Source: Nitrosopumilus sp. (lineage in GTDB: Archaea > Thermoproteota > Nitrososphaeria > Nitrososphaerales > Nitrosopumilaceae). Taken from it: 64,000 bases of DNA. The translations under genes were made by a program, and so were the position numbers. Where the stretch lies: assembly GCA_965203315.1 (NCBI GenBank), contig OZ241857.1, forward strand, positions 1,536,001 through 1,600,000, in the 5' to 3' direction. Below, piece by piece: positions 1 through 64,000 of this stretch (position 1 is the first letter of the stretch; every line of letters begins with the position of its first letter). The notes below the pieces were generated by a model. That model made no database searches. It saw only the letters and a program-made list of their open reading frames with translations, and was not told where the DNA came from.

Positions 1-1040
1 CTATTGGGTTTACCGTATGGGTTCTTCCAATTAGTCTTGCGGTTAACCATTGTCTCAACCGCTGACAAGATGTGGTCTCTGTTTAGACCGGCGACTATGT
101 TTGATCCAACCTCTACTGTCTCAGCACGTTCAGTGCTTATTCTAATAGTAACACATGGAACTCTGAATATGCAAGAGTCTTCTTGAACTGTACCGGAATC
201 GGTAACACAACAGAACGCATTCTTTTCCAACTTTGAAAATTCCAGAAAACCTAAAGGATCGTACAAATGAACTCCTTTAGGTATTTTGATATCGTGATGT
301 ATGATGCTCTGTCGCGTCCTTGGATGAATCGGAAAGATTATCTGTTTCTCATATGTTTGGTACAGCTTGCCTAATGTGGATATGATACTTTTGAGCGGTC
401 TCTTGGGACCAACGTTTTCTGGTCTATGCGCTGTCACTAGAAAATAATCTTTAGATGATATGTTAAGATCTTTTAGAATTGGGCTTGCTTCGATCTCTTC
501 TCTAAAGTTGTACAAGACATCATAGATTGGTTTACCCACTCTAAAGATCTTGTGAGATGAAATTCCCTCATTTAGTAGATTTTCTCTAGTACCTCTAGTT
601 GGTGTAAAATAATAGTCTGATATACTATCTATTATACGACGGTTCTTCTCTTCTGGCATACGCCAATCATAACTTCGCATTCCGGCCTCTAGATGCGCAA
701 TTTTTATCCCCATCTTTGATGCAACGATTGCACTAAGAGCAGGATTTGCATCAGAGAACGAAAAGACTAGATCAGGCCTCTCCTTTAACAAAACCTTTTC
801 AAATTTTGAGATCAATTTGCTTAGTTGTTGGGCTTGTGTTCCAGAACCAACTTTGAGATGATAGTCTGGTTTAGGAAAGTCTAGTTGTTTAAAGAATAGA
901 CCATCAAAAAAATAAGAATAATGTTGGCCGGTATGAACTATTACAAAATCACGTTTGCGTCTCTGAAGTTGTCTTATGATTGGTTGATAGTTGATTATAT
1001 CTGGTCTAATCCCAAGTACAATCATATACTTTATTGACAA
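1..1040 (-). CDS. wecB: UDP-N-acetylglucosamine 2-epimerase (non-hydrolysing), runs off left edge
   Basis: Minus-strand frame read manually: MSIKYMIVLGIRPDII...HTGQHY...HLEAGMRS...PEE...TDSGTVQEDS...TERAE...NPYG; not in ORF track because it has no stop inside the window. Confidence 0.9.
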   Translation of the reverse strand, partial: MSIKYMIVLGIRPDIINYQPIIRQLQRRKRDFVIVHTGQHYSYFFDGLFFKQLDFPKPDYHLKVGSGTQAQQLSKLISKFEKVLLKERPDLVFSFSDANPALSAIVASKMGIKIAHLEAGMRSYDWRMPEEKNRRIIDSISDYYFTPTRGTRENLLNEGISSHKIFRVGKPIYDVLYNFREEIEASPILKDLNISSKDYFLVTAHRPENVGPKRPLKSIISTLGKLYQTYEKQIIFPIHPRTRQSIIHHDIKIPKGVHLYDPLGFLEFSKLEKNAFCCVTDSGTVQEDSCIFRVPCVTIRISTERAETVEVGSNIVAGLNRDHILSAVETMVNRKTNWKNPYGKPN

Positions 1041-1606
1041 TTGCTCTATTCCAAAGATCAATAGATATATTTCTTGAGATAAAATATAGTCGATTAGGTA
1101 TCTGCCGCTCTTAGATAACTCTTGAACCACACACAAATTCAATGCTTGAAATCCATCAAAAATGGCTAAATGCATTAGAAATTGATTAAAGATCCATAGA
1201 TTTATCAAAATATTTTGATTTTGTATCTGTTCTTACTGTACTATTAATCAGCAAGTTTAGGTAGAGAATGACACATCTCTTATCCAAATATCGCGACACG
1301 TCCACTTGTAACGTTCATGCAAATTAATTTAAGTACTCGATGGTCTCGGTTTTGATAGAATTTTTCGATCATCTAATTGAAATTATCTATCACAACTTCT
1401 TGTATTCACAAGGATACATTGTTCTTGTATGGATATGACATCATATAGTCCGTATCTGATACCTAGTTATCAGATCAATCTGATCGCTGTCTCGCGTACG
1501 TCTTATGATGTATCTCTTACAGTATCCATACTAAACATACTTACAATACTTATTATGATACTTATGAAATCGGTTATATACTATATCTGAAAGAGTCTTT
1601 GTAGTA

Positions 1607-3271
1607 ATGGCGTTAATCCAGATATCGAATCAGACGATCAAGAATCTAGGTAAGAAGAGTACGATACGATTTACACAGAGTATATGCCCAGATTGTAATA
1701 TGATACTTGATGCAGAGGTATTTGAGCGTGATGGTCAAGTATTCATGTCAAAGGTATGTCCTACACACGGTGAGTGTGAAGAGTTGTACTTTGGCTCATA
1801 TGATATGTACAAAAAGTTTAGCACATACTGGATGGATGGCAAAGGTGCCCATGCACCAAATGTGATGATCGACAAGTGCTCTTGTCCAAATAACTGTGGT
1901 CTCTGTTCAAACCACTTATCTCATAGTGGACTGGCAAACATGATTGTAACAAATCGATGTGATCTAACCTGTTGGTACTGCTTCTTTTATGTCAAAAAGG
2001 GTCTAGAGGGTGCATACATGTATGAACCAGATCACACACAGATACGTGCCATGATGAAGACTCTGCGTGCAGAGCGACCAATACCTGGCAACTCGATGCA
2101 GATAACTGGCGGTGAGCCGATGTTGCGTGAGGATATTGCTGATGTTATTAAGATAATGAAGGAAGAAGGAGTCGATCACATTCAGATGAATACCAACGGC
2201 ATTCGACATGCAATGGATCCAGAAGCTGCTCGTGAGGTACGACTGGCTGGATGTAACAACCTGTATCTATCGTTTGATGGTGTTACGCCACGAACAAATC
2301 CAAAGAATCACTGGGAGATTCCATATGCTCTAGATAGCTGTCGCAAGACTGGCACAACAGTGGTGTTTGTTCCAACTGTAATCAAATCTATAAACGATCA
2401 TGAACTAGGTGGAATTATACGATATGCGCAAAAGAACATGGATGTTGTTCATGCAGTAAACTTTCAACCTGTATCATTAACAGGAAGAATGGGTAAGACA
2501 GAACGTGAAAAGTATCGCATTACCATACCCGATTGTATACAACGAATTGAAGAACAGACAAATGGTGAAGTAACTGTAGATGATTGGTTCCCTGTTCCTA
2601 GCTGTATGCCATTGACAAACGTAATCGAGGCATTCTCGAGTAAACCAAAATACGAGTTGTCTATACACTTTGCCTGCGGTGCTGGTACCTATATCTTTGA
2701 AGATGAAGAGACCAAAAAGTTTGTACCACTAACCAAGTTTTGTGATATACAAGGAATGTTAGAGTTGTTTGAGGACAAAGCAGAAGAGATACGCTCTGGC
2801 AAAAACAAGTACTTTACAATGTTAGAAGTTGTACGAAAATTGAAGGGATTCGTGGATAGTAAAAAGCAGCCAGCTGGTCTCGATCTGGCCAAGATGTTTG
2901 GAAATATCTTGATGAAGCGATCGTTTGACTCTGTTGGTTCTTGGCATGTAAAGGGACTATTCTTAGGCATGATGCACTTTCAAGACAAGTATAACGAAGA
3001 CCTTGAGAGACTACAGCGTTGCGATATACATTATCTGACACCAGATCTGAGAATCGTTCCGTTCTGTGCATTTAATGTGATACCTGAATGGTACCGCGAT
3101 CGAATTCAAAAGAAATACTCCATTACAGTAGAAGAGTGGGAAGAACGTGAAGGTGTAAAATTGGAAGATGGTCTGTATAGAGGTCTGATGAGGCGTGGTG
3201 CAGGTGACGAACTCGCAGCCGGATGTGCCAAGAGTCAAATGTTCCATGAAGCCAGTCAGAGTCTAATGTGA
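1607..3271 (+). CDS. tes: Tetraether (GDGT) lipid synthase, radical SAM
   Basis: N-terminal CPDC..CPTHG rubredoxin-like and CPNNCGLC motifs, CDLTCWYC radical SAM motif, C-terminal RCDIHY..PFC cluster ligands, as in the MJ0619/Tes family. Confidence 0.85.
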   Translation: MALIQISNQTIKNLGKKSTIRFTQSICPDCNMILDAEVFERDGQVFMSKVCPTHGECEELYFGSYDMYKKFSTYWMDGKGAHAPNVMIDKCSCPNNCGLCSNHLSHSGLANMIVTNRCDLTCWYCFFYVKKGLEGAYMYEPDHTQIRAMMKTLRAERPIPGNSMQITGGEPMLREDIADVIKIMKEEGVDHIQMNTNGIRHAMDPEAAREVRLAGCNNLYLSFDGVTPRTNPKNHWEIPYALDSCRKTGTTVVFVPTVIKSINDHELGGIIRYAQKNMDVVHAVNFQPVSLTGRMGKTEREKYRITIPDCIQRIEEQTNGEVTVDDWFPVPSCMPLTNVIEAFSSKPKYELSIHFACGAGTYIFEDEETKKFVPLTKFCDIQGMLELFEDKAEEIRSGKNKYFTMLEVVRKLKGFVDSKKQPAGLDLAKMFGNILMKRSFDSVGSWHVKGLFLGMMHFQDKYNEDLERLQRCDIHYLTPDLRIVPFCAFNVIPEWYRDRIQKKYSITVEEWEEREGVKLEDGLYRGLMRRGAGDELAAGCAKSQMFHEASQSLM

Positions 3272-3353
3272 TAATCCTGATCATATGAACATGTTCAACA
3301 GGAACATACTGTATGCCTCAAAAATTCTTATAGATGTCTAACTATGATTACAT

Positions 3354-3842
3354 ATGGTTACAAATTCTATTTCGCCTACAGCTAAAATTGGCAAAAATGT
3401 CAAAATCTGGAATTTTGTATACATTGGCAAAGATTCTATAATAGGCGACAACGTAAGAATTGCTTCATTTGCACATATTGATTACAATGCACAAATAGGC
3501 GACAATACAAAGATTGAGGCGTACGCCATAGTGGCTAATGGCTGTACGATTGGGAAAAACGTATTCATTGGACCAAACGTTGTCATGGCTAACGATCCAT
3601 TTCCTGTTGGTAATGACACGACATGGAAACGTGGCAATATTACAATACATGATCATGCAGTGATAAGCTCAGGTGTGATTATAGGTGCTGGGGTAACTGT
3701 TGGCGAGAACAGTGTAGTGGGCATGGGATCACTTGTAACAAAAGATATTCCTCCTAATGTTGTAGCATATGGAACACCTGCAAAAATACGATACACTCGT
3801 GCTGAGTATGATAAGAAACGACAAGATTGGATAAACAACTAA
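3354..3842 (+). CDS. Hexapeptide-repeat N-acetyltransferase (sugar modification)
   Basis: Repeated IG-x-N-V-x-I hexapeptides; VTKDIPPNVVAYGTPAK C-terminal motif. Confidence 0.85.
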   Translation: MVTNSISPTAKIGKNVKIWNFVYIGKDSIIGDNVRIASFAHIDYNAQIGDNTKIEAYAIVANGCTIGKNVFIGPNVVMANDPFPVGNDTTWKRGNITIHDHAVISSGVIIGAGVTVGENSVVGMGSLVTKDIPPNVVAYGTPAKIRYTRAEYDKKRQDWINN

Positions 3843-3845
3843 TAC

Positions 3846-4021
3846 GGTTCTGTTCAATTGACGGGGATTGAGATCATTATGACGTTATCTCAAAGAACGT
3901 CACTATCTGACTCAAAACAGTAGCAATTTACGATAGCCGATGTGAGACCGTTTCCGTATTTTGTAAAATTTTTCGAGAATTTTGTGCAGAAAACGCCAAC
4001 CCCAGTCAATTGAACAGAACC
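3846..4021. mobile_element. MITE with IS6/IS257-like terminal inverted repeats
   Basis: TIR GGTTCTGTTCAATTGAC ... GTCAATTGAACAGAACC; right half recurs at 12823-12914. Confidence 0.8.
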
Positions 4022-4170
4022 CAGATATGAGATGAGAGATGATGTCAATCCATATAACTTTGTAAATACTAACTAGTATACAAGACAGATGACACTATTT
4101 GAAGAATGGTCATCTTTTGAATTGGTGTAGTGTATGATCACTATAAATTATTAGAGATTTATCTACAACC

Positions 4171-4863
4171 ATGCGTAAACTGGAACGCGTATTTGGTAAG
4201 CATGGGAGAACAATGATAAGACTAACAGATAAAATCGTGGGTAAATCCCCACCCCACACATCAGACAGAGTTATAGAATATTGGAGTGATGTAGCCAACA
4301 ATAACGATATTGAAAAAATTATGCGAGGCATCTGTGACGAGTTGGATAAGAATGCTTTTGAAGGGAAGCCAATGGGTTTAGTTGAAATTTTGAATGATTA
4401 TGATTTGAGATCAAAGAAAGTTATGGATCTAGCATGTGGATTGGGTCGAACATGTAAATTTGTTGCGCCTAAGGTGAGAGAATATGTGGGTGTCGATTTT
4501 GTATCCGAGATGATCGAAAAGGCAAAGAACTACAATGCATTATTTAAAAATGCCAAATTTTATGTAAATGATGGTAAAACACTAGTCAACTTTCAAGATG
4601 ACTCTTTTGATCTGGTGTATTGTGAGTTAGCAATACAACACATGGATAAACCAGTTCAAGAATCATATGTAAATGAAGTATTTCGCATATTGAAACCAGA
4701 TGGTATATTTCTTGTACAAATTCCTAAAATGGAATTCTACAACGATGAGAATTATGCTAGAACAGAACAAGAGACTAGAAAACTTTTGTCCCAGTACACA
4801 ATAGAGCTGGAAAACGGAGACGCATATTATATTGTAAATGCTAGAAAACACAATGTACAATAG
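4171..4863 (+). CDS. Class I SAM-dependent methyltransferase
   Basis: VMDLACGLG motif I, VGVD, FDLV, RILKPDG motifs. Confidence 0.85.
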   Translation: MRKLERVFGKHGRTMIRLTDKIVGKSPPHTSDRVIEYWSDVANNNDIEKIMRGICDELDKNAFEGKPMGLVEILNDYDLRSKKVMDLACGLGRTCKFVAPKVREYVGVDFVSEMIEKAKNYNALFKNAKFYVNDGKTLVNFQDDSFDLVYCELAIQHMDKPVQESYVNEVFRILKPDGIFLVQIPKMEFYNDENYARTEQETRKLLSQYTIELENGDAYYIVNARKHNVQ

Positions 4864-4986
4864 AAACTAATTTAATCTTAAATCCTAGATCATAGTCAGT
4901 TTACCCAATTGACTATTCAACACGCCACCGCAGGTTTTGGCGGCGGCTCTGGTTCGATCTTTGGGTCGATAAACGATTTTGATGAT

Positions 4987-5890
4987 GGTGATTAGCCGCG
5001 TACAGCCCCTAACATCAATTTCACCAAAAAGTTGAACAAGTCACACACTCTAAAATTATATCTCCATTCCATCTCTTTTATGTATAGTAGAAATTTGTCT
5101 TGGCTTACACCATGATGTTTAGACAATTTTTGTTTTGCAAAACTCCAGAATCCTTCAATTCCGTTGGTATGCACTTCATCTTGCCCAAACGTCTTGCTAT
5201 GATCAACTGACTGGTGTTTGTAACCATGCGTGGTCAGTGGGTTGTATCCAGCCCACTTGTCTGTGTATATGGTGCTACCTTTCTATACTACCGCAGTTAT
5301 GCTGGCAAGTAAAGTGTCTGCACTAGCATCAGGTATGATCTCAACATGTACGTTTCCACCTCTCTTCAACATATCCAAAACGATGATCTTGTTTTCTGCA
5401 CCACGACCACGATTTCCTTTCCTTTTACCCCCAAAATACGCCTCATCTACCTCAATTTCGCCACGAAACATACGAAATTCGTTGTTTGAGTGTTCCAGTA
5501 TGAGGCGTCTAAATATGTCAAACGCTTGTAGCACTGTCTTGTAATTTAGCTGTGTCTGTTCTGCCGCAACCTTTGGAGAAGCGGATATCTCAAATAACTT
5601 GATTAGAATAAGCCACTTTGAATACGGTATGCAAAGTAGTGCAAAATGAGAATCTCTAAACGGCCTAAAATCCCTCTTACACGATTTGCAGCGTAACCTA
5701 CTTTTATTCTTCATTGGATAGAATTGGTTGCTTGTACAAAATTTGCATCTGATTTCTTTAGCCGATACTGATTCCAGATATCGTATTGTGGATATCTCAT
5801 CACATGTTATCTTGGATAATGACCACAGATCCATCAACTATGTGGTAAAAACACCCCCTATTATTTAGGGGCTGTACGCGGCTAATCACC
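4987..5890 (-). mobile_element. IS1595-family element
   Basis: 26-bp perfect TIR GGTGATTAGCCGCGTACAGCCCCTAA at both ends. Confidence 0.9.
4992..5837 (-). pseudogene. IS1595 transposase with one in-frame TAG (5283-5285)
   Basis: Zn ribbon CKFC..CKSC, EIEVDEAYFGG, IYTDKW, HTNGIEGFWS, YIKEMEWRYN; both ORF pieces are in the same frame. Confidence 0.85.
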
Positions 5891-5948
5891 TGCAATAATC
5901 AAAGAGATCGTCTTCGCATTGTATGTTTCGTGCTAGAATCCATGCGTT

Positions 5949-6089
5949 AGACCGTATGCGTATTTCATACACCATACGCACATTTTAAGGTACAACAAAA
6001 CACAAGTGTGATTTCTAGAGGCAAATTGATTCATTGTTATCATGTTTGACGATTGGGCGTGGGCACTCTTAATAATACGCATACAGTCT
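5949..6089. mobile_element. MITE with ISL2-like TIR
   Basis: AGACCGTATGCGTATT ... AATACGCATACAGTCT; same right end seen near 23160-23176. Confidence 0.6.
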
Positions 6090-6143
6090 GTGGAACAAAT
6101 GTAAAACAAATATGAATTTATATCTCTTTGATTTAAATTTTGT

Positions 6144-7270
6144 ATGAAGACTTTGATCGTTCACGACTTTGCAACTGTGGGCGCTACAATGTCTAAGATA
6201 TTACCTGATACGGACATTATGTATCTCGTACCGCCTGATAATGAAATGTTTATGTTTGTTACGGCGCCCCCCCCCCAAATAAAGTACATTATTTACATTC
6301 TACAAGACTGACTGTTCAATTAGAAGAATTTACAAACATTGCACGAGAATATGATATTGTTATATGTTTTGGATGGAATGCTGGAATGTTGTCGTATTTA
6401 TCAGGAATTGATTATATTTTGTATATCAATGATATTTTTATAGATAAATATCATAGGGATTTATTTTTACCAAAATCAAAATATAAACAGTTCTTTGTAC
6501 ATAAACTGTTTGATGATATCTTGAAAAGTGCTAATATGGTTGTTTCAAACCATAAAGATTATTTGAAACAGATTCAAAAATATCGTAAAGATGAAATACC
6601 AATAATCATAAACCCGTTAGACTATGAAATATTTAACGCGGAAATACCATCTAATCGAATGGACAAATTTACATTCTTGTTGCCCACCAGAATCGAGCCA
6701 ATCAAGGGAATCAAACTATTATGTGAATCTATAAAATTAACAAAGTCAGATTTTATTGTTCATATGGTTGATTGGAAGAGTGACGCACACAAATCATATT
6801 ATCAAGATATAATAAACAATCTATCTAATAAAATAACCTTAATACCAAAGATACCTCATAAAGAGATTGCGTCACGGTTCCGTCAATATCATGCAGTGAT
6901 GGGATCTATTGTTCGAGAGTACGCTCCCATGATTGAAAAGGAGGCGATTGCATGCAGTGTTCCTGTGTTCCATTCCGCTGAAATTGGATATGATGGTGAT
7001 TATCCGTTTTACAAGGGGTCTCGGGATCCTGCAAAGATTGCGAAATACATTGATCGGATGGTCCAAGATGATCAGTTCTTAGATCAATTACAACGTGAAC
7101 AGTACAAATGGTTAAAGAATACAATAAACAATGAAACGATCGTAAACGAGTGGTCCCAGACACTTTGCAAAGCAAACTCAAATCGGAGAGGGAACACACA
7201 GGGCAAATATCTATTCATGTTTAGATTATGGTCTATTTTTAAGAGATTGAAAAAACAGAAATCATTATAA
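6144..7270 (+). pseudogene. GT4-like glycosyltransferase frameshifted at a C10 tract (6267-6276)
   Basis: ATG 6144 frame (MKTLIVHDFATVG) stops shortly after the tract; the downstream frame is open from the tract to 7270 with PTRIEPIKG and EAIACSVPV GT-B motifs. Confidence 0.75.
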
Positions 7271-7275
7271 TGTTT

Positions 7276-7365
7276 GGCGATTAGCTGCCTGGGCCCTAAC
7301 AGATACTAGGTCATCGAATCAAAGAGCACAATCTCGGTTATTGTATTTTCATTCCATCTCTTAGA
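7276..7365 (-). mobile_element. Truncated end of IS1595-derived non-autonomous element
   Basis: GGCGATTAGCTGCCTGGGCCCTAACAGATAC..., reverse complement of the 22490-22577 end. Confidence 0.7.
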
Positions 7366-8175
7366 TATAATAGACATTATGCGTTAGTCGTTTTGACCGA
7401 AACACTTAGATCGTAGGTCTAAAAATAGCAATCATTGAGTCAAAAAACTAGTACGTCAGACGGACAAATACTGTGTCTCCAGCAAAGAGTAAAAGAGTTA
7501 GAGCAGACTGTTAGTGAACTAGAGCAACAACGAGATACTGTTGCAGAACAACTCGACCAAGAGGCGAACAATAAACCTAATTTTTACAGACAGAAAACAG
7601 AAAAGGTTGATGATTTTTGTAAGAGGATCCTCTCCAAACCAACTACTTTGTATAAATTCACAAAAATGACGCCCAATCTATTCGCGCTGTATGAAAAAGA
7701 ATACAAACAATACATCAAAGATGAATCAATTAGAGAGAGACGCAATGATCAACTCAACAAGAGACGTAAAGAGAAACTAGATGGTGAACCAAAGATACCA
7801 CAATACTCTGGCGTTAATGTTGGACGAGGAAAGGTGTCAGTATTAAGCACAACAGCTGTCATGTTGATGGAGTTTATGTCTACTCGAGCTGGAATGACTC
7901 AAGATGTGATTGGGTCCATATTTGATATGAGTCAAAGCAATGTCTCTAGACATACTAGACATGTACGTAGATTCCTGAATCAATCTTGGACAAGACCAAT
8001 AGATATAGCAGACCAGATCTCTAAATGTAAAACATTACAAGATCTACGAGAATGGATTCCTCGCTTAAAGACTGCAATTGATGGGACTCATTTCATAATC
8101 GATATACCATCAGATTCTCAGTTAGAAACGTGGTCAAGGTCTGGCAAACTAAAGAAACACACTTGTGTAATTCTA

Positions 8176-8388
8176 TCCATGTGAACTGTTTATAAAGCTT
8201 TTAGAGATTTTTCGATTTTGGTGCATAGTTTACACTAGGGTGGTATTCCTCACAATCACAGGATTTCGGACATATATCCATTCGAGCTCGAAGCTCAGTA
8301 TCATCTTCATCCTTTTATCAAAATCAGTCCACTTAGTGAGCCGAGGTTCTCCCTCATTGAATTACCGGACTTTAGATTTTGACTATAA
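8176..8388 (-). ncRNA. Predicted bridge RNA / seekRNA of the IS1111 element
   Basis: Two stem-internal loop-hairpin modules (8326-8371, 8268-8312) whose loops match the target site and the donor junction; transcript ends unknown. Confidence 0.75.
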
Positions 8389-9420
8389 TTACACAACAAA
8401 CTTTTTCTCCTCTCTGAGCATGCAATGTATCACTCGAAGTAACTTGGCAGCTGTAGCAACAGTAGCTTTGCTCTTTCCACGCTTTTCTGCGAGTTTAAAA
8501 TAAAATTTTGATACGTTTGTGTTTGGATAATATCGCACATGCGTGTGTACTGCTTCAGCTAGAATCCATCTCATTATACGACTGCCCTGTTTTGTTATCT
8601 TGCCATGTACTACTTTGTCTGCGGAATTACGTACCGATGGAACTAGTCCTGCATATGCACATAGTTTATGTGAATCATTAAATCTTGAAATCTCTCCAAT
8701 CTCTGCGGTAATTACCAGTGCGCTGTAATCACCTATGCCAGGAATTGACTTTAAGAGCTGTGCATCTTTTGATCTCTTTACCTTGTCTGCTATTCTAACA
8801 TCGCATTCATTGATCTCTATATTCAATGACTCTATCATTCTCAAATACGAGTTTATACGATAGTCATCAAGTTTACGTAATTCTGCGTTGTATCTCTTAC
8901 TAAACGTGGTACCTTGTATCTGTATTCCACTCTGCAACAATATGCCGTGTATTAGATTCTTGTATCTTGTTCTGTTTTTTATGTGTCCTTGTCTATGTCG
9001 CACTAGTCTCTTTGAATCAATAGTATCATGATCCGGTACATAACATTCTGCAATGTATCCTCCTCGTAGCAGTTCTGCTAGTATCTTTGAGTCTACCTTG
9101 TCTGTCTTTTTCTTTGATGCTGCTATCGCTTTTGTTTGGTACGGATTCGATAGTACTACATCAAATCCCAACTCGTCTGTCATATATCGATACAATCCAT
9201 ACCAGACTGAAGATGACTCCATTACATAACGGGTCTTGTCTGCAGGGAATTGCTTGAATGTCTCTGCAACACTATAGTGATTTGTCATTATGCGTTTGTC
9301 TAGTAAGATGTTGTCATCTTCATCGATTGCTGTCACATACAGAGAGTTCTTGTGAACATCTATTCCAACATAGATCGTTCTTGTTTTTACTTTTTTGGTG
9401 GGTAATGTGTTTGTTTGCAT
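8389..9420 (-). CDS. IS110-family recombinase/transposase (RuvC-like DEDD + Tnp Ser domain)
   Basis: GIDVHK, VMESS, KTDKVDS, SIPGIG, AYAGLVPSVRNSA motifs; intact. Confidence 0.95.
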   Translation of the reverse strand: MQTNTLPTKKVKTRTIYVGIDVHKNSLYVTAIDEDDNILLDKRIMTNHYSVAETFKQFPADKTRYVMESSSVWYGLYRYMTDELGFDVVLSNPYQTKAIAASKKKTDKVDSKILAELLRGGYIAECYVPDHDTIDSKRLVRHRQGHIKNRTRYKNLIHGILLQSGIQIQGTTFSKRYNAELRKLDDYRINSYLRMIESLNIEINECDVRIADKVKRSKDAQLLKSIPGIGDYSALVITAEIGEISRFNDSHKLCAYAGLVPSVRNSADKVVHGKITKQGSRIMRWILAEAVHTHVRYYPNTNVSKFYFKLAEKRGKSKATVATAAKLLRVIHCMLREEKKFVV

Positions 9421-10541
9421 TTTTTGCCATCTTGGCTAGTTTTGCAGATGATCGCTTGGATCTAACATGCTTGGTATCATCTGATCGATTTCTTTTCGGC
9501 TTCACATATGGTTAGTGATGGTGAACAAAGAAAAACTGATCCTAACTATGAGCCCATTATACTATGGCAGTACGCACGAGATAACCATACTCAAAGAGTG
9601 GAAATTGGGATTTGGTAAATGGGAAGACAAGATGAGAGATCCATCAACTCCACGTAAAGAGAGAATAAAGATGCGTCAGGATTCTGCATACCAAGGTGGC
9701 GAGAGTGTATTTCCAGGAACAAACTTTATCGTACCATTCAAAAAACCTCGTGGCGGCGAGCTCACCAAAGAGCAGAAAGAGTTTAACCGAGATCACAGCT
9801 CAGAACGCGTGGTGGTTGAAAATTCCATAGGAATGATCAAGCAGTATCGTCACATGCAACAACAAATTGAATGTGTTGAACCTGATTTAGAAAAAAGAAT
9901 CGAAGAGGTAGCAGCACTTGTAAATGCAGGCATATTATGGGACAAAAGACGCGATCGACCGACCAAGAGATTTGACAAGCTATTGCGTGCATATCATCGG
10001 CGTGCCAACAAATTGAGAAAGAGATACGGCTAAAACATCATAAATGCAATACCGGATACCATTATCTGTTTATGATTTACTGTATTCCTGTACATTCGTG
10101 TACAATAACGCAACATTTTGACTGTATTTGCAAAGTTGAATGAGATATTCTAATTTTAGACACTTGTGTAATGACGTTGACGCAATAACTTACGAATTTC
10201 AACCAGCTTTGGTATCGTTGAAAACGACTAACGCATAATGTCTAGAATAGTTAGGCAACATCTCAATGCGTTAAGACGAGCTGGTAAATTACCAAAAGTA
10301 GTAGACATTGCAATAGACATGCACTGCTATCAGAGATACGACAAAGAACAAACCAAATACACTGTAAAGACCATGTTCAAGAAGAGTGTAAAACTATGCG
10401 AAGAGTACATGACTGCACAGATTGTAAACGTTGGAGCAACGTTAACCGTAGCTAAATTACAAGTGAAAAAAGGTGCTGGAAACCCAGATCTTATACGTAA
10501 AATCATCAAAACCTGCCACCAGCAGAGACTAATCCTAGGCG

Positions 10542-10837
10542 CAGTACTTCCAAATGTCTCTTTAAATAACGAAAATTATATAGAAATAGAAAGATCTATA
10601 AAGGGTTTCTAAAAATAACTTTTGTTGAAAAACAAAAATGAATTAAATGGACAGCGATTTAGAAGACATTTAGAATATTCTCGATATACCAGTACTTCCA
10701 AATGTCTCTTTAAATAACGAAAATTATATAGAAATAGAAAGATCTATAAAGGGTTTCTAAAAATAACTTTTGTTGAAAAACAAAAATGAATTAAATGGAC
10801 AGCGATTTAGAAGACATTTAGAATATTCTCGATATAC
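10542..10837 (+). repeat. 148-bp tandem duplication of the IS left end
   Basis: 10542-10689 repeated at 10690-10837. Confidence 0.9.
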
Positions 10838-11921
10838 TGCATTTTTAAATGATTTAGATATTCCTGTGTCTAAAAAAAATAATGCAAAGTTTGGTAAAGA
10901 AGATGTTTTATCCATTATGTTTAAAACAGCCATGTCTAAAAGTACAATAACTGGACATTCAACTTCAATGAAAATGAGGAAAAAGCGTGCTCCATCTCCA
11001 GAATATTTTAGACTATTATTCAAAAAGGCAGCAGCTGATTTTGACAACTTTAAATTTAAAAGGTCAGTAAAAAGCAACATCGCAGCATTACAAGATATGG
11101 GTCGTTGGTCTAAAGAGCCAAAAGATATAGCAATTGATCTGCACAAATATGCACGATATGATGACAAAACAGATACTAAACTATGCTATGGTCCGGTTGA
11201 CGACAGATATGCATTACATGAAAAGTACATGACAGCACAAGTCATAAACGAAGGCGAAACACTAGTTGTGTCAAAACATGCCATGTACAAAGGAGACCAA
11301 AACCCCAATTTTGTGCGTAAAATCATCAAAGATTGTGAAGATCTGCGTCTGGACATTGGTAACTGGTTGATGGATCGTGAGTTTCTTACTACACAGATCT
11401 TGCAGCTGCTGCAAGGTCGAGGTTACACATTTCTCACCATCTGTCAAAATAACGCCAAGACAAGGCGATATCTAGAAGAGTACAAACAAGGAAAACGTAA
11501 ACGAGTATCAAAACGTACGATCTCTAATGGCAAAGGCTTGTCAATGGACTATTACATGATCATAGAAGAAATTGAAAAGGATGGTAAAATAGACTACATT
11601 CCATTCGCAACAAACAATCCAAGAATTGATACAAAAAAATACGCAAAGCGATGGGTTATTGAAACTGGATATAGGGTAGTCGATAAGATGAGATTACCAA
11701 CTACAACTAAAAATGAATCAGTAAGAGATTTGTTGTTTTCTTTTTCTCTTTTGTTTTATAATGCTTGGATCATAGCACGTAACATAGATGATGAAAATGA
11801 TCCATTGAATGTTGGTTGGTGGCACATTCCTCAACTTACGTTCAGAGATCTTGTGCTAGATTACATTGAACTCTATCGAGAAAAATGGCCTCCACCAAAG
11901 ATTGCCGCTGCAGCTTGTTAA
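10770..11921 (+). CDS. ISH3/IS4-like transposase
   Basis: IAIDLH, LMDREF, YAKRWVIETGY (YREK-type) motifs. Confidence 0.9.
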   Translation: MLKNKNELNGQRFRRHLEYSRYTAFLNDLDIPVSKKNNAKFGKEDVLSIMFKTAMSKSTITGHSTSMKMRKKRAPSPEYFRLLFKKAAADFDNFKFKRSVKSNIAALQDMGRWSKEPKDIAIDLHKYARYDDKTDTKLCYGPVDDRYALHEKYMTAQVINEGETLVVSKHAMYKGDQNPNFVRKIIKDCEDLRLDIGNWLMDREFLTTQILQLLQGRGYTFLTICQNNAKTRRYLEEYKQGKRKRVSKRTISNGKGLSMDYYMIIEEIEKDGKIDYIPFATNNPRIDTKKYAKRWVIETGYRVVDKMRLPTTTKNESVRDLLFSFSLLFYNAWIIARNIDDENDPLNVGWWHIPQLTFRDLVLDYIELYREKWPPPKIAAAAC

Positions 11922-12119
11922 TAAGCAGACAGTTGGAAGTACTGAGGCGTGTTTTTACTTGATCGAGAGTTCTATACGGCAGAGATATTTGAACTCTTTA
12001 GACAGATGAATCGAACATTTCTGATGCCCTGCGTACATACCAATCCAATCAAAAAAATGATCAAAGAATTTAAACAAGGAAAGCGTAGGCGAGTATCGCA
12101 GCATCATATTTCTAATAAG

Positions 12120-12403
12120 AGACCCTATTCATAATTCGGTTCTTTCTTGACACTTAGCACGATCATCCTAGCATAAACCAAAACACACACTCATCATTAT
12201 GCATATCTCTTGTTTAGTTGAATATTGATTAAAGTTATCGACGAAATATTTGATATCCTAGAGGTAAATTTACAATATGTTGTGAATTTATAGATCTGCA
12301 TACATATTAAAACTTGGTATAAATGGAATAGTCCAAATCACACACGTGGCACAAAAATATTCAAACTCCAATATTTGCCAAAATTGAATTATGAATACGG
12401 TCT
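12120..12403. mobile_element. 284-bp MITE with ISL2-like TIR and 3-bp TSD
   Basis: AGACCCTATTCATAATTC / GAATTATGAATACGGTCT, TSD AAG; TIR resembles element 46542-48034; removal restores SNKDGLRSSYY. Confidence 0.85.
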
Positions 12404-12822
12404 AAGGATGGATTGCGTTCTAGTTATTATGTGATCATAATAGAGATCAAAAAGAAATTCAAAAAAGAGTATCTTGTATTTGCAACAAACAATCCTAGAA
12501 TAGATGTTGAAAAATATAGAAAGAGATGGGTCATTGAAACTGGATATCGTGACATTAACGATATGAGATTAAAGACTTCTAGTTATGATCACAGAGTACG
12601 AGAATTGATGTTTATTTTCAGTGTATTGTTTTACAACGCATGGATTCTGGCACGAAACATACAATGCGAAGACGATCTCTTTGATTATTGCAATCAAATT
12701 ACTGCACTTGTTTTTCTAGAAATGACATACGAATACATCAAATCGTTTATTGACCCAGAGATCGAACCAGAGCCACCACCAAAACCTGCGGTGGCGTGTT
12801 GAATACACAATTGGGTAAACTG

Positions 12823-12914
12823 TACGATAGCTGATGTGAGGCCGTTTCCGTATTTTGTAAAATTTTTCGAGAATTTTGGGCAGAAAACACCAACCCACGT
12901 CAATTGAACAGAAC
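12823..12914. repeat. Right half of the IS257-like MITE (copy of about 3929-4021)
   Basis: Near-identical sequence ending GTCAATTGAACAGAACC. Confidence 0.8.
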
Positions 12915-13066
12915 CATTATGAGACATTTGAAGATATGGGAGCCGAAGTTTTGAATTATCTGACAGATACACAATTTGGACATTTTACAGTATTTCCACA
13001 GAGATGTAATAATGTGAAATGACTTATTTCGAGCACTATATAAACTATAAGTAATTTAATGTATTA

Positions 13067-16000
13067 TTGACAATAAAATTCTTGAATGAAGATGAGGAAA
13101 GGCTGCATAATTCATTAGCGAAAATTAATTCGAGATTACCGAACGTGTTTTATTCAATATTCGTTGTTTTGCGTCAACAACCACCCAAACAAACAAAAAT
13201 TTCAAAAGATCCAAATACAAAACCAACACCGAAATTACAAATGACCGGAACACCCAACCCTGGAAATAACATCGAAGAAAATCCAGATCGGGTCTCACAG
13301 TCTGCACATTCGGCTAGAGAAACATTAAATCTCATACTCCGAGACCTAAAATTAAAGGCAGATTCCGATACATCTACAAAAAACTGTTCAAATGAAAAGT
13401 CTAAACAAAAAAATAATATTCAAAAATTAGTAGATCTGTATGCCTACGCGCCTAATACTAATCCCTCTTTTCGAAACGAACTCACAGACAGGATTCTCGA
13501 TTTATATGGTTTATTCGTTAGTATATCTCACCATCGCGATAACCCTATATCTGAACAAGAATATTCAATTAAATTAGAAACATACGTAAAATTATTAAAT
13601 TATGTTTTTGACAATCATTATAAAGTAAAACAAGAAATGGAACAAATACTAGAAATACAAAATCCTAATAAAAATGATCTAGAGAAATTAAAGCCTTTGT
13701 TGAGTAAAAATAGGCAATTGTATAGGGATTTCTTTGACAATGCAAAAAGTAATTGGTTAGAACTGTTGATATCTGAAAAGTATTTTGAAAAAATTCCAAA
13801 TTTAAATGAAGATAATCCTGATTGGCCAGAATATTATTATTTGGAACGTATTGCTGTAGAAAAACCTGAACAAATAAAAAATATTATTTTAAAAATTAAC
13901 ATAACAAAATCAGAGTTAGTAACTGTTCATCAAGTGTTGTGTAATTTAATTCGTGCAGCAATTAAAATGCCACCAAATATAGCAAAAGAAGTAGCTAAAA
14001 AAGCAATAAAAAAATGGTATAAAGAATCTACAAGTCAATTTTTGGTACATGATTTAACAAATTTAATGCATCATCTGATCGATCAAGAATTTCAAACAGC
14101 ATTAGATATTTATTTTGTATTAATAGATGTAAAACCAGATCCGGACAAATCGGACGCTGATAACTCTGATTTTTTAAATAATATGGGACAACGTCTTGTT
14201 CCTATGATAAACATTAATGTTTATGAAGATATTTTAAAAAAATATACGCCATTATTGTGTGATGTTGATTATGATTCTGTTCTGGAGAAGCTAATAGAAA
14301 AATTAGTGAAAGCTAATAGTCTCGCAAACAAAATATACTTATTTCCTAAAGAATCACATTATGATGAATCAAATGCTTGGAGAGCTGCAATAGAAGAACA
14401 TGAACGAAACTATAAACTTGATCCACGTTCTCATTTAGTTACTGCCATTCGTCAAACACTAGAAAAATCTGAATATGTGGGAATCGCTAGTCTTAAAAAA
14501 TCATTAGAAATACTAAAATGTAGAAAACGTGATTACCACATCTTCAGTAGACTAGAGATGTATTTTTTTGGTAGACATCCTTTAGACTTTTCAGATGAAG
14601 TTGATAGATTAATTTCTGAATATTTTGACAATAATAACTTCAAACATGAATATTATTATTTGTTGCATAACAACTATCCTCATTTAAAATATGAAACGCA
14701 AAAAAGTATTAAGGAGATGATTTCTAGAGGACCTGATCCTAGTAAGTATAAACGATCTGATGAGAAATTCACAGAATATAAAGAAATATGGAAGATCGAA
14801 AAACTTTATCCGATTATTGACTATCTTCCAGAATTGAAAAAAGAATTTGACTCACTTGTACAAAAACACGGAAAACCCTCGAATATAGACTTTAGTCGTT
14901 ATCCAACACGTGTTTATAGAGAACAACCACCTCCTTCAGAATTGAATGAATCTATGTCAGTGCTCGAAGTCATAGAATTCATACATTCGTACAAAATACC
15001 TGACGAAATATCGTTTTTAGAAGATAGCACAGGGAGAAAATTTAGAGAACTTGTCAAAAAAAATTCTAAAGAATATTCTCAACATGCAATGAAATTACAA
15101 TCTTGTCATGGATTGTTTCAGTTTAGATTTCTAGAGGGGTTGTCAAATAGTAGAAACGTAGATTGGCACACTGTATTTGATTTATGTGAATTAATTATAG
15201 TTGATTCTCCATCTAAAGATCATAGTATTTTACATTGGGTGTTGATTTATTTTGGTGATATACTAAAAAATAATTTACATAGCGATAAAAGTACCATACA
15301 ATTCAATTTACGAAATAAAATATGGAATATTTTAGAAAAGGCAATCGAAATAGCACCAGACGACAAAATAGAATCAGACCGATATTCTGCTGGAGATCAA
15401 GATGCAATGTTTATCGCAGATAACACAAGTATTGGAATACTTATATGGGCTTTAATGGAATATGCAATTTGGTGTTCAAAAGAAATTAAAAATAAAGAAA
15501 ATCCTCACATTCTAGTCCCAGAAGTCAAAAAACTTTTAGAATTAAAACTCGATCCTAAAAATGACCAATCTGTTTCTTTTCATACAATGTTGGGTTATTA
15601 TTTTCCTAATCTCTTATTACTTGACAAAGATTGGACAAAATCAAATATAAGTTTAATTTTTAATCATAGCCCACTTCATATCAATGTCGGTAATGCTGCA
15701 TGGGATGGATATACATTACGAGCTATTTATGAAGCAAGTTATGATGTGTTATTTGACGAATATAAATATAGAATTTCTAATATTATTGATAAAGACATGT
15801 TGACTGTAAAAGACACATCGAGGAGTTTAACTCAACAAATCGCATTAATTTGTCTTAATGATTTAAATCGACATAAAGAATTATTTATACTGTTTTTAAC
15901 AAAATCAAATCCTGTATTAGTAAAGGAATATCTTGAATATGTGGGTCATATTATAGAGGTCTGGGATGATACAAAGCCACCAAAAATAGATATTTTTGAA

Positions 16001-16381
16001 TTATTATCTCACAATGAAATAAAATCAAATCCAAATATGGGGTGGTTATTTTTAACATCAGTGGTACCAAATTCAGAATATCTTACACTATTAAAATCAG
16101 TGCTTATTGAAACAAAAGGAGAGATTTATCCATTATATAGATTGGTAAAAAAAATTAACTCGTTTGTAGAATATTATCCTATAGAAGTACTTGAATGTAT
16201 TGAAAAAATAATCAAATATGATCAAATACATGACATGATGTTTATGATATTAAATGATCTTGATGATATGTTCTCAAAAATTACTGTGCGTAAAAATAAA
16301 CAAGCAATTGATAAAATGAATCAAATAATAAATATCTTGGGTTCTTTAGGATATGATCAATTTAGAAAATTTTATGGTTAG
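13067..16381 (+). CDS. Large hypothetical protein, N-terminal HEPN-like nuclease domain plus long helical region (candidate defence protein)
   Basis: 1104-aa low-GC ORF; NPDRVSQSAHSARE and VSISHH motifs; paralogous to 26241-27605 and 27615-28058. Confidence 0.6.
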   Translation: MTIKFLNEDEERLHNSLAKINSRLPNVFYSIFVVLRQQPPKQTKISKDPNTKPTPKLQMTGTPNPGNNIEENPDRVSQSAHSARETLNLILRDLKLKADSDTSTKNCSNEKSKQKNNIQKLVDLYAYAPNTNPSFRNELTDRILDLYGLFVSISHHRDNPISEQEYSIKLETYVKLLNYVFDNHYKVKQEMEQILEIQNPNKNDLEKLKPLLSKNRQLYRDFFDNAKSNWLELLISEKYFEKIPNLNEDNPDWPEYYYLERIAVEKPEQIKNIILKINITKSELVTVHQVLCNLIRAAIKMPPNIAKEVAKKAIKKWYKESTSQFLVHDLTNLMHHLIDQEFQTALDIYFVLIDVKPDPDKSDADNSDFLNNMGQRLVPMININVYEDILKKYTPLLCDVDYDSVLEKLIEKLVKANSLANKIYLFPKESHYDESNAWRAAIEEHERNYKLDPRSHLVTAIRQTLEKSEYVGIASLKKSLEILKCRKRDYHIFSRLEMYFFGRHPLDFSDEVDRLISEYFDNNNFKHEYYYLLHNNYPHLKYETQKSIKEMISRGPDPSKYKRSDEKFTEYKEIWKIEKLYPIIDYLPELKKEFDSLVQKHGKPSNIDFSRYPTRVYREQPPPSELNESMSVLEVIEFIHSYKIPDEISFLEDSTGRKFRELVKKNSKEYSQHAMKLQSCHGLFQFRFLEGLSNSRNVDWHTVFDLCELIIVDSPSKDHSILHWVLIYFGDILKNNLHSDKSTIQFNLRNKIWNILEKAIEIAPDDKIESDRYSAGDQDAMFIADNTSIGILIWALMEYAIWCSKEIKNKENPHILVPEVKKLLELKLDPKNDQSVSFHTMLGYYFPNLLLLDKDWTKSNISLIFNHSPLHINVGNAAWDGYTLRAIYEASYDVLFDEYKYRISNIIDKDMLTVKDTSRSLTQQIALICLNDLNRHKELFILFLTKSNPVLVKEYLEYVGHIIEVWDDTKPPKIDIFELLSHNEIKSNPNMGWLFLTSVVPNSEYLTLLKSVLIETKGEIYPLYRLVKKINSFVEYYPIEVLECIEKIIKYDQIHDMMFMILNDLDDMFSKITVRKNKQAIDKMNQIINILGSLGYDQFRKFYG

Positions 16382-16391
16382 GTACTTTCTA

Positions 16392-16471
16392 GAATCTTTT
16401 CGATTTATACGGGATGGCGTTTCGCAAGGCTTTTTCTGTAACCATTCTATACCAGTAAACCGAAAATGTCA
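16392..16471. mobile_element. IS6-derived MITE
   Basis: Ends resemble the GGATCTTTTCGATTTACG TIR of element 42002-44995. Confidence 0.7.
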
Positions 16472-16518
16472 CATGCTCTCTTCAATTAAAAGTCAAGATG
16501 ACCTAACAATCTAATAGC

Positions 16519-17433
16519 TCAACTATTTGAACCAGTCTTTAGTTTTAAGAGCATACTGCACGCAGAGCATATCTCTCCTGTACAATCGTTTCCACATCTT
16601 GTACAGGTGCCTCTCTGTTTGTGACTAGCAGTCTTTACTATTTCTGATACCTTTGTAATTGACTGGTATAGGTTGTTCTTGATCCCACTATGTTGCGTCT
16701 CTAGCGAGTTGAGAAACTCACGAATCTCTGTTCGTATTCCTTCATTCATGTGTGGACAAGGCTCTGTCTGAAATGGTATATTGTTTGTAAACGCGTAAAA
16801 TACGATCTCTGACTCGTATATCTCACAGAACGGTTTTATCTTTCTTGGTGGAATAGCTGCAACGTTGGGACCAGTCCACCCAATCCTGTTCGTATCTCCT
16901 GACAACATGTTTATCACAAAAGTCTGTAATGTGTCATCGAGATTGTGACCGGTAGCGATGGCACTAGCCCCCAAGTCTCTTGCAGCAAAGTCCATAGCAC
17001 GTCTTCGTAGTGTACCGCATATAGAACAAGACGACATTCTATCATCTCTGATCTCCAGAGACTCTGATAGTGTCACATCAAAGAGATCCTTGTACGAGTA
17101 TACGTTGTACTCTATGTCTAGTTTGTTGCAAAACTTGGCAACTAGGTCTAACGCCTCTTCTCTGTATCCTGGTATTCCCTCATCGATAGTGATCACTCTG
17201 ATATCAAAGTTGTGTCTGTCAGATATCTTGTGCATTACATCCAGTAGTGTTAACGAGTCCTTACCACCAGATACTGCAACTGCTACTAGATCACCTCTCT
17301 GTATCATGTTGTACTTTGATATGGTCTTTGTCGTCTTGCGTACTATGGATGTAGAGAAACATCCAGAACACAGTCTTGTCCCAGAATACTTTCTGGTGTA
17401 TGCTGCGATACCATCACATTTGTCACACTTCAA
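16519..17433 (-). CDS. tRNA 2-thiolation protein (TtuA/Ncs6/Ctu1 family)
   Basis: SGGKDS PP-loop, CSICGTLRR, TGHNLDD, terminal Zn fingers. Confidence 0.9.
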   Translation of the reverse strand: MKCDKCDGIAAYTRKYSGTRLCSGCFSTSIVRKTTKTISKYNMIQRGDLVAVAVSGGKDSLTLLDVMHKISDRHNFDIRVITIDEGIPGYREEALDLVAKFCNKLDIEYNVYSYKDLFDVTLSESLEIRDDRMSSCSICGTLRRRAMDFAARDLGASAIATGHNLDDTLQTFVINMLSGDTNRIGWTGPNVAAIPPRKIKPFCEIYESEIVFYAFTNNIPFQTEPCPHMNEGIRTEIREFLNSLETQHSGIKNNLYQSITKVSEIVKTASHKQRGTCTRCGNDCTGEICSACSMLLKLKTGSNS

Positions 17434-17442
17434 CTATATCGC

Positions 17443-18639
17443 CTATATTGTAAACCAACCAGACTTGATATATGATAATGCTATGTTTAGTCCAAACACG
17501 ATAAAAGTGAACGCATAGATTCCCCACATTACTCCATTTACTGCACTATCTGACATCTTTTTATCGATTATACTGTGAATGAACTTGCCTCCGTCTAGTA
17601 TTGGTAGCGGTAACATGTTGATTATTCCAATAAAGAACGATATCATCCACAACCACAAGAGAAACATCGATACATTAGGATCTCCCCACTCGATATAATC
17701 CAGTACAGGTTTGTATCCTATGTTGTTGTCTCGCATTATTCCTATCAGTCCTATGTTGGGATCATCTTTTGATGGTGTGATTAAAACATCGAATGTCATC
17801 GGTGTGTCGCCTCGGAGTATACCGACACTTGCAGTATCACCGGGACTCAGACGAGGAAAGTCCGCCGCACTAGATATCTGTTTATCGTTTATAGATACGA
17901 TGATGTCGTTGGCTGCAAGACCTGCTGTCTGTGCACCAGATCCATCGATTATAGAGAGTACGGTTACACCTAGAGGCAGTTCATAAAATGCACCGAGTAT
18001 CGGCTCTGGCAAGACTATGGCAAAGAGTGGATTTGTGAGTAGTATCGCTCCCAAGACTAGAGCAAATATCACGTTTGATGTAGCACCTGCTCCTATAACT
18101 CGTAGTTTGGATATCTTTTTTGCCTTGTTAAACTCTTCTTCATCTGGCTCTACAAATCCCGCAAACATTGCGATAAATATCGCAAATCCCCCAGTCTTGA
18201 TCTTTATCTTTTCTAGTGCAGCTACTATTCCGTGAGCACCCTCATGTACAACCAGTACGATCGGAATAGAGAGCAAAAAGTATGCAATGGCAGAAGGAGA
18301 CGTCAGTGTAACACCTGGTATCAGTACGGTCAGTTCGGCAAACTCGGTCTCTGCGACAAAATAGTTGCCTACATTGTTCAATAGAAACCAGAACGCAAAC
18401 CCCATCATCAGAAATCCAGCTATGACGCTGGTATCTGCAAAGACTCGTATCCCACGTCTAGTTCTACCTAGTAGTCGTACCAGTATGTCGTTGACGCTCT
18501 TGTTCTTGTATACTAGACTGTACGCCTTTATCTCGAATCCAAATCGCTCAAACTTGAGACCCTTTGCTACGACAAGAATCACAACCCAAGCAATCAGAAC
18601 ATACACTATTGCATTTTGAGTTATAAAATCAAGTTCCAA
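17443..18639 (-). CDS. Site-2 protease (M50) with PDZ domain
   Basis: HEGAH, NMLPLPILDGG, transmembrane helices. Confidence 0.9.
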   Translation of the reverse strand: MELDFITQNAIVYVLIAWVVILVVAKGLKFERFGFEIKAYSLVYKNKSVNDILVRLLGRTRRGIRVFADTSVIAGFLMMGFAFWFLLNNVGNYFVAETEFAELTVLIPGVTLTSPSAIAYFLLSIPIVLVVHEGAHGIVAALEKIKIKTGGFAIFIAMFAGFVEPDEEEFNKAKKISKLRVIGAGATSNVIFALVLGAILLTNPLFAIVLPEPILGAFYELPLGVTVLSIIDGSGAQTAGLAANDIIVSINDKQISSAADFPRLSPGDTASVGILRGDTPMTFDVLITPSKDDPNIGLIGIMRDNNIGYKPVLDYIEWGDPNVSMFLLWLWMISFFIGIINMLPLPILDGGKFIHSIIDKKMSDSAVNGVMWGIYAFTFIVFGLNIALSYIKSGWFTI

Positions 18640-18681
18640 TTGTTTGTTAGTTTTTTAAACTAGCACCATTTATCAGTTGCT

Positions 18682-18999
18682 ATGGAGAGTAACATCAGGC
18701 CAGCCATGATCGTATCTACGTATCCTGATATGCGGACTATAAAGGATATAGCAAAGTCTCTTGTTGAGGAGCGACTATGTGCCTGTGTGAATATTATACC
18801 GATAACGTCTGTATACAGATGGCAGAGCGCTATACAAGATACGCCAGAGTATCTAGGTATATTCAAGACCACGTCTGCAAAGTTGTCTGCACTGCGAGAG
18901 AGAGTATCTGAGACTCATCCGTATGATGTTCCCGAGATAGCCGAGCTAGATATGGTGTCATTGAATGAGAGCTATCTCAAGTGGCTGATCGAGTCCTAG
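18682..18999 (+). CDS. cutA: Divalent cation tolerance protein CutA
   Basis: LCACVN, SVYRW, HPYDVPEI motifs. Confidence 0.9.
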   Translation: MESNIRPAMIVSTYPDMRTIKDIAKSLVEERLCACVNIIPITSVYRWQSAIQDTPEYLGIFKTTSAKLSALRERVSETHPYDVPEIAELDMVSLNESYLKWLIES

Positions 19000-20021
19000 T
19001 TGATCGCATAGCGTAGTGTCGATACTATTCCACCAAGTCCAGTAACTCGTAGACCGATATCTGTTGTACTGTCTACTCCGTATGTCTCTACACCTTTTGT
19101 TGTACAGTCATTTAACAGCTGAATCACACCCTCTTCGTTCTGCTGTATTATATGATCAGAGAATACTATGGATTCTACTGCACCCAACTGGTTTGCATGT
19201 ACGGTGTCGTTGTATCCCATTGTAAACTTTTTACTCTTTTTATGTACTGATATCATGATATCGTCTATTATGCTAGATACCTTTGCGAGTTTACTGTCAG
19301 ATATTATCTCTCTCATGGCTTGAGATTTAGTGAACGTGTATATGCCGTCTTCACCACCCGAGTCGATACCTTCTACCATCTGTATGGATAGACTCGTATT
19401 TGTACGCATATGGTTTACGAGTCGATTCTTTGTGTTTCCTGGTCCAAATACCAGTATCTTGTCTCTCTGTATGGCTAGTATGGACTGTAGTATATTGTGA
19501 AAGAACTTTTCTGTGGTATAGTTGGTCTTGTATCTCTTGCCGCCTGCTCCAGAGTATATGTTTGGTAGAAACTCTAAATGTGTTCCGTATAGTCTTGCTA
19601 TGCCACACTCGCCAGAGTCTATCGCGACTAGAACAAATTCGATCTTGTTGACTGGTTTTACTAGTCTGCGTTGTGTATCTGACCAGTATCTCTTTGAGAT
19701 TACAATGTGATTGCCTATTTGTACTGTAAGAGAGTGATGTGATCCATGTGGGATGGCTTCGTTGCTAGACTCTGTGATTCTACCTGATATGCGTAGTCTA
19801 TCTAGATTGTACAGTGTAATCTTTTCAACTAGTAGCGATATCTTGACCTTTACTCGTTCGCCTTTATCTGGTCTGGAATAGTCTCTGTCTTGTTTTATGA
19901 CTCGCGTGGTATCGCCTATTATTGTATCGCCTGGTACAATTACGCGACGTATGTTTAATAGATCGTCCGAGTCTTCGGGGGATACTGCAGTCAGATTCTC
20001 GTTTATCGTCTTTGTGATCAT
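18996..20021 (-). CDS. pelA: mRNA surveillance protein pelota
   Basis: PEDSDDL, RLRISG, GSHHSL, GLGGIVSTLRY; likely start ATG 20021. Confidence 0.9.
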   Translation of the reverse strand: MITKTINENLTAVSPEDSDDLLNIRRVIVPGDTIIGDTTRVIKQDRDYSRPDKGERVKVKISLLVEKITLYNLDRLRISGRITESSNEAIPHGSHHSLTVQIGNHIVISKRYWSDTQRRLVKPVNKIEFVLVAIDSGECGIARLYGTHLEFLPNIYSGAGGKRYKTNYTTEKFFHNILQSILAIQRDKILVFGPGNTKNRLVNHMRTNTSLSIQMVEGIDSGGEDGIYTFTKSQAMREIISDSKLAKVSSIIDDIMISVHKKSKKFTMGYNDTVHANQLGAVESIVFSDHIIQQNEEGVIQLLNDCTTKGVETYGVDSTTDIGLRVTGLGGIVSTLRYAIN

Positions 20022-20074
20022 TGTAGTGTTGTGTTGTGAAATAGACATTAAAGGTTATGTAAGGTTGTGTCTAA

Positions 20075-20183
20075 GGATCGATTTACGTGGGATGGAATTT
20101 TTACAAAAAAGTACAAGACTTCATAAGAGCATTTTAGGTAAAAAGTCTTACAAAATACAATCCCACATAAATCGAAAAGATCC
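20075..20183. mobile_element. IS6-derived MITE
   Basis: CGATTTACGTGGGATG ... ATCCCACATAAATCGAAAAGATCC. Confidence 0.75.
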
Positions 20184-20462
20184 CACTACATTTATTACCT
20201 AGAACTCATTTTGAGTTTATGCTCTACTTTGAATGTTTACACATTCTTTATATTTGCAGGTCTGAAGTTTTCTAGTGGTGCATAACGCATATATGCTAGT
20301 CAATAAAATAACAGCATCAACTAAAATCGATCTAGAGATTAACTTTTTGCTATAGAATATTGCATAACTATTAACTACATTTGATTCTGTGGAAAAAATT
20401 GTAATGTGAATTTGTTTTGTCCTCGACTATATCTAATAAATCATCCACATTAGAGTTAATTG

Positions 20463-21926
20463 TTAGGTATTTATCCCCTCACATGCTTGTTTATCAAATT
20501 GTCCCCAACATTTCTCAAGATTCTTTAATTCATTTGGATCGCATTTGGCTTTTTTTAAACTTTCATCTATTTCGTCGCGAATATCTTTAAGCTTCTCACC
20601 ATTATTAGAAATTTCGTGTTTCAAAAGTGATAAATATCTGAGAAAGGATATTCTTGCATACGTCTCTAATTTCTTTGCTACTTCTTTAATTAACATCCCT
20701 TTGATTTTATCTTCTTTGGGCTCAGACTCGTGAACATATTTACTTCTAAAATCATATACTTTCTTCATAAACTCTACCATATCTATATCGTTAAAGTCAT
20801 TATTCAGTAATGTAGACAATCTGGAAGAAAATCGTTCTCTAAGACATTTGCTGTTTGGTATGATTAAACTCTCTAGCGCTATCACAAAGTCTACAATTCG
20901 TTCATTATGATTTTCGTTCTCCATGGCCATTCCAAAACGATTTATTGCTGACTTTGGATAGTTAGTATTAAATTTTTCTGTCACTGATTCTATAAACTTA
21001 TACAACTCACAAAACAAACTCCATTCTGTATCTTTGATTATGTACTGATTATCAATCATATATTTTGGATAACGAGGTTCTGGAAAACATGGATGAGATA
21101 GAGCAGTTTTATCTGACGCGCTATATATGTCACCAAAAAACAGATCACCTGGTTTAAAGATACTTAATGCATTTGTGATATACTTAAATTTCTCCAGAGC
21201 AGGATAAGATCTTTTATCGTATAGATTATGTAGATCTGTTACTTTTGGATTTAATTCATGTTGCCAATCATCGTTTTGGAATTTTTTTATTAAAACAAAC
21301 CTTAACCATCTGTCTCGATACGCTATTTGATCATCGTAAGGATGAACGATTTTGGAATATTCACTACTAGTTATCTTCCTAATATATAACTCATCGGATA
21401 ATTCCAAATCACTGTTTGATGTGTTGTTGAAATTGTATAGTGGTGCTAACCAGTACTCATAATACATATTGTTTTTTAGAAATGTATTGAAATCTTTGAT
21501 GAATTTTTCACATCCTTCAATATTATGATCGGTTCCATATTCATTCAAATACATTAGAATAAAGTCCGATAGAAATGTCTCCCCCGATGGAAGGTTAGAT
21601 GCTTTTTCCGTATTCTTTCGTGAGTTAATTTCTTTTTTAATGGCATTATCCATTATCTCTTTTGTTTTACTATATGATGGATGTTCGTCAACATTCTCAG
21701 TAATGTGGCATTCTATATCTTTAGCTAGTTTATCGTAATCTATTGACCTGTACTGGATTTTGAGTTCATTATCTACTAGTTTGTAGTATGGATTTTTTAT
21801 TAAATATGGACAATTACAATAGTCTGAAATTTTTGTTTCTGCAAGATTGAGAACATCTTTTAAAAACAATTGCAGATTTTCCAAAATCTCCGAATCTTGT
21901 TCACTTTGTAGATTGTGAAAGACCAT
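20463..21926 (-). CDS. HEPN-domain protein (ApeA-like)
   Basis: DFVIALESL helix and YDFRSKYVH R-x4-H motif; low GC. Confidence 0.75.
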   Translation of the reverse strand: MVFHNLQSEQDSEILENLQLFLKDVLNLAETKISDYCNCPYLIKNPYYKLVDNELKIQYRSIDYDKLAKDIECHITENVDEHPSYSKTKEIMDNAIKKEINSRKNTEKASNLPSGETFLSDFILMYLNEYGTDHNIEGCEKFIKDFNTFLKNNMYYEYWLAPLYNFNNTSNSDLELSDELYIRKITSSEYSKIVHPYDDQIAYRDRWLRFVLIKKFQNDDWQHELNPKVTDLHNLYDKRSYPALEKFKYITNALSIFKPGDLFFGDIYSASDKTALSHPCFPEPRYPKYMIDNQYIIKDTEWSLFCELYKFIESVTEKFNTNYPKSAINRFGMAMENENHNERIVDFVIALESLIIPNSKCLRERFSSRLSTLLNNDFNDIDMVEFMKKVYDFRSKYVHESEPKEDKIKGMLIKEVAKKLETYARISFLRYLSLLKHEISNNGEKLKDIRDEIDESLKKAKCDPNELKNLEKCWGQFDKQACEGINT

Positions 21927-21998
21927 TCACCCCTTTATCTAACATAATATTCCTCCCATGACTACTAATTAATGAGTGTTCTTTTTAATATTTTTGAA

Positions 21999-22577
21999 GG
22001 CGATTAGCTACTTGGGGCCCTAGAACAATTATATAGTAATTTGCGTAGTACGTAACATCAGATATGAAATCTTAGTGGATGCGGGCAATGATTAACTAAC
22101 CATAATCAAGCATCTGGAATCACGTTATTCTAAAAGAATGACCTGCAAGTTTTTCAAGAATGACAAATACTATGCTACGTAGGATAGTTGAGTGATTACG
22201 CTACACAATCTACAAATGGCTTAATTCTACAATGATGATAGGAATATCCAAATCTCAAAATTATGTAATAATGTGTGGAGCGTGCGTTGAATATTGTAAA
22301 TCTTTGATGTTTAGGAAATGAAATGCGTAAATTTTAGTTTTTTGCTATGCTATTTTAGTGCCAGACGAGACAAAGATCCCCCAAAATATCTTTGTAGGTG
22401 AAGTGCACATTAATGGAACGGTTCAGAGGCTGTGCGAAACCGTGTCTGGCAAAGTATCGTAGCGTAAACTCAAAGTTTTCACCACGTCTAGGAGATGGAG
22501 TGAAAATACAATAACCGAGATTGTGCTCTTTGATTCGATGATCCAGTATCTGTTAGGGCCACAGGTAGCTAATCGCC
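21999..22577 (+). mobile_element. Internally deleted, decayed IS1595 derivative
   Basis: TIR GGCGATTAGCTAC / GTAGCTAATCGCC; residual EVHING transposase-like reading; related copies at 7276 and 55179. Confidence 0.75.
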
Positions 22578-22736
22578 AAAATGAATTTTAAACTCTATTT
22601 GATAAATAACATCTGGTTTGATAAATATCCAACATATTGTTAATTTTATGTTTGAATTTCGATGAAAACAATTTGAGAAATTTAGAAAATTTTGCTTGAT
22701 AAAACCGCCACCACCCGTCAAGTTTACAGAATCGAT

Positions 22737-22859
22737 CTAATCACTCTGTTTAGGTGGAATACCTTTCTTAACGCCAGGTATATCTAGTGCTCTAATACCG
22801 CCAAGTAATGATGGTAGCTCCTCCTCTTCATCTTTCTCTTTAGCATGTACTTTGCTCAT
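22737..22859 (-). CDS. Small hypothetical protein (40 aa)
   Basis: MSKVHAKEKDEEEELPSLLGG...; TATATA upstream. Confidence 0.4.
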   Translation of the reverse strand: MSKVHAKEKDEEEELPSLLGGIRALDIPGVKKGIPPKQSD

Positions 22860-22957
22860 TACTCTATATACTCCAGCATCATATATAGGCGTATTGCAGA
22901 CTTGAGTGTAAGATATTAAGTCAAGAAATGAGAGGCACCAAAAGGACAACTTTAGGT

Positions 22958-23071
22958 GGATCTCTTCGATTTACATGGAATAGCATTTCGTAAGGCTTTT
23001 CCTATAATTTTCTCTCATAGAATCTTAGTATTTTTCTATAAACATTCATCACACGTAAATCGAAGAGCTCC
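22958..23071. mobile_element. IS6-derived MITE
   Basis: GGATCTCTTCGATTTAC ... GTAAATCGAAGAGCTCC. Confidence 0.8.
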
Positions 23072-23648
23072 ACCACTAATTCAAACAAATCTTTGTGTAT
23101 TTGAAACAAAACAACGTAAATCTCTGAAAGTCTCATCATGTTTAGACATGTTGAGATGAAATACGCATACAGTCTAGAATAAAAAGAACCAGTCCTAAAG
23201 TGAAACAAGATTCCAAATGAACAGATCAAAATTCTGACAGTGAAATAATTTTCATTTAAGACACTTCTCACGAACAGTATTGTACACAAGATTACCAGAC
23301 TCAGTTAAAAGAGTCCAATGAGAGTTGAGAATGATCCAATGATCGTTTGATGTCCTTGATGGTACTCCAACTGTATCGTATGAATGGTAATCTATTTCCT
23401 TGTGATACTGTTTGGTGCAGAAAATCTCTTGTCTTTTGATCCGAAGTTGCGCCACTACCTACAGAATGATACTTGTTTATGATGCTGATGACGTTATCGT
23501 ATGATACTTTTGCAATGATCGATGCAGCTGACACTATGCTGTATCTCTCGTCTGCTTTGTGGGTTGCCTGTACTTTGGCACCGGCAAGTCGAAGTATACG
23601 CTCTGCACAGGTCTTGGGGTTGCCTGGCGAATCCACGATTGTATGATC

Positions 23649-24893
23649 CAGACATCGCAAATGTACGTGTAAATTTTGGCATCTAGGGTGCAATCGGCTC
23701 AGGCGGAGGCTCAGGTGGGATCTCGATCAATGTTTGCACTGTTTTAAGAAACAAGCTTTGGTACATCTTGTGAGATGTGATACCTTCAACCAACAATACA
23801 AGATTGAATATAGTCCACAAGTTTAGCAACATTTGTGCAGACATGAACATGTATGTTCTACACGGTGTTGATCTACTGTGAGTTCTAACACGCATATTTC
23901 GAGTAAATTTGAATCCATTCTCAATCTCCCAACGATCGCGATATTTCTCTAGATCAATATTTGGATCATTTGTTGCAAATGCTCTATACTCTTCTGGGTC
24001 ATCTCTGTCACGAGTTATTATGATGTAACATCCTGCTTGATCCTTGTTGTTCTTTATTACATATTTTGACACTCTAACTCGTTCTCCTCGTTTGTATTCC
24101 TCTATTGCTTTTTTATGCCAGAAGTGTTTACGCATGGCATCAGATATTTGTGTCTAGTTCCATTCAAGAATTTGATCATAGCAACTGAATAAAACCCACG
24201 ATCGGCAACAAACAGCGCTGGTCTTGTAGAGTTTATTTCGTAAAAATCTACAATTTTAGGCATAAAATCAGCATTTTTTTCCCCTTTTTTGACTGAAAAT
24301 GTAGATAAAACAAGTCTTGTGCCGGGGTTGACCAGCTGTGCAGAGATGTGTGTCTCAAATACAGTCGTACCATCTTTCGCTCTACCCTTAATCAGATCTG
24401 GATTATCTTTATCATATCTTGAAAAACTCGTTCTGTCTACTCCAATGATAGGATGTCGAGGAAAGCGACCAAGCCGTTTTAGCTCTGACAGGTGTTGCGT
24501 CACGGCATACTTGAATATCTCATCTATCGGTTTCTCACACGTCTCTTCGATCCTCTTCCTAATCCATTCGCCTGTAGGTGCATAACCATCACTATCTCTG
24601 ATCAATCTGGAACGATCAGCAGGAGATTTGTTTGCTACTGCCGCATCTATGATGATCTTGAGTCCGTCCCATTTTGTGTATTTGGCATTGTGATAATTAG
24701 ATACTTTGAATGGTATCTGATCCATAGCGTTTATGAAAATATATCTATAAGTAGAACGGTTTCTAGATACTGCTTGTCTCAGCGAGTCTGATTGTTTGCG
24801 CATTAGATTCCTGAGACATGCAATCCTTATTGACTTTGTTTGATCGATATTTTTGATCTTTTGGTTAAATTATAGTTACTTTTGCGATGTCTG
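23649..24893 (-). mobile_element. ISH3/IS4-like element with 6-bp TSD
   Basis: TIR CAGACATCGCAAA; TSD ATGATC at 23643-23648 and 24894-24899. Confidence 0.9.
23683..24803 (-). pseudogene. ISH3-like transposase in two frames, break at A AAA AAG (24108-24114)
   Basis: IGVDRT, VADRGFY in first ORF; YRDRWEIENGF in second; a -1 shift joins them. Confidence 0.8.
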
Positions 24894-25208
24894 ATGATCA
24901 GGTTTGAGCTCTTTGATGATATCTGTAAATGAGATCGCCTCTAAAAAATCCAAGTTATGATAACATCGATATCTGTCTACGATACTAGCACTCTTGTATG
25001 ATGTATGGTGCGAGTGTATGATATCTATTATCTTTGGATATAATGTCTGTCGTTCATACTTTGTTAATGTCTTTGAATCTCTGACTCCTATCTCGTCTAG
25101 TTTGTAGACGTCTGACTCTTTGATCAGTATACCTGCTGATACTAGTGGGCCGATTACTTCACCACGTCCTGCTTCATCGATACCACAGATCATCATGTCT
25201 ACGATCGA

Positions 25209-25613
25209 TTATTCATCTTGGGACTCTTTGGCCTTCTTTTTGATGTATGACTCTGCCCAGTCTACTGTTATTACGCCTGCCTCGGATAGGTTGGTCAACG
25301 TGTTTGTCGATGCTTCGCCGGTAACCTTGCCGTTTAGTCGTCTTATCTGTCGCCACTTTAGTGAAGTGTTTCCACTCTTAGAGTTGTAGATTATTCCCAA
25401 AACGTCTTTTGCGTTCACAAATGTGATATCTCGTATCTTCTTTAATGTGACCTTGTCTGCCGACTCGACATAGATGGATCCAAGACCCTCTTCTCGTTCT
25501 GCAAACACCTCATAGTCGTCCATATAGCTACGTGGTGCGTATGATCTACATGTACTGTATATGATGAATCTTCTAAAACTATCCAGCGATGATGGCGCAT
25601 CAATCGTAACCAT
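25209..25613 (-). CDS. Hypothetical protein
   Basis: Clean ORF with host-like composition, likely start MVTIDAPSSL. Confidence 0.7.
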   Translation of the reverse strand: MVTIDAPSSLDSFRRFIIYSTCRSYAPRSYMDDYEVFAEREEGLGSIYVESADKVTLKKIRDITFVNAKDVLGIIYNSKSGNTSLKWRQIRRLNGKVTGEASTNTLTNLSEAGVITVDWAESYIKKKAKESQDE

Positions 25614-25684
25614 TTTGAAATATTCATTGAATAGCCATTTATCAAGCTTCTTGAAAGACTCTAGTAATATCACTATGTGGTTGT

Positions 25685-25740
25685 GGGCTGTGATGAACCT
25701 ATCCCTTTGATCGATGATGAGGATCTTGAGTTCTGAGCCC
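25685..25740 (+). ncRNA. C/D-box methylation guide sRNA
   Basis: GGGC stem, C GTGATGA (25690), D' TTGA, C' ATGATGA (25714), D CTGA (25733), GCCC stem; 10-nt and 12-nt guides. Confidence 0.85.
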
Positions 25741-25776
25741 CAGTAGACTTAGATGTACCAGTACACTGATCAAATC

Positions 25777-25941
25777 CTATCCAAAGTCTGCATCCCGTTT
25801 TTGACTCTGAGACTCGTTTGCTCTAGACGCTGCACGAAACGCTTCATCGTGGTTTTGAGATCCGTGTCCACACTGTACGCAACCCATCTTGAAACCATCT
25901 TCGTCTTTCTCAAACTTTTGACAGCCACAGAAACATGCCAT
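25777..25941 (-). CDS. Small Cys-rich (Zn-binding) protein
   Basis: MACFCGC...CVQCGH...H. Confidence 0.6.
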   Translation of the reverse strand: MACFCGCQKFEKDEDGFKMGCVQCGHGSQNHDEAFRAASRANESQSQKRDADFG

Positions 25942-26240
25942 TGTGTATATTCTAGATGTCATCGATATATCTCTTGGGAATTGTATGCAGATTGGACGTC
26001 AGTCTTTTCTATATTGTGAAGGTTTTGTGATTTTTGTCGATAAACGAGATTAGACACAAGTCTGACTATGTAATTGTAAAGTTGAATATACCGTTTGGCT
26101 AAATTTATGATTTCGTTATGTTTATTATCAAAATATTAGTCGAAAAGTCTGCAAAACATCTCTTGTCTCACGCTCCATCTCTAGATGATTTACAGAACTA
26201 GTCAAAGGATAAATATACATAATCTACAACTAGTAATGGG

Positions 26241-27605
26241 ATGTTAGTTAACAAATCTGAAAATTTTGATGTATTTATGCAACAATTTCACAGCTTTAAA
26301 ACACTGAATGATGAAGATGATAGACCCTTTGAGACATATGTGATGAAGTATCCTGTAGAGTCTTCCAAACATGCCTCTTCAATAGCTAAATGCTCTCCAC
26401 AAACACAAAATGACTTTTTGTCTGGAATCAGAAATGTGATCGACGACAAAATGACTTTGGATTGGATTTCGCTTTTGGGTATGATTGAACTAGTGTCCAT
26501 ATCAGGATCTAGTGTGAATCCTGATCAAGATGATGCCATACTTAATGCATGTGGTGTGCTTGTAAGAGGATTAGAATTTAATATGATTGATTACTCCTTT
26601 AAAGATCAAATTATCAATATTACTAACAGGATGCTTGAAATTGGAGATGCATATAATGAACCTGACTTTGCAGTAAATGATGCCACTGACTCTCTAACAC
26701 GTTCTATAAACTATATTGACGGAATGTCTTTTCATGTATTGTGTAGATATTTAGAATGGTGTCACAATAATGAAAAACTAGATAATACATTTACTAGGGA
26801 TAACAAACAAATCTTTGAAAAGTATTTAGATGATTTTAAAAACCACACAATAGCTAGACACTCAGTAATGGGATTCTTTTTTTCTTGGTTTTTCTCTATC
26901 GACAAACAATGGACTATTGATATTGTGTTTAAAAAAATTCAGTCAAGTTTACCAAAATTAAAGATCTCTTTTTGGTCTTCTTTTGTATTGTTTATGAAAG
27001 AAAAACCACTCTTAATAGCATTGAGTGCAATGTATGATGAGTTTCTTAACGGCACAATAATATCTGATTTACATAATACTGTGATATATAGAGATACTAT
27101 AGATCATGTTGTGCTAGGATACTTGAATGATGTGGACAAATTTGATGAAATATTTAAAAAATTTATTAAATTTACAGATGATGAATCCATAGATCACTGT
27201 GCTAGTGTTATAGCTTGTATTCCATTGAGATATAAGGATATCTCTGTTTTTAAAGATAAAATAAATCTACTATGGAAGAATACTAGATTTGTAGAATCAA
27301 AGTATTTTGAAATGTGGTTTAAAAATAATCCATTTGACAAGGATAATATTGATCTGTTTCTAAATTATGCTAAAACTAGAACTAGGCCATTTCCATATTC
27401 AACATTTCCTACAGATAGACTTGGTGAATATATTGATGAATATCCAATCAAAGTAGCAGAATGTGTTAATTTGCTTGTTGGTAAACATGAATATATGACT
27501 AGTTCCATGATGGAATCATTACTTTATAATCTTCGCAAGAAAAATAACCCCCAAGTTAACAAGATATGTGACGAGATTAACAAAAAAATGCTAACTTTTG
27601 TTTAG
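26241..27605 (+). CDS. Hypothetical protein, homolog of the C-terminal part of 13067-16381
   Basis: Colinear matches such as RHSVMGFFFSWFFSIDKQWT vs FHTMLGYYFPNLLLLDKDWT and YPIKVAEC vs YPIEVLEC. Confidence 0.65.
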   Translation: MLVNKSENFDVFMQQFHSFKTLNDEDDRPFETYVMKYPVESSKHASSIAKCSPQTQNDFLSGIRNVIDDKMTLDWISLLGMIELVSISGSSVNPDQDDAILNACGVLVRGLEFNMIDYSFKDQIINITNRMLEIGDAYNEPDFAVNDATDSLTRSINYIDGMSFHVLCRYLEWCHNNEKLDNTFTRDNKQIFEKYLDDFKNHTIARHSVMGFFFSWFFSIDKQWTIDIVFKKIQSSLPKLKISFWSSFVLFMKEKPLLIALSAMYDEFLNGTIISDLHNTVIYRDTIDHVVLGYLNDVDKFDEIFKKFIKFTDDESIDHCASVIACIPLRYKDISVFKDKINLLWKNTRFVESKYFEMWFKNNPFDKDNIDLFLNYAKTRTRPFPYSTFPTDRLGEYIDEYPIKVAECVNLLVGKHEYMTSSMMESLLYNLRKKNNPQVNKICDEINKKMLTFV

Positions 27606-27614
27606 AGACACAAA

Positions 27615-28058
27615 CTATACATCAAATAACTTTTTTAATATTTTCTGTATTTCGTTCATTTTTAGTTCAGCATCCTCCTGGGTTATATTCCTACCATGAT
27701 GAGCTACATCACTTAATTTTCTGTATTGATGTGGTATGTCTTTACATATGTTCTTGAGTTTATTCTCATACTCTAATTCTAGTTTTTCCGAACCAGTATT
27801 CATAAAACCTATGTTTTTTGATATGTTGAGTATTCTATTTATTCCGGGTTTGCGGTTTATTTTCTTATTAGCCTGAGAGAATCTTGCTAAAAGATCAATA
27901 ACTTCTCTTAACGAATGAGCAAAATGCACCAGTCTATCATTGTACTCTTCCGAACGAAGAGCGATTATAGATCCCAAATAAGCATCTTTTATTTTTGGAT
28001 AATATTTTTCAAGTCTGTTTGATATGATCTCTTCTTCAGAACTATAGATTTGTTTCAT
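27615..28058 (-). CDS. HEPN-like domain protein, homolog of the N-terminus of 13067-16381
   Basis: DRLVHFAHSLREVIDLL vs DRVSQSAHSARETLNLI; SDVAHH vs VSISHH. Confidence 0.65.
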   Translation of the reverse strand: MKQIYSSEEEIISNRLEKYYPKIKDAYLGSIIALRSEEYNDRLVHFAHSLREVIDLLARFSQANKKINRKPGINRILNISKNIGFMNTGSEKLELEYENKLKNICKDIPHQYRKLSDVAHHGRNITQEDAELKMNEIQKILKKLFDV

Positions 28059-28349
28059 AACACTAAATCACACTTACAATATAATAAGTATTTTGAGAGG
28101 TTTTACGTAATCCACAAAATCTAGAGAATTTCGAGTTTCAAATCTATCGAATGCGAGATCTATAGTTACAAACAGAAGTTCACATTTGTCCATGATTTGC
28201 TGCTAATCTGGACAATTTTTATCACTCTCAACTTACGAGTTACGAACACATCTACCAACATTCTTGATTGATACATGTGACTACCAACTTGTAGTAGCTA
28301 TAGATCACTTTAACAAAACTAAAAAAAGCTATAACTTTCTTGTACCATA

Positions 28350-30056
28350 ATGCACATCAAATATTCAGATCAATTGTTGACCAATTTCCCAACCAAGATG
28401 TCTCCTAGAGAGATCCAAAAAGAGATTCTAGCAAAGATAGCCGAAGAGTTGAACTCTGGTTACAAAAAGATAGTCGTCTCTGCACCTACAGGTTCTGGTA
28501 AATCTGCCATTGCTGTGGCATTGGCAAACACATTCAAGAGTTCGTTTATCGTTACGAGCCAAAAGTCACTTCAAGATCAATATACCAAGGACTTTAGACA
28601 TATCAGATCTGTCAAAGGTATGGCAAACTTTGCTTGCCTGAAACAGATGGAGCGGCACAAGCCACGCAGTATAACAGATAGAGGTCTTGCACTAGAGAGG
28701 GGCATGACATGCAACAAGGGTGAATGCAAAGAGAGATACTTTGAGAATGGGAAAAGAAAGACTCGACGCTGTAAATTCCAACACTCGATTGAAACCTTTG
28801 ATATGGAAGATGATGACAACTTGTGTCCATACTATAAACAAAAGTACATCGGACTTTTAGCAGATCATTCTCTGTGGAATTATGCAATATACTTTCAAAC
28901 CATAAAGTCATCAAGTGAACAGGTGTATCACCAATGTTTGGAGAATAGACGTATTGCTATATTTGATGAGGCACACAAGATTGAGAATGAGATACTGAAC
29001 TTTATCGGACTAGACTTTACCACATTAGACATGGAAAGATGTAAGATGGATCCGAGTCGTTATAATCTAGATGATGTTGGTGATATCATTGATATTGTTT
29101 CCGAGATGGAAAAGTATTACTCCAACGCAGCTAAAGTTATTGAAGAGAGTAAAGACTATCAGATAAATCCCAATTATAATCTGATTAAACCACTTTTGGA
29201 TAAATGTGAAGCATTAAAGAATGTTGGCCATGAACTTAAAAGTGATCCATACAACTTTGTCATAGATCAGATAGAGGAAGTAGATCACATCAACATCTCT
29301 GTCAAACCGTTACAGATATCAAGGTACATCAGACAATTCTTTATCAGTCCATGTCAGATATTCATGTCTGCAACCATAGATCGAGATTCATTCTGCGAAA
29401 CTACTGGAATTCCAAAAGATAAGGTTGGATTTGTAGATACTCCAAAGTCACCATTCAGATTGGAAAATCGTTGTGTCGATATGCTTGATGTAGCAAAACT
29501 AGTCTATAAAACACAGACACCAGAGATAGAGATGAAGATCGTACGAGCAATAGACAACATACTGGACAATAAACATCCAAATGATCGTGGAATCATACTA
29601 ACAACATCTAAAAAATGGTGCGATATAATATACAGCAATCTGTTGCCCCGCAACAAGAGACGAATCAAACTATGTCACGCGTCCAATAATCCAGGCGGAA
29701 AGAGTCAGAAAGAGATACTTGAAGAACATGCTACAACCTTACGCAGTGTTCTCCTGTCATCATCTCTATGGGAAGGAGTCGATCTCAAAGATGATCTATC
29801 TAGATTTCAGATAATCGCAAAGATTCCATATCCGCCTCTGAGTGACAAACGGACAAGGACCAAGATGTACAAGTATCCATTATGGTATTCAGCTCAAACT
29901 TTGACTAGACTGTTACAAGGATTTGGAAGATCAATAAGAAATGAGCGTGACTGGGCAAGGACGTACGTTCTAGACTCTAAGGTACATGATCTGATATCAT
30001 CTACAAAAAATATAATCCCCAAGTCATACTATGATACTCTGGGATTTGATGTGTAG
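28350..30056 (+). CDS. DinG/XPD (Rad3)-like ATP-dependent DNA helicase
   Basis: Q motif, APTGSGKS, DEAH, MSAT, WEGVD, QGFGRSIR; four Cys (ACL, TC, RC, CPYY). Confidence 0.9.
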   Translation: MHIKYSDQLLTNFPTKMSPREIQKEILAKIAEELNSGYKKIVVSAPTGSGKSAIAVALANTFKSSFIVTSQKSLQDQYTKDFRHIRSVKGMANFACLKQMERHKPRSITDRGLALERGMTCNKGECKERYFENGKRKTRRCKFQHSIETFDMEDDDNLCPYYKQKYIGLLADHSLWNYAIYFQTIKSSSEQVYHQCLENRRIAIFDEAHKIENEILNFIGLDFTTLDMERCKMDPSRYNLDDVGDIIDIVSEMEKYYSNAAKVIEESKDYQINPNYNLIKPLLDKCEALKNVGHELKSDPYNFVIDQIEEVDHINISVKPLQISRYIRQFFISPCQIFMSATIDRDSFCETTGIPKDKVGFVDTPKSPFRLENRCVDMLDVAKLVYKTQTPEIEMKIVRAIDNILDNKHPNDRGIILTTSKKWCDIIYSNLLPRNKRRIKLCHASNNPGGKSQKEILEEHATTLRSVLLSSSLWEGVDLKDDLSRFQIIAKIPYPPLSDKRTRTKMYKYPLWYSAQTLTRLLQGFGRSIRNERDWARTYVLDSKVHDLISSTKNIIPKSYYDTLGFDV

Positions 30057-30148
30057 AATATCGCCCTAAAATATCAAAACTCTTGACCAGCTCTTGAGAT
30101 TCTTGAATATGCTTTTAGAGATATATGTGAAAATGTAAGCGAGATCTT

Positions 30149-30715
30149 GTGGTTCGTTATATTGGATCATTAAAAGTACAGGATGCATATGCATGTGATG
30201 GCGGTATGATCATACCTGATACTATCATTAGTATGAATATGTCGTATCATCACCCAACTCAGATATTTGCTTATGGTGTGGTGGCACGAATCGCAGACGA
30301 GTTGATGAGAGCATTAGAGATATCTGTTGGTGATGTCATCAAGATAAAAGGCATGTACGAGACTGTTGTAAAATGTCTGCCACTATATCCATCAGATGAA
30401 GAGGAGAAGATAATCAGGATAGACAATACTATAAGATCAGATATAATTACAGATATTGGAGAACAGGTATCTCTAAAAAAAGTAAAACCTATTCCAGCTA
30501 GAGAACTCATCATGCAACCACTAGAGAGAGATGTAGGTTATAGCGTGGGTGACGTGTTAGGTGCACTAGAGGGTCTTCCATTAATACAAGAGAAGGTGAT
30601 GGGTTTTCCATACTTTGCAGGTCAATTGCCGTTTCGTGTGCGTTATGTTGTGCCAAATTCTACTGTTATAGTTACAAAGAATACTGTCATAGAGTTTGAA
30701 GATGTTGGAAGATAA
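30149..30715 (+). CDS. Stand-alone CDC48/VAT N-terminal domain protein
   Basis: VARI..GDVIKIKG..TVVKCLPLYPSDE..IIRID; no AAA domain follows. Confidence 0.7.
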   Translation: MVRYIGSLKVQDAYACDGGMIIPDTIISMNMSYHHPTQIFAYGVVARIADELMRALEISVGDVIKIKGMYETVVKCLPLYPSDEEEKIIRIDNTIRSDIITDIGEQVSLKKVKPIPARELIMQPLERDVGYSVGDVLGALEGLPLIQEKVMGFPYFAGQLPFRVRYVVPNSTVIVTKNTVIEFEDVGR

Positions 30716-30732
30716 TCTCAAATGATATCTAT
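30526..30732 (+). repeat. 207-bp direct repeat, copy 1
   Basis: Matches 32720-32926 with one visible substitution. Confidence 0.9.
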
Positions 30733-30845
30733 GGATTGATATCAAGTTTAGCTCAAAACTATTCATACTCTCGAGATGTGTATTTGACACGGTATTTTCT
30801 CACGATTCATCGATTTCTGCTCTTGGTTGATAAACGCTTTGTACG

Positions 30846-30923
30846 GGATTCTCCGATTTACGCGATATGACATTTTACAAGACTCTTTCTCACTTAATTT
30901 CATCATGTAAATCGAAGAGATCC
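30846..30923. mobile_element. IS6-derived MITE
   Basis: GGATTCTCCGATTTACG ... GTAAATCGAAGAGATCC. Confidence 0.75.
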
Positions 30924-30964
30924 TAATACTAAGGATTATATAAGATCATGGACATATATAGAGC

Positions 30965-31531
30965 ATGGGACAATATGGTGGTCACGCCTCACATTTGAGC
31001 TTTGGTGACGATGTAGACATCGTGGCATCGGGTATCGAAAAGATAAAAGAGTTCAAAGATTGTGTACATTCAGCAACTCTAATTCGACTTCATCTAGAAC
31101 CACGTACGCCAAGCGATCCAACTAGTGATGATTTTATTGTAATTGACAACATGCGCTGTGATACACCCCCCTCAGTAGTCGAGATCAAATACGGCTCACA
31201 TACTATATCACATGAAACGATTCCTGATCTTACAGTATTTTTTGAGGTAAAGATGAATCTAGACGAGCAAGAGTTTCTAGGTAATTTATTAAAACGTGCT
31301 AGAATGAACAAATACGGAGTACTAGAAGAACACAAGTGGAGAGTGAGAATAAAGGGCGAGGATAAAGTCAGTGATTTCTTATTCGCTGGTAAATTAGAAA
31401 AATATGAACTAAAACGTAATTTTGATGACAAGTTCCCTCATGTGCTTGTTAAATGCTGGATCATCGTAACAGATCAAGTTGAAGACAGCAACTTGGAAGA
31501 AAGTCATTCCACATACATAAATTCAAGATAA
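30965..31531 (+). CDS. Hypothetical protein
   Basis: 188-aa ORF with TTATATA upstream; no motif recognised. Confidence 0.6.
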   Translation: MGQYGGHASHLSFGDDVDIVASGIEKIKEFKDCVHSATLIRLHLEPRTPSDPTSDDFIVIDNMRCDTPPSVVEIKYGSHTISHETIPDLTVFFEVKMNLDEQEFLGNLLKRARMNKYGVLEEHKWRVRIKGEDKVSDFLFAGKLEKYELKRNFDDKFPHVLVKCWIIVTDQVEDSNLEESHSTYINSR

Positions 31532-31699
31532 TGTGTGCTAAAAGACTCTAAACAACAAAACATATAGCACACATAAAGAGAAATGAAAAAGTCACAAATT
31601 CATAACCATATTTACCGATCAATGATAATATTGACTAATCCATACCTAATTTCATATGGTTGGAAGTACCAAATTCATTCAGTATAATATAAAGTCGTG

Positions 31700-31820
31700 G
31701 ACATAATAATTTTCCTAGTGTTCAGTATCACAATTTGGCGTTAGCTGTTCTGCCAGAGGTAAACTACGTCTCACCCTACATATGCGGTAGTAAACAAGAA
31801 AACAATTCCGTTCGTGACTA
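31700..31820 (-). repeat. Dispersed repeat (inverted copy at about 53902-54022), probable IS1595 3' remnant
   Basis: About 120 bp of clear similarity; decayed AYV.ET.F.F reading. Confidence 0.55.
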
Positions 31821-31834
31821 TAGAAATGAAAATA

Positions 31835-32533
31835 TCAAATATAATTTAAGTAATCTTGTATCTCAAAGATTTCGGCTAATGAGTAGTCTAATACACTTTG
31901 ATTGTCTTTCATAATTTTTTGTGCTAATTTAAAAGTATTATCTGGAGTGTAAGCATTATTATTTACTGCACATGCCCAACCTAATCTATTTACTTGTGCT
32001 GTTGATAATTGTTGACGACTTAGTATTCTGAGTTTATTCAACGCTTCTTGTTGGGAAGGTGCACGCTCTACTCTAGTGATCAAATACTCTAGATCATTAG
32101 ACGTTCGTTCATAATTTTCACTTCTAATCGAATCGATAATTTTCTTAACTTCTTCCTCGTTCGGTGTTGAAGTATATTTTATTGCGTGCTTGCCACATAA
32201 AACTTCGTATGGCATTGTGTCATCTATGCTAATTGGGATTATTGGAATTTGAAAAGCTAACGCCATACCAATTTCATAGTGTGTATAAGTTGACTTCTTA
32301 AAATTTTTAGATAATAGCACAATAAAAACATCAGAGATCTGAATTCTATTCAATAATTCATCATGAAAACTCGTACCGCCGTTCAAACTTTTTGTATCCA
32401 TAAAAACATCAATATCATGCTTTTGGAGATGTTTATAAAGATCATTTGCGTCCTCTCTATCTTCACCAGCATAGCTCAAAAAGACACTAATTTTAATTTT
32501 GGAATTAGTCAAACTGCTTGCTGATATCAGCAA
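31835..32533 (-). CDS. TIR-domain protein
   Basis: VFLSYAGED, VFMD, SDVFIVLLSKNF, THYEIGMA (catalytic Glu retained). Confidence 0.85.
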   Translation of the reverse strand: MLISASSLTNSKIKISVFLSYAGEDREDANDLYKHLQKHDIDVFMDTKSLNGGTSFHDELLNRIQISDVFIVLLSKNFKKSTYTHYEIGMALAFQIPIIPISIDDTMPYEVLCGKHAIKYTSTPNEEEVKKIIDSIRSENYERTSNDLEYLITRVERAPSQQEALNKLRILSRQQLSTAQVNRLGWACAVNNNAYTPDNTFKLAQKIMKDNQSVLDYSLAEIFEIQDYLNYI

Positions 32534-32719
32534 CTTTAATATATATTTTTTGGTGGGTTTTAACTCTGCAAGAATTGATAATATTGATCCTTGAATAATT
32601 TACTTATACTGAAGTAGATCTTCATCACCAACATAAATTATTCTATCTAATGATTTGTAAATACATGTTTGGAAATCTGTCATTGTAGAGTCTCAACCTT
32701 GGCCAATTTAAAAAACCGT

Positions 32720-32926
32720 GAGAGATGTAGGTTATAGCGTGGGTGACGTGTTAGGTGCACTAGAGGGTCTTCCATTAATACAAGAGAAGGTGATGGGTTT
32801 TCCATACTTTGCAGGTCAATTGCCGTTTCGTGTGCGTTATGTTGTGCCAAATTCTACTGTCATAGTTACAAAGAATACTGTCATAGAGTTTGAAGATGTT
32901 GGAAGATAATCTCAAATGATATCTAT
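32720..32926 (+). repeat. 207-bp direct repeat, copy 2 (3' end of the CDC48-N gene)
   Basis: Duplicate of 30526-30732. Confidence 0.9.
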
Positions 32927-33000
32927 CAATTAACATATGTAGGATTTACTAAACTAATCCTTGACTATATGTACATTCGACAAGAGTCCAAACTTGTACA

Positions 33001-33486
33001 TCAACCGATCTTGCAGCAACTCCGAGCCTGTAACCCTCGAGCAATCCACCATATGGATAGTACAAGTACACCCACCGATATGAATTTCAGCTCTAGTCCT
33101 TGCATAGGAAACAACGACAAACCACCGACTGCACCCAAGATCACTGCTAGTGGTGCTGTACATGCGGGACATCCAGGTGTAAATGCAGCAAATGCACCGC
33201 CTAGAATTGCAGACGAGTCTGTCTTTACCGAGTTCATCTTCTTTACCATGTTTATCTTGAACGCAATCATCGCAAAGTTGATTCCGGCAAGAGCAGATAT
33301 TCCTACTGTGAGTGGTATGGATATGGCCATGTATCCTTGAACCTCTTGTACACCAATATGCATAGGTAACATCGACATCGTTAGAACATAGTATAGTAAA
33401 CCAAGACAGATGCCACTGATTATTGCAATACTGGCATATCGGCGCATTGACAATACATTTGAGATCAGTTGTATCTTTGTCTGCAA
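33001..33486 (-). CDS. Membrane protein with CPAC motif
   Basis: About four hydrophobic helices, GCPACTAPL, C-terminal CC. Confidence 0.7.
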   Translation of the reverse strand: MQTKIQLISNVLSMRRYASIAIISGICLGLLYYVLTMSMLPMHIGVQEVQGYMAISIPLTVGISALAGINFAMIAFKINMVKKMNSVKTDSSAILGGAFAAFTPGCPACTAPLAVILGAVGGLSLFPMQGLELKFISVGVLVLSIWWIARGLQARSCCKIG

Positions 33487-33562
33487 TACTGTTTGTACAA
33501 CATTAATCGTATTTTAATCATCTTTACGAAGAATTATTACTATAGATGGTATCATAGTCTAC

Positions 33563-33814
33563 ATGTCAGATATGTCATCTAGCGAGAGAGAGATACTGGT
33601 ACAGTATGGGATCTTAAAGTATGACAACGAAGTCACACTCACTACAAAACTAGGTTCTATCTTGTCTGAAAGAGAGATTCAGCGAACCATTGACACTCTC
33701 TTGGGTACTCAGCGTATAAGACGCATAGGTCCGGATGTACTTCAAAACAACGAGAGCCATACCGAACTACCTAAAATCCCCGAGAGTATCAGAGATCTGG
33801 TCGACTCGCTCTAA
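33563..33814 (+). CDS. Hypothetical protein
   Basis: Clean 83-aa ORF, divergent from neighbour. Confidence 0.65.
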   Translation: MSDMSSSEREILVQYGILKYDNEVTLTTKLGSILSEREIQRTIDTLLGTQRIRRIGPDVLQNNESHTELPKIPESIRDLVDSL

Positions 33815-33856
33815 AATAACAACTGTTAAATTCATGTACTTGCAACATAATAAATC

Positions 33857-34282
33857 ATGAATAGACTACTCTTGTTGGTACTACCTCTTGTTGTATTTGT
33901 GTTTGCTCCTGCATTTGCTCATCCACACGCTATAGATCCCATGGATGGTCACACACATGATTCAGTTATCATTCCACTAGATGAAACACGTGGTATCGAG
34001 AGATCGTTGATATCATTTGATGCTCCTTCAGATAATGAATTACCTTGGGGATTTGTACGTGGTGTAATACCAAATCATGTTGAAGGTTATCCTGTGATAA
34101 TTCAGATCTTTGATGGGACTGATCCTATCCACTTTGCTCAAACTGATGTAAATCCAGATGGGTCTTATGAGTATAGATTCCGTGTTCTATCTTCTGATGA
34201 TACATCGACAGTACGAATATTCGATGGCGCTTATACTGTCAAGATATTCAAAGTGGTGTATCTCGATCTAAAATCCACGTAG
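33857..34282 (+). CDS. Secreted hypothetical protein
   Basis: Signal peptide ending APAFA, His-rich N-terminus. Confidence 0.7.
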   Translation: MNRLLLLVLPLVVFVFAPAFAHPHAIDPMDGHTHDSVIIPLDETRGIERSLISFDAPSDNELPWGFVRGVIPNHVEGYPVIIQIFDGTDPIHFAQTDVNPDGSYEYRFRVLSSDDTSTVRIFDGAYTVKIFKVVYLDLKST

Positions 34283-35146
34283 TCCTTGTGGACGAACAAT
34301 CTCTGGATGTTCTCGCATCCACTCTATCTTGTCTATCATGGATTCTTTATCTTGTGGTAGCGTTCCCTTTATTGTATATGCATTTGATCCATGATTTGCA
34401 CGAAAGACGATCTCTTGTCTAGTCTCTATCTGATTTATCAGATCATATAGTTCGTCTAATGCCTCATCATCCGACACTCTGATGAACGGTTCTCCAAACT
34501 TGTCGAGAAACTCTTGTTTTATGCCATTCTCTAGGTATAATGTCAATGCTCCAACATAGTTTGGTGAACATTGGCTTATGACTTGGGCCGTACCTCTGAC
34601 ATGTTCTTTAGAGTAGGTCTTGCCCCCAAGCCCCAATATCACCATACATGACATTATGTATCCTGCATCTTTTGCCTTGTTTACAGATCTGATTATGGTC
34701 TGTGCAACAGCTCCTTTTGTAACCTTTTTTAGTACAATGTCAGAACCACTCTCAATTCCTAGATAGAACATGTCTAATCCTGCCTCTCGCATCATGATCA
34801 ACTCTTCGCGCGTCTTTTTGAGTATGTTCATCGGCATTGCATAGCATGATATGCGCTCTATGTGTTCAAATTTTTCACGAATGTATCTTGTAATCTTTGC
34901 CATATACTCTGCATCTAGATTTAATGCATCACCATCTGCAAGAAAGACTCTCTTGGTCTCTGGCATATGCTTGGACATCATGTCTATCTCACCCTTTATC
35001 TCGTCCCATGGTCGTTCTAGATACTCTTTTGATCTATACATGTCACAAAAAGAACATTCGTTAAAAGAACATCCTAGTGTAACTTGAAAGATTAGAGATC
35101 TCGCCTCTGACGGCGGCCTATACAATGGGGAATCATAACTTAGCAT
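34268..35146 (-). CDS. Radical SAM protein
   Basis: YRPPSEA..QVTLGCSFNECSFCDMY. Confidence 0.9.
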   Translation of the reverse strand: MLSYDSPLYRPPSEARSLIFQVTLGCSFNECSFCDMYRSKEYLERPWDEIKGEIDMMSKHMPETKRVFLADGDALNLDAEYMAKITRYIREKFEHIERISCYAMPMNILKKTREELIMMREAGLDMFYLGIESGSDIVLKKVTKGAVAQTIIRSVNKAKDAGYIMSCMVILGLGGKTYSKEHVRGTAQVISQCSPNYVGALTLYLENGIKQEFLDKFGEPFIRVSDDEALDELYDLINQIETRQEIVFRANHGSNAYTIKGTLPQDKESMIDKIEWMREHPEIVRPQGLRGF

Positions 35147-35190
35147 AACTTGTCAAGAGTCTTGATCTCTTATATTTTAATGGACTATCA

Positions 35191-35271
35191 GGATCTTTTC
35201 GATCCGCATGATGTGACATTTCGTAAGGCTTTTTCTGTAACCATTCTATCTCACGTAAATCGAAAAGATCT
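35191..35271. mobile_element. IS6-derived MITE
   Basis: GGATCTTTTCGAT ... GTAAATCGAAAAGATCT; interior matches 16392-16471. Confidence 0.75.
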
Positions 35272-35387
35272 AACATGTTAAAAATACAGAATCGTTGATC
35301 TTGACATTCAAGTGTATATCAATCTAACCTCATTCATTAGCAAATCTGGGAGATTTATATTGTGGTGTCTTGTACCCAAGCACGAAT

Positions 35388-35669
35388 ATGACGCATTCCA
35401 ATCTAGTGGAGGTAGATTTCAGAGTTTGTTGTAGTCACAAGGATCATGATAAACCGTGTAATGATACACTGATGGCCATACATGACAAATTTTGGAATGT
35501 CACAAACATCAGTACTGTAAGACCACTTGAAGGCTCTGAAGATATGTGTATTATAGGCTTGGCTAAAATTAATCCAAGAAAACGAAAGAGATTTGAAGAG
35601 GATTTATTAAAATTACACATAAATGGAAAACGAATCACAAAGTCTAGGGTTACTATACTACGAGATTAG
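35388..35669 (+). CDS. Hypothetical protein
   Basis: About 93-aa ORF from ATG 35388. Confidence 0.5.
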   Translation: MTHSNLVEVDFRVCCSHKDHDKPCNDTLMAIHDKFWNVTNISTVRPLEGSEDMCIIGLAKINPRKRKRFEEDLLKLHINGKRITKSRVTILRD

Positions 35670-35945
35670 TTAAGATTTGTACCTTGTGATTAAATTTAGT
35701 GTGGATTCTAGAAAACATATACTGGGCGGATTAAAGAAAACTATGCTTTTACGCAAATGATATTTTGAATATAGAGTTTACGAGTAATCATAGGGTGTAG
35801 CCCAGAGTTTATCAACAAACAACAGTCAAAAGTAGAAGTCGATGACTTGTAAAAAGAATACCATATCGAACGAGGAACTAACTACTTTCCGGATCCCACA
35901 AATGCAGATCATGGCAAATTACTTATTAGTTACAAGTAGTTCATA

Positions 35946-36563
35946 ATGTTGGGAAGCAGTATGTGTGTTGAAATTGAAGACGAGTATGTTATCTTGGCTC
36001 TGATAAAAAAGATGACTCAATCTAATCCTGCCGATCAAGAATATACTAAAAAATCATTGCACAAGAGTTTGTATCTCTTAAATCACCACATTCGTGTTTT
36101 TTCTTTTACATGGGGTGATCACGGCCCATTTAGTTATGATATTCATTATGTCTTGATTGATCTAATACATCGCAAGTATATAAAAGAGACACGTGTTCAA
36201 AACTCTGTAGGTACATCTCACAATCTAGAATATGTAAAGAAAGACTATTCTTATTTTGAAATAAAACTAAAATTACCTCCAAATCTAGTTTCTTCGTTAG
36301 ACAAGATAGTTGAATTTACATTACACAAATCTCCTAGAGAATTGGAACTCTTGGCTTCTGTTCATTATTTGGCCATAGATCAAAAATTTGAATCAAACGA
36401 ATATACTGTTGATTATATCTTTAATCAACTTTCTATACTGAAACCATATACAAGTTTTACAATGTCGGATGTACAAAAAGCAATTGAGATTCTAGAAGAG
36501 CATAAATATTTGGCACCTAATAAATTACCCAGTCTCGCACCGACTCTATCTCTGATTCTATAG
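35946..36563 (+). CDS. YwgA/SocA-like winged-helix protein
   Basis: LHKSLYL, W.DHGPFS.DI, LELLASVHYL. Confidence 0.6.
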   Translation: MLGSSMCVEIEDEYVILALIKKMTQSNPADQEYTKKSLHKSLYLLNHHIRVFSFTWGDHGPFSYDIHYVLIDLIHRKYIKETRVQNSVGTSHNLEYVKKDYSYFEIKLKLPPNLVSSLDKIVEFTLHKSPRELELLASVHYLAIDQKFESNEYTVDYIFNQLSILKPYTSFTMSDVQKAIEILEEHKYLAPNKLPSLAPTLSLIL

Positions 36564-36924
36564 TTATGGGCATAATTGTTTTCTTGGTATTTGTTATTGT
36601 ACTCTGTTTTATCTATTCTGCTAGATGTAAACTATCTGATCATACATATTCATAAAATTATTATTGGTGGTCTGTTCATAAGAGCCGAGCATCATGAACA
36701 GATACCTATGTAAATGTGGTCGTATCTTTTATCAGAAAAACAACGCAATCAAATGCCATAACGACTTTACAGAAGAGACACTCGATTGATCTAAGGCCAT
36801 CTTGAGATTCTCTATGACAAGTTTGACAAATTTAATGACGAGATCCGCACAATATTTGGATACATCTGGTACAATTTGTTATCTAGAGACTGTTGCCGAT
36901 TAGCATAGATGTGTTTACGATGTT

Positions 36925-37386
36925 TTGATTTATTTAGATAGAGATTTGGAGCAATTCATGTTACGCGCATATCTGAGATTTAACAAGAACATTTTGATCG
37001 CAATGTCTGTATCTGTCGTAATATCGGCTATCGTTGCTCAGTTGTTGGCAGATCAGATTGACTATCTAAACACGACATATACTACTGTGGTAGATTATGT
37101 TGTATTCTTTAGCGTCTTTGGACTCTTGTTTTATCTGGACAATCGAGCAGAGTACAGAACAGAGTCTGGTACAGATAATACAAGACTGCGTAATGATCTC
37201 AAAAAACTGATCACGTCACTTGGTGTAGGCGAGATAATATACACAATTGCAAGATGGGTAATTCAGTACTATATGCTTGTCCTGAACTATGATCCATATA
37301 TCGCATCGATCATATCTCAGGTTATATCGGGAGGTATCTATCTAGTTACAGTTAATTTGGGCTTAAAGATTACGAGAATGTATTAA
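36925..37386 (+). CDS. Membrane protein
   Basis: Four hydrophobic segments; directly upstream of RNase HI. Confidence 0.7.
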   Translation: MIYLDRDLEQFMLRAYLRFNKNILIAMSVSVVISAIVAQLLADQIDYLNTTYTTVVDYVVFFSVFGLLFYLDNRAEYRTESGTDNTRLRNDLKKLITSLGVGEIIYTIARWVIQYYMLVLNYDPYIASIISQVISGGIYLVTVNLGLKITRMY

Positions 37387-37388
37387 TC

Positions 37389-37736
37389 ATGAACGTATAC
37401 GTTGATGGCTCTGGAGGCGACAATTCTAGATATGGGTTTTATATAAAAGAGACAGGCGAATCTAAATGTGAATATTTACCAAACATGACAAACAATGAAG
37501 CAGAGTATCGTGGTATAATTACAGCACTTGAACAGATCGGTCCTACAGACAAACATATCATGATATACAGTGACTCTAAAATAGCAGTAAACCAGATAAA
37601 TCACGAGTATCACATAAAGAAGAAACATCTTCGGGATCTTGCAAGTAAAGTGTGGGAATTATTGCCTGGACTTCCAAACTGCGAAATAGTCTGGATTCCG
37701 AGAGATGAGAATATTGCAGGTAAGATGCTTGGATAG
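37389..37736 (+). CDS. rnhA: Ribonuclease HI (archaeal type)
   Basis: VYVDGSG, TNNEAEY, YSDS, WIPRDEN. Confidence 0.85.
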   Translation: MNVYVDGSGGDNSRYGFYIKETGESKCEYLPNMTNNEAEYRGIITALEQIGPTDKHIMIYSDSKIAVNQINHEYHIKKKHLRDLASKVWELLPGLPNCEIVWIPRDENIAGKMLG

Positions 37737-37824
37737 TGGTGATGTTATCTATACGATATTCAGACATGATGTTTGTGCCTCCATAAGTAGCTTTATTATA
37801 CAAGATCTCTAGAATCTGTTTAAC

Positions 37825-39921
37825 ATGCCAGAGTCTGTCTTTTTATCCCCTAGATCAATAGCAGTTATTGGAGCATCAGATAAACCTGGAAGTGTTGGCT
37901 CTACTATTACCTCAAATATTATGAAAGGGTTTCGTGGAGAAATCTATCCTATCAGTCCTTCTCGCGACAAGGTATTTGACAAGCAAGCATACAAGAGCGT
38001 CTTGGATGTACCAAAGAGTATCGATCTAGCAGTAATTGTAATCAAGAATAATCTAGTTGCTACAGTTCTAGAAGAGTGTGGCAAGAAGAAGATCAAGGGA
38101 GTGATCATAATCACAGCTGGGTTCAAAGAGGTGGATGAAGAGGGGGCTAGACGCGAACAAGAGATCAAAGATATTGCAGCAAGATACAAGATTCAGATAA
38201 TTGGACCAAACTGCCTAGGCGTGATGAATCTAGACCCCAAGACGATGATGAACTCTACATTCCTCAAAGTTACGCCCAAGTCGGGCAAGATTGCGTTGGT
38301 GTCTCAGAGTGGTGCAATCTGTGCAGCTCTGGTCGAAGATGCTAGTGCACAAGGAATTGGTTTCTCTGCGGTGGTCAGTCTTGGAAACAAGGCTGCAATG
38401 AGCGAAGTCGATATCCTACGAATACTTGCAAAGCACAAGCAGACCAAAGTTATTGTAATGTATCTAGAAGACATGGGAGACGGTCAAGAGTTTCTCAAAG
38501 TCTGTAAAGATATCACAAAGCGACTAAAGAAACCAATCTTGATCTTAAAGTCTGGTCGCAGTCCCGAGGGCGCAAAAGCAGCAATGTCACATACTGGCGC
38601 TCTGATGGGTTCTGATGAGATATACGATGCATTGATCAAACAGTCTGGTGCAATCAGAGTAGATACGATGGAAGAACTCTTTGATTATGCTACAGCATTC
38701 TCTGAACAACCGCTCCCATTACGAGGTGATCTGGTCATAGTCTCTAATGCTGGTGGCCCCGCAATCATCTCGACAGACGCATGCTCCAAGTTGGGAATAA
38801 AGATGGCCGATATCACTAGTATACGTAAAAAGATCGATGCTGTAATCCCGCCATGGGGAAGTTCACGAAATCCAGTTGATATAGTAGGCGATGCTGATTA
38901 TACTCGATTTGAGAATGTGTTGAATCATGTACTCAAACACCCAAAGGTCGGTTCTGTCATTACCATGTGTACTCCATCTGGTACACTAGACTATGACAAA
39001 TTGGCCCAAGTTATAGTTGCATCTTTTAAAAAATATCGCAAGACTATGCTTGCAAGTTTGATGGGTCTAGATGAAGGAGTAACAAACCGTGAGATTCTTG
39101 CAGACGGTAATATTCCATATTATACATATGCTGAAGGTGCTATACGTGCACTTGCAGCTATGATTCGATTTGCAGATTGGACTAGAACTCCATTGGGGGA
39201 GATCAAACGATTCTCAGTAAACAAGTCCAAAGTGAATGATATATTCACAAAGGTAAGACAAGATGGTCGTACCAATCTACTTGAAGAAGAGGGTCAAGAG
39301 GTACTAAAGGCGTATGGTCTACCACTACCTCGTAGCGCACTAGCGACATCCGAGTCGGCTGCTGTAAAGATCGCAAAAGAGATCGGCTATCCGGTCGTAA
39401 TGAAGATCGTCTCTCCGCAGATAATTCACAAGTCAGATGCTGGTGGCGTACAAGTGAACCTAACTAGTGCAGGTCAAGTTCGTTCTGCATTCAAAACTAT
39501 AGTAAAGAATGCGAAAAAGTATGATAGCAAAGCCGAGATCAAAGGCGTCTTGATAGTTGAGATGGTCCAGGGCGGAAGAGAGATGATAATCGGCTCTAAA
39601 CTTGAACCTGGCTTTGGTCCGGTCATAATGTTGGGCATGGGAGGAATATACGTCGAAGTTCTCAAAGACGTGACGTTTCGAGTTGCTCCTGTGACTGGTC
39701 AAGAGGCAGATGATATGATCTCATCTATTAAGGCTAGGAGACTTTTGGAAGGGGTCCGCGGTGAGTTGCCATCGGATACTACAAAACTCTCCGAGTGTAT
39801 ACAGAGATTATCTCAACTCGTATCTGACTTTGCTGAGATCAAAGAACTCGATATGAATCCTGTTCTAGTCTTAGAGAAAGGCAAGGGCTGTAAGATCCTC
39901 GATGTTCGTATTGGATTATGA
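37825..39921 (+). CDS. 4-hydroxybutyrate--CoA ligase (ADP-forming), HP/HB cycle
   Basis: 698-aa NDP-forming acyl-CoA synthetase (IGPNCLG, SHTGAL, HKSDAGGV, ELDMNP) resembling Nmar_0206; co-oriented with hcd. Confidence 0.8.
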   Translation: MPESVFLSPRSIAVIGASDKPGSVGSTITSNIMKGFRGEIYPISPSRDKVFDKQAYKSVLDVPKSIDLAVIVIKNNLVATVLEECGKKKIKGVIIITAGFKEVDEEGARREQEIKDIAARYKIQIIGPNCLGVMNLDPKTMMNSTFLKVTPKSGKIALVSQSGAICAALVEDASAQGIGFSAVVSLGNKAAMSEVDILRILAKHKQTKVIVMYLEDMGDGQEFLKVCKDITKRLKKPILILKSGRSPEGAKAAMSHTGALMGSDEIYDALIKQSGAIRVDTMEELFDYATAFSEQPLPLRGDLVIVSNAGGPAIISTDACSKLGIKMADITSIRKKIDAVIPPWGSSRNPVDIVGDADYTRFENVLNHVLKHPKVGSVITMCTPSGTLDYDKLAQVIVASFKKYRKTMLASLMGLDEGVTNREILADGNIPYYTYAEGAIRALAAMIRFADWTRTPLGEIKRFSVNKSKVNDIFTKVRQDGRTNLLEEEGQEVLKAYGLPLPRSALATSESAAVKIAKEIGYPVVMKIVSPQIIHKSDAGGVQVNLTSAGQVRSAFKTIVKNAKKYDSKAEIKGVLIVEMVQGGREMIIGSKLEPGFGPVIMLGMGGIYVEVLKDVTFRVAPVTGQEADDMISSIKARRLLEGVRGELPSDTTKLSECIQRLSQLVSDFAEIKELDMNPVLVLEKGKGCKILDVRIGL

Positions 39922-40128
39922 TGCTGAGTATCAGATTTTGATCACAAGAATGTTGGATCGATACAATGCCCATGCATCAAATACGTACAACCGTATCCAT
40001 CTATCGCTTGATGCTATCAAGTCATAGAGCTGTATGAGTTCTGTATGCTCGAGACATGGAAGATTCAATGCTATGAAATCTCTAGATCGATAATTAGATT
40101 GTTAATGATACGACAATAATCGAGATTA

Positions 40129-40620
40129 CTATGTCCTTACTATCACTATGTCACCAGGATCTGCTTTGCGTTCTGATCCAACGTCAATAAGACTAGTACA
40201 TACACGATCAATTACTCCCAATAAACATATCTCGTCTTTACCGTTTAATGGAACTACACTATTTCCTATTGCATGAAATTTACCATTCTCATCTGGTGTT
40301 TTATCCAATTCTAATGTGACCAAATGTCCATCAGCAACAAATTCTCCTGCTCTCATAACCATATGAGATCCACGAGGTAGAAATTTACCAGATTTGGTAC
40401 CGCTAGTAGAAACGTCAGATACAGCTTGGAATATTCTTCCCCTCAAGTTTATCGGATCAGTACTAGATGATACTGGTTCGAGTTCTATGATGTGATCCTC
40501 ATTGTTAGTAGTATATATCCACCCCTTGACGATCTTTGTATTTTGTTCTATAGTTTTAGTCAGTAAAGTATCGTAATCTGGATTGTCTCCAGGAATGTAT
40601 GATGGCCTACCAGTTGGCAT
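40129..40620 (-). CDS. Hypothetical protein
   Basis: 163-aa ORF; TTTATA upstream. Confidence 0.6.
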   Translation of the reverse strand: MPTGRPSYIPGDNPDYDTLLTKTIEQNTKIVKGWIYTTNNEDHIIELEPVSSSTDPINLRGRIFQAVSDVSTSGTKSGKFLPRGSHMVMRAGEFVADGHLVTLELDKTPDENGKFHAIGNSVVPLNGKDEICLLGVIDRVCTSLIDVGSERKADPGDIVIVRT

Positions 40621-40791
40621 GATTCTATAAACTTGTATTACTATTTGAGTTTATAAAGTTTTATAATTGTCAAATTTTGAGAATTTTGCGTAAAAACTAA
40701 CAACCTGCCCAAGCTGACAGAACCGTCATTTCGGTTATTGAATCTAATTCTTTCACAAGATTTATGTATATTATGTGTGCTACTAGTAACA

Positions 40792-41652
40792 ATGAGTGTT
40801 ACCAAAAATACACAAAATATACGTAAAGGAGTATCGGAAAAAGAGTCGCATCTATTATGTACACTTGCCAATAAAGGCAAAACGATCATCGATCTCAAAG
40901 ATATATCTGATATTACCCACGCGTCGCATGGGTATGCTAAAGTCATAGCAAATAGACTCTGCAGTAAAAGATGGTTATTACCAATAGTTCGAGGAAGATA
41001 TCTCATAGTACCGCTAGAGGCAGGAGTCGAGTCTAGATATACAGAGCATAGCTTTATTATCGCATCTCAGATTACTAAAAACAGTTCTTATTATATTGCA
41101 TACTGGACCGCCTTAAACTATTATAATTATACAGAACAGACTCCATTTACAGTCTTTGTTGTGACCACTAGTAGAGTACCTAGTATTGTTATCCATGGCG
41201 TAAAATACAAATTTGTTACAATCACCAAAAGAAAACTCTTCGGCATAAAGACTCTGATGATTGGAAGACAAAAAGTATTCATTTCTGACAAAGAAAAAAC
41301 CATAGTTGATGCATTGGATCACCCAGAATATTGTGGTGGAATAGTAACAGTTGCAGAGTGTTTGCTGGCGGCAATAAAAAACGACAACGTCTCTTTTGAA
41401 CGATTAATAGAATATGCTGCCCTGCAAAATAGCACTATAATCAAAAGACTTGGATATCTGATAGATGTACTTGAGATCAAAATACCATCTAATATTTACA
41501 AACAAATGTTAAATTTGATTAAAAGTGGTTATTCTTTATTAGAGCCATTATCAGCAGTACCAACAAAAAACACAACAAATTCAAAATGGAAATTATTCCT
41601 AAATGTGAGCAACGAATTTATTTTAGAAGCCAAGTCAACAATGGATACATAA
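40792..41652 (+). CDS. Type IV TA antitoxin AbiEi-like
   Basis: N-terminal wHTH (RGRY), YYIAYWTALNYY..TEQ.P, SDKEKTIVD, KRLGYL. Confidence 0.85.
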   Translation: MSVTKNTQNIRKGVSEKESHLLCTLANKGKTIIDLKDISDITHASHGYAKVIANRLCSKRWLLPIVRGRYLIVPLEAGVESRYTEHSFIIASQITKNSSYYIAYWTALNYYNYTEQTPFTVFVVTTSRVPSIVIHGVKYKFVTITKRKLFGIKTLMIGRQKVFISDKEKTIVDALDHPEYCGGIVTVAECLLAAIKNDNVSFERLIEYAALQNSTIIKRLGYLIDVLEIKIPSNIYKQMLNLIKSGYSLLEPLSAVPTKNTTNSKWKLFLNVSNEFILEAKSTMDT

Positions 41653-42844
41653 AAATTATGATCACTAATAAAAACATAAGAATTATTGCAAACAAACTCG
41701 GTAAACCTATAGAAATAATTGAAAGAGATTATGTATTAGATTGTCTGCTTTATGGAATTTATCACAAGGATTCAAAACTACGTGATTTGTTGATCTTCAA
41801 AGGTGGAACATCATTAAGAAAAGTATTCTTTACTAATTTGTGGCGGTTTTCAGAGGATCTTGATTTCACATTGATGCCAAACACAGAGCCTAAATTTGTA
41901 ATATCAAATTTTGATCGAGTATGCGAATTTTTAGAAAGAGAGATAGATTTAAAATGTAACGTAAAGATGAATACTCTTAAAAATAATCTTGCAATACAAG
42001 GGGATCTTTTCGATTTACGTTGGATGGATTTTTTTACAGACTCATCATTGCAAGACTTGATGGAATTATTGAAGCGAAATATTCAAACTTTGTATTAAAA
42101 TGTCAATTAAAAAAACACTTGTTATTTAATTCTGTTAGAATTTACTAGACAAATTTAAAATTATACAGAGTTTTCACTGCGTTCAGTATTAATGTGCGCC
42201 ATTTATTTGCTCCTTTTATGATAATTCCAGCTCTGTCGGCTGGTGTGTCACTGTTTAAACCCATATGTGGTCTAATGTAATTGTAATGTATTCTAATTCC
42301 ACGAATAAGAAAAGCATTTTTGAAGCCTTTGATTTTTTGTTCAACATGTCTAAACTTTCCATTAAAACTCTCAATCTCATTGTTGTGTACATGATCACCT
42401 GCCATGTGAATTTCTCTAATGTGAATAGATGACTTGCCTGATTTTGCTTTTGCAAATATCTTCTTAAACGATGCTTCATAACAAGCTGCGCCATCAGTTA
42501 TCAGCACAGATGGTGTTTTTTGTGCAATCTTTTCTGCTTCTTTAAATAATTTATTGACTTGTGCTTTATTTTTCTTCTTGCCAACTTGACTACCCAGCCA
42601 AAACCTTGTTTTACGATCCAGCATCGCAAAGAGATAATGCAGTTTGCCATTGATCTCGAACCACACTTCATCAGCATGATATATCTCACCAATTTGAGGT
42701 GCGAGTGTTGAAATGTACTCATCCATCAATTTGACGTATCTTACAGTCCAGTCGTGAATGGTGGTACACCCAACTTTGACACCTTTCTTTGCCAAAAATT
42801 GTACGACTTCACTCAAGCTAGATCCTGTAAGATGTAAATGTATT

Positions 42845-44327
42845 AGCTCCATCCTATGATTAGGCACAAAATTGAAATTTTTTGACAAATGAGGCAAATT
42901 TTCAGTGAATAAAATCTATCTGACAGAGTTTTGTGCAGTGTGATTATTGTTTTTGATTGGTTTGGTTTTTGATACAAAATTAAATAATTATCTTCGAGTT
43001 ATTTTTGAAATAAATCACATAGAAAATACAAACAATAATAAAGAACGAATATTATTGACAACGACATAGTGGCAAAAAAAATTCCAAAAATAAAAATGTT
43101 AAAAGATGAAGATGATAAATCTTCAGAAATTAGCACACGAATGTTAAATAAAGCACTAAAAAAAGTTAATAACTTAACTCCACTAAGAGTTCTTTTGATA
43201 ATGTTTAGTATGGGAATAGTTGATGTTGAGTTTGTCGTAAATAAATTCGAAAAAGAGCTAAAAAAGTTGAATAGTAAAAAAGTTGGTGGTCCATTTATTT
43301 ATCCAAACTCTTTTATTCACTTTGCTGGTATTTTAAAGATACAAAAGCAAGCGTCCTATGTAGAACTAGCAAATGAATTAAGAAAGCTTTTTCCTGCTTT
43401 TCATACACCTAATCATTCTACACTACACAGGAGAATGAACAAAATAAATGTAGATATTTTGAATGACCTAATTTTAGTTTTAAATGAAAAATTATCTATA
43501 GGTCAAGATAGCACTGGTTTTGAATATCATGCAGGTAGTGGATGGATCGAGTACAAGTGGAAGCTAAAAAGGAGACTATTCATAAAATTGCACATAATCG
43601 TAGAGGTAAAAACGCAAGTTATACTAGCCTGTAGTGTAACAACAAAGAGAGGAGCAGATTCAACACAGTTTGAGCCATTAATTAAGGAGGTACTAGATTT
43701 GGTTAATAGTCTAAAAGAATTAAACAAATCAATAGAGATTGAATATCTAGCTGACAAAGCATATGATTCAAAGAAGATTTTTGACTTTTGTAAAGAACAT
43801 GGAATAACTCCCATAATTCCAGTGAGAAAGAAGGCAAAGTCACATGGTAATGACAAAAGAAGTAAAGAAGTAAGAATTCAATTTGGAGGCAGTATCAATT
43901 GTAAAAATGTAAACAGACTTTCACAAGACACATGTCTATCAAATCAAGACAAATGGAGAATAAAATCAGGATATACTAAACGTTCCCTTACGGAAACACC
44001 ATTTTCAACAACTAAACGCAAGCATGGTGAAAAGGTTAAAGCAAAAAAATGGAAAAATGTGCAGCAAGAAATGCTTTTCAGAGTTGCGGCACACAATTTG
44101 AAAATAATTGAAACTCGTGTCAGAGAAATATTAAAATCGTTTTAATTTATTGCCTTTTTGATCACTTTACTAATAAAACATTGTTAATTGTGCTGCAATG
44201 TTGTAGTTTTAAGAACTGTTTTTAATTTTTATCAATGAATTGGAATGGCAGTTGCTAACAAACCATACTTTTATGCAAATAATATATGCAATATACAAAA
44301 TTTTACAAATAATCATAGGATGGAGCT
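42845..44327 (+). mobile_element. IS5-family (IS903-like) element, 9-bp TSD
   Basis: TIR AGCTCCATCCTATGATT / AATCATAGGATGGAGCT; TSD AAATGTATT. Confidence 0.9.
43069..44145 (+). CDS. IS5-family transposase
   Basis: GQDSTG, FIKLH, LADKAYD, GYTKRSLTETPFS. Confidence 0.9.
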   Translation: MAKKIPKIKMLKDEDDKSSEISTRMLNKALKKVNNLTPLRVLLIMFSMGIVDVEFVVNKFEKELKKLNSKKVGGPFIYPNSFIHFAGILKIQKQASYVELANELRKLFPAFHTPNHSTLHRRMNKINVDILNDLILVLNEKLSIGQDSTGFEYHAGSGWIEYKWKLKRRLFIKLHIIVEVKTQVILACSVTTKRGADSTQFEPLIKEVLDLVNSLKELNKSIEIEYLADKAYDSKKIFDFCKEHGITPIIPVRKKAKSHGNDKRSKEVRIQFGGSINCKNVNRLSQDTCLSNQDKWRIKSGYTKRSLTETPFSTTKRKHGEKVKAKKWKNVQQEMLFRVAAHNLKIIETRVREILKSF

Positions 44328-45520
44328 AAATGTATTGCATCAGTTACATGCTCTGGTGACGCGGCTAGTCCCTCAAATCCCACATTTCCAGAAAACGATA
44401 CCTCGCATATCTTGCAGTAATATTTTTGATTATCATAATTTTTGTTAGGTCTGATGCCATTTTTTACAGTCTCTAGTGTGCCACAATGTTTACAACAAAT
44501 CTTGCCATCATTTAGTGACTCTAGCGTAGTTTCTTTTGTTTTTGTCCCAACCTCCACTACGATATCAACCATTTTGACATGTTTGCATCTCTTTTTTCCA
44601 AACTTGTAGCCTTTACAAGTGCAAAACCAATTTCCTGGTTCACCCATAACATCGTATGTTTCATCTCCTGTTTGAATCTTGACTTTGTAGTGGTTATCTT
44701 GTACTTTTTTGACACACTTGCACATTTCCAAATACTCTTTTGTAGCATCAGACATGCAGATTTGCTCTAGATTTTGCTTCACATGTGTAGTAGAAATATA
44801 CTAGTATATACCACTTTTTTTAAAAAAAGTTAATTTTTTAGTTAAAAATATTTTATTCATTTAAAGTTTTCTATCATATACTAAATTACAAATAGAAATC
44901 TAGTAAATATCACACAATTGTTTTATTTTTGAAGTGTTGGGTAGTTTTAGGAAAAAGTCGTCTAAAAAACCATCCAACGTAAATCGAAAACATCCATACA
45001 AGGAGTCATTCGTTTTTCAAGTACAACTGGCGAGAAAAAGAATATAAAAATTGATATCTCGAGAAAAGAACTGGTAATAGAAGATCCAATAGTGCAAAAC
45101 ATATCTCATTCATATGACGTTTTACCAGATTTTCAGGTAAAAACGTACACAATCAATGAGATACTTGTAGAAAAAATTTGTAGTCTAATGCAGCGCACAA
45201 AAGTGAGAGACTATTATGACGTTTGGAAGATATTTAGTTCTAACGTTTATGGTTTTGATACTGTAATGATTACCAAAATGATCAAACAAAAATGCAGCAT
45301 CAACAATAGAAAATATGATCCATATTTAATATTCAACAATACTCGACTTGGCGAGTTAGAAAAATACTGGAAGATGTGGTTGGATGTTCTAGTTGTTGAG
45401 GATCTACCCGAGTTTGACAAGGTCTTTGATGATATTAAGATTCAACTTGCGTTTCTTTATGAAGATGATTAGTAGAGGATCTGGTTATTTCAATTTGATG
45501 CGATTGATAATGCTATTTAC

Positions 45521-45633
45521 GGATATTTTTGATTTACGTAGGATAGCATTTTCCCAGACTTTTCCCCAACATTTCTGTAGAGTCTTGCAGTACTTTTTCT
45601 GTAAAATTTTATTTTACGTAACCGAAAAGATCG
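45521..45633. mobile_element. IS6-derived MITE
   Basis: GGATATTTTTGATTTACGT ... ACGTAACCGAAAAGATCG. Confidence 0.7.
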
Positions 45634-45746
45634 AGACCGATGCAATATCTGGACATCAAATACATGCATATCGCACATATCACTTGATATTGTCACGTCA
45701 TAGTACCACATGAATGCTTTTATGTCTTTGTTACAAAATACTTGTA

Positions 45747-46556
45747 ATGTCTAACAAGTCTGCAATTGAATGGACTAATGCTACATGGAATCCAACTACA
45801 GGATGTACAAAAATATCGTCTGGATGTAAAAATTGCTATGCTGAAAGATTGTCCACAAAACTGAAACGTTGGGGAGTTCAAAAGTATGAAAACGATTTTG
45901 AATTCACTCAACACGAGAATGAACTTTTGACACCACTTCACTGGAAAAAACCACAAAGAATTTTTGTTAATTCTATGTCTGATTTATTCCACGAGGAAGC
46001 CGATCTTGGATTTATTGAGAAAGTGTTTATGACAATGCTTGTTGGAGATTGGCATACATATCAAATTTTGACTAAGCGACCAAATAAGATGAGGGATTTT
46101 TCTAGACTTTTCTATAAAATCTTTGGCTTTCCTATACCGGAGCATATTTGGATGGGAGTTAGTGTTGAAGATAATGCGTCAGTGTATAGGATCAAGGAGT
46201 TAAGACAAGTTAAATCTTATTGTAAATTCATTAGCTTTGAACCATTGTTAGAAAAGATAGGCAGAATAGACCTCAAAAATATCGATTGGGTAATAATCGG
46301 AGGTGAGAGTGGTCCTGAATATAGATCAATAGAAGAAGAATGGATCTTGGATTTAATAAAACAGTGTAAGAGACAAAAGACTAAAATTTTCTTTAAACAA
46401 TGGGGAGGTCCTAGACCAAAATCTGGCGGAAGAGTAATTCGAGGCAAAACATTCGATCAGTTTCCAATTAAAAAGGTATTAAAAAATACACATCAGAAAA
46501 AGTTTGAGAGGGTGAAAAATAAACTAAATGAAGAATCATATAGAGCCCATTCATAA
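45747..46556 (+). CDS. DUF5131 / phage Gp37Gp68 family radical-SAM-like protein (C-terminus replaced by IS)
   Basis: IEWT.ATWNPTTGCTKIS.GCKNCYA, FVNSMSDLFH, GGESG, FFKQWGG. Confidence 0.9.
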   Translation: MSNKSAIEWTNATWNPTTGCTKISSGCKNCYAERLSTKLKRWGVQKYENDFEFTQHENELLTPLHWKKPQRIFVNSMSDLFHEEADLGFIEKVFMTMLVGDWHTYQILTKRPNKMRDFSRLFYKIFGFPIPEHIWMGVSVEDNASVYRIKELRQVKSYCKFISFEPLLEKIGRIDLKNIDWVIIGGESGPEYRSIEEEWILDLIKQCKRQKTKIFFKQWGGPRPKSGGRVIRGKTFDQFPIKKVLKNTHQKKFERVKNKLNEESYRAHS

Positions 46557-48034
46557 TTCCCTTTTCATTAGTCCACAGTTTTGATAACTTTGTAAAATAT
46601 ATTGTAATCAACGTTGCAGAGCAAAGTTTGTAACACGAAATGCAAAAGATAATGTCCAGTTTGATAATAAAATATTCAAATCGATGCAAAGAATATACAA
46701 ATATCATAAAAATCCAAAACATCGTGCGCAGTCGTATGGTGCTGCAATACACTCTGTGTTATTTGATTCCGGCTATCTCTTTTAGCTTTTTGAGTCGCGC
46801 AGTTGGTCTGTCTCTTATTTTATCCCAAAGACGATTGTAATTAACCAGAGTAGCTATTCCTTGCATCAGTAGGTTGTGATCATCATCGTTTCCTTGAAAC
46901 TGGTGCTGCAAGATTGCATACTGTTTACCTTCACCTATTACATTCTCTATTATTACACGAATTGCTCGTTGCCATCTGTTAAACTCCATCTGTTCTTTTG
47001 TGAGTTGACCTTTTGGTGGTCTCTTGTATGGTGTGATTACATTAACGCCAAGATAATCTTCGCCAGCTGATATGTACACAGCATCCAAATAGAGATCAAA
47101 CTTTTCCTTGTCTGGCGTGTTTGGATCTTTCATTGCTAGCCCCCATTTACCCCAGTCCAGTTCCATCTCTCTAAGAATCACTATGTCGCTTTTAGGCCCA
47201 GGATATGTCTTGGTGATGTCCAAGATCTCTTTTCTGTTGTTTGTCAGAACGCCCTCCTTTACTGTATGATGGTGCTTGTATCCAGAGTAATAGTCTTCAT
47301 TTAACTCCTCGTCTGTAGGTACATTAATGAACGACTCTGTACAGTCTCCAAACAGTTCTAAATTTGGTATCCACTCTTTGAGCTCTTTAATCGTCTTGCA
47401 GTTCTTGATTGCTTTGCTGAATCCACCAGTTGACGCAAAAAATATCGGAAGAAACTTTTGGACATATGCTACATACCTTGATATCGTGGGTTGCGATATT
47501 GAAAAGTGGCTGCCTAGTCTATCTTGTGTTAACCCTGTTGTCATGTATGCTAATGCCAAAAATAAGATATGTCGTAACGTGACCATACAGACTTTTCCTT
47601 GTCCAAACTCTGTATCCGAACATTGTGGTACTCTTCCACACTTGTCTGCGTATTTGTTAAATTCGTCATACATCTCATCAAATTGCTGTGGCGTCATCTT
47701 TATGTTATGATGTAGTTTATTTGGGTCGTCGAGTATCTCATCAATTAATTCTAGAGCATGTTGTAGACTCGTCTTTGTCTCATCACGTTTATCTACATAT
47801 CTCCACATTGCTCTCTCTGATTCTAGTTTAGATTCAGCTTTGGCCAGAGCCGCTTCTGCTCTTATTCGTCTCTTTCTCTCTGATTCTAGTTCAGATTCTA
47901 GTGTACAACAAGTTTGACAATCCATGTTTACTGTACAACAGATTAAAACTAAAGCATTACTGCTGAAATGTGTTGACAAAATGGTAAAAAACTAGAGCAC
48001 AATACGAGCCAAAAGAGAATTATGAATGGGCTCT
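46542..48034 (-). mobile_element. ISL2-like element, 3-bp TSD
   Basis: TIR AGAGCCCATTCATAATTC / GAATTATGAATGGGCTCT; TSD TAT. Confidence 0.9.
46759..47979 (-). CDS. ISL2-like DDE transposase (start may be ATG 47925)
   Basis: FGDCTE, YSGYKHHHT, YLDAVY, RVIIENVIG. Confidence 0.9.
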   Translation of the reverse strand: MSTHFSSNALVLICCTVNMDCQTCCTLESELESERKRRIRAEAALAKAESKLESERAMWRYVDKRDETKTSLQHALELIDEILDDPNKLHHNIKMTPQQFDEMYDEFNKYADKCGRVPQCSDTEFGQGKVCMVTLRHILFLALAYMTTGLTQDRLGSHFSISQPTISRYVAYVQKFLPIFFASTGGFSKAIKNCKTIKELKEWIPNLELFGDCTESFINVPTDEELNEDYYSGYKHHHTVKEGVLTNNRKEILDITKTYPGPKSDIVILREMELDWGKWGLAMKDPNTPDKEKFDLYLDAVYISAGEDYLGVNVITPYKRPPKGQLTKEQMEFNRWQRAIRVIIENVIGEGKQYAILQHQFQGNDDDHNLLMQGIATLVNYNRLWDKIRDRPTARLKKLKEIAGIK

Positions 48035-48115
48035 TATGATGAAATAATCAATTTTATAAAGTTAAAATGACTAAATTTTTCTCCAGCACGCTAGCTGTTT
48101 TGCACAATATAATAA

Positions 48116-48433
48116 TTATCTGTTATATTTGATAATTAATTCATCTCTTTCTAGTAATGAAATTGGCAAAGAATAACATTCAAAGTAAACATCTGAAAAC
48201 AGATCCTCCAGTTTAGATATTTTTTCATCTATGATATCTTCTTTTTCCATATCTCGTCCTTTCCCATCTATGTACCCAATATGAAAACAATGACAAGCGG
48301 ACTCACCATTTCCCCATTGGTATTGTATTTCTGATACAAACGATACATCTTTGAATGTTTCCCGAATAGCATCAACCAATTTATACGATAGAGGTTCTTG
48401 ATAATCTAATATGTTGGAGAATCCTTTTGCCAT
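48116..48433 (-). CDS. Hypothetical protein
   Basis: 105-aa acidic ORF, TTTATA upstream. Confidence 0.55.
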   Translation of the reverse strand: MAKGFSNILDYQEPLSYKLVDAIRETFKDVSFVSEIQYQWGNGESACHCFHIGYIDGKGRDMEKEDIIDEKISKLEDLFSDVYFECYSLPISLLERDELIIKYNR

Positions 48434-48675
48434 GTTTTATGTTATAATGAAAATCTAATATAAATGTATTGACTGATCTTTTTAATTTAAACATGTCATA
48501 AATATGATCATTTGATCTTCAAAATCTTTCTATAGTCGTGTGCAGAAATAACTTTACGCTATTTCATAATTTCTTACAACACTGAATATTTTTTACTATT
48601 CTAATCTATTGGAGGAGTTAGTGATCTATTAATCCAGAAACGTCTTAATCGATAGATGCGAATGTAAACTTGTTC

Positions 48676-48879
48676 CTACCCACGACTATAGATGAGTCCA
48701 AGTTTTTTCTCTACCTTTTTGCCTTGCTTAATCGCACCTCGTAAATCTTTTGGTAATAATGAATCGTCTATTGCTTGTGTTTTTTCTATTATACTCCACA
48801 GTTTTTTATACTCTTGATACACTCTCAGTGCCTTTCGTTCTTCCTCATCAAGTAGACGTTGTTCCATGCTAGCTATCAC
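48676..48879 (-). CDS. Small hypothetical protein
   Basis: 67-aa charged ORF, TTTATA upstream. Confidence 0.45.
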   Translation of the reverse strand: MIASMEQRLLDEEERKALRVYQEYKKLWSIIEKTQAIDDSLLPKDLRGAIKQGKKVEKKLGLIYSRG

Positions 48880-49205
48880 TTGTAGTATTAAAAAATAATG
48901 TATAAAGGTTATCTACCGTTATTTGAATTAGTACTACCCTTAGACTGTGATGCTTGGCTAAATTGAATCTTTGTTGGGACATACTGATGGATTTGATGAG
49001 CGTCTCAAGATGATTCTAGTAAATAACGATAATCTAGTTCTCACGTCTAACCGTGTTGTTCCATATCTGTGAAAAGAGCGCAGAGAAGACACTTGATAAT
49101 CTATGCCTTGACCTGTCTTTTAGGCTCAAAACCACAATCTCTGCCCTACAATTTACCAAGTCAAAAAATTTAGACTATTTATACCACTTGATATTGTACT
49201 GTACT

Positions 49206-50723
49206 ATGGCAAATGTACTCAAGACCATCCGTACTGGCGATGATTACATTGAGAGCCTTCGAGGACGTAATCTCAAAGTCTATCTCTTTGGTGAACTAGT
49301 AAAAGAGCCTGTAGATCATCCTATGATTCGTCCATCCATTAATGCTGTCGCTGAGACGTATGATCTTGCACTACGCGAAGCAGAACTCGCAACAGCCAAC
49401 TCGTCTATAACTGGAATACAGGTTAATCGCTTCTTACATATCGCAGAGAGCGCTCAAGACTTGGTACGTCAGAACAAGATGCAGCGAAGGCTAGGTCAGA
49501 ATACAGGTACGTGCTTTCAGCGTTGTGTCGGTATGGATGCATTAAATGCACTCCATTCTACAACATTTGAGATCGATGAAAAGCATGGCACAGATTATCA
49601 TAAACGCTTCTTAGAGTTTGTAAAGATGGTTCAAAGAGAGAACCTTGTCATTGGAGGTGCAATGACTGATCCAAAAGGAGATCGTAGTAAGGGACCATCA
49701 CAACAAGAAGATCCAGATCTCTTCACTCGTGTAGTAGATACCGATGAGCGAGGAATCTATGTGTCTGGGGCAAAGGCACATCAGACAGGTTGTATAAACT
49801 CTCACTGGATAATACTGATGCCAACTGTAAGATTGACAGAAGACGACAAAGACTGGGCAATAGTCGGTGCAATTCCAGCTGATACAAAGGGTGTCACATA
49901 CATCTATGGTAGACAGTCTTGTGATACTCGTAGTATGGAAGAGGGCGACATCGATGCAGGTAATGCAAAGTTTGGTGGCCAAGAAGCACTAATAATTTTA
50001 GATCGTGTCTTTATACCGTGGAACAATGTATTCATGTACGGTGAGTACGAGTTTGCGTCGATGCTGATCGAACGATTCACATGTTATCATAGACGCAGCT
50101 ATGTATGCAAGACAGGTCTTGGTGATGTATTGATTGGAGCAGCTGCAACTATTGCTGAATATAATGGCGTACCCAAAGTATCACACATCAAAGATAAGAT
50201 TATCGAGATGACTCATCTAAACGAGACTATATTTGCAGCAGGTCTCGCATCATCGTATCAAGGACACAAACTAAAGTCTGGTGTATATCTCAACGATGAC
50301 ATGCTTGCTCAAGTCTGTAAACATAATGTAACTCGTTTTCCATACGAGATAGGCAGACTGGCTCAAGATATTGCAGGTGGCCTAGTAGTTACACTCCCAT
50401 CTGAACAAGACTTTAAACATCCAGAGGCGGGTCCTCTGCTCAAAAAGTATCTGGCAGGTCGTAAAGGAACAGACGTCGAGAATCGAATGCGCATATTGAG
50501 ACTTATCGAGAACATGACACTTGGTAGGAATGCGGTAGGTTATCTGACAGAGTCTATGCATGGAGCAGGTTCTCCACAAGCTCAACGAATTCAGATTCAA
50601 AGACAGATGCAGATAGAGTACAAAAAGAATCTAGCCAAGAACCTAGCAGGAATTAAAAACGATATTCACGAACCTAAAGAACCCTCTGAGTACTTTAAGC
50701 GAGTATTTGGAATTAAAGACTAG
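49206..50723 (+). CDS. hcd: 4-hydroxybutyryl-CoA dehydratase
   Basis: MANVLKTIRTG start, TCFQRCVGMD, MTDPKGDR, GAKAHQT, HGAGSPQAQ. Confidence 0.95.
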   Translation: MANVLKTIRTGDDYIESLRGRNLKVYLFGELVKEPVDHPMIRPSINAVAETYDLALREAELATANSSITGIQVNRFLHIAESAQDLVRQNKMQRRLGQNTGTCFQRCVGMDALNALHSTTFEIDEKHGTDYHKRFLEFVKMVQRENLVIGGAMTDPKGDRSKGPSQQEDPDLFTRVVDTDERGIYVSGAKAHQTGCINSHWIILMPTVRLTEDDKDWAIVGAIPADTKGVTYIYGRQSCDTRSMEEGDIDAGNAKFGGQEALIILDRVFIPWNNVFMYGEYEFASMLIERFTCYHRRSYVCKTGLGDVLIGAAATIAEYNGVPKVSHIKDKIIEMTHLNETIFAAGLASSYQGHKLKSGVYLNDDMLAQVCKHNVTRFPYEIGRLAQDIAGGLVVTLPSEQDFKHPEAGPLLKKYLAGRKGTDVENRMRILRLIENMTLGRNAVGYLTESMHGAGSPQAQRIQIQRQMQIEYKKNLAKNLAGIKNDIHEPKEPSEYFKRVFGIKD

Positions 50724-50769
50724 AGATAGTTGAAAGTTTCTCTCAATCCTGACTAACATTCTAGACGAG

Positions 50770-51426
50770 TCAAGTGATATCTTTATCTTTCGAGTCGTCT
50801 CTATCTTTTGTCTTGTTGCTTTGACTATCATCACTATGAGAATTATCACTCTCTGTCGATATGTTGTCTCTAGTACTGGATTCTTTATCCTCTTGATCAT
50901 CATCACTCTTTTTTGTTGATATCTCTGGCTTCTTTCCTCCATACTTGTACTTTATCGCGACTATTCCTATGATTACTGCGATTATGATATAGTTGACAGG
51001 TGGTTTTATCAGCTTTGGTATGTAGCCTATCTCTGGAATCGTATACACTACCTTGCCGATATAGTCGTGCTCTTTTATCGGAAAGTCTGTACCGGGAATA
51101 GAGGTGGGATTTGCATCTCCTTTTGCTCGTATGGTCTTTGGTTCGTCATCTATTATCGCTTCTACTCTATGTACTATCACTCTCTCGTGACCAGATGGAC
51201 GATTAAATACGATGATATCACCTACCTCGATATCTGCAAATGGAATACGACCTTGTACTATCAAAACATCGTTCACTTGAAGTACTGGGACCATACTTCC
51301 ACTTGCCACTACATAAAACGGATTTATTCCAAATGCAATATACAGTCCTCCATAAATGATTGCTGCCCCTGCTGCGACGATAATAATATCTTTGATGATC
51401 TTGTTTGATAGTATTCGTTTTACCAT
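50770..51426 (-). CDS. Signal peptidase I (archaeal type)
   Basis: VASGSMVP, GDIIVF, IVHRV, KGDAN. Confidence 0.9.
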   Translation of the reverse strand: MVKRILSNKIIKDIIIVAAGAAIIYGGLYIAFGINPFYVVASGSMVPVLQVNDVLIVQGRIPFADIEVGDIIVFNRPSGHERVIVHRVEAIIDDEPKTIRAKGDANPTSIPGTDFPIKEHDYIGKVVYTIPEIGYIPKLIKPPVNYIIIAVIIGIVAIKYKYGGKKPEISTKKSDDDQEDKESSTRDNISTESDNSHSDDSQSNKTKDRDDSKDKDIT

Positions 51427-51482
51427 CTGTATGACCTCAAATTAGATTTTCTGATCATACGCTGTTCACTTGTTGTGTACTC

Positions 51483-52331
51483 CTAACTTTGAATATTTGC
51501 GCCACACTCTTCGCAGAATTTGGAGCCTTCTTTGTTTACGAATCCACAGCTTGTACACTTGTTAGAGTCTACATGTCCTGTGGACTGTTCATTCAGAAAT
51601 ATCACTTCTCCAACCTTTTTGATGTTAGACCATGGAATGTTAAACTCTGTTCCATCACTGCCTGTTATTACTAGGACCATCGATTGTGTAGCATCTATGC
51701 CAATCTGTTTTGCGATACCTACCTTGTTTGCATCATGATCATATACTGTACGTCCTTCAATCGAACGCACTGCTGTTGCATGCGATAGTGACGATTCGCC
51801 TTTGGTGACGTTTGCAGATACAATAGTCTCTTGAGATGATACATCTTGTACATTTGGTACATCTTGTACACTAGATTGTACAGTCATCTCACGAGTTGCT
51901 ACATCTTGGACAGCATTTGATACATCAGGTACAACTGTGGATTGTACGTTTGGTACACTAGTCTGAGGTGTCGATTCTAGTGGTTTTGCATTACCGATAT
52001 CCATAGACTCGTCTGATTTTTTAAACTCACGGACCTCAGCAAGAGCGCCATTGCATGAAGCACAGACATACTGTCCTCGATTAATCAGAATTAGATTCTC
52101 TGCAACCTCTTCATTAGGTGATTCGAACTCCATCTTTGGAGCCCCTTCAAACTCTTTATCGCAAGTGTTGCAGTAATATTTGGTGATAAGTGACTCATCG
52201 ATCTTGCCTATAGGTGCCAAGAAGAGATCTGGACCACCCAAGTTTCCTTTAGCCTGTTGTTCGTCGGTAACTTTGGCCATGATGTAGCCACCAGACGCCC
52301 TCAACTTCTTCAACCTGAGCTCACTACTCAT
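51483..52331 (-). CDS. Zinc-ribbon / PRC-barrel protein
   Basis: Several CxxC pairs, PRC-like IEGRTVYD..IPWSNI, low-complexity linker. Confidence 0.75.
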   Translation of the reverse strand: MSSELRLKKLRASGGYIMAKVTDEQQAKGNLGGPDLFLAPIGKIDESLITKYYCNTCDKEFEGAPKMEFESPNEEVAENLILINRGQYVCASCNGALAEVREFKKSDESMDIGNAKPLESTPQTSVPNVQSTVVPDVSNAVQDVATREMTVQSSVQDVPNVQDVSSQETIVSANVTKGESSLSHATAVRSIEGRTVYDHDANKVGIAKQIGIDATQSMVLVITGSDGTEFNIPWSNIKKVGEVIFLNEQSTGHVDSNKCTSCGFVNKEGSKFCEECGANIQS

Positions 52332-52432
52332 ACTCTCTTACTCTAACTAGACACCATTTAAGTATTAATTCCAACAAAAAATGGTGTAATTACTGTTAAC
52401 GTTTTTAGGTATCATGTATACTATACAGATAG

Positions 52433-52759
52433 ATGTCAGTGACACACGTTTCAGACGCAAAGAGCTGGGAGATCGATGTAATCAACTCGGACATTCCTGT
52501 ATTTGTGGACTTTTGGGCCGAATGGTGCGGTCCATGCAGAACGGTAGGTCCTGTAGTAGAAGAACTAGCAACAGACTATGACGGAAGAGTAAAGTTTGTC
52601 AAGGTAAACGTTGACCAAGCCAATGAACTTGCTTCCAAGTATAATGTCTTTAGTATTCCTACTCTACTACTCATAAACAAGGGCGAGGTGGTAAGCCAAC
52701 AGGTTGGCGCAGCCTCTAAAGAGTCTTACAAGAACATGATCGATCGCGCTCTCGCATAA
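52433..52759 (+). CDS. trxA: Thioredoxin
   Basis: WCGPC. Confidence 0.95.
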   Translation: MSVTHVSDAKSWEIDVINSDIPVFVDFWAEWCGPCRTVGPVVEELATDYDGRVKFVKVNVDQANELASKYNVFSIPTLLLINKGEVVSQQVGAASKESYKNMIDRALA

Positions 52760-52824
52760 ACTCCAAAACTATTCTTTATTTTTAATCCTAAAGTAATTAA
52801 TATGCTAGATATACATGTACATCA

Positions 52825-53334
52825 ATGTCGTTTGGCGAAGTAGATACACTAAATATGTTATTTGATAAACTAGATAGTCTGTTCAATGAATCACAAGGTT
52901 ACTATGAGTCTTTCTTGGATGCCAACAATCTATACAAAGCAGGTAAGATGAGCGACAAGGAATTCTTTCAAAAACTGGGTGATTACACTATAGCATATTC
53001 TGCACTAGAGTTTCTTGCGATCAAGGTGATGTTTGAGATACGCAAGGCGCTAAATACTGGTTCTGCTACTACTCAATCACCTGGTCTCATGCCTGGCATG
53101 GGGAATCCATCGATGCCTAGTGGAATGACTATGCCTAGAACAGGTACTGCACAAAATCCTGTTGGCGGAGTACCTCCACAGATTATATCTGCAAATACAG
53201 AATTTACTAATGTTGGAACGCTTCCATCTCCTGATCCATCGCTTGTACAGCAGCCACAACACGGTTGTCACTCTTGTGGGGCCGAGCTTAGGCCTGGCGC
53301 AAAGTTTTGCACCAAGTGTGGAGCAAAGCTCTAG
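52825..53334 (+). CDS. Zinc-ribbon domain protein
   Basis: C-terminal CHSCG..AKFCTKCG. Confidence 0.75.
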   Translation: MSFGEVDTLNMLFDKLDSLFNESQGYYESFLDANNLYKAGKMSDKEFFQKLGDYTIAYSALEFLAIKVMFEIRKALNTGSATTQSPGLMPGMGNPSMPSGMTMPRTGTAQNPVGGVPPQIISANTEFTNVGTLPSPDPSLVQQPQHGCHSCGAELRPGAKFCTKCGAKL

Positions 53335-53690
53335 TCTTGTGTAGTACCACACTCTGAACAAAACTTTGCGGTAGATGACAAACTTGTACCACACTCTGAA
53401 CAGAATCTTCCTTCTTGCTTGGTCTCTTTGTATGGGTTTCCATACTTTGCTGTACTGAGAACTGCTCCTGATGGTTCATACTTTTCATCATCGATCAAGA
53501 CAGGCTCAAAGTCTTGTTCCGTCATAAACGTCATCATTCTTGGTACGCCTTTGCCATCGTTGTTTGGGTCTGGTACAGAGTCACCCAACCAAAATGCAAA
53601 CCGCATCAGTGTCAACTCTGGCGTAGAGAATGCTAGCGTATGCTTGGACATGTACTCTTGTGCTGCCTTTTTTCCATCAAATACTTGCAT
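53331..53690 (-). CDS. Zinc-ribbon domain protein
   Basis: Two FCSECG motifs. Confidence 0.75.
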   Translation of the reverse strand: MQVFDGKKAAQEYMSKHTLAFSTPELTLMRFAFWLGDSVPDPNNDGKGVPRMMTFMTEQDFEPVLIDDEKYEPSGAVLSTAKYGNPYKETKQEGRFCSECGTSLSSTAKFCSECGTTQD

Positions 53691-54119
53691 GACTATTGTA
53701 TAATCTAATTATGTATAATGGTTTTTGATGAGTATGATGACTCATGTAGCACAAAAATCGTCAGGTTCTGTTAGATTAGACGTGTCTGATAGATACTTGC
53801 TAGGAATACACATTTGCATTAACCATTATAAACTCCTAACTTGACTGTTCACTCGAGTTATCACTAGATCTGATTTTTACTTTTTTGTTTGCTAGAATAT
53901 GGTCACGCACGGAATTGTTTTCTTGTTTACTCCCGCATATGTGTAGTCTGAGACAGAATTTACCTTTGGCAGAACAGCTAACGACAAATTGTGATACTAC
54001 AGACTAGGAAAATTATTATGTTCGCAACTATAGAATAGAATATAATAGAATAGAATATGTGATTGTCAAGTGCTTCCTTTTTGGAGTTATGTTCGGAATT
54101 ATTAATTATAAGTTCACTC

Positions 54120-54234
54120 GAATCTCTTCGATTTACGTGGGATGGCTTTTCGCAAGGCTTTTTCAATAATTTCTCGTTATAGGATCTTGTAGTGTTTTCT
54201 GTAACTATTCATCCGACATAAACCGAAAAGATCC
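54120..54234. mobile_element. IS6-derived MITE
   Basis: GAATCTCTTCGATTTACGTGGGATGG ... TAAACCGAAAAGATCC. Confidence 0.8.
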
Positions 54235-54420
54235 ACGTCTACAAACCTTGCTATTTCTCCTTACCATTTTCTTAAAGTCTATTTCCCTGATTCTTTTTCA
54301 ACTTTATTAGAAACCACTTTTGGAATAACTATGTCATAGTGATCTGATAATTTGATGAGTCCTTTTGTACATTTTATTTCATATAGAAATGCAGTTACTA
54401 TATTTGTATCAAAAACTTTA
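54235..54420 (-). pseudogene. PIN-domain toxin remnant truncated by MITE
   Basis: Reads KVFDTNIVTAFL...IVIPKVV immediately after the upstream gene; no clear start. Confidence 0.55.
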
Positions 54421-55146
54421 AGATACTCTCTTCAACTGTTTAATAAAGTCTCCTACATATTCACCTGCTATAAGAGATGCCTTTGTTACGCTTAGTTTAT
54501 TATTATAATACATTGAAAGTGCAAGTTCTTTACGTTTTGATGTTATTCTCTCATATATGTTATGTTCAATTTTTAGTTCCGGATGTGAAAAATATACTAA
54601 TGCCCAAAGTTCATCAAGGGTTAAATCATTTAATAGATCTTTGAATTTTTCAACAGTTGTAGTCTCTTTTATGGCTAATTTTTTGAGTCTGTCATAAACT
54701 TGCAATCCTTCATTAGTAAGCTTAAACCTATCTTTTTGTTCTGAAATCAGTTTGGCTTTCACTAGATCCATGATTTTATTACTTATGATAGTACTGTCCG
54801 GCTTGTGATTAGAATAATCTAATTCATTTGCTAACTTGACAAATACTCTCTGTAGTAGATATAGCTCTAGTTGCATGTGTGTGACTGAAACAGATTCAGA
54901 GTTTTTTGCTCCCAACAACAATAGTATGAATGTTGCCACTTGAGTAAAATCCTCGTCGGTGTTACATATTAGAAAATACTCGTTTGGAAGAAAGTCAGTT
55001 GGACAAAGATTTCGAAAGCCATTTGTGGAAATCAGATCATTATGTATGCTAAATTGCTCCGTTCCTTTAAACTCGTTTGATGATAGAATAACAGAATCCT
55101 GTGATTCTGATTGATCTTGCAGTTTTAACGGTAAATATTCACTCAT
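54418..55146 (-). CDS. YwgA-like protein with C-terminal UPF0175-like antitoxin segment
   Basis: FKLTNEG, LDELWALVYFSHPE, LALSMYYNNKLSVTKASLIAG. Confidence 0.55.
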   Translation of the reverse strand: MSEYLPLKLQDQSESQDSVILSSNEFKGTEQFSIHNDLISTNGFRNLCPTDFLPNEYFLICNTDEDFTQVATFILLLLGAKNSESVSVTHMQLELYLLQRVFVKLANELDYSNHKPDSTIISNKIMDLVKAKLISEQKDRFKLTNEGLQVYDRLKKLAIKETTTVEKFKDLLNDLTLDELWALVYFSHPELKIEHNIYERITSKRKELALSMYYNNKLSVTKASLIAGEYVGDFIKQLKRVS

Positions 55147-55178
55147 AATGTGATTGGGTAATCGACTTATTAAAATTT

Positions 55179-55532
55179 GGCGATTATCTACCTGCTACTA
55201 ACAGATACTGAGCTATCAAATCAGCCAGAATACAATCTCGGTTAATGTGTCGTCACTCCATCTCACGGATATAGTGGAAACTTTGAACTCACGCTATGCT
55301 ACTTTGTCAGATACAGTTTAGCACAGCCTTGCATAGCGTAATAACTCAACTGCGTGGCATAATATTCATCATTCTTGCAAAACTTGCAAGGTCATTCTTT
55401 TAAAATAACACGATTCCAGATGCTTGATTATGATTAATTAATCATTATTCACATCCATCAAGATTTCATATGTGATGTTACATACTATACAAATTACTAT
55501 ATGACTATTCTAGAGGCAGATCGCTAATTACC
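55179..55532 (-). mobile_element. Decayed IS1595 derivative (inverted relative of 21999-22577)
   Basis: Degenerate TIRs and internal similarity. Confidence 0.7.
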
Positions 55533-56099
55533 TTCATTTTTTATCAGGTTTAGTCCTTTAAGCAAGTCTATCCCATGTTCTACATCTTTATCTTCTAATT
55601 CCTAATGAAGTTCAATTCTTCTTTCTCTAATATCATCAATAGTCATTTTTTCATGTCCTGACTCATTTAAGATATAATGAGTCTTTGTAGCATACGATAG
55701 TGGCGTTGCTTCAAGATTGCATAATTTGTTACATGTTGTTACTAGTGATTGAATACTTTTGTACTTTTCTTTAAACTCTTTTCTCACTCTGTCTGCAATT
55801 TTCTTACCTCTACCACTCAATCTGTATTTGTATCCATCATAATCTCTTCTAGGAATTTTGCTTTCAGTCACAAAATAATATGAGACCAACTCTTCCAACA
55901 CTAGACTTACCTCAGGACTATCTGGTCCATAAAAATGAGACTTGAATCGAGATAGATCTGGGTTATGACAAGTTTGTTGCGTCAGATATGTCAACTTTTG
56001 AATTGCAGTTCGTCCAACAATCTCTTCATGGTTTAAATTTTCCTTTTACACGTCTTCAGAAATTTCAATTATTGATAACAATGTGTCATAAACGTCCAA
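55533..56099 (-). pseudogene. YwgA/SocA-like protein with two in-frame stops
   Basis: TTG 56099 ...EDV*KE..GRTAIQKLTYL..FYGPDS..YRLS..ELH*ELEDKDVEHGIDLL. Confidence 0.65.
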
Positions 56100-56205
56100 C
56101 TATTTACAACTCCGAGGTTGATATGTGAAGCATTCTGAACACTGCATAAACATCTTCATTCTCTTCATACTATACAAGGTTTGGATATATATGCCTGACG
56201 TGATT

Positions 56206-56312
56206 GTGTCTTTAATTTACATTGGGTGATATTTCACAAGACTTGTCTAGAATATCTCAAGTCTTGGAACACTTTTTCTACACTATCCTATCCGTGTAAA
56301 TTGAAGAGATCT
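56206..56312. mobile_element. Degenerate IS6-derived MITE
   Basis: TCTTTAATTTACA ... TGTAAATTGAAGAGATCT. Confidence 0.55.
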
Positions 56313-56574
56313 GATGCGAGCAGTTATTGACTCTAGTTACTAGAGTAGAATAAAATTCACTCTAGCATCGGTAACCCATCACTATTCTGGTTCATCTACA
56401 TTGTCAAAAGTTGAGGATGCAATCATGTCTAAAAACGCATATTGTAAATCATACTATCGAGTCATTTACGTTAGCGAGAGCAACAGACATCTCGATAAAT
56501 TTTTCAAGAATTTAGGTTTTCATAGAATGTAAAGAACCTAAACTAATAAATTGAATGAGACTTTGATTGCTTCT

Positions 56575-57195
56575 ATGGGAAAATATACTCTTCCAGAGAT
56601 GCCATATGCTTATGATGCGCTAGAACCTCACATTGATGCTAAAACGATGGAGATTCATCATACAAAGCATCATCAAACATACACCGACAAACTAAATGCA
56701 GCTCTAGAGACATGTCCAGATGATATTCAGAGTAGAGATATTGTTGATATCCTCTCTAACATCAACTCGATACCTGAAGACAAACAGAGTGCAGTAAACT
56801 TTAACGGTGGTGGATTTGACAACCATAGACTATTCTGGAACAACATGAAACCTAATGGTGGTGGTGAACCAGGCGGATCTATTGCAGACGCAATCAATGA
56901 CTCGTTTGGTAGCTTTGCTGACTTTGTAACCAAGTTTTCATCAACCACAGCTGTGATTCAAGGCAGTGGTTGGGGATGGTTGGTATACAATCCAACTACA
57001 AGCAAAGTTGAGTACAAGTCGATGCCAAATCAGACCAGTCCACGAACTCTGGGTCTTGTACCTCTACTAGGCTGTGATGTTTGGGAACACGCATACTATC
57101 TAAACTACCAGAATCGTCGACCTGACTATATCAAGGCATGGTGGAATGTGATAAACTGGGACGAAGTAGAGAGACGTCTCTCACAAGCCAAATAG
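56575..57195 (+). CDS. sod: Fe/Mn superoxide dismutase
   Basis: HHTKHHQTY, NHRLFW, DVWEHAYY. Confidence 0.95.
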   Translation: MGKYTLPEMPYAYDALEPHIDAKTMEIHHTKHHQTYTDKLNAALETCPDDIQSRDIVDILSNINSIPEDKQSAVNFNGGGFDNHRLFWNNMKPNGGGEPGGSIADAINDSFGSFADFVTKFSSTTAVIQGSGWGWLVYNPTTSKVEYKSMPNQTSPRTLGLVPLLGCDVWEHAYYLNYQNRRPDYIKAWWNVINWDEVERRLSQAK

Positions 57196-57688
57196 GCTCC
57201 AATCCTCTTTTTTATACTTTAATTTGTATCATGTATGGGTGATGTAAGTTCGTTATCGATATTCATTATTGATGATGGATTAAGACTAGCACCTCAAATA
57301 TTGATACGTTCTCGTAATTCTATGAGACATGATTTGGTTACTCAATCCTAGTTTGATTCTTTGTAATCTTGCGATTATCATCTCTCTAGACAGATCGTAT
57401 ATTCAGTCTGTACTTGCTAATTGGATCTAGATCAACGCTCATCACGATTATGTACCATCAATCTGATATTAACAACCATCAATTTGCTACAATATTTGTA
57501 ACATGACGTTTGAACTTGCAATCAAAGTATCACTGAATATTTTTGATGAGTGATTGTCTGAATTGTTAGTTATCTGTATCTCAACAATCACCAATCTTGT
57601 ATTTTTGGATACCTATAGATCAAAGCGATGTTTGTCAACTCTACAAAACTCTATCAGTTTATAACCTCCGAGTCTATCTGTACAACTG

Positions 57689-58111
57689 ATGAGTGACGCG
57701 GCACAACAACTCGTACAGCAGATGCAAGTACTAGAGAGGCATTTTCTTGATCTATCCAACAGTGAACAGACTAGTCTCAATTACTATCAACAGATCATCG
57801 ATACCATCGAGTCATTACGGTCATTTCTGTCTCAAGACGAGTCTGAGGCATTGATTCCTATAGGAGGTGGCGTAAGCCTTCCTGCAAAGATCGACTCTAC
57901 AAAGAAAGTTGTTCTAAATATTGGCGCAGGTGTATCTGTAGAGCGAGATATTCGTTCTACCATAAGCACTCTTGAGATACGTACAAAAGAACTAGAGGCT
58001 GGGTTGAATGAGATTGGCAAGAAGAAGAGAGATATTGCATATCATATAGAGCAAGGAAGGGCACAGCTGGATCAACTAGTTGCAGCACAGAATCCAGATC
58101 AGGGAATGTAG
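57689..58111 (+). CDS. pfdA: Prefoldin alpha subunit
   Basis: LIPIGGG, VLNIGAGVSVE, flanking coiled coils; upstream of ftsY. Confidence 0.85.
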   Translation: MSDAAQQLVQQMQVLERHFLDLSNSEQTSLNYYQQIIDTIESLRSFLSQDESEALIPIGGGVSLPAKIDSTKKVVLNIGAGVSVERDIRSTISTLEIRTKELEAGLNEIGKKKRDIAYHIEQGRAQLDQLVAAQNPDQGM

Positions 58112-58112
58112 A

Positions 58113-59387
58113 ATGTTTGAGAGGCTACGCCAAACGTTTACAAATGCAGCAAAGAGCTTTAACGAACGAGATCTAAAGGAAAAAGATATCGATACCGTTC
58201 TAGGTGATCTTGAGCTAGCTCTCATGTCGTCTGATGTTGCCTTTGAGGTTATCGATATTATAAAATCTGATCTTAAAACAAATCTTGTAGGTTCAAAGAT
58301 AGAAAAGAACAAGATTGAAGAGTTTATCCGTAACAGTCTGATTAATAGCGTATCTAAAATTCTTGATGATACAAGCAAAGTTGATCTCTTTGCTAGGATC
58401 GATATAAACAAGGCTCAAAACAGACCATTCCTGATACTGTTTGTTGGGATAAACGGCACAGGCAAGACTACCTCGTTAGCAAAGATTGCATACATGTTGC
58501 AGCAAGCAAAGTACTCTATAGTCGTCGCTGCTGCAGACACATTTCGTGCAGGCGCCATCGAGCAGCTACGCGAACATACAGATAGATTAAAACTCAAACT
58601 CGTTGCACAAAATTACAACTCTGATCCTGCAGCAGTTGCACGTGATGCTGTCTTGTATGCAAAATCTCACAAGATCGACTGTGTATTGATCGATACAGCA
58701 GGACGAATGCAGACTAGCAAGAATCTGATGGAGCAGATTGCAAAGATCAGTAAAGTTGTAAATCCAGATCTAAAGATCTTTGTTGGCGACTCACTAGCTG
58801 GAAACGACACAGTTAATCAAGCTCGCGAGTTCTTTGAACACGTACACTTTGATGCTGCAATACTAACAAAGAGTGACGCAGACGCAAAAGGAGGATCTGC
58901 ATTGTCTATTGCAAAACTTACCTCTGCTCCAGTAATATACATTGGAACCGGACAAGAGTATGATGATCTACGACCATTTGATCGAGATACATTTCTACAA
59001 AATATCTTCGAGTCGTTCGATGTTGATATACCTCCTAAACCAGATACAGAGATAGAATCAGAGTCACCTGTAGAACAAACCAGTAAACACGACGAGTCTC
59101 CGACGACAGTACTCTCAGATACACCCAATCTAGACGAGCCCAAGACCGTTTCAGATACACCATTGTCACAAGATGATCCTTTTGTTGGTATCGATGATAA
59201 AGACATTACAAGGTACTCTGATATCTTTGATGTCTCACCACCTGAAGATGATGCAGCTGCACTCGCATTGGCAGACAAGATTCGTGTATGGATAGAGAAT
59301 GGTAGACCAAACCCTGACGTACGCGAGTCTACGACAGACGAAGAAAGACCTAAGAAGAAAGGAATGTTTGGACTCTTTAAGCGATGA
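58113..59387 (+). CDS. ftsY: SRP receptor FtsY
   Basis: GINGTGKTT, DTFRAGA, DTAGR, TKSD; acidic C-terminal extension. Confidence 0.95.
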   Translation: MFERLRQTFTNAAKSFNERDLKEKDIDTVLGDLELALMSSDVAFEVIDIIKSDLKTNLVGSKIEKNKIEEFIRNSLINSVSKILDDTSKVDLFARIDINKAQNRPFLILFVGINGTGKTTSLAKIAYMLQQAKYSIVVAAADTFRAGAIEQLREHTDRLKLKLVAQNYNSDPAAVARDAVLYAKSHKIDCVLIDTAGRMQTSKNLMEQIAKISKVVNPDLKIFVGDSLAGNDTVNQAREFFEHVHFDAAILTKSDADAKGGSALSIAKLTSAPVIYIGTGQEYDDLRPFDRDTFLQNIFESFDVDIPPKPDTEIESESPVEQTSKHDESPTTVLSDTPNLDEPKTVSDTPLSQDDPFVGIDDKDITRYSDIFDVSPPEDDAAALALADKIRVWIENGRPNPDVRESTTDEERPKKKGMFGLFKR

Positions 59388-60286
59388 AACTACAGACAAG
59401 AGATCTATTGACACTGAACGAGCTATCTCGTACAGAGTTTGTTGGTATCATAGATGAAGCAATCTCGACCAAGAAGCAGCTAGACAATGCTACACAACTC
59501 CAAGGTCGCACTCTTGCAATGATCTTTCAAAAACCTTCTACTCGTACTCGAATAAGTTTCGAGACTGGAATGTATCAGCTAGGTGGTCATGCAATCAACA
59601 TCTCTATAGATGAGATGCAACTCTCTCGTGGTGAGTCGATCGAGGACACAGCTAGAACGCTATCGAGATATGTCGATTGTATAATGGCCCGCGTATACGA
59701 TCATACCATCTTGGAGAGGCTTGCTAGATATGCTGACATTCCAGTAATCAATGGACTCTCGGATATGTTTCATCCATGTCAGATACTTGCTGATTTTATG
59801 ACGATAAAGGAGAGATTTGGAAGATTTAGAGATCTCAAGATTGCATGGATCGGAGATGGTAACAACGTATGTAACTCGATGTTATACGGAGCTGCACTAT
59901 CTGGCTGTACAATGTCTGTCGCAACACCAAAAGAGTTTGAACCAAACAAGACTGTCATCGATGCTGCTTCAGAGATGACTACGATCAATCTATACACCGA
60001 TCCCGTATCTGCTGTATCTGATGCCGATGTTGTGGTTACGGATACGTTCACATCTATACACAATCGTGATCCTAATAGATTGGAGAGATTTCTACCCAAG
60101 TATCAAGTTAATGACAATCTCATGCGTCATGCAAAAGATACTGCAATCTTTATGCACTGCCTTCCTGCAAAGCGAGACCAAGAGGTTACTCTGGATATCA
60201 TTGATGGACCACAATCTGTAGTTTGGGATGAGGCAGAGAATAGACTACACGTACAAAAGACTCTACTCACATCTCTGATACACTAG
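59384..60286 (+). CDS. argF: Ornithine carbamoyltransferase
   Basis: STRT, HPCQ, HCLP. Confidence 0.95.
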   Translation: MKLQTRDLLTLNELSRTEFVGIIDEAISTKKQLDNATQLQGRTLAMIFQKPSTRTRISFETGMYQLGGHAINISIDEMQLSRGESIEDTARTLSRYVDCIMARVYDHTILERLARYADIPVINGLSDMFHPCQILADFMTIKERFGRFRDLKIAWIGDGNNVCNSMLYGAALSGCTMSVATPKEFEPNKTVIDAASEMTTINLYTDPVSAVSDADVVVTDTFTSIHNRDPNRLERFLPKYQVNDNLMRHAKDTAIFMHCLPAKRDQEVTLDIIDGPQSVVWDEAENRLHVQKTLLTSLIH

Positions 60287-60560
60287 ATTGAATTTAGACT
60301 CTGATATCACACAGCTCGAGTACAAGATGCATTTTAAAAAGATCTGACTCGTTTACACAAAGTTTTGTTGCTTTGTATTATCTGCTTTGTATTATCTATG
60401 CATAATATGTTGTTTATACAATCCAAGTAATCAAACTTGATCGTTTCGCCTCATGTTACATGTTTGTGTTTATGGTGTATCGTCAAGACGTACCTATTCT
60501 AAAATACTCACAGAAAAGCCTAGATAGAAGTTAAATCACTGTCTATTGTACAATTGATCA

Positions 60561-61385
60561 TTGAAGTTTCAATCCAAAGGCAAAGTAAAGGATCTCTATC
60601 TAGTCGATGATGACACTCTCTTGTTTCGATTCTCTGATCGTGTATCTGCATATGATGTACAATTTAACGAGACGATTCCAAAAAAAGGTAGAGTGCTGTG
60701 CAAGTTTGCCGAATTTTGGTTTGATCAACTTGATGTACCGAGCCATTTTATTCGGCGAGAGTCTGATACAGAGATTCTTGTGAAGCGTATGAATATGATT
60801 CCCTTGGAGTGTATAGTGCGTGGTTACTTTTATGGAAGTCTAGTTGATCGTTGGAAGAATGGTCAAGTTCATCTAGATCAAAACACAGATACAACACTAG
60901 CAGCAAAACTTCCTTCTGCAATCTTTGATCCTACTACCAAATCAGAACATGATATGCCACTAGATCGTAACACAGCAATCGAGATGAATATAGTTACATC
61001 AGAACAGTACTCTTGGCTTGAGGACAAATCGATCTCGATTTATAATGCAATGTCCAAGATCGTAAACACTACTGGATTTATTCTAGCTGACTTGAAACTA
61101 GAGTTTGGAATACTAGATGATCAGATAGTCCTGGGAGACTCTATAGGTCCTGATGAGTGTAGATTGTGGCCCAAGAGTTCTTTTGAGATAGGTAATATAC
61201 AAGAGGCGTTTGACAAGCAGATACTTCGTGATTGGTTGTCTGCCAACGGATATAAACAACAGTTCAAAGATGCGAGAGCCAAAGGCAACGAGCCGATACC
61301 ACCCATTATTCCAAACGATATAATCTCAAAGATGACAGATAGATACGTTCAAGCATACGAGGCGATTACCCAGAGACCTCTATGA
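60561..61385 (+). CDS. purC: SAICAR synthetase
   Basis: GKVKDLY, SDRVSAYD, DLKLEFG, DKQILR. Confidence 0.92.
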   Translation: MKFQSKGKVKDLYLVDDDTLLFRFSDRVSAYDVQFNETIPKKGRVLCKFAEFWFDQLDVPSHFIRRESDTEILVKRMNMIPLECIVRGYFYGSLVDRWKNGQVHLDQNTDTTLAAKLPSAIFDPTTKSEHDMPLDRNTAIEMNIVTSEQYSWLEDKSISIYNAMSKIVNTTGFILADLKLEFGILDDQIVLGDSIGPDECRLWPKSSFEIGNIQEAFDKQILRDWLSANGYKQQFKDARAKGNEPIPPIIPNDIISKMTDRYVQAYEAITQRPL

Positions 61386-61624
61386 TACATCTCGTTGCTA
61401 GTTCTGTCGACTAGTGTATATGATGTGATTTTTCTAAAACTTGAAATTTTGATGACTGTATAGTGGATCATAACCATAATCTGTATTCGTACAAGCCTCG
61501 AGTCATTATGACTGTGATTGAGAATCAAAGTCGAAATTTAACCGTCTTTTTCCAAAATCATCCATCCATTTGACGGAATCTCCTAATTGTTTTTATAAAC
61601 CAAATAACGAGTATCAATTGACAT

Positions 61625-63208
61625 TTGACGACAAAGAGATCAGAGAAAGAGTTCTTTACTGATTCCAACTTTGCAGTAAAGCGAATATATCAGAGATCAA
61701 AGCGAGTGAGACCTGTAGAAGACGCAGGCAAGTTTCCCTTTACTAGGGGAATTCATTCTGGAATGTATCGAGATCGGTTCTGGACCATGCGACAGTACTC
61801 TGGATTTGGAGACGCAAAGCTCACGAATGAACGATTCAAATTTATGCTAGAGAAGGGGCAGACGGGTCTCAGTATGGCATTTGATCTGCCTACCCAGATA
61901 GGATATGACTCTGACTCGAGACATGCTGAAGGTGAGGTGGGAAAGGTCGGTGTATCGATCACATCGATCAAAGACATGATGACCGCTTTTGATGGTATTC
62001 CATTGGGTGATGTCAGTACATCTATGACCATCAACTCTACGGCGTCAACTCTACTTGCGTATTATATTGCGGTAGGTGAGTCACAAGGATTCAAGAGTAA
62101 TCAACTACGAGGTACAACCCAGAACGATATTTTAAAAGAGTATATTGCAAGAAATACCTACATCTATCCACCACAACCATCGATGAGGTTGATTGGAGAT
62201 ATGATCGAGTACTGTGCAAATAACGTTCCATCATGGTATCCTGTATCGATATCAGGTTATCATATGAGGGAAGCAGGTTGTACAGCTACTCAAGAGATTG
62301 CATTCACTCTCGCAAATGCGATACAGTACATACAGACATGTTTAGACAAAGGACTAAAGATCGATGACTTTGCCCCTCGTCTCTCGTTCTTCTTTTGTTG
62401 TACTATAGAATTCTTTGAAGAGGTTGCCAAGTTTCGTGTTGCAAGAAAGATATACGCAGAGATACTCAAAGATATCTTTCATGCAAAGAATCCTCGTTCT
62501 ATGCAACTAAAGTTTCATACACAGACTAGCGGTGAGTCACTTACTGCGCAGCAGCCTGACAACAACATTGTCCGTGTTGCGATTCAGACTATGGCTGCTG
62601 TCATGGGCGGAACCCAATCATTACATACCAACTCTCGTGATGAAGCACTTGCGCTTCCTACTCAAGAGTCTGCAAAGATTGCACTTCGTACACAACAGAT
62701 TGTAGCACATGAGAGTGGAATAACAAAGAGTGTTGATCCTATGGCTGGCTCGTACTATTTAGAGGATCTATGTGACAAGATTGAGATAGATGTTCGCAAG
62801 TATCTCAAAAAGATTGAAAAGATGGGCGGTTCTGTCAAGGCGATCGAACGCGGATTCTTCCAATCTGAGATCAGACAGAATGCATATCGATTGAAACGAG
62901 AGGTAGACGATCAACGTCGAATCTTGGTAGGAGTAAACAAGTATGTTGAAGAAGAAGAGCAGCCCAAACTATTGCGCATTGATGACAAGGTGGAAAAACA
63001 ACAACATAAGGCACTCAAGAGACTACGATCTGAACGTTCTGCATCAAAGTGGGAGAAAGCACTAAATGATCTAAAGTCTGCAGCTGACACAGATTCGAAC
63101 TTGATGCCTTTTATCATCTCATCTGTCAAAGCATATGCCACAACTGGAGAGATAAGTGATACACTTCGTGAGGTCTTTGGTCAGTATCGTCCAAAGGAGG
63201 TATTTTAA
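61625..63208 (+). CDS. Methylmalonyl-CoA mutase, large subunit
   Basis: WTMRQYSGFG, AFDLPTQ, QNDILKEY, QSLHTNS. Confidence 0.93.
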   Translation: MTTKRSEKEFFTDSNFAVKRIYQRSKRVRPVEDAGKFPFTRGIHSGMYRDRFWTMRQYSGFGDAKLTNERFKFMLEKGQTGLSMAFDLPTQIGYDSDSRHAEGEVGKVGVSITSIKDMMTAFDGIPLGDVSTSMTINSTASTLLAYYIAVGESQGFKSNQLRGTTQNDILKEYIARNTYIYPPQPSMRLIGDMIEYCANNVPSWYPVSISGYHMREAGCTATQEIAFTLANAIQYIQTCLDKGLKIDDFAPRLSFFFCCTIEFFEEVAKFRVARKIYAEILKDIFHAKNPRSMQLKFHTQTSGESLTAQQPDNNIVRVAIQTMAAVMGGTQSLHTNSRDEALALPTQESAKIALRTQQIVAHESGITKSVDPMAGSYYLEDLCDKIEIDVRKYLKKIEKMGGSVKAIERGFFQSEIRQNAYRLKREVDDQRRILVGVNKYVEEEEQPKLLRIDDKVEKQQHKALKRLRSERSASKWEKALNDLKSAADTDSNLMPFIISSVKAYATTGEISDTLREVFGQYRPKEVF

Positions 63209-63604
63209 ATGAAGATCGATCATGTTGCAATAGCAGTAAATGATGTTGTAGAGTCAGCCAAAGTTTATCAAAAGGCATTAGGAGTTGAATCGGTCACATT
63301 TGAGACTGTCGAATCAGAAGGCGTCAAACTTGCGATCATTCATCTACAGAATGCACGAATAGAACTTATGCAACCCACTCGCGACTCTAGTCCAATTAAA
63401 GGATTTTTAGAGAAACGAGGTCAAGGACTACATCATATTGCTCTAGAGACTGATGATATAGAGAGTCAGGTTGAACGAATGACTGAATGTGGGATACGCT
63501 TTTTGGGCGATATTAGATCCGGCTCAGAGGGAACAAAGATCACCTTTATTCACCCAAAGTCACTAGACGGTGTCTTGGCTGAACTATGCGCACACCCCAA
63601 GTGA
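63209..63604 (+). CDS. mce: Methylmalonyl-CoA epimerase
   Basis: IDHVAIAV, GLHHIA, FIHPK..GVLAEL. Confidence 0.92.
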   Translation: MKIDHVAIAVNDVVESAKVYQKALGVESVTFETVESEGVKLAIIHLQNARIELMQPTRDSSPIKGFLEKRGQGLHHIALETDDIESQVERMTECGIRFLGDIRSGSEGTKITFIHPKSLDGVLAELCAHPK

Positions 63605-64000
63605 TCACTCCATCATCTTTAGGGTGTCTGATGCGGTAATTATCCCAACTATCTTTGTCTTTTGTGATACTAGTATACACTTTGAGTATCGTATCAACGG
63701 AACTAGAACATTTGCTGGTGTGCTCCAATCGACTATCGGCGGAACTGGATCCATCATCTCTTCTAGGCGAGCCTCTTTCAACTCACTCTCTCCTAGATCA
63801 GAGAGATATCTCACTATGCTGTCTTCTGAGACTAGACCCACTACATCTTTGCCATCAAAGATCGGGATCTGGCTTATTGACGCCTTGTGCATCTTTTTAA
63901 TCGCGTCATGTAGAGTATTGGTTGGTTTTAGTCTCACTATGTCTCTGCAACAAAAGTCTCCTGCGGTGTGGGCTGCAGACTCGCCCTCTAGTTTTGCTAA
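63605..64000 (-). CDS. CBS-domain protein (probably HTH-CBS regulator), 5' end outside window
   Basis: ISQIPI, VGIITASD CBS pair; frame open to window edge. Confidence 0.8.
   Translation of the reverse strand, partial: LAKLEGESAAHTAGDFCCRDIVRLKPTNTLHDAIKKMHKASISQIPIFDGKDVVGLVSEDSIVRYLSDLGESELKEARLEEMMDPVPPIVDWSTPANVLVPLIRYSKCILVSQKTKIVGIITASDTLKMME

Follow-up and report, generated by a model that had tools for sequence, protein, structure and literature searches.

An insertion sequence within a transposase gene

The window analysed here (64,000 nucleotides [nt] of Nitrosopumilus sp. contig OZ241857.1) contains a complete insertion sequence of the IS1111 type (IS110 family) at positions 8176-9514, on the minus strand. 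The element is 1339 base pairs (bp) in length, including a single copy of its TA core, and carries a recombinase gene (8389-9420, minus strand) with 213 nt of non-coding sequence downstream (8388-8176) versus 92 nt upstream (9512-9421). It interrupts the gene for a DDE_Tnp_4-type transposase of another insertion sequence: the 5' part of this host gene occupies 7435-8175 and the 3' part occupies 9515-10033 (both on the plus strand), with matches to HTH_Tnp_4 (2e-5, below the Pfam cut-off) and DDE_Tnp_4 (4.8e-14), respectively. Intact paralogs of the host gene have a 421-amino acid (aa) frame. The organism had been taken for an ammonia-oxidising archaeon in an earlier reading made from the sequence alone (the sequence-only reading), and the genome does encode an archaeal amoA, with the closest homologs of the element found in Nitrosopumilus and Nitrosopumilaceae.

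Read on the minus strand, the left junction is CATCAC-TA-ACCATATG (TA at 9514-9513) and the right junction is CACATGGA-TA-GAATTACA (TA at 8175-8174). The right copy of TA thus lies directly outside the coordinates originally given for the element. The crossover dinucleotide was identified by reading the window and by comparison with relatives and empty sites. [quoted passage not shown] Because these paralogs supply the empty site, the boundaries of the element are exact: 1339 bp were inserted with one TA. TA is present on both sides of the element and once in each of the four empty sites, and there are no terminal inverted repeats at the tips. All sequences and coordinates of the sequence-only reading were found in the window, and the join that it obtained by removing 8176-9514 is the one seen in the four paralogs. 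The exact 13-nt target (4 nt, TA, and 7 nt) has three unoccupied occurrences in the 2.47-Mb genome, all of them in paralogs of the host gene. One DNA contig of set X4 skips exactly the 1339 bp, which is explained by the uninterrupted paralogs.

The ends of the element have a compact organization. On the minus strand, the left end begins with the 5 nt ACCAT (9508-9512), which own versus cross matching identifies as the segment that the donor loop reads with its 5' guide (discussed below), followed by a subterminal repeat, ATGTGAA (9501-9507). The reverse complement of this repeat, TTCACAT (8179-8185), is found near the right end, where GGA (8178-8176) forms a terminal extension. These 7-bp subterminal inverted repeats lie 5 nt (left) and 3 nt (right) from the core and are kept in relatives, most of which have no more than one mismatch. 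An outward-facing A/T box, TTTATAAA (8189-8196, minus strand), is located 13 nt inside the right end. In 16/20 distinct right ends, including that of one lineage with 59% G+C, the motif TWWAWA lies 19 to 22 nt ahead of the end. The box is possibly an archaeal TATA box; if so, it would read across the junction of the excised circle.

The recombinase and the predicted bridge RNA

The recombinase is 343 aa in length, with a DEDD RuvC-like domain, a coiled coil, and a Tnp domain containing the catalytic serine. Both Pfam domains pass their curated cut-offs (PF01548, 6.4e-25; PF02371, 2.8e-23). Residues D21, E68, D107, D110, and S266 are invariant in eight homologs and align to the residues of IS621. 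The serine motif is GLVPSVRNSA, and the residue that follows the invariant serine is alanine in five of the eight homologs and glycine in three. An AlphaFold model of the protein has a pLDDT of 85.7. When this model was compared with solved structures using Foldseek, ranks 1 to 10 were all IS621 and ISCro4 chains (E-values from 1e-15 to 1e-13, TM 0.67-0.77); the match to chains of the IS621 (8wt9) and ISCro4 (9t56) synaptic complexes is full length, with 341 columns, TM 0.70/0.75, and an E-value of about 1e-15. The domains, the conserved DEDD and serine residues, and the predicted fold all bear out the initial assignment of this protein to the IS110 family.

A bridge RNA (also called a seekRNA) is predicted in the non-coding region downstream of the gene, at 8255-8386 on the minus strand, where the covariance model R1 scores 135.5 bits. 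An outer stem surrounds a target-binding loop, which is followed by a donor-binding loop. The target-binding loop (8326-8371) consists of the stem AGUCC/GGACU, an internal loop, and the hairpin GAGG(GAGAA)CCUC; the donor-binding loop (8268-8312) consists of the stem GGAU/GUCC, an internal loop, and the hairpin GAGC(UUCGA)GCUC. The two modules had been proposed from sequence inspection, and both are present in the ViennaRNA centroid fold, while the minimum-energy fold contains the first. Taken as a whole, the 213 nt do not fold with unusual stability (z = -1.53, with 15/200 shuffles equally good). As the thermodynamic fold alone is not significant, the structure rests on covariation.

The R1 structure was written by hand on an alignment of six sequences, and the remaining sequences were realigned by Infernal. 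The structure was drawn manually because a plain MAFFT alignment of 11 sequences misaligned the target-loop stems, and from it RNAalifold retrieved the outer stem and the donor loop but no other part. R1 matches the 3' non-coding region at 36 sites (87 loci of relatives). In total, there are 51 R1 hits; right ends were located for 43 of these, and the exact donor 7-mer was found in 37. The structure comprises 27 pairs in six helices, with 94.6% of cells paired compared to 33-45% in slid controls. Compensatory changes on both sides were observed in 21/27 stem pairs. Both counts lean towards the model, since the alignment was fitted to its structure.

No Rfam 15 family matched positions 7900-9800 in E-value mode. 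Four R1 loci in the same genome (L014, L016, L017, and L018) were considered as orphan bridge RNAs and rejected: each is a decayed 3' remnant that retains the last recombinase codons. Among the papers searched, none described a bridge RNA from Nitrosopumilus or other archaea, though the supplementary ISfinder tables of PMC11208160 and PMC11187229 may list archaeal examples.

Guide sequences and their partners in sister lineages

Within the target loop, the 5' guide GUAAUUC (8359-8365, minus strand) is complementary to the right flank GAATTAC (8173-8167, sense strand of the element) at 7/7 positions. The 3' guide CUCACUA (8334-8340, minus strand) has the same sense as the left flank and core (ATCAC followed by TA) and matches at 6/7 positions, its first position probably lying outside the guide. 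These are the match counts originally claimed, and the loops were found to covary with the flanks across approximately 28 lineages. In 28 lineages, the right flank matches its own 5' target guide at 6.93/8 positions on average, compared to 4.47/8 for the guides of other lineages (0/20000 permutations as extreme). For the left flank and the 3' target guide, the values in 21 lineages are 3.24/5 (own) and 1.21/5 (cross), again with 0/20000 permutations. The left-flank test is independent because this flank was located by means of the inverted repeat and not the guide; the permutation values exaggerate independence, as related lineages may have inherited guide and target together.

The right flank matches at 6/7 positions or more in 25/37 insertion events. 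The 12/37 events that fall below 6/7 in any register, and lineage L083, in which the left flank matches at 0/5 positions, are off-target insertions or mislocated ends. A fixed register for the 5' target guide was considered and rejected: among the 25/37 events with at least 6/7 matches, 14 have a gap of 2 nt between guide and hairpin, five a gap of 3 nt (the 8176-9514 copy and four others), five a gap of 4 nt, and one a gap of 1 nt. The core is read as well. The core positions of the 3' guides are TA where the core is TA, and AA or GG in the one lineage each with an AA or GG core; the 5' target strand of the 8176-9514 copy matches at only 1/2 core positions.

The donor loop corresponds to the ends of the element itself. 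Its 3' guide, AUGGAUA (8275-8281, minus strand), has the same sense as the right end and core (ATGGA followed by TA) and matches at 7/7 positions, as first reported from the sequence. In 37/51 model hits, the corresponding 7-mer is repeated without change 50-130 nt further downstream, at the right end of the element. The 5' donor guide, AUGAU (8300-8304, minus strand), is complementary to the left end ACCAT at 4/5 positions, with one A-C mismatch. The sequence-only reading had proposed the longer AGAUGAU (8306-8300) with 5/7 matches; that count is correct, but the guide defined across the family is the 5-mer and not the 7-mer. In 17 distinct combinations, the left end matches its own 5' donor strand at 4.18/5 positions, compared to 2.81/5 for other strands (0/20000 permutations). 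The covariation of loops with flanks that the first reading had put forward as a check is present among copies and homologs, as is covariation with the ends, at 0/20000 permutations in each test.

The genome contains five lineages of these elements (A-E), and it is comparison among them and their relatives that decides the case. Lineage A includes the element at 8176-9514, and the other four are represented by 11 further full-length copies; relatives in Nitrosopumilaceae add about 20 more lineages. The 11 same-genome relatives have TA flanks on both sides, except for one copy with a deleted left end. Lineages A-E are 61-75% identical to one another, except for C and E, which are about 93% identical. 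The target loops differ between lineages and fit their own flanks. In lineage C, the six copies have the same loops (a single base differs in one copy) and 5/6 share the target consensus; in the copy at C1:673041, the right-flank match is displaced by 2 nt.

Between C and E, of 11 differences in the 191 nt past the stop codon, eight fall within the two 7-nt guides (8/14 positions), and the targets of the two lineages differ (GACC-TA-ATATC versus AAGT-TA-AAAGAAC). The element had been called probably reprogrammable, and this pair of sisters, judged from their sequences, appears to be a case of natural reprogramming.

Proposed mechanism, relationship to known systems, and significance

Taken with the structural conservation described above, these matches make it very probable that 8176-9514 is an intact element of the IS1111 branch with a bridge RNA of about 130 nt containing two internal loops. 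The element has inserted at a TA that belongs to another insertion sequence's transposase gene, and its host is a Nitrosopumilus-like archaeon that oxidises ammonia. The region downstream of the gene would be transcribed and the RNA bound by the recombinase. The 5' strand of the target loop would base-pair over 7 nt (7-9 nt in relatives) with the right flank, on its sense strand, and the 3' strand with the left flank and the TA core, on the opposite strand (4-5 nt plus 2 nt). In the donor loop, the right end (its last 5 nt) and the core would be read by the 3' strand, and the left end (its first 5 nt) by the 5' strand, the two ends lying side by side in the circle formed on excision. Homology with IS621 and ISEc11 suggests that a recombinase tetramer with its RNA would then bring the circle junction to the target, with strand exchange at the TA core via S266 and the DEDD site, followed by resolution of a Holliday junction.

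The 8176-9514 copy may still be mobile. The alternative that best survives is that the bridge RNA mechanism was used at insertion, with this copy now a silent or dying relic; we regard this as a serious possibility, but as the less probable one. It is the sole full-length copy of lineage A, the other piece being a 443-nt fragment (97% identity; G000:C1:846044-846486) that has a different left flank and has lost the non-coding region. Three perfect target sites and one near-perfect site are still empty, the recombinase lacks the ATG used by other lineages and starts 16 codons upstream, and several decayed 3' remnants of such elements are found in the genome. Against this, the open frame, the five catalytic residues, both ends, and all of the RNA stems are intact, and a low copy number is common for site-specific insertion sequences. 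Nor does the A-C mismatch at the donor argue for decay: it is shared with the multi-copy lineages C (six copies, 98-100% identical) and E (three identical copies), which appear to have been active recently, and so seems to be tolerated.

Covariation and compensatory changes reveal a constraint on pairing but are blind to the distinction between RNA and single-stranded DNA. The guide-like segments could in principle act as DNA, with single-stranded or extruded subterminal hairpins pairing with the target as in IS200/IS605-type elements. We consider this very unlikely: along its full length, the recombinase is structurally homologous to IS621 and ISCro4, whose solved structures contain bound bridge RNA; the non-coding RNAs of IS1111-type elements are recovered together with their transposases on purification, and transposition depends on them (PMC11187229); and G-U pairs are frequent in the stems (UG in 38/39 cells at one pair and 32/40 at another), which fits RNA better. 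That the loop-flank matches arose by chance, the region being only a 3' untranslated region or a protein-binding end, might be suggested by the A/T-rich genome, the short guides, and the weak thermodynamic z-score, but this is effectively refuted by the absence of any equal among 20000 permutations in each of three independent tests and by the confinement of the exact target to host-gene paralogs, and it is further opposed by lineages C and E, which, at 93% identity, differ in guides and in target together.

The IS1111 group is characterized by a longer non-coding region downstream of the gene (also given in PMC11208160), subterminal repeats of 7-17 bp, a transposase of 330-350 aa, and the motif GL-P----S(t)G, as set out in PMC11187229. 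The same paper describes an RNA whose top-strand-complementary segment precedes, in the 5' to 3' direction, the one complementary to the bottom strand, the reverse of the IS110 type. At 8176-9514, the 5' guide is the one that complements the right flank on the sense strand, and the 3' guide reads as the left flank and core on that strand. This guide order, the long downstream non-coding region, the 7-bp subterminal repeats, and the protein length of 343 aa agree with the IS1111 type proposed from the sequence, an assignment made on these features.

The seekRNA elements ISEc11, ISKpn4, ISPa11, and ISPst6 (Siddiquee et al. 2024, PMC11187229) share with this element a DEDD recombinase of 330-350 aa, a downstream non-coding region, subterminal repeats with short terminal extensions, and two RNA segments that match both target strands, with the top-strand-complementary segment first. 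Each lineage likewise has its own target, and targets are often repeated or mobile DNA. The present family differs in its archaeal host, in being known from sequence alone, and in having an RNA that matches no Rfam family or published model. Its serine motif, GLVPSVRNSA, has SA in place of the SG, TG, or rarely TA listed in PMC11187229. The recombinase is only about 24-27% identical to IS110-family transposases carried on enterobacterial plasmids.

With IS621 and ISCro4 (Durrant et al. 2024, PMC11208160; PDB 8wt6-8wt9 and 9t56), the element shares the same catalytic residues and, in the predicted model, the same full-length fold. Its predicted RNA also has in common with theirs one target-binding and one donor-binding internal loop, each with both strands read around a 2-nt core that is itself paired. 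In contrast to these systems, the RNA is encoded at the 3' (right) end and not the 5' end, the strand-specific order of the guides is reversed in each loop, the core is TA and not CT, and the inverted repeats are 7 bp and not 2-3 bp; protein identity is approximately 22-23%. The nearest named insertion sequence is ISHvo9 from Haloferax volcanii, an archaeal element with an IS110-family transposase that is 36% identical over 95% of the length. R1 has no significant match beside ISHvo9 with filters off (the best E-value, 0.49, is upstream of the gene), suggesting that the RNA of ISHvo9, if any, differs in form or place.

Bridge RNAs and seekRNAs were described in 2024 and are predicted in 93% of ISfinder IS1111 elements, and a 2026 preprint has mined 32,190 loci. 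The elements described here are thus a new archaeal family using a mechanism known from bacteria and not a new mechanism, and since that mechanism is published, the finding opens no new principle. A bolder reading, which we offer tentatively and consider doubtful, is that of a radiation of bridge RNA insertion sequences centred on Nitrosopumilaceae with three undescribed features: co-resident sisters that have been naturally reprogrammed (in one case so as to target a sibling element's left end), a conserved TATA-type box that fires across the junction of right and left ends, and a 5' target guide whose register is flexible. If this is true, the junction box would correspond, in archaea, to the bacterial junction promoter, and the recombinase and RNA would be switched on only after excision.

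It has been proposed that Nop5 and box C/D RNPs derive from IS110-like elements (Vaysset et al., preprint). A predicted archaeal RNA partner makes the comparison of Nop5 and box C/D RNPs with IS110 elements more concrete. The archaeal family is well behaved, and this one genome is also a natural reprogramming series, with five lineages, five targets, and exact empty sites. The series is convenient material for establishing how guides are read in IS1111-type RNAs, a group that has received less study than IS621. We know of no genetic tools for ammonia-oxidising archaea. If active, the recombinase encoded at 8389-9420 would be a native programmable enzyme for these organisms and a clear place to begin building such tools: compact, RNA-guided, and suited to archaeal transcription and chromatin.

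Element boundaries and recombinase

The window copy occupies 8176-9514 on the minus strand. It begins with a TA core, followed by a 92-nt left end, a recombinase open reading frame of 343 codons (9420-8389) and a 213-nt non-coding right end finishing ...TTCACATGGA, after which a second TA is found. The insertion interrupts a gene for a DDE_Tnp_4-type transposase, whose two parts now lie at 7435-8175 and 9515-10033. Four uninterrupted paralogs of this gene in the same genome (G000; contig C1: 1831943-1833142, 1606662-1607861 and 1072888-1074085; contig C6: 67472-68669) supply the empty site: their flanks join as ...TGTAATTCTA-GTGATGG... within a frame of 421 codons. The limits and TA core proposed in the sequence-only reading are therefore exact, and nothing but the TA is duplicated by the window copy. 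The interrupted host is itself an insertion sequence, with five copies that are 97-100% identical where compared, over flanks of 600 nt, and additional, more diverged copies at about 77-93%. The exact 13-nt site (4 nt + TA + 7 nt) is found unoccupied at just three places in 2.47 Mb, each of them within a paralog of the host gene.

Both Pfam domains of the IS110 family are present in the 343-aa protein (PF01548, 6.4e-25; PF02371, 2.8e-23), and its only sequence matches among solved structures are the IS621 and ISCro4 transposases (5e-10 and 3e-9). The DEDD residues and catalytic serine align in the sequence comparison with these two proteins, and D21, E68, D107, D110 and S266 show no variation when the protein is aligned with seven homologs. 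An AlphaFold model of the recombinase (pLDDT 85.7) superposes on the IS621 and ISCro4 chains of bridge-RNA synaptic complexes over approximately 341 columns (TM 0.70/0.75, E ~1e-15). TasH and archaeal Nop5 rank after these as weaker structural matches, in agreement with expectation from the literature.

The assignment to the IS1111 type made from sequence alone is upheld by the layout of the element. As in the IS1111 description by Siddiquee et al. (PMC11187229), the longer non-coding region lies downstream of the gene, the subterminal inverted repeats (ATGTGAA/TTCACAT) are 7 bp with terminal extensions of 5 and 3 nt, the recombinase is of comparable length, and, of the two guides, the one matching the top strand by complementarity is located 5' of the one matching the bottom strand. 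The serine motif differs, being GL-P----SA here rather than SG/TG. Durrant et al. (PMC11208160) predicted a bridge RNA in the right end of 93.0% of IS1111 elements.

Guides of the predicted bridge RNA and lineages within the genome

Both loop modules are located where they had previously been placed. In the target loop, which matches the insertion-site flanks, the 5' guide GUAAUUC (8365-8359) shows 7/7 complementarity with the right flank GAATTAC and the 3' guide CUCACUA (8340-8334) is the same as the left flank plus core, ATCAC-TA (6/7). In the donor loop, which matches the element's own ends, the 3' guide AUGGAUA (8281-8275) is the same as the right end plus core (7/7), and the 5' guide AUGAU (8304-8300) is complementary at 4/5 positions to ACCAT, the five bases with which the left end begins. 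Folding with ViennaRNA recovered the first module in the minimum-energy structure and both in the centroid, although the energy was no better than that of shuffled sequences (z = -1.53). Rfam had no match to this RNA region. Taken alone, the guide matches and fold of the window copy are suggestive, not proof.

A DNA search of the genome found 11 further full-length relatives, making five lineages with the window copy: A (the window copy), B (75% identity), C (six copies), D (one copy) and E (three identical copies). Identity between lineages is 61-75%, except for C versus E (~93%). When the 3' regions are aligned, the stems and the donor guide are constant, and the target-loop strands are lineage-specific and fit their own flanks. 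The sharpest case of a guide change accompanying a target change is C versus E: there are 11 differences in the 191 nt after the stop codon, eight of which fall inside the two 7-nt guides, and C is inserted in ...GACC-TA-ATATC... and E in ...AAGT-TA-AAAGAAC....

TA is present on both sides of all full-length copies except one lineage-C copy with a deleted left end. This copy (L013, C1:1216124-1217429) is without 28 nt of its left end, the deletion having the core TA at one limit and an internal TA at the other; lost with it are the inverted repeat and the stretch that the donor guide reads. Another lineage-C copy (L008, C1:231872-233210) adjoins a tandem duplication of its own 13-nt left target sequence.

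Covariation of guides and flanks among relatives

Protein searches of 61 related genomes identified relatives in 11, the element's own genome counted. Of 571 candidate stretches in contigs of GTDB species, 443 proved genuine, and the best 80 of the 443 were kept; the closest among these 80 are Nitrosopumilus and Nitrosopumilaceae records (45-56% amino-acid identity), followed by other archaea, CPR bacteria and rhizobia at ~32-39%. R1, a covariance model of the predicted bridge RNA built on six sequences with a hand-written structure, matched 36 sites in the 87 relatives' loci, and 51 sites in 48 loci with those of the own genome added. Among named elements, ISHvo9 of Haloferax volcanii is the nearest (36%); an R1 counterpart was sought beside it and not found.

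Element ends were located without target guides. The right end was sought as the 7-mer of the donor-loop 3' strand, 50-130 nt downstream of each R1 match (by our estimate, an exact 7-mer occurs by chance in such a span in ~0.5% of cases), and was located for 43 of the 51 matches, with the exact 7-mer in 37. For the left end, the right subterminal repeat was sought in reverse complement and a constant offset of 5 nt was added. The located ends define 37 distinct insertion events in 28 lineages.

The covariation of loops with flanks that the sequence-only reading proposed as a check is borne out in other copies and homologs, with 0/20000 permutations attaining the observed sum in each of three tests. 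For lineages that are related rather than independent, the guide-flank score is 6.93/8 for own pairs versus 4.47 for mismatched pairs at the right flank, and 3.24/5 versus 1.21 at the left flank (21 lineages); for the left end against the donor-loop 5' strand (17 combinations) it is 4.18/5 versus 2.81. At its core positions, the 3' target guide has TA in every lineage with a TA core, AA in the single AA-core lineage and GG in the single GG-core lineage. Stem cells are paired in 94.6% of cases versus 33-45% with partners slid, and 21 of 27 stem pairs have changes on both sides, both figures coming from a model-fitted alignment that leans to the model. The right-flank match is below 6/7 in 12 of 37 events, and a score of 0 is seen for three left-flank rows, of which two are loci cut at a contig end. 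The offset of the 5' target guide from the hairpin is 2, 3 or 4 nt depending on lineage; the 3-nt register of the window copy is common to four other events. At the level of sequence, evolution in this element family is shown to obey the very pairing rules expected of a bridge RNA.

Three other observations concern these relatives. One lineage in Nitrosopumilus MAG records (L061:2531-2668, L096:2522-2659 and L077:1113-1250) has target guides that fit the left end of an IS110-type sibling, where this lineage is found inserted (ACTA-TA-TGTGAATAAG); the target of one bridge-RNA element is thus the end of another. In a lineage on one Nitrosopumilus MAG chromosome (L053, L054 and L056), the right junction is TG and the left, located in L053 and L054 only, is TA; the 5' target strand has CA, which is complementary to TG, and TA is what the donor guide predicts. 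The pattern resembles a core mismatch that has escaped repair on one side. Finally, a whole element with a 50% identical protein and a significant R1 match fills a 1281-bp contig (L063) of a bacterial MAG titled Campylobacterales, for which a binning error seems more likely than transfer between domains.

Remnants, activity and relation to known systems

Four decayed 3' remnants of IS110-type elements in the genome (L014, C5:~139.5k; L016, C1:~89.9k; L017, C1:~172.9k; L018, C1:~812.6k) retain the final recombinase codons but no recombinase, and still score 94.6 to 27.8 bits with the RNA model. A terminal repeat of 26-30 nt, GGATCTTTTCGGTTTACGTGGGATGG..., occurs at ~103 places in G000 at up to five mismatches, often in MITE-like inverted pairs ~90 nt apart (e.g. 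C1:846487/846576, C1:807812/807900 and C1:540070/540157). It adjoins several IS110-type fragments, abutting a 443-nt stump at C1:846044-846486 and lying within 300 nt of L014, L016 and L017, which suggests that IS110-type elements are cut down by this second mobile family.

By homology, the window copy would excise as a circle joining its right end, one TA and its left end. The RNA-loaded recombinase would use the donor loop to read the circle junction and the target loop of the same RNA to read a TA site that matches it, with strand exchange at TA through S266. An outward-facing A/T box, TTTATAAA (8196-8189), is located 13 nt inside the right end, and of 20 distinct right ends, 16 have TWWAWA in this position, even in a lineage with 59% G+C. 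Archaeal TATA boxes lie ~26 nt upstream of the transcription start, so transcription from this box would begin a few bases past the end, into the left end of the circle. A junction promoter is known for IS110-family elements, and the box is possibly its archaeal version, or a read-out promoter.

The frame, ends and predicted RNA of the window copy are all intact, and its donor-guide mismatch is common to the multi-copy lineages C and E. Set against this, lineage A is single-copy, three sites that fit it perfectly are unoccupied, and the one sibling it has is the 443-nt stump. Judged from these sequence features, the chances that the window copy is still active are roughly even.

The ammonia-oxidising nature of the host, also proposed earlier, is confirmed by an archaeal amoA in the genome (1.2e-116). 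In print, 662 archaeal IS110 recombinases are already known (Vaysset et al., preprint), ISfinder entries including haloarchaeal elements are surveyed (PMC11187229 and PMC11208160, both 2024), and 32,190 bridge-RNA loci are mined from bacterial and archaeal genomes (2026 preprint). Within the literature it covered, our search found no paper on a Nitrosopumilus bridge RNA or on any archaeal one studied by experiment. With the mechanism and archaeal IS110 recombinases in print, this element is therefore a newcomer to a known class.
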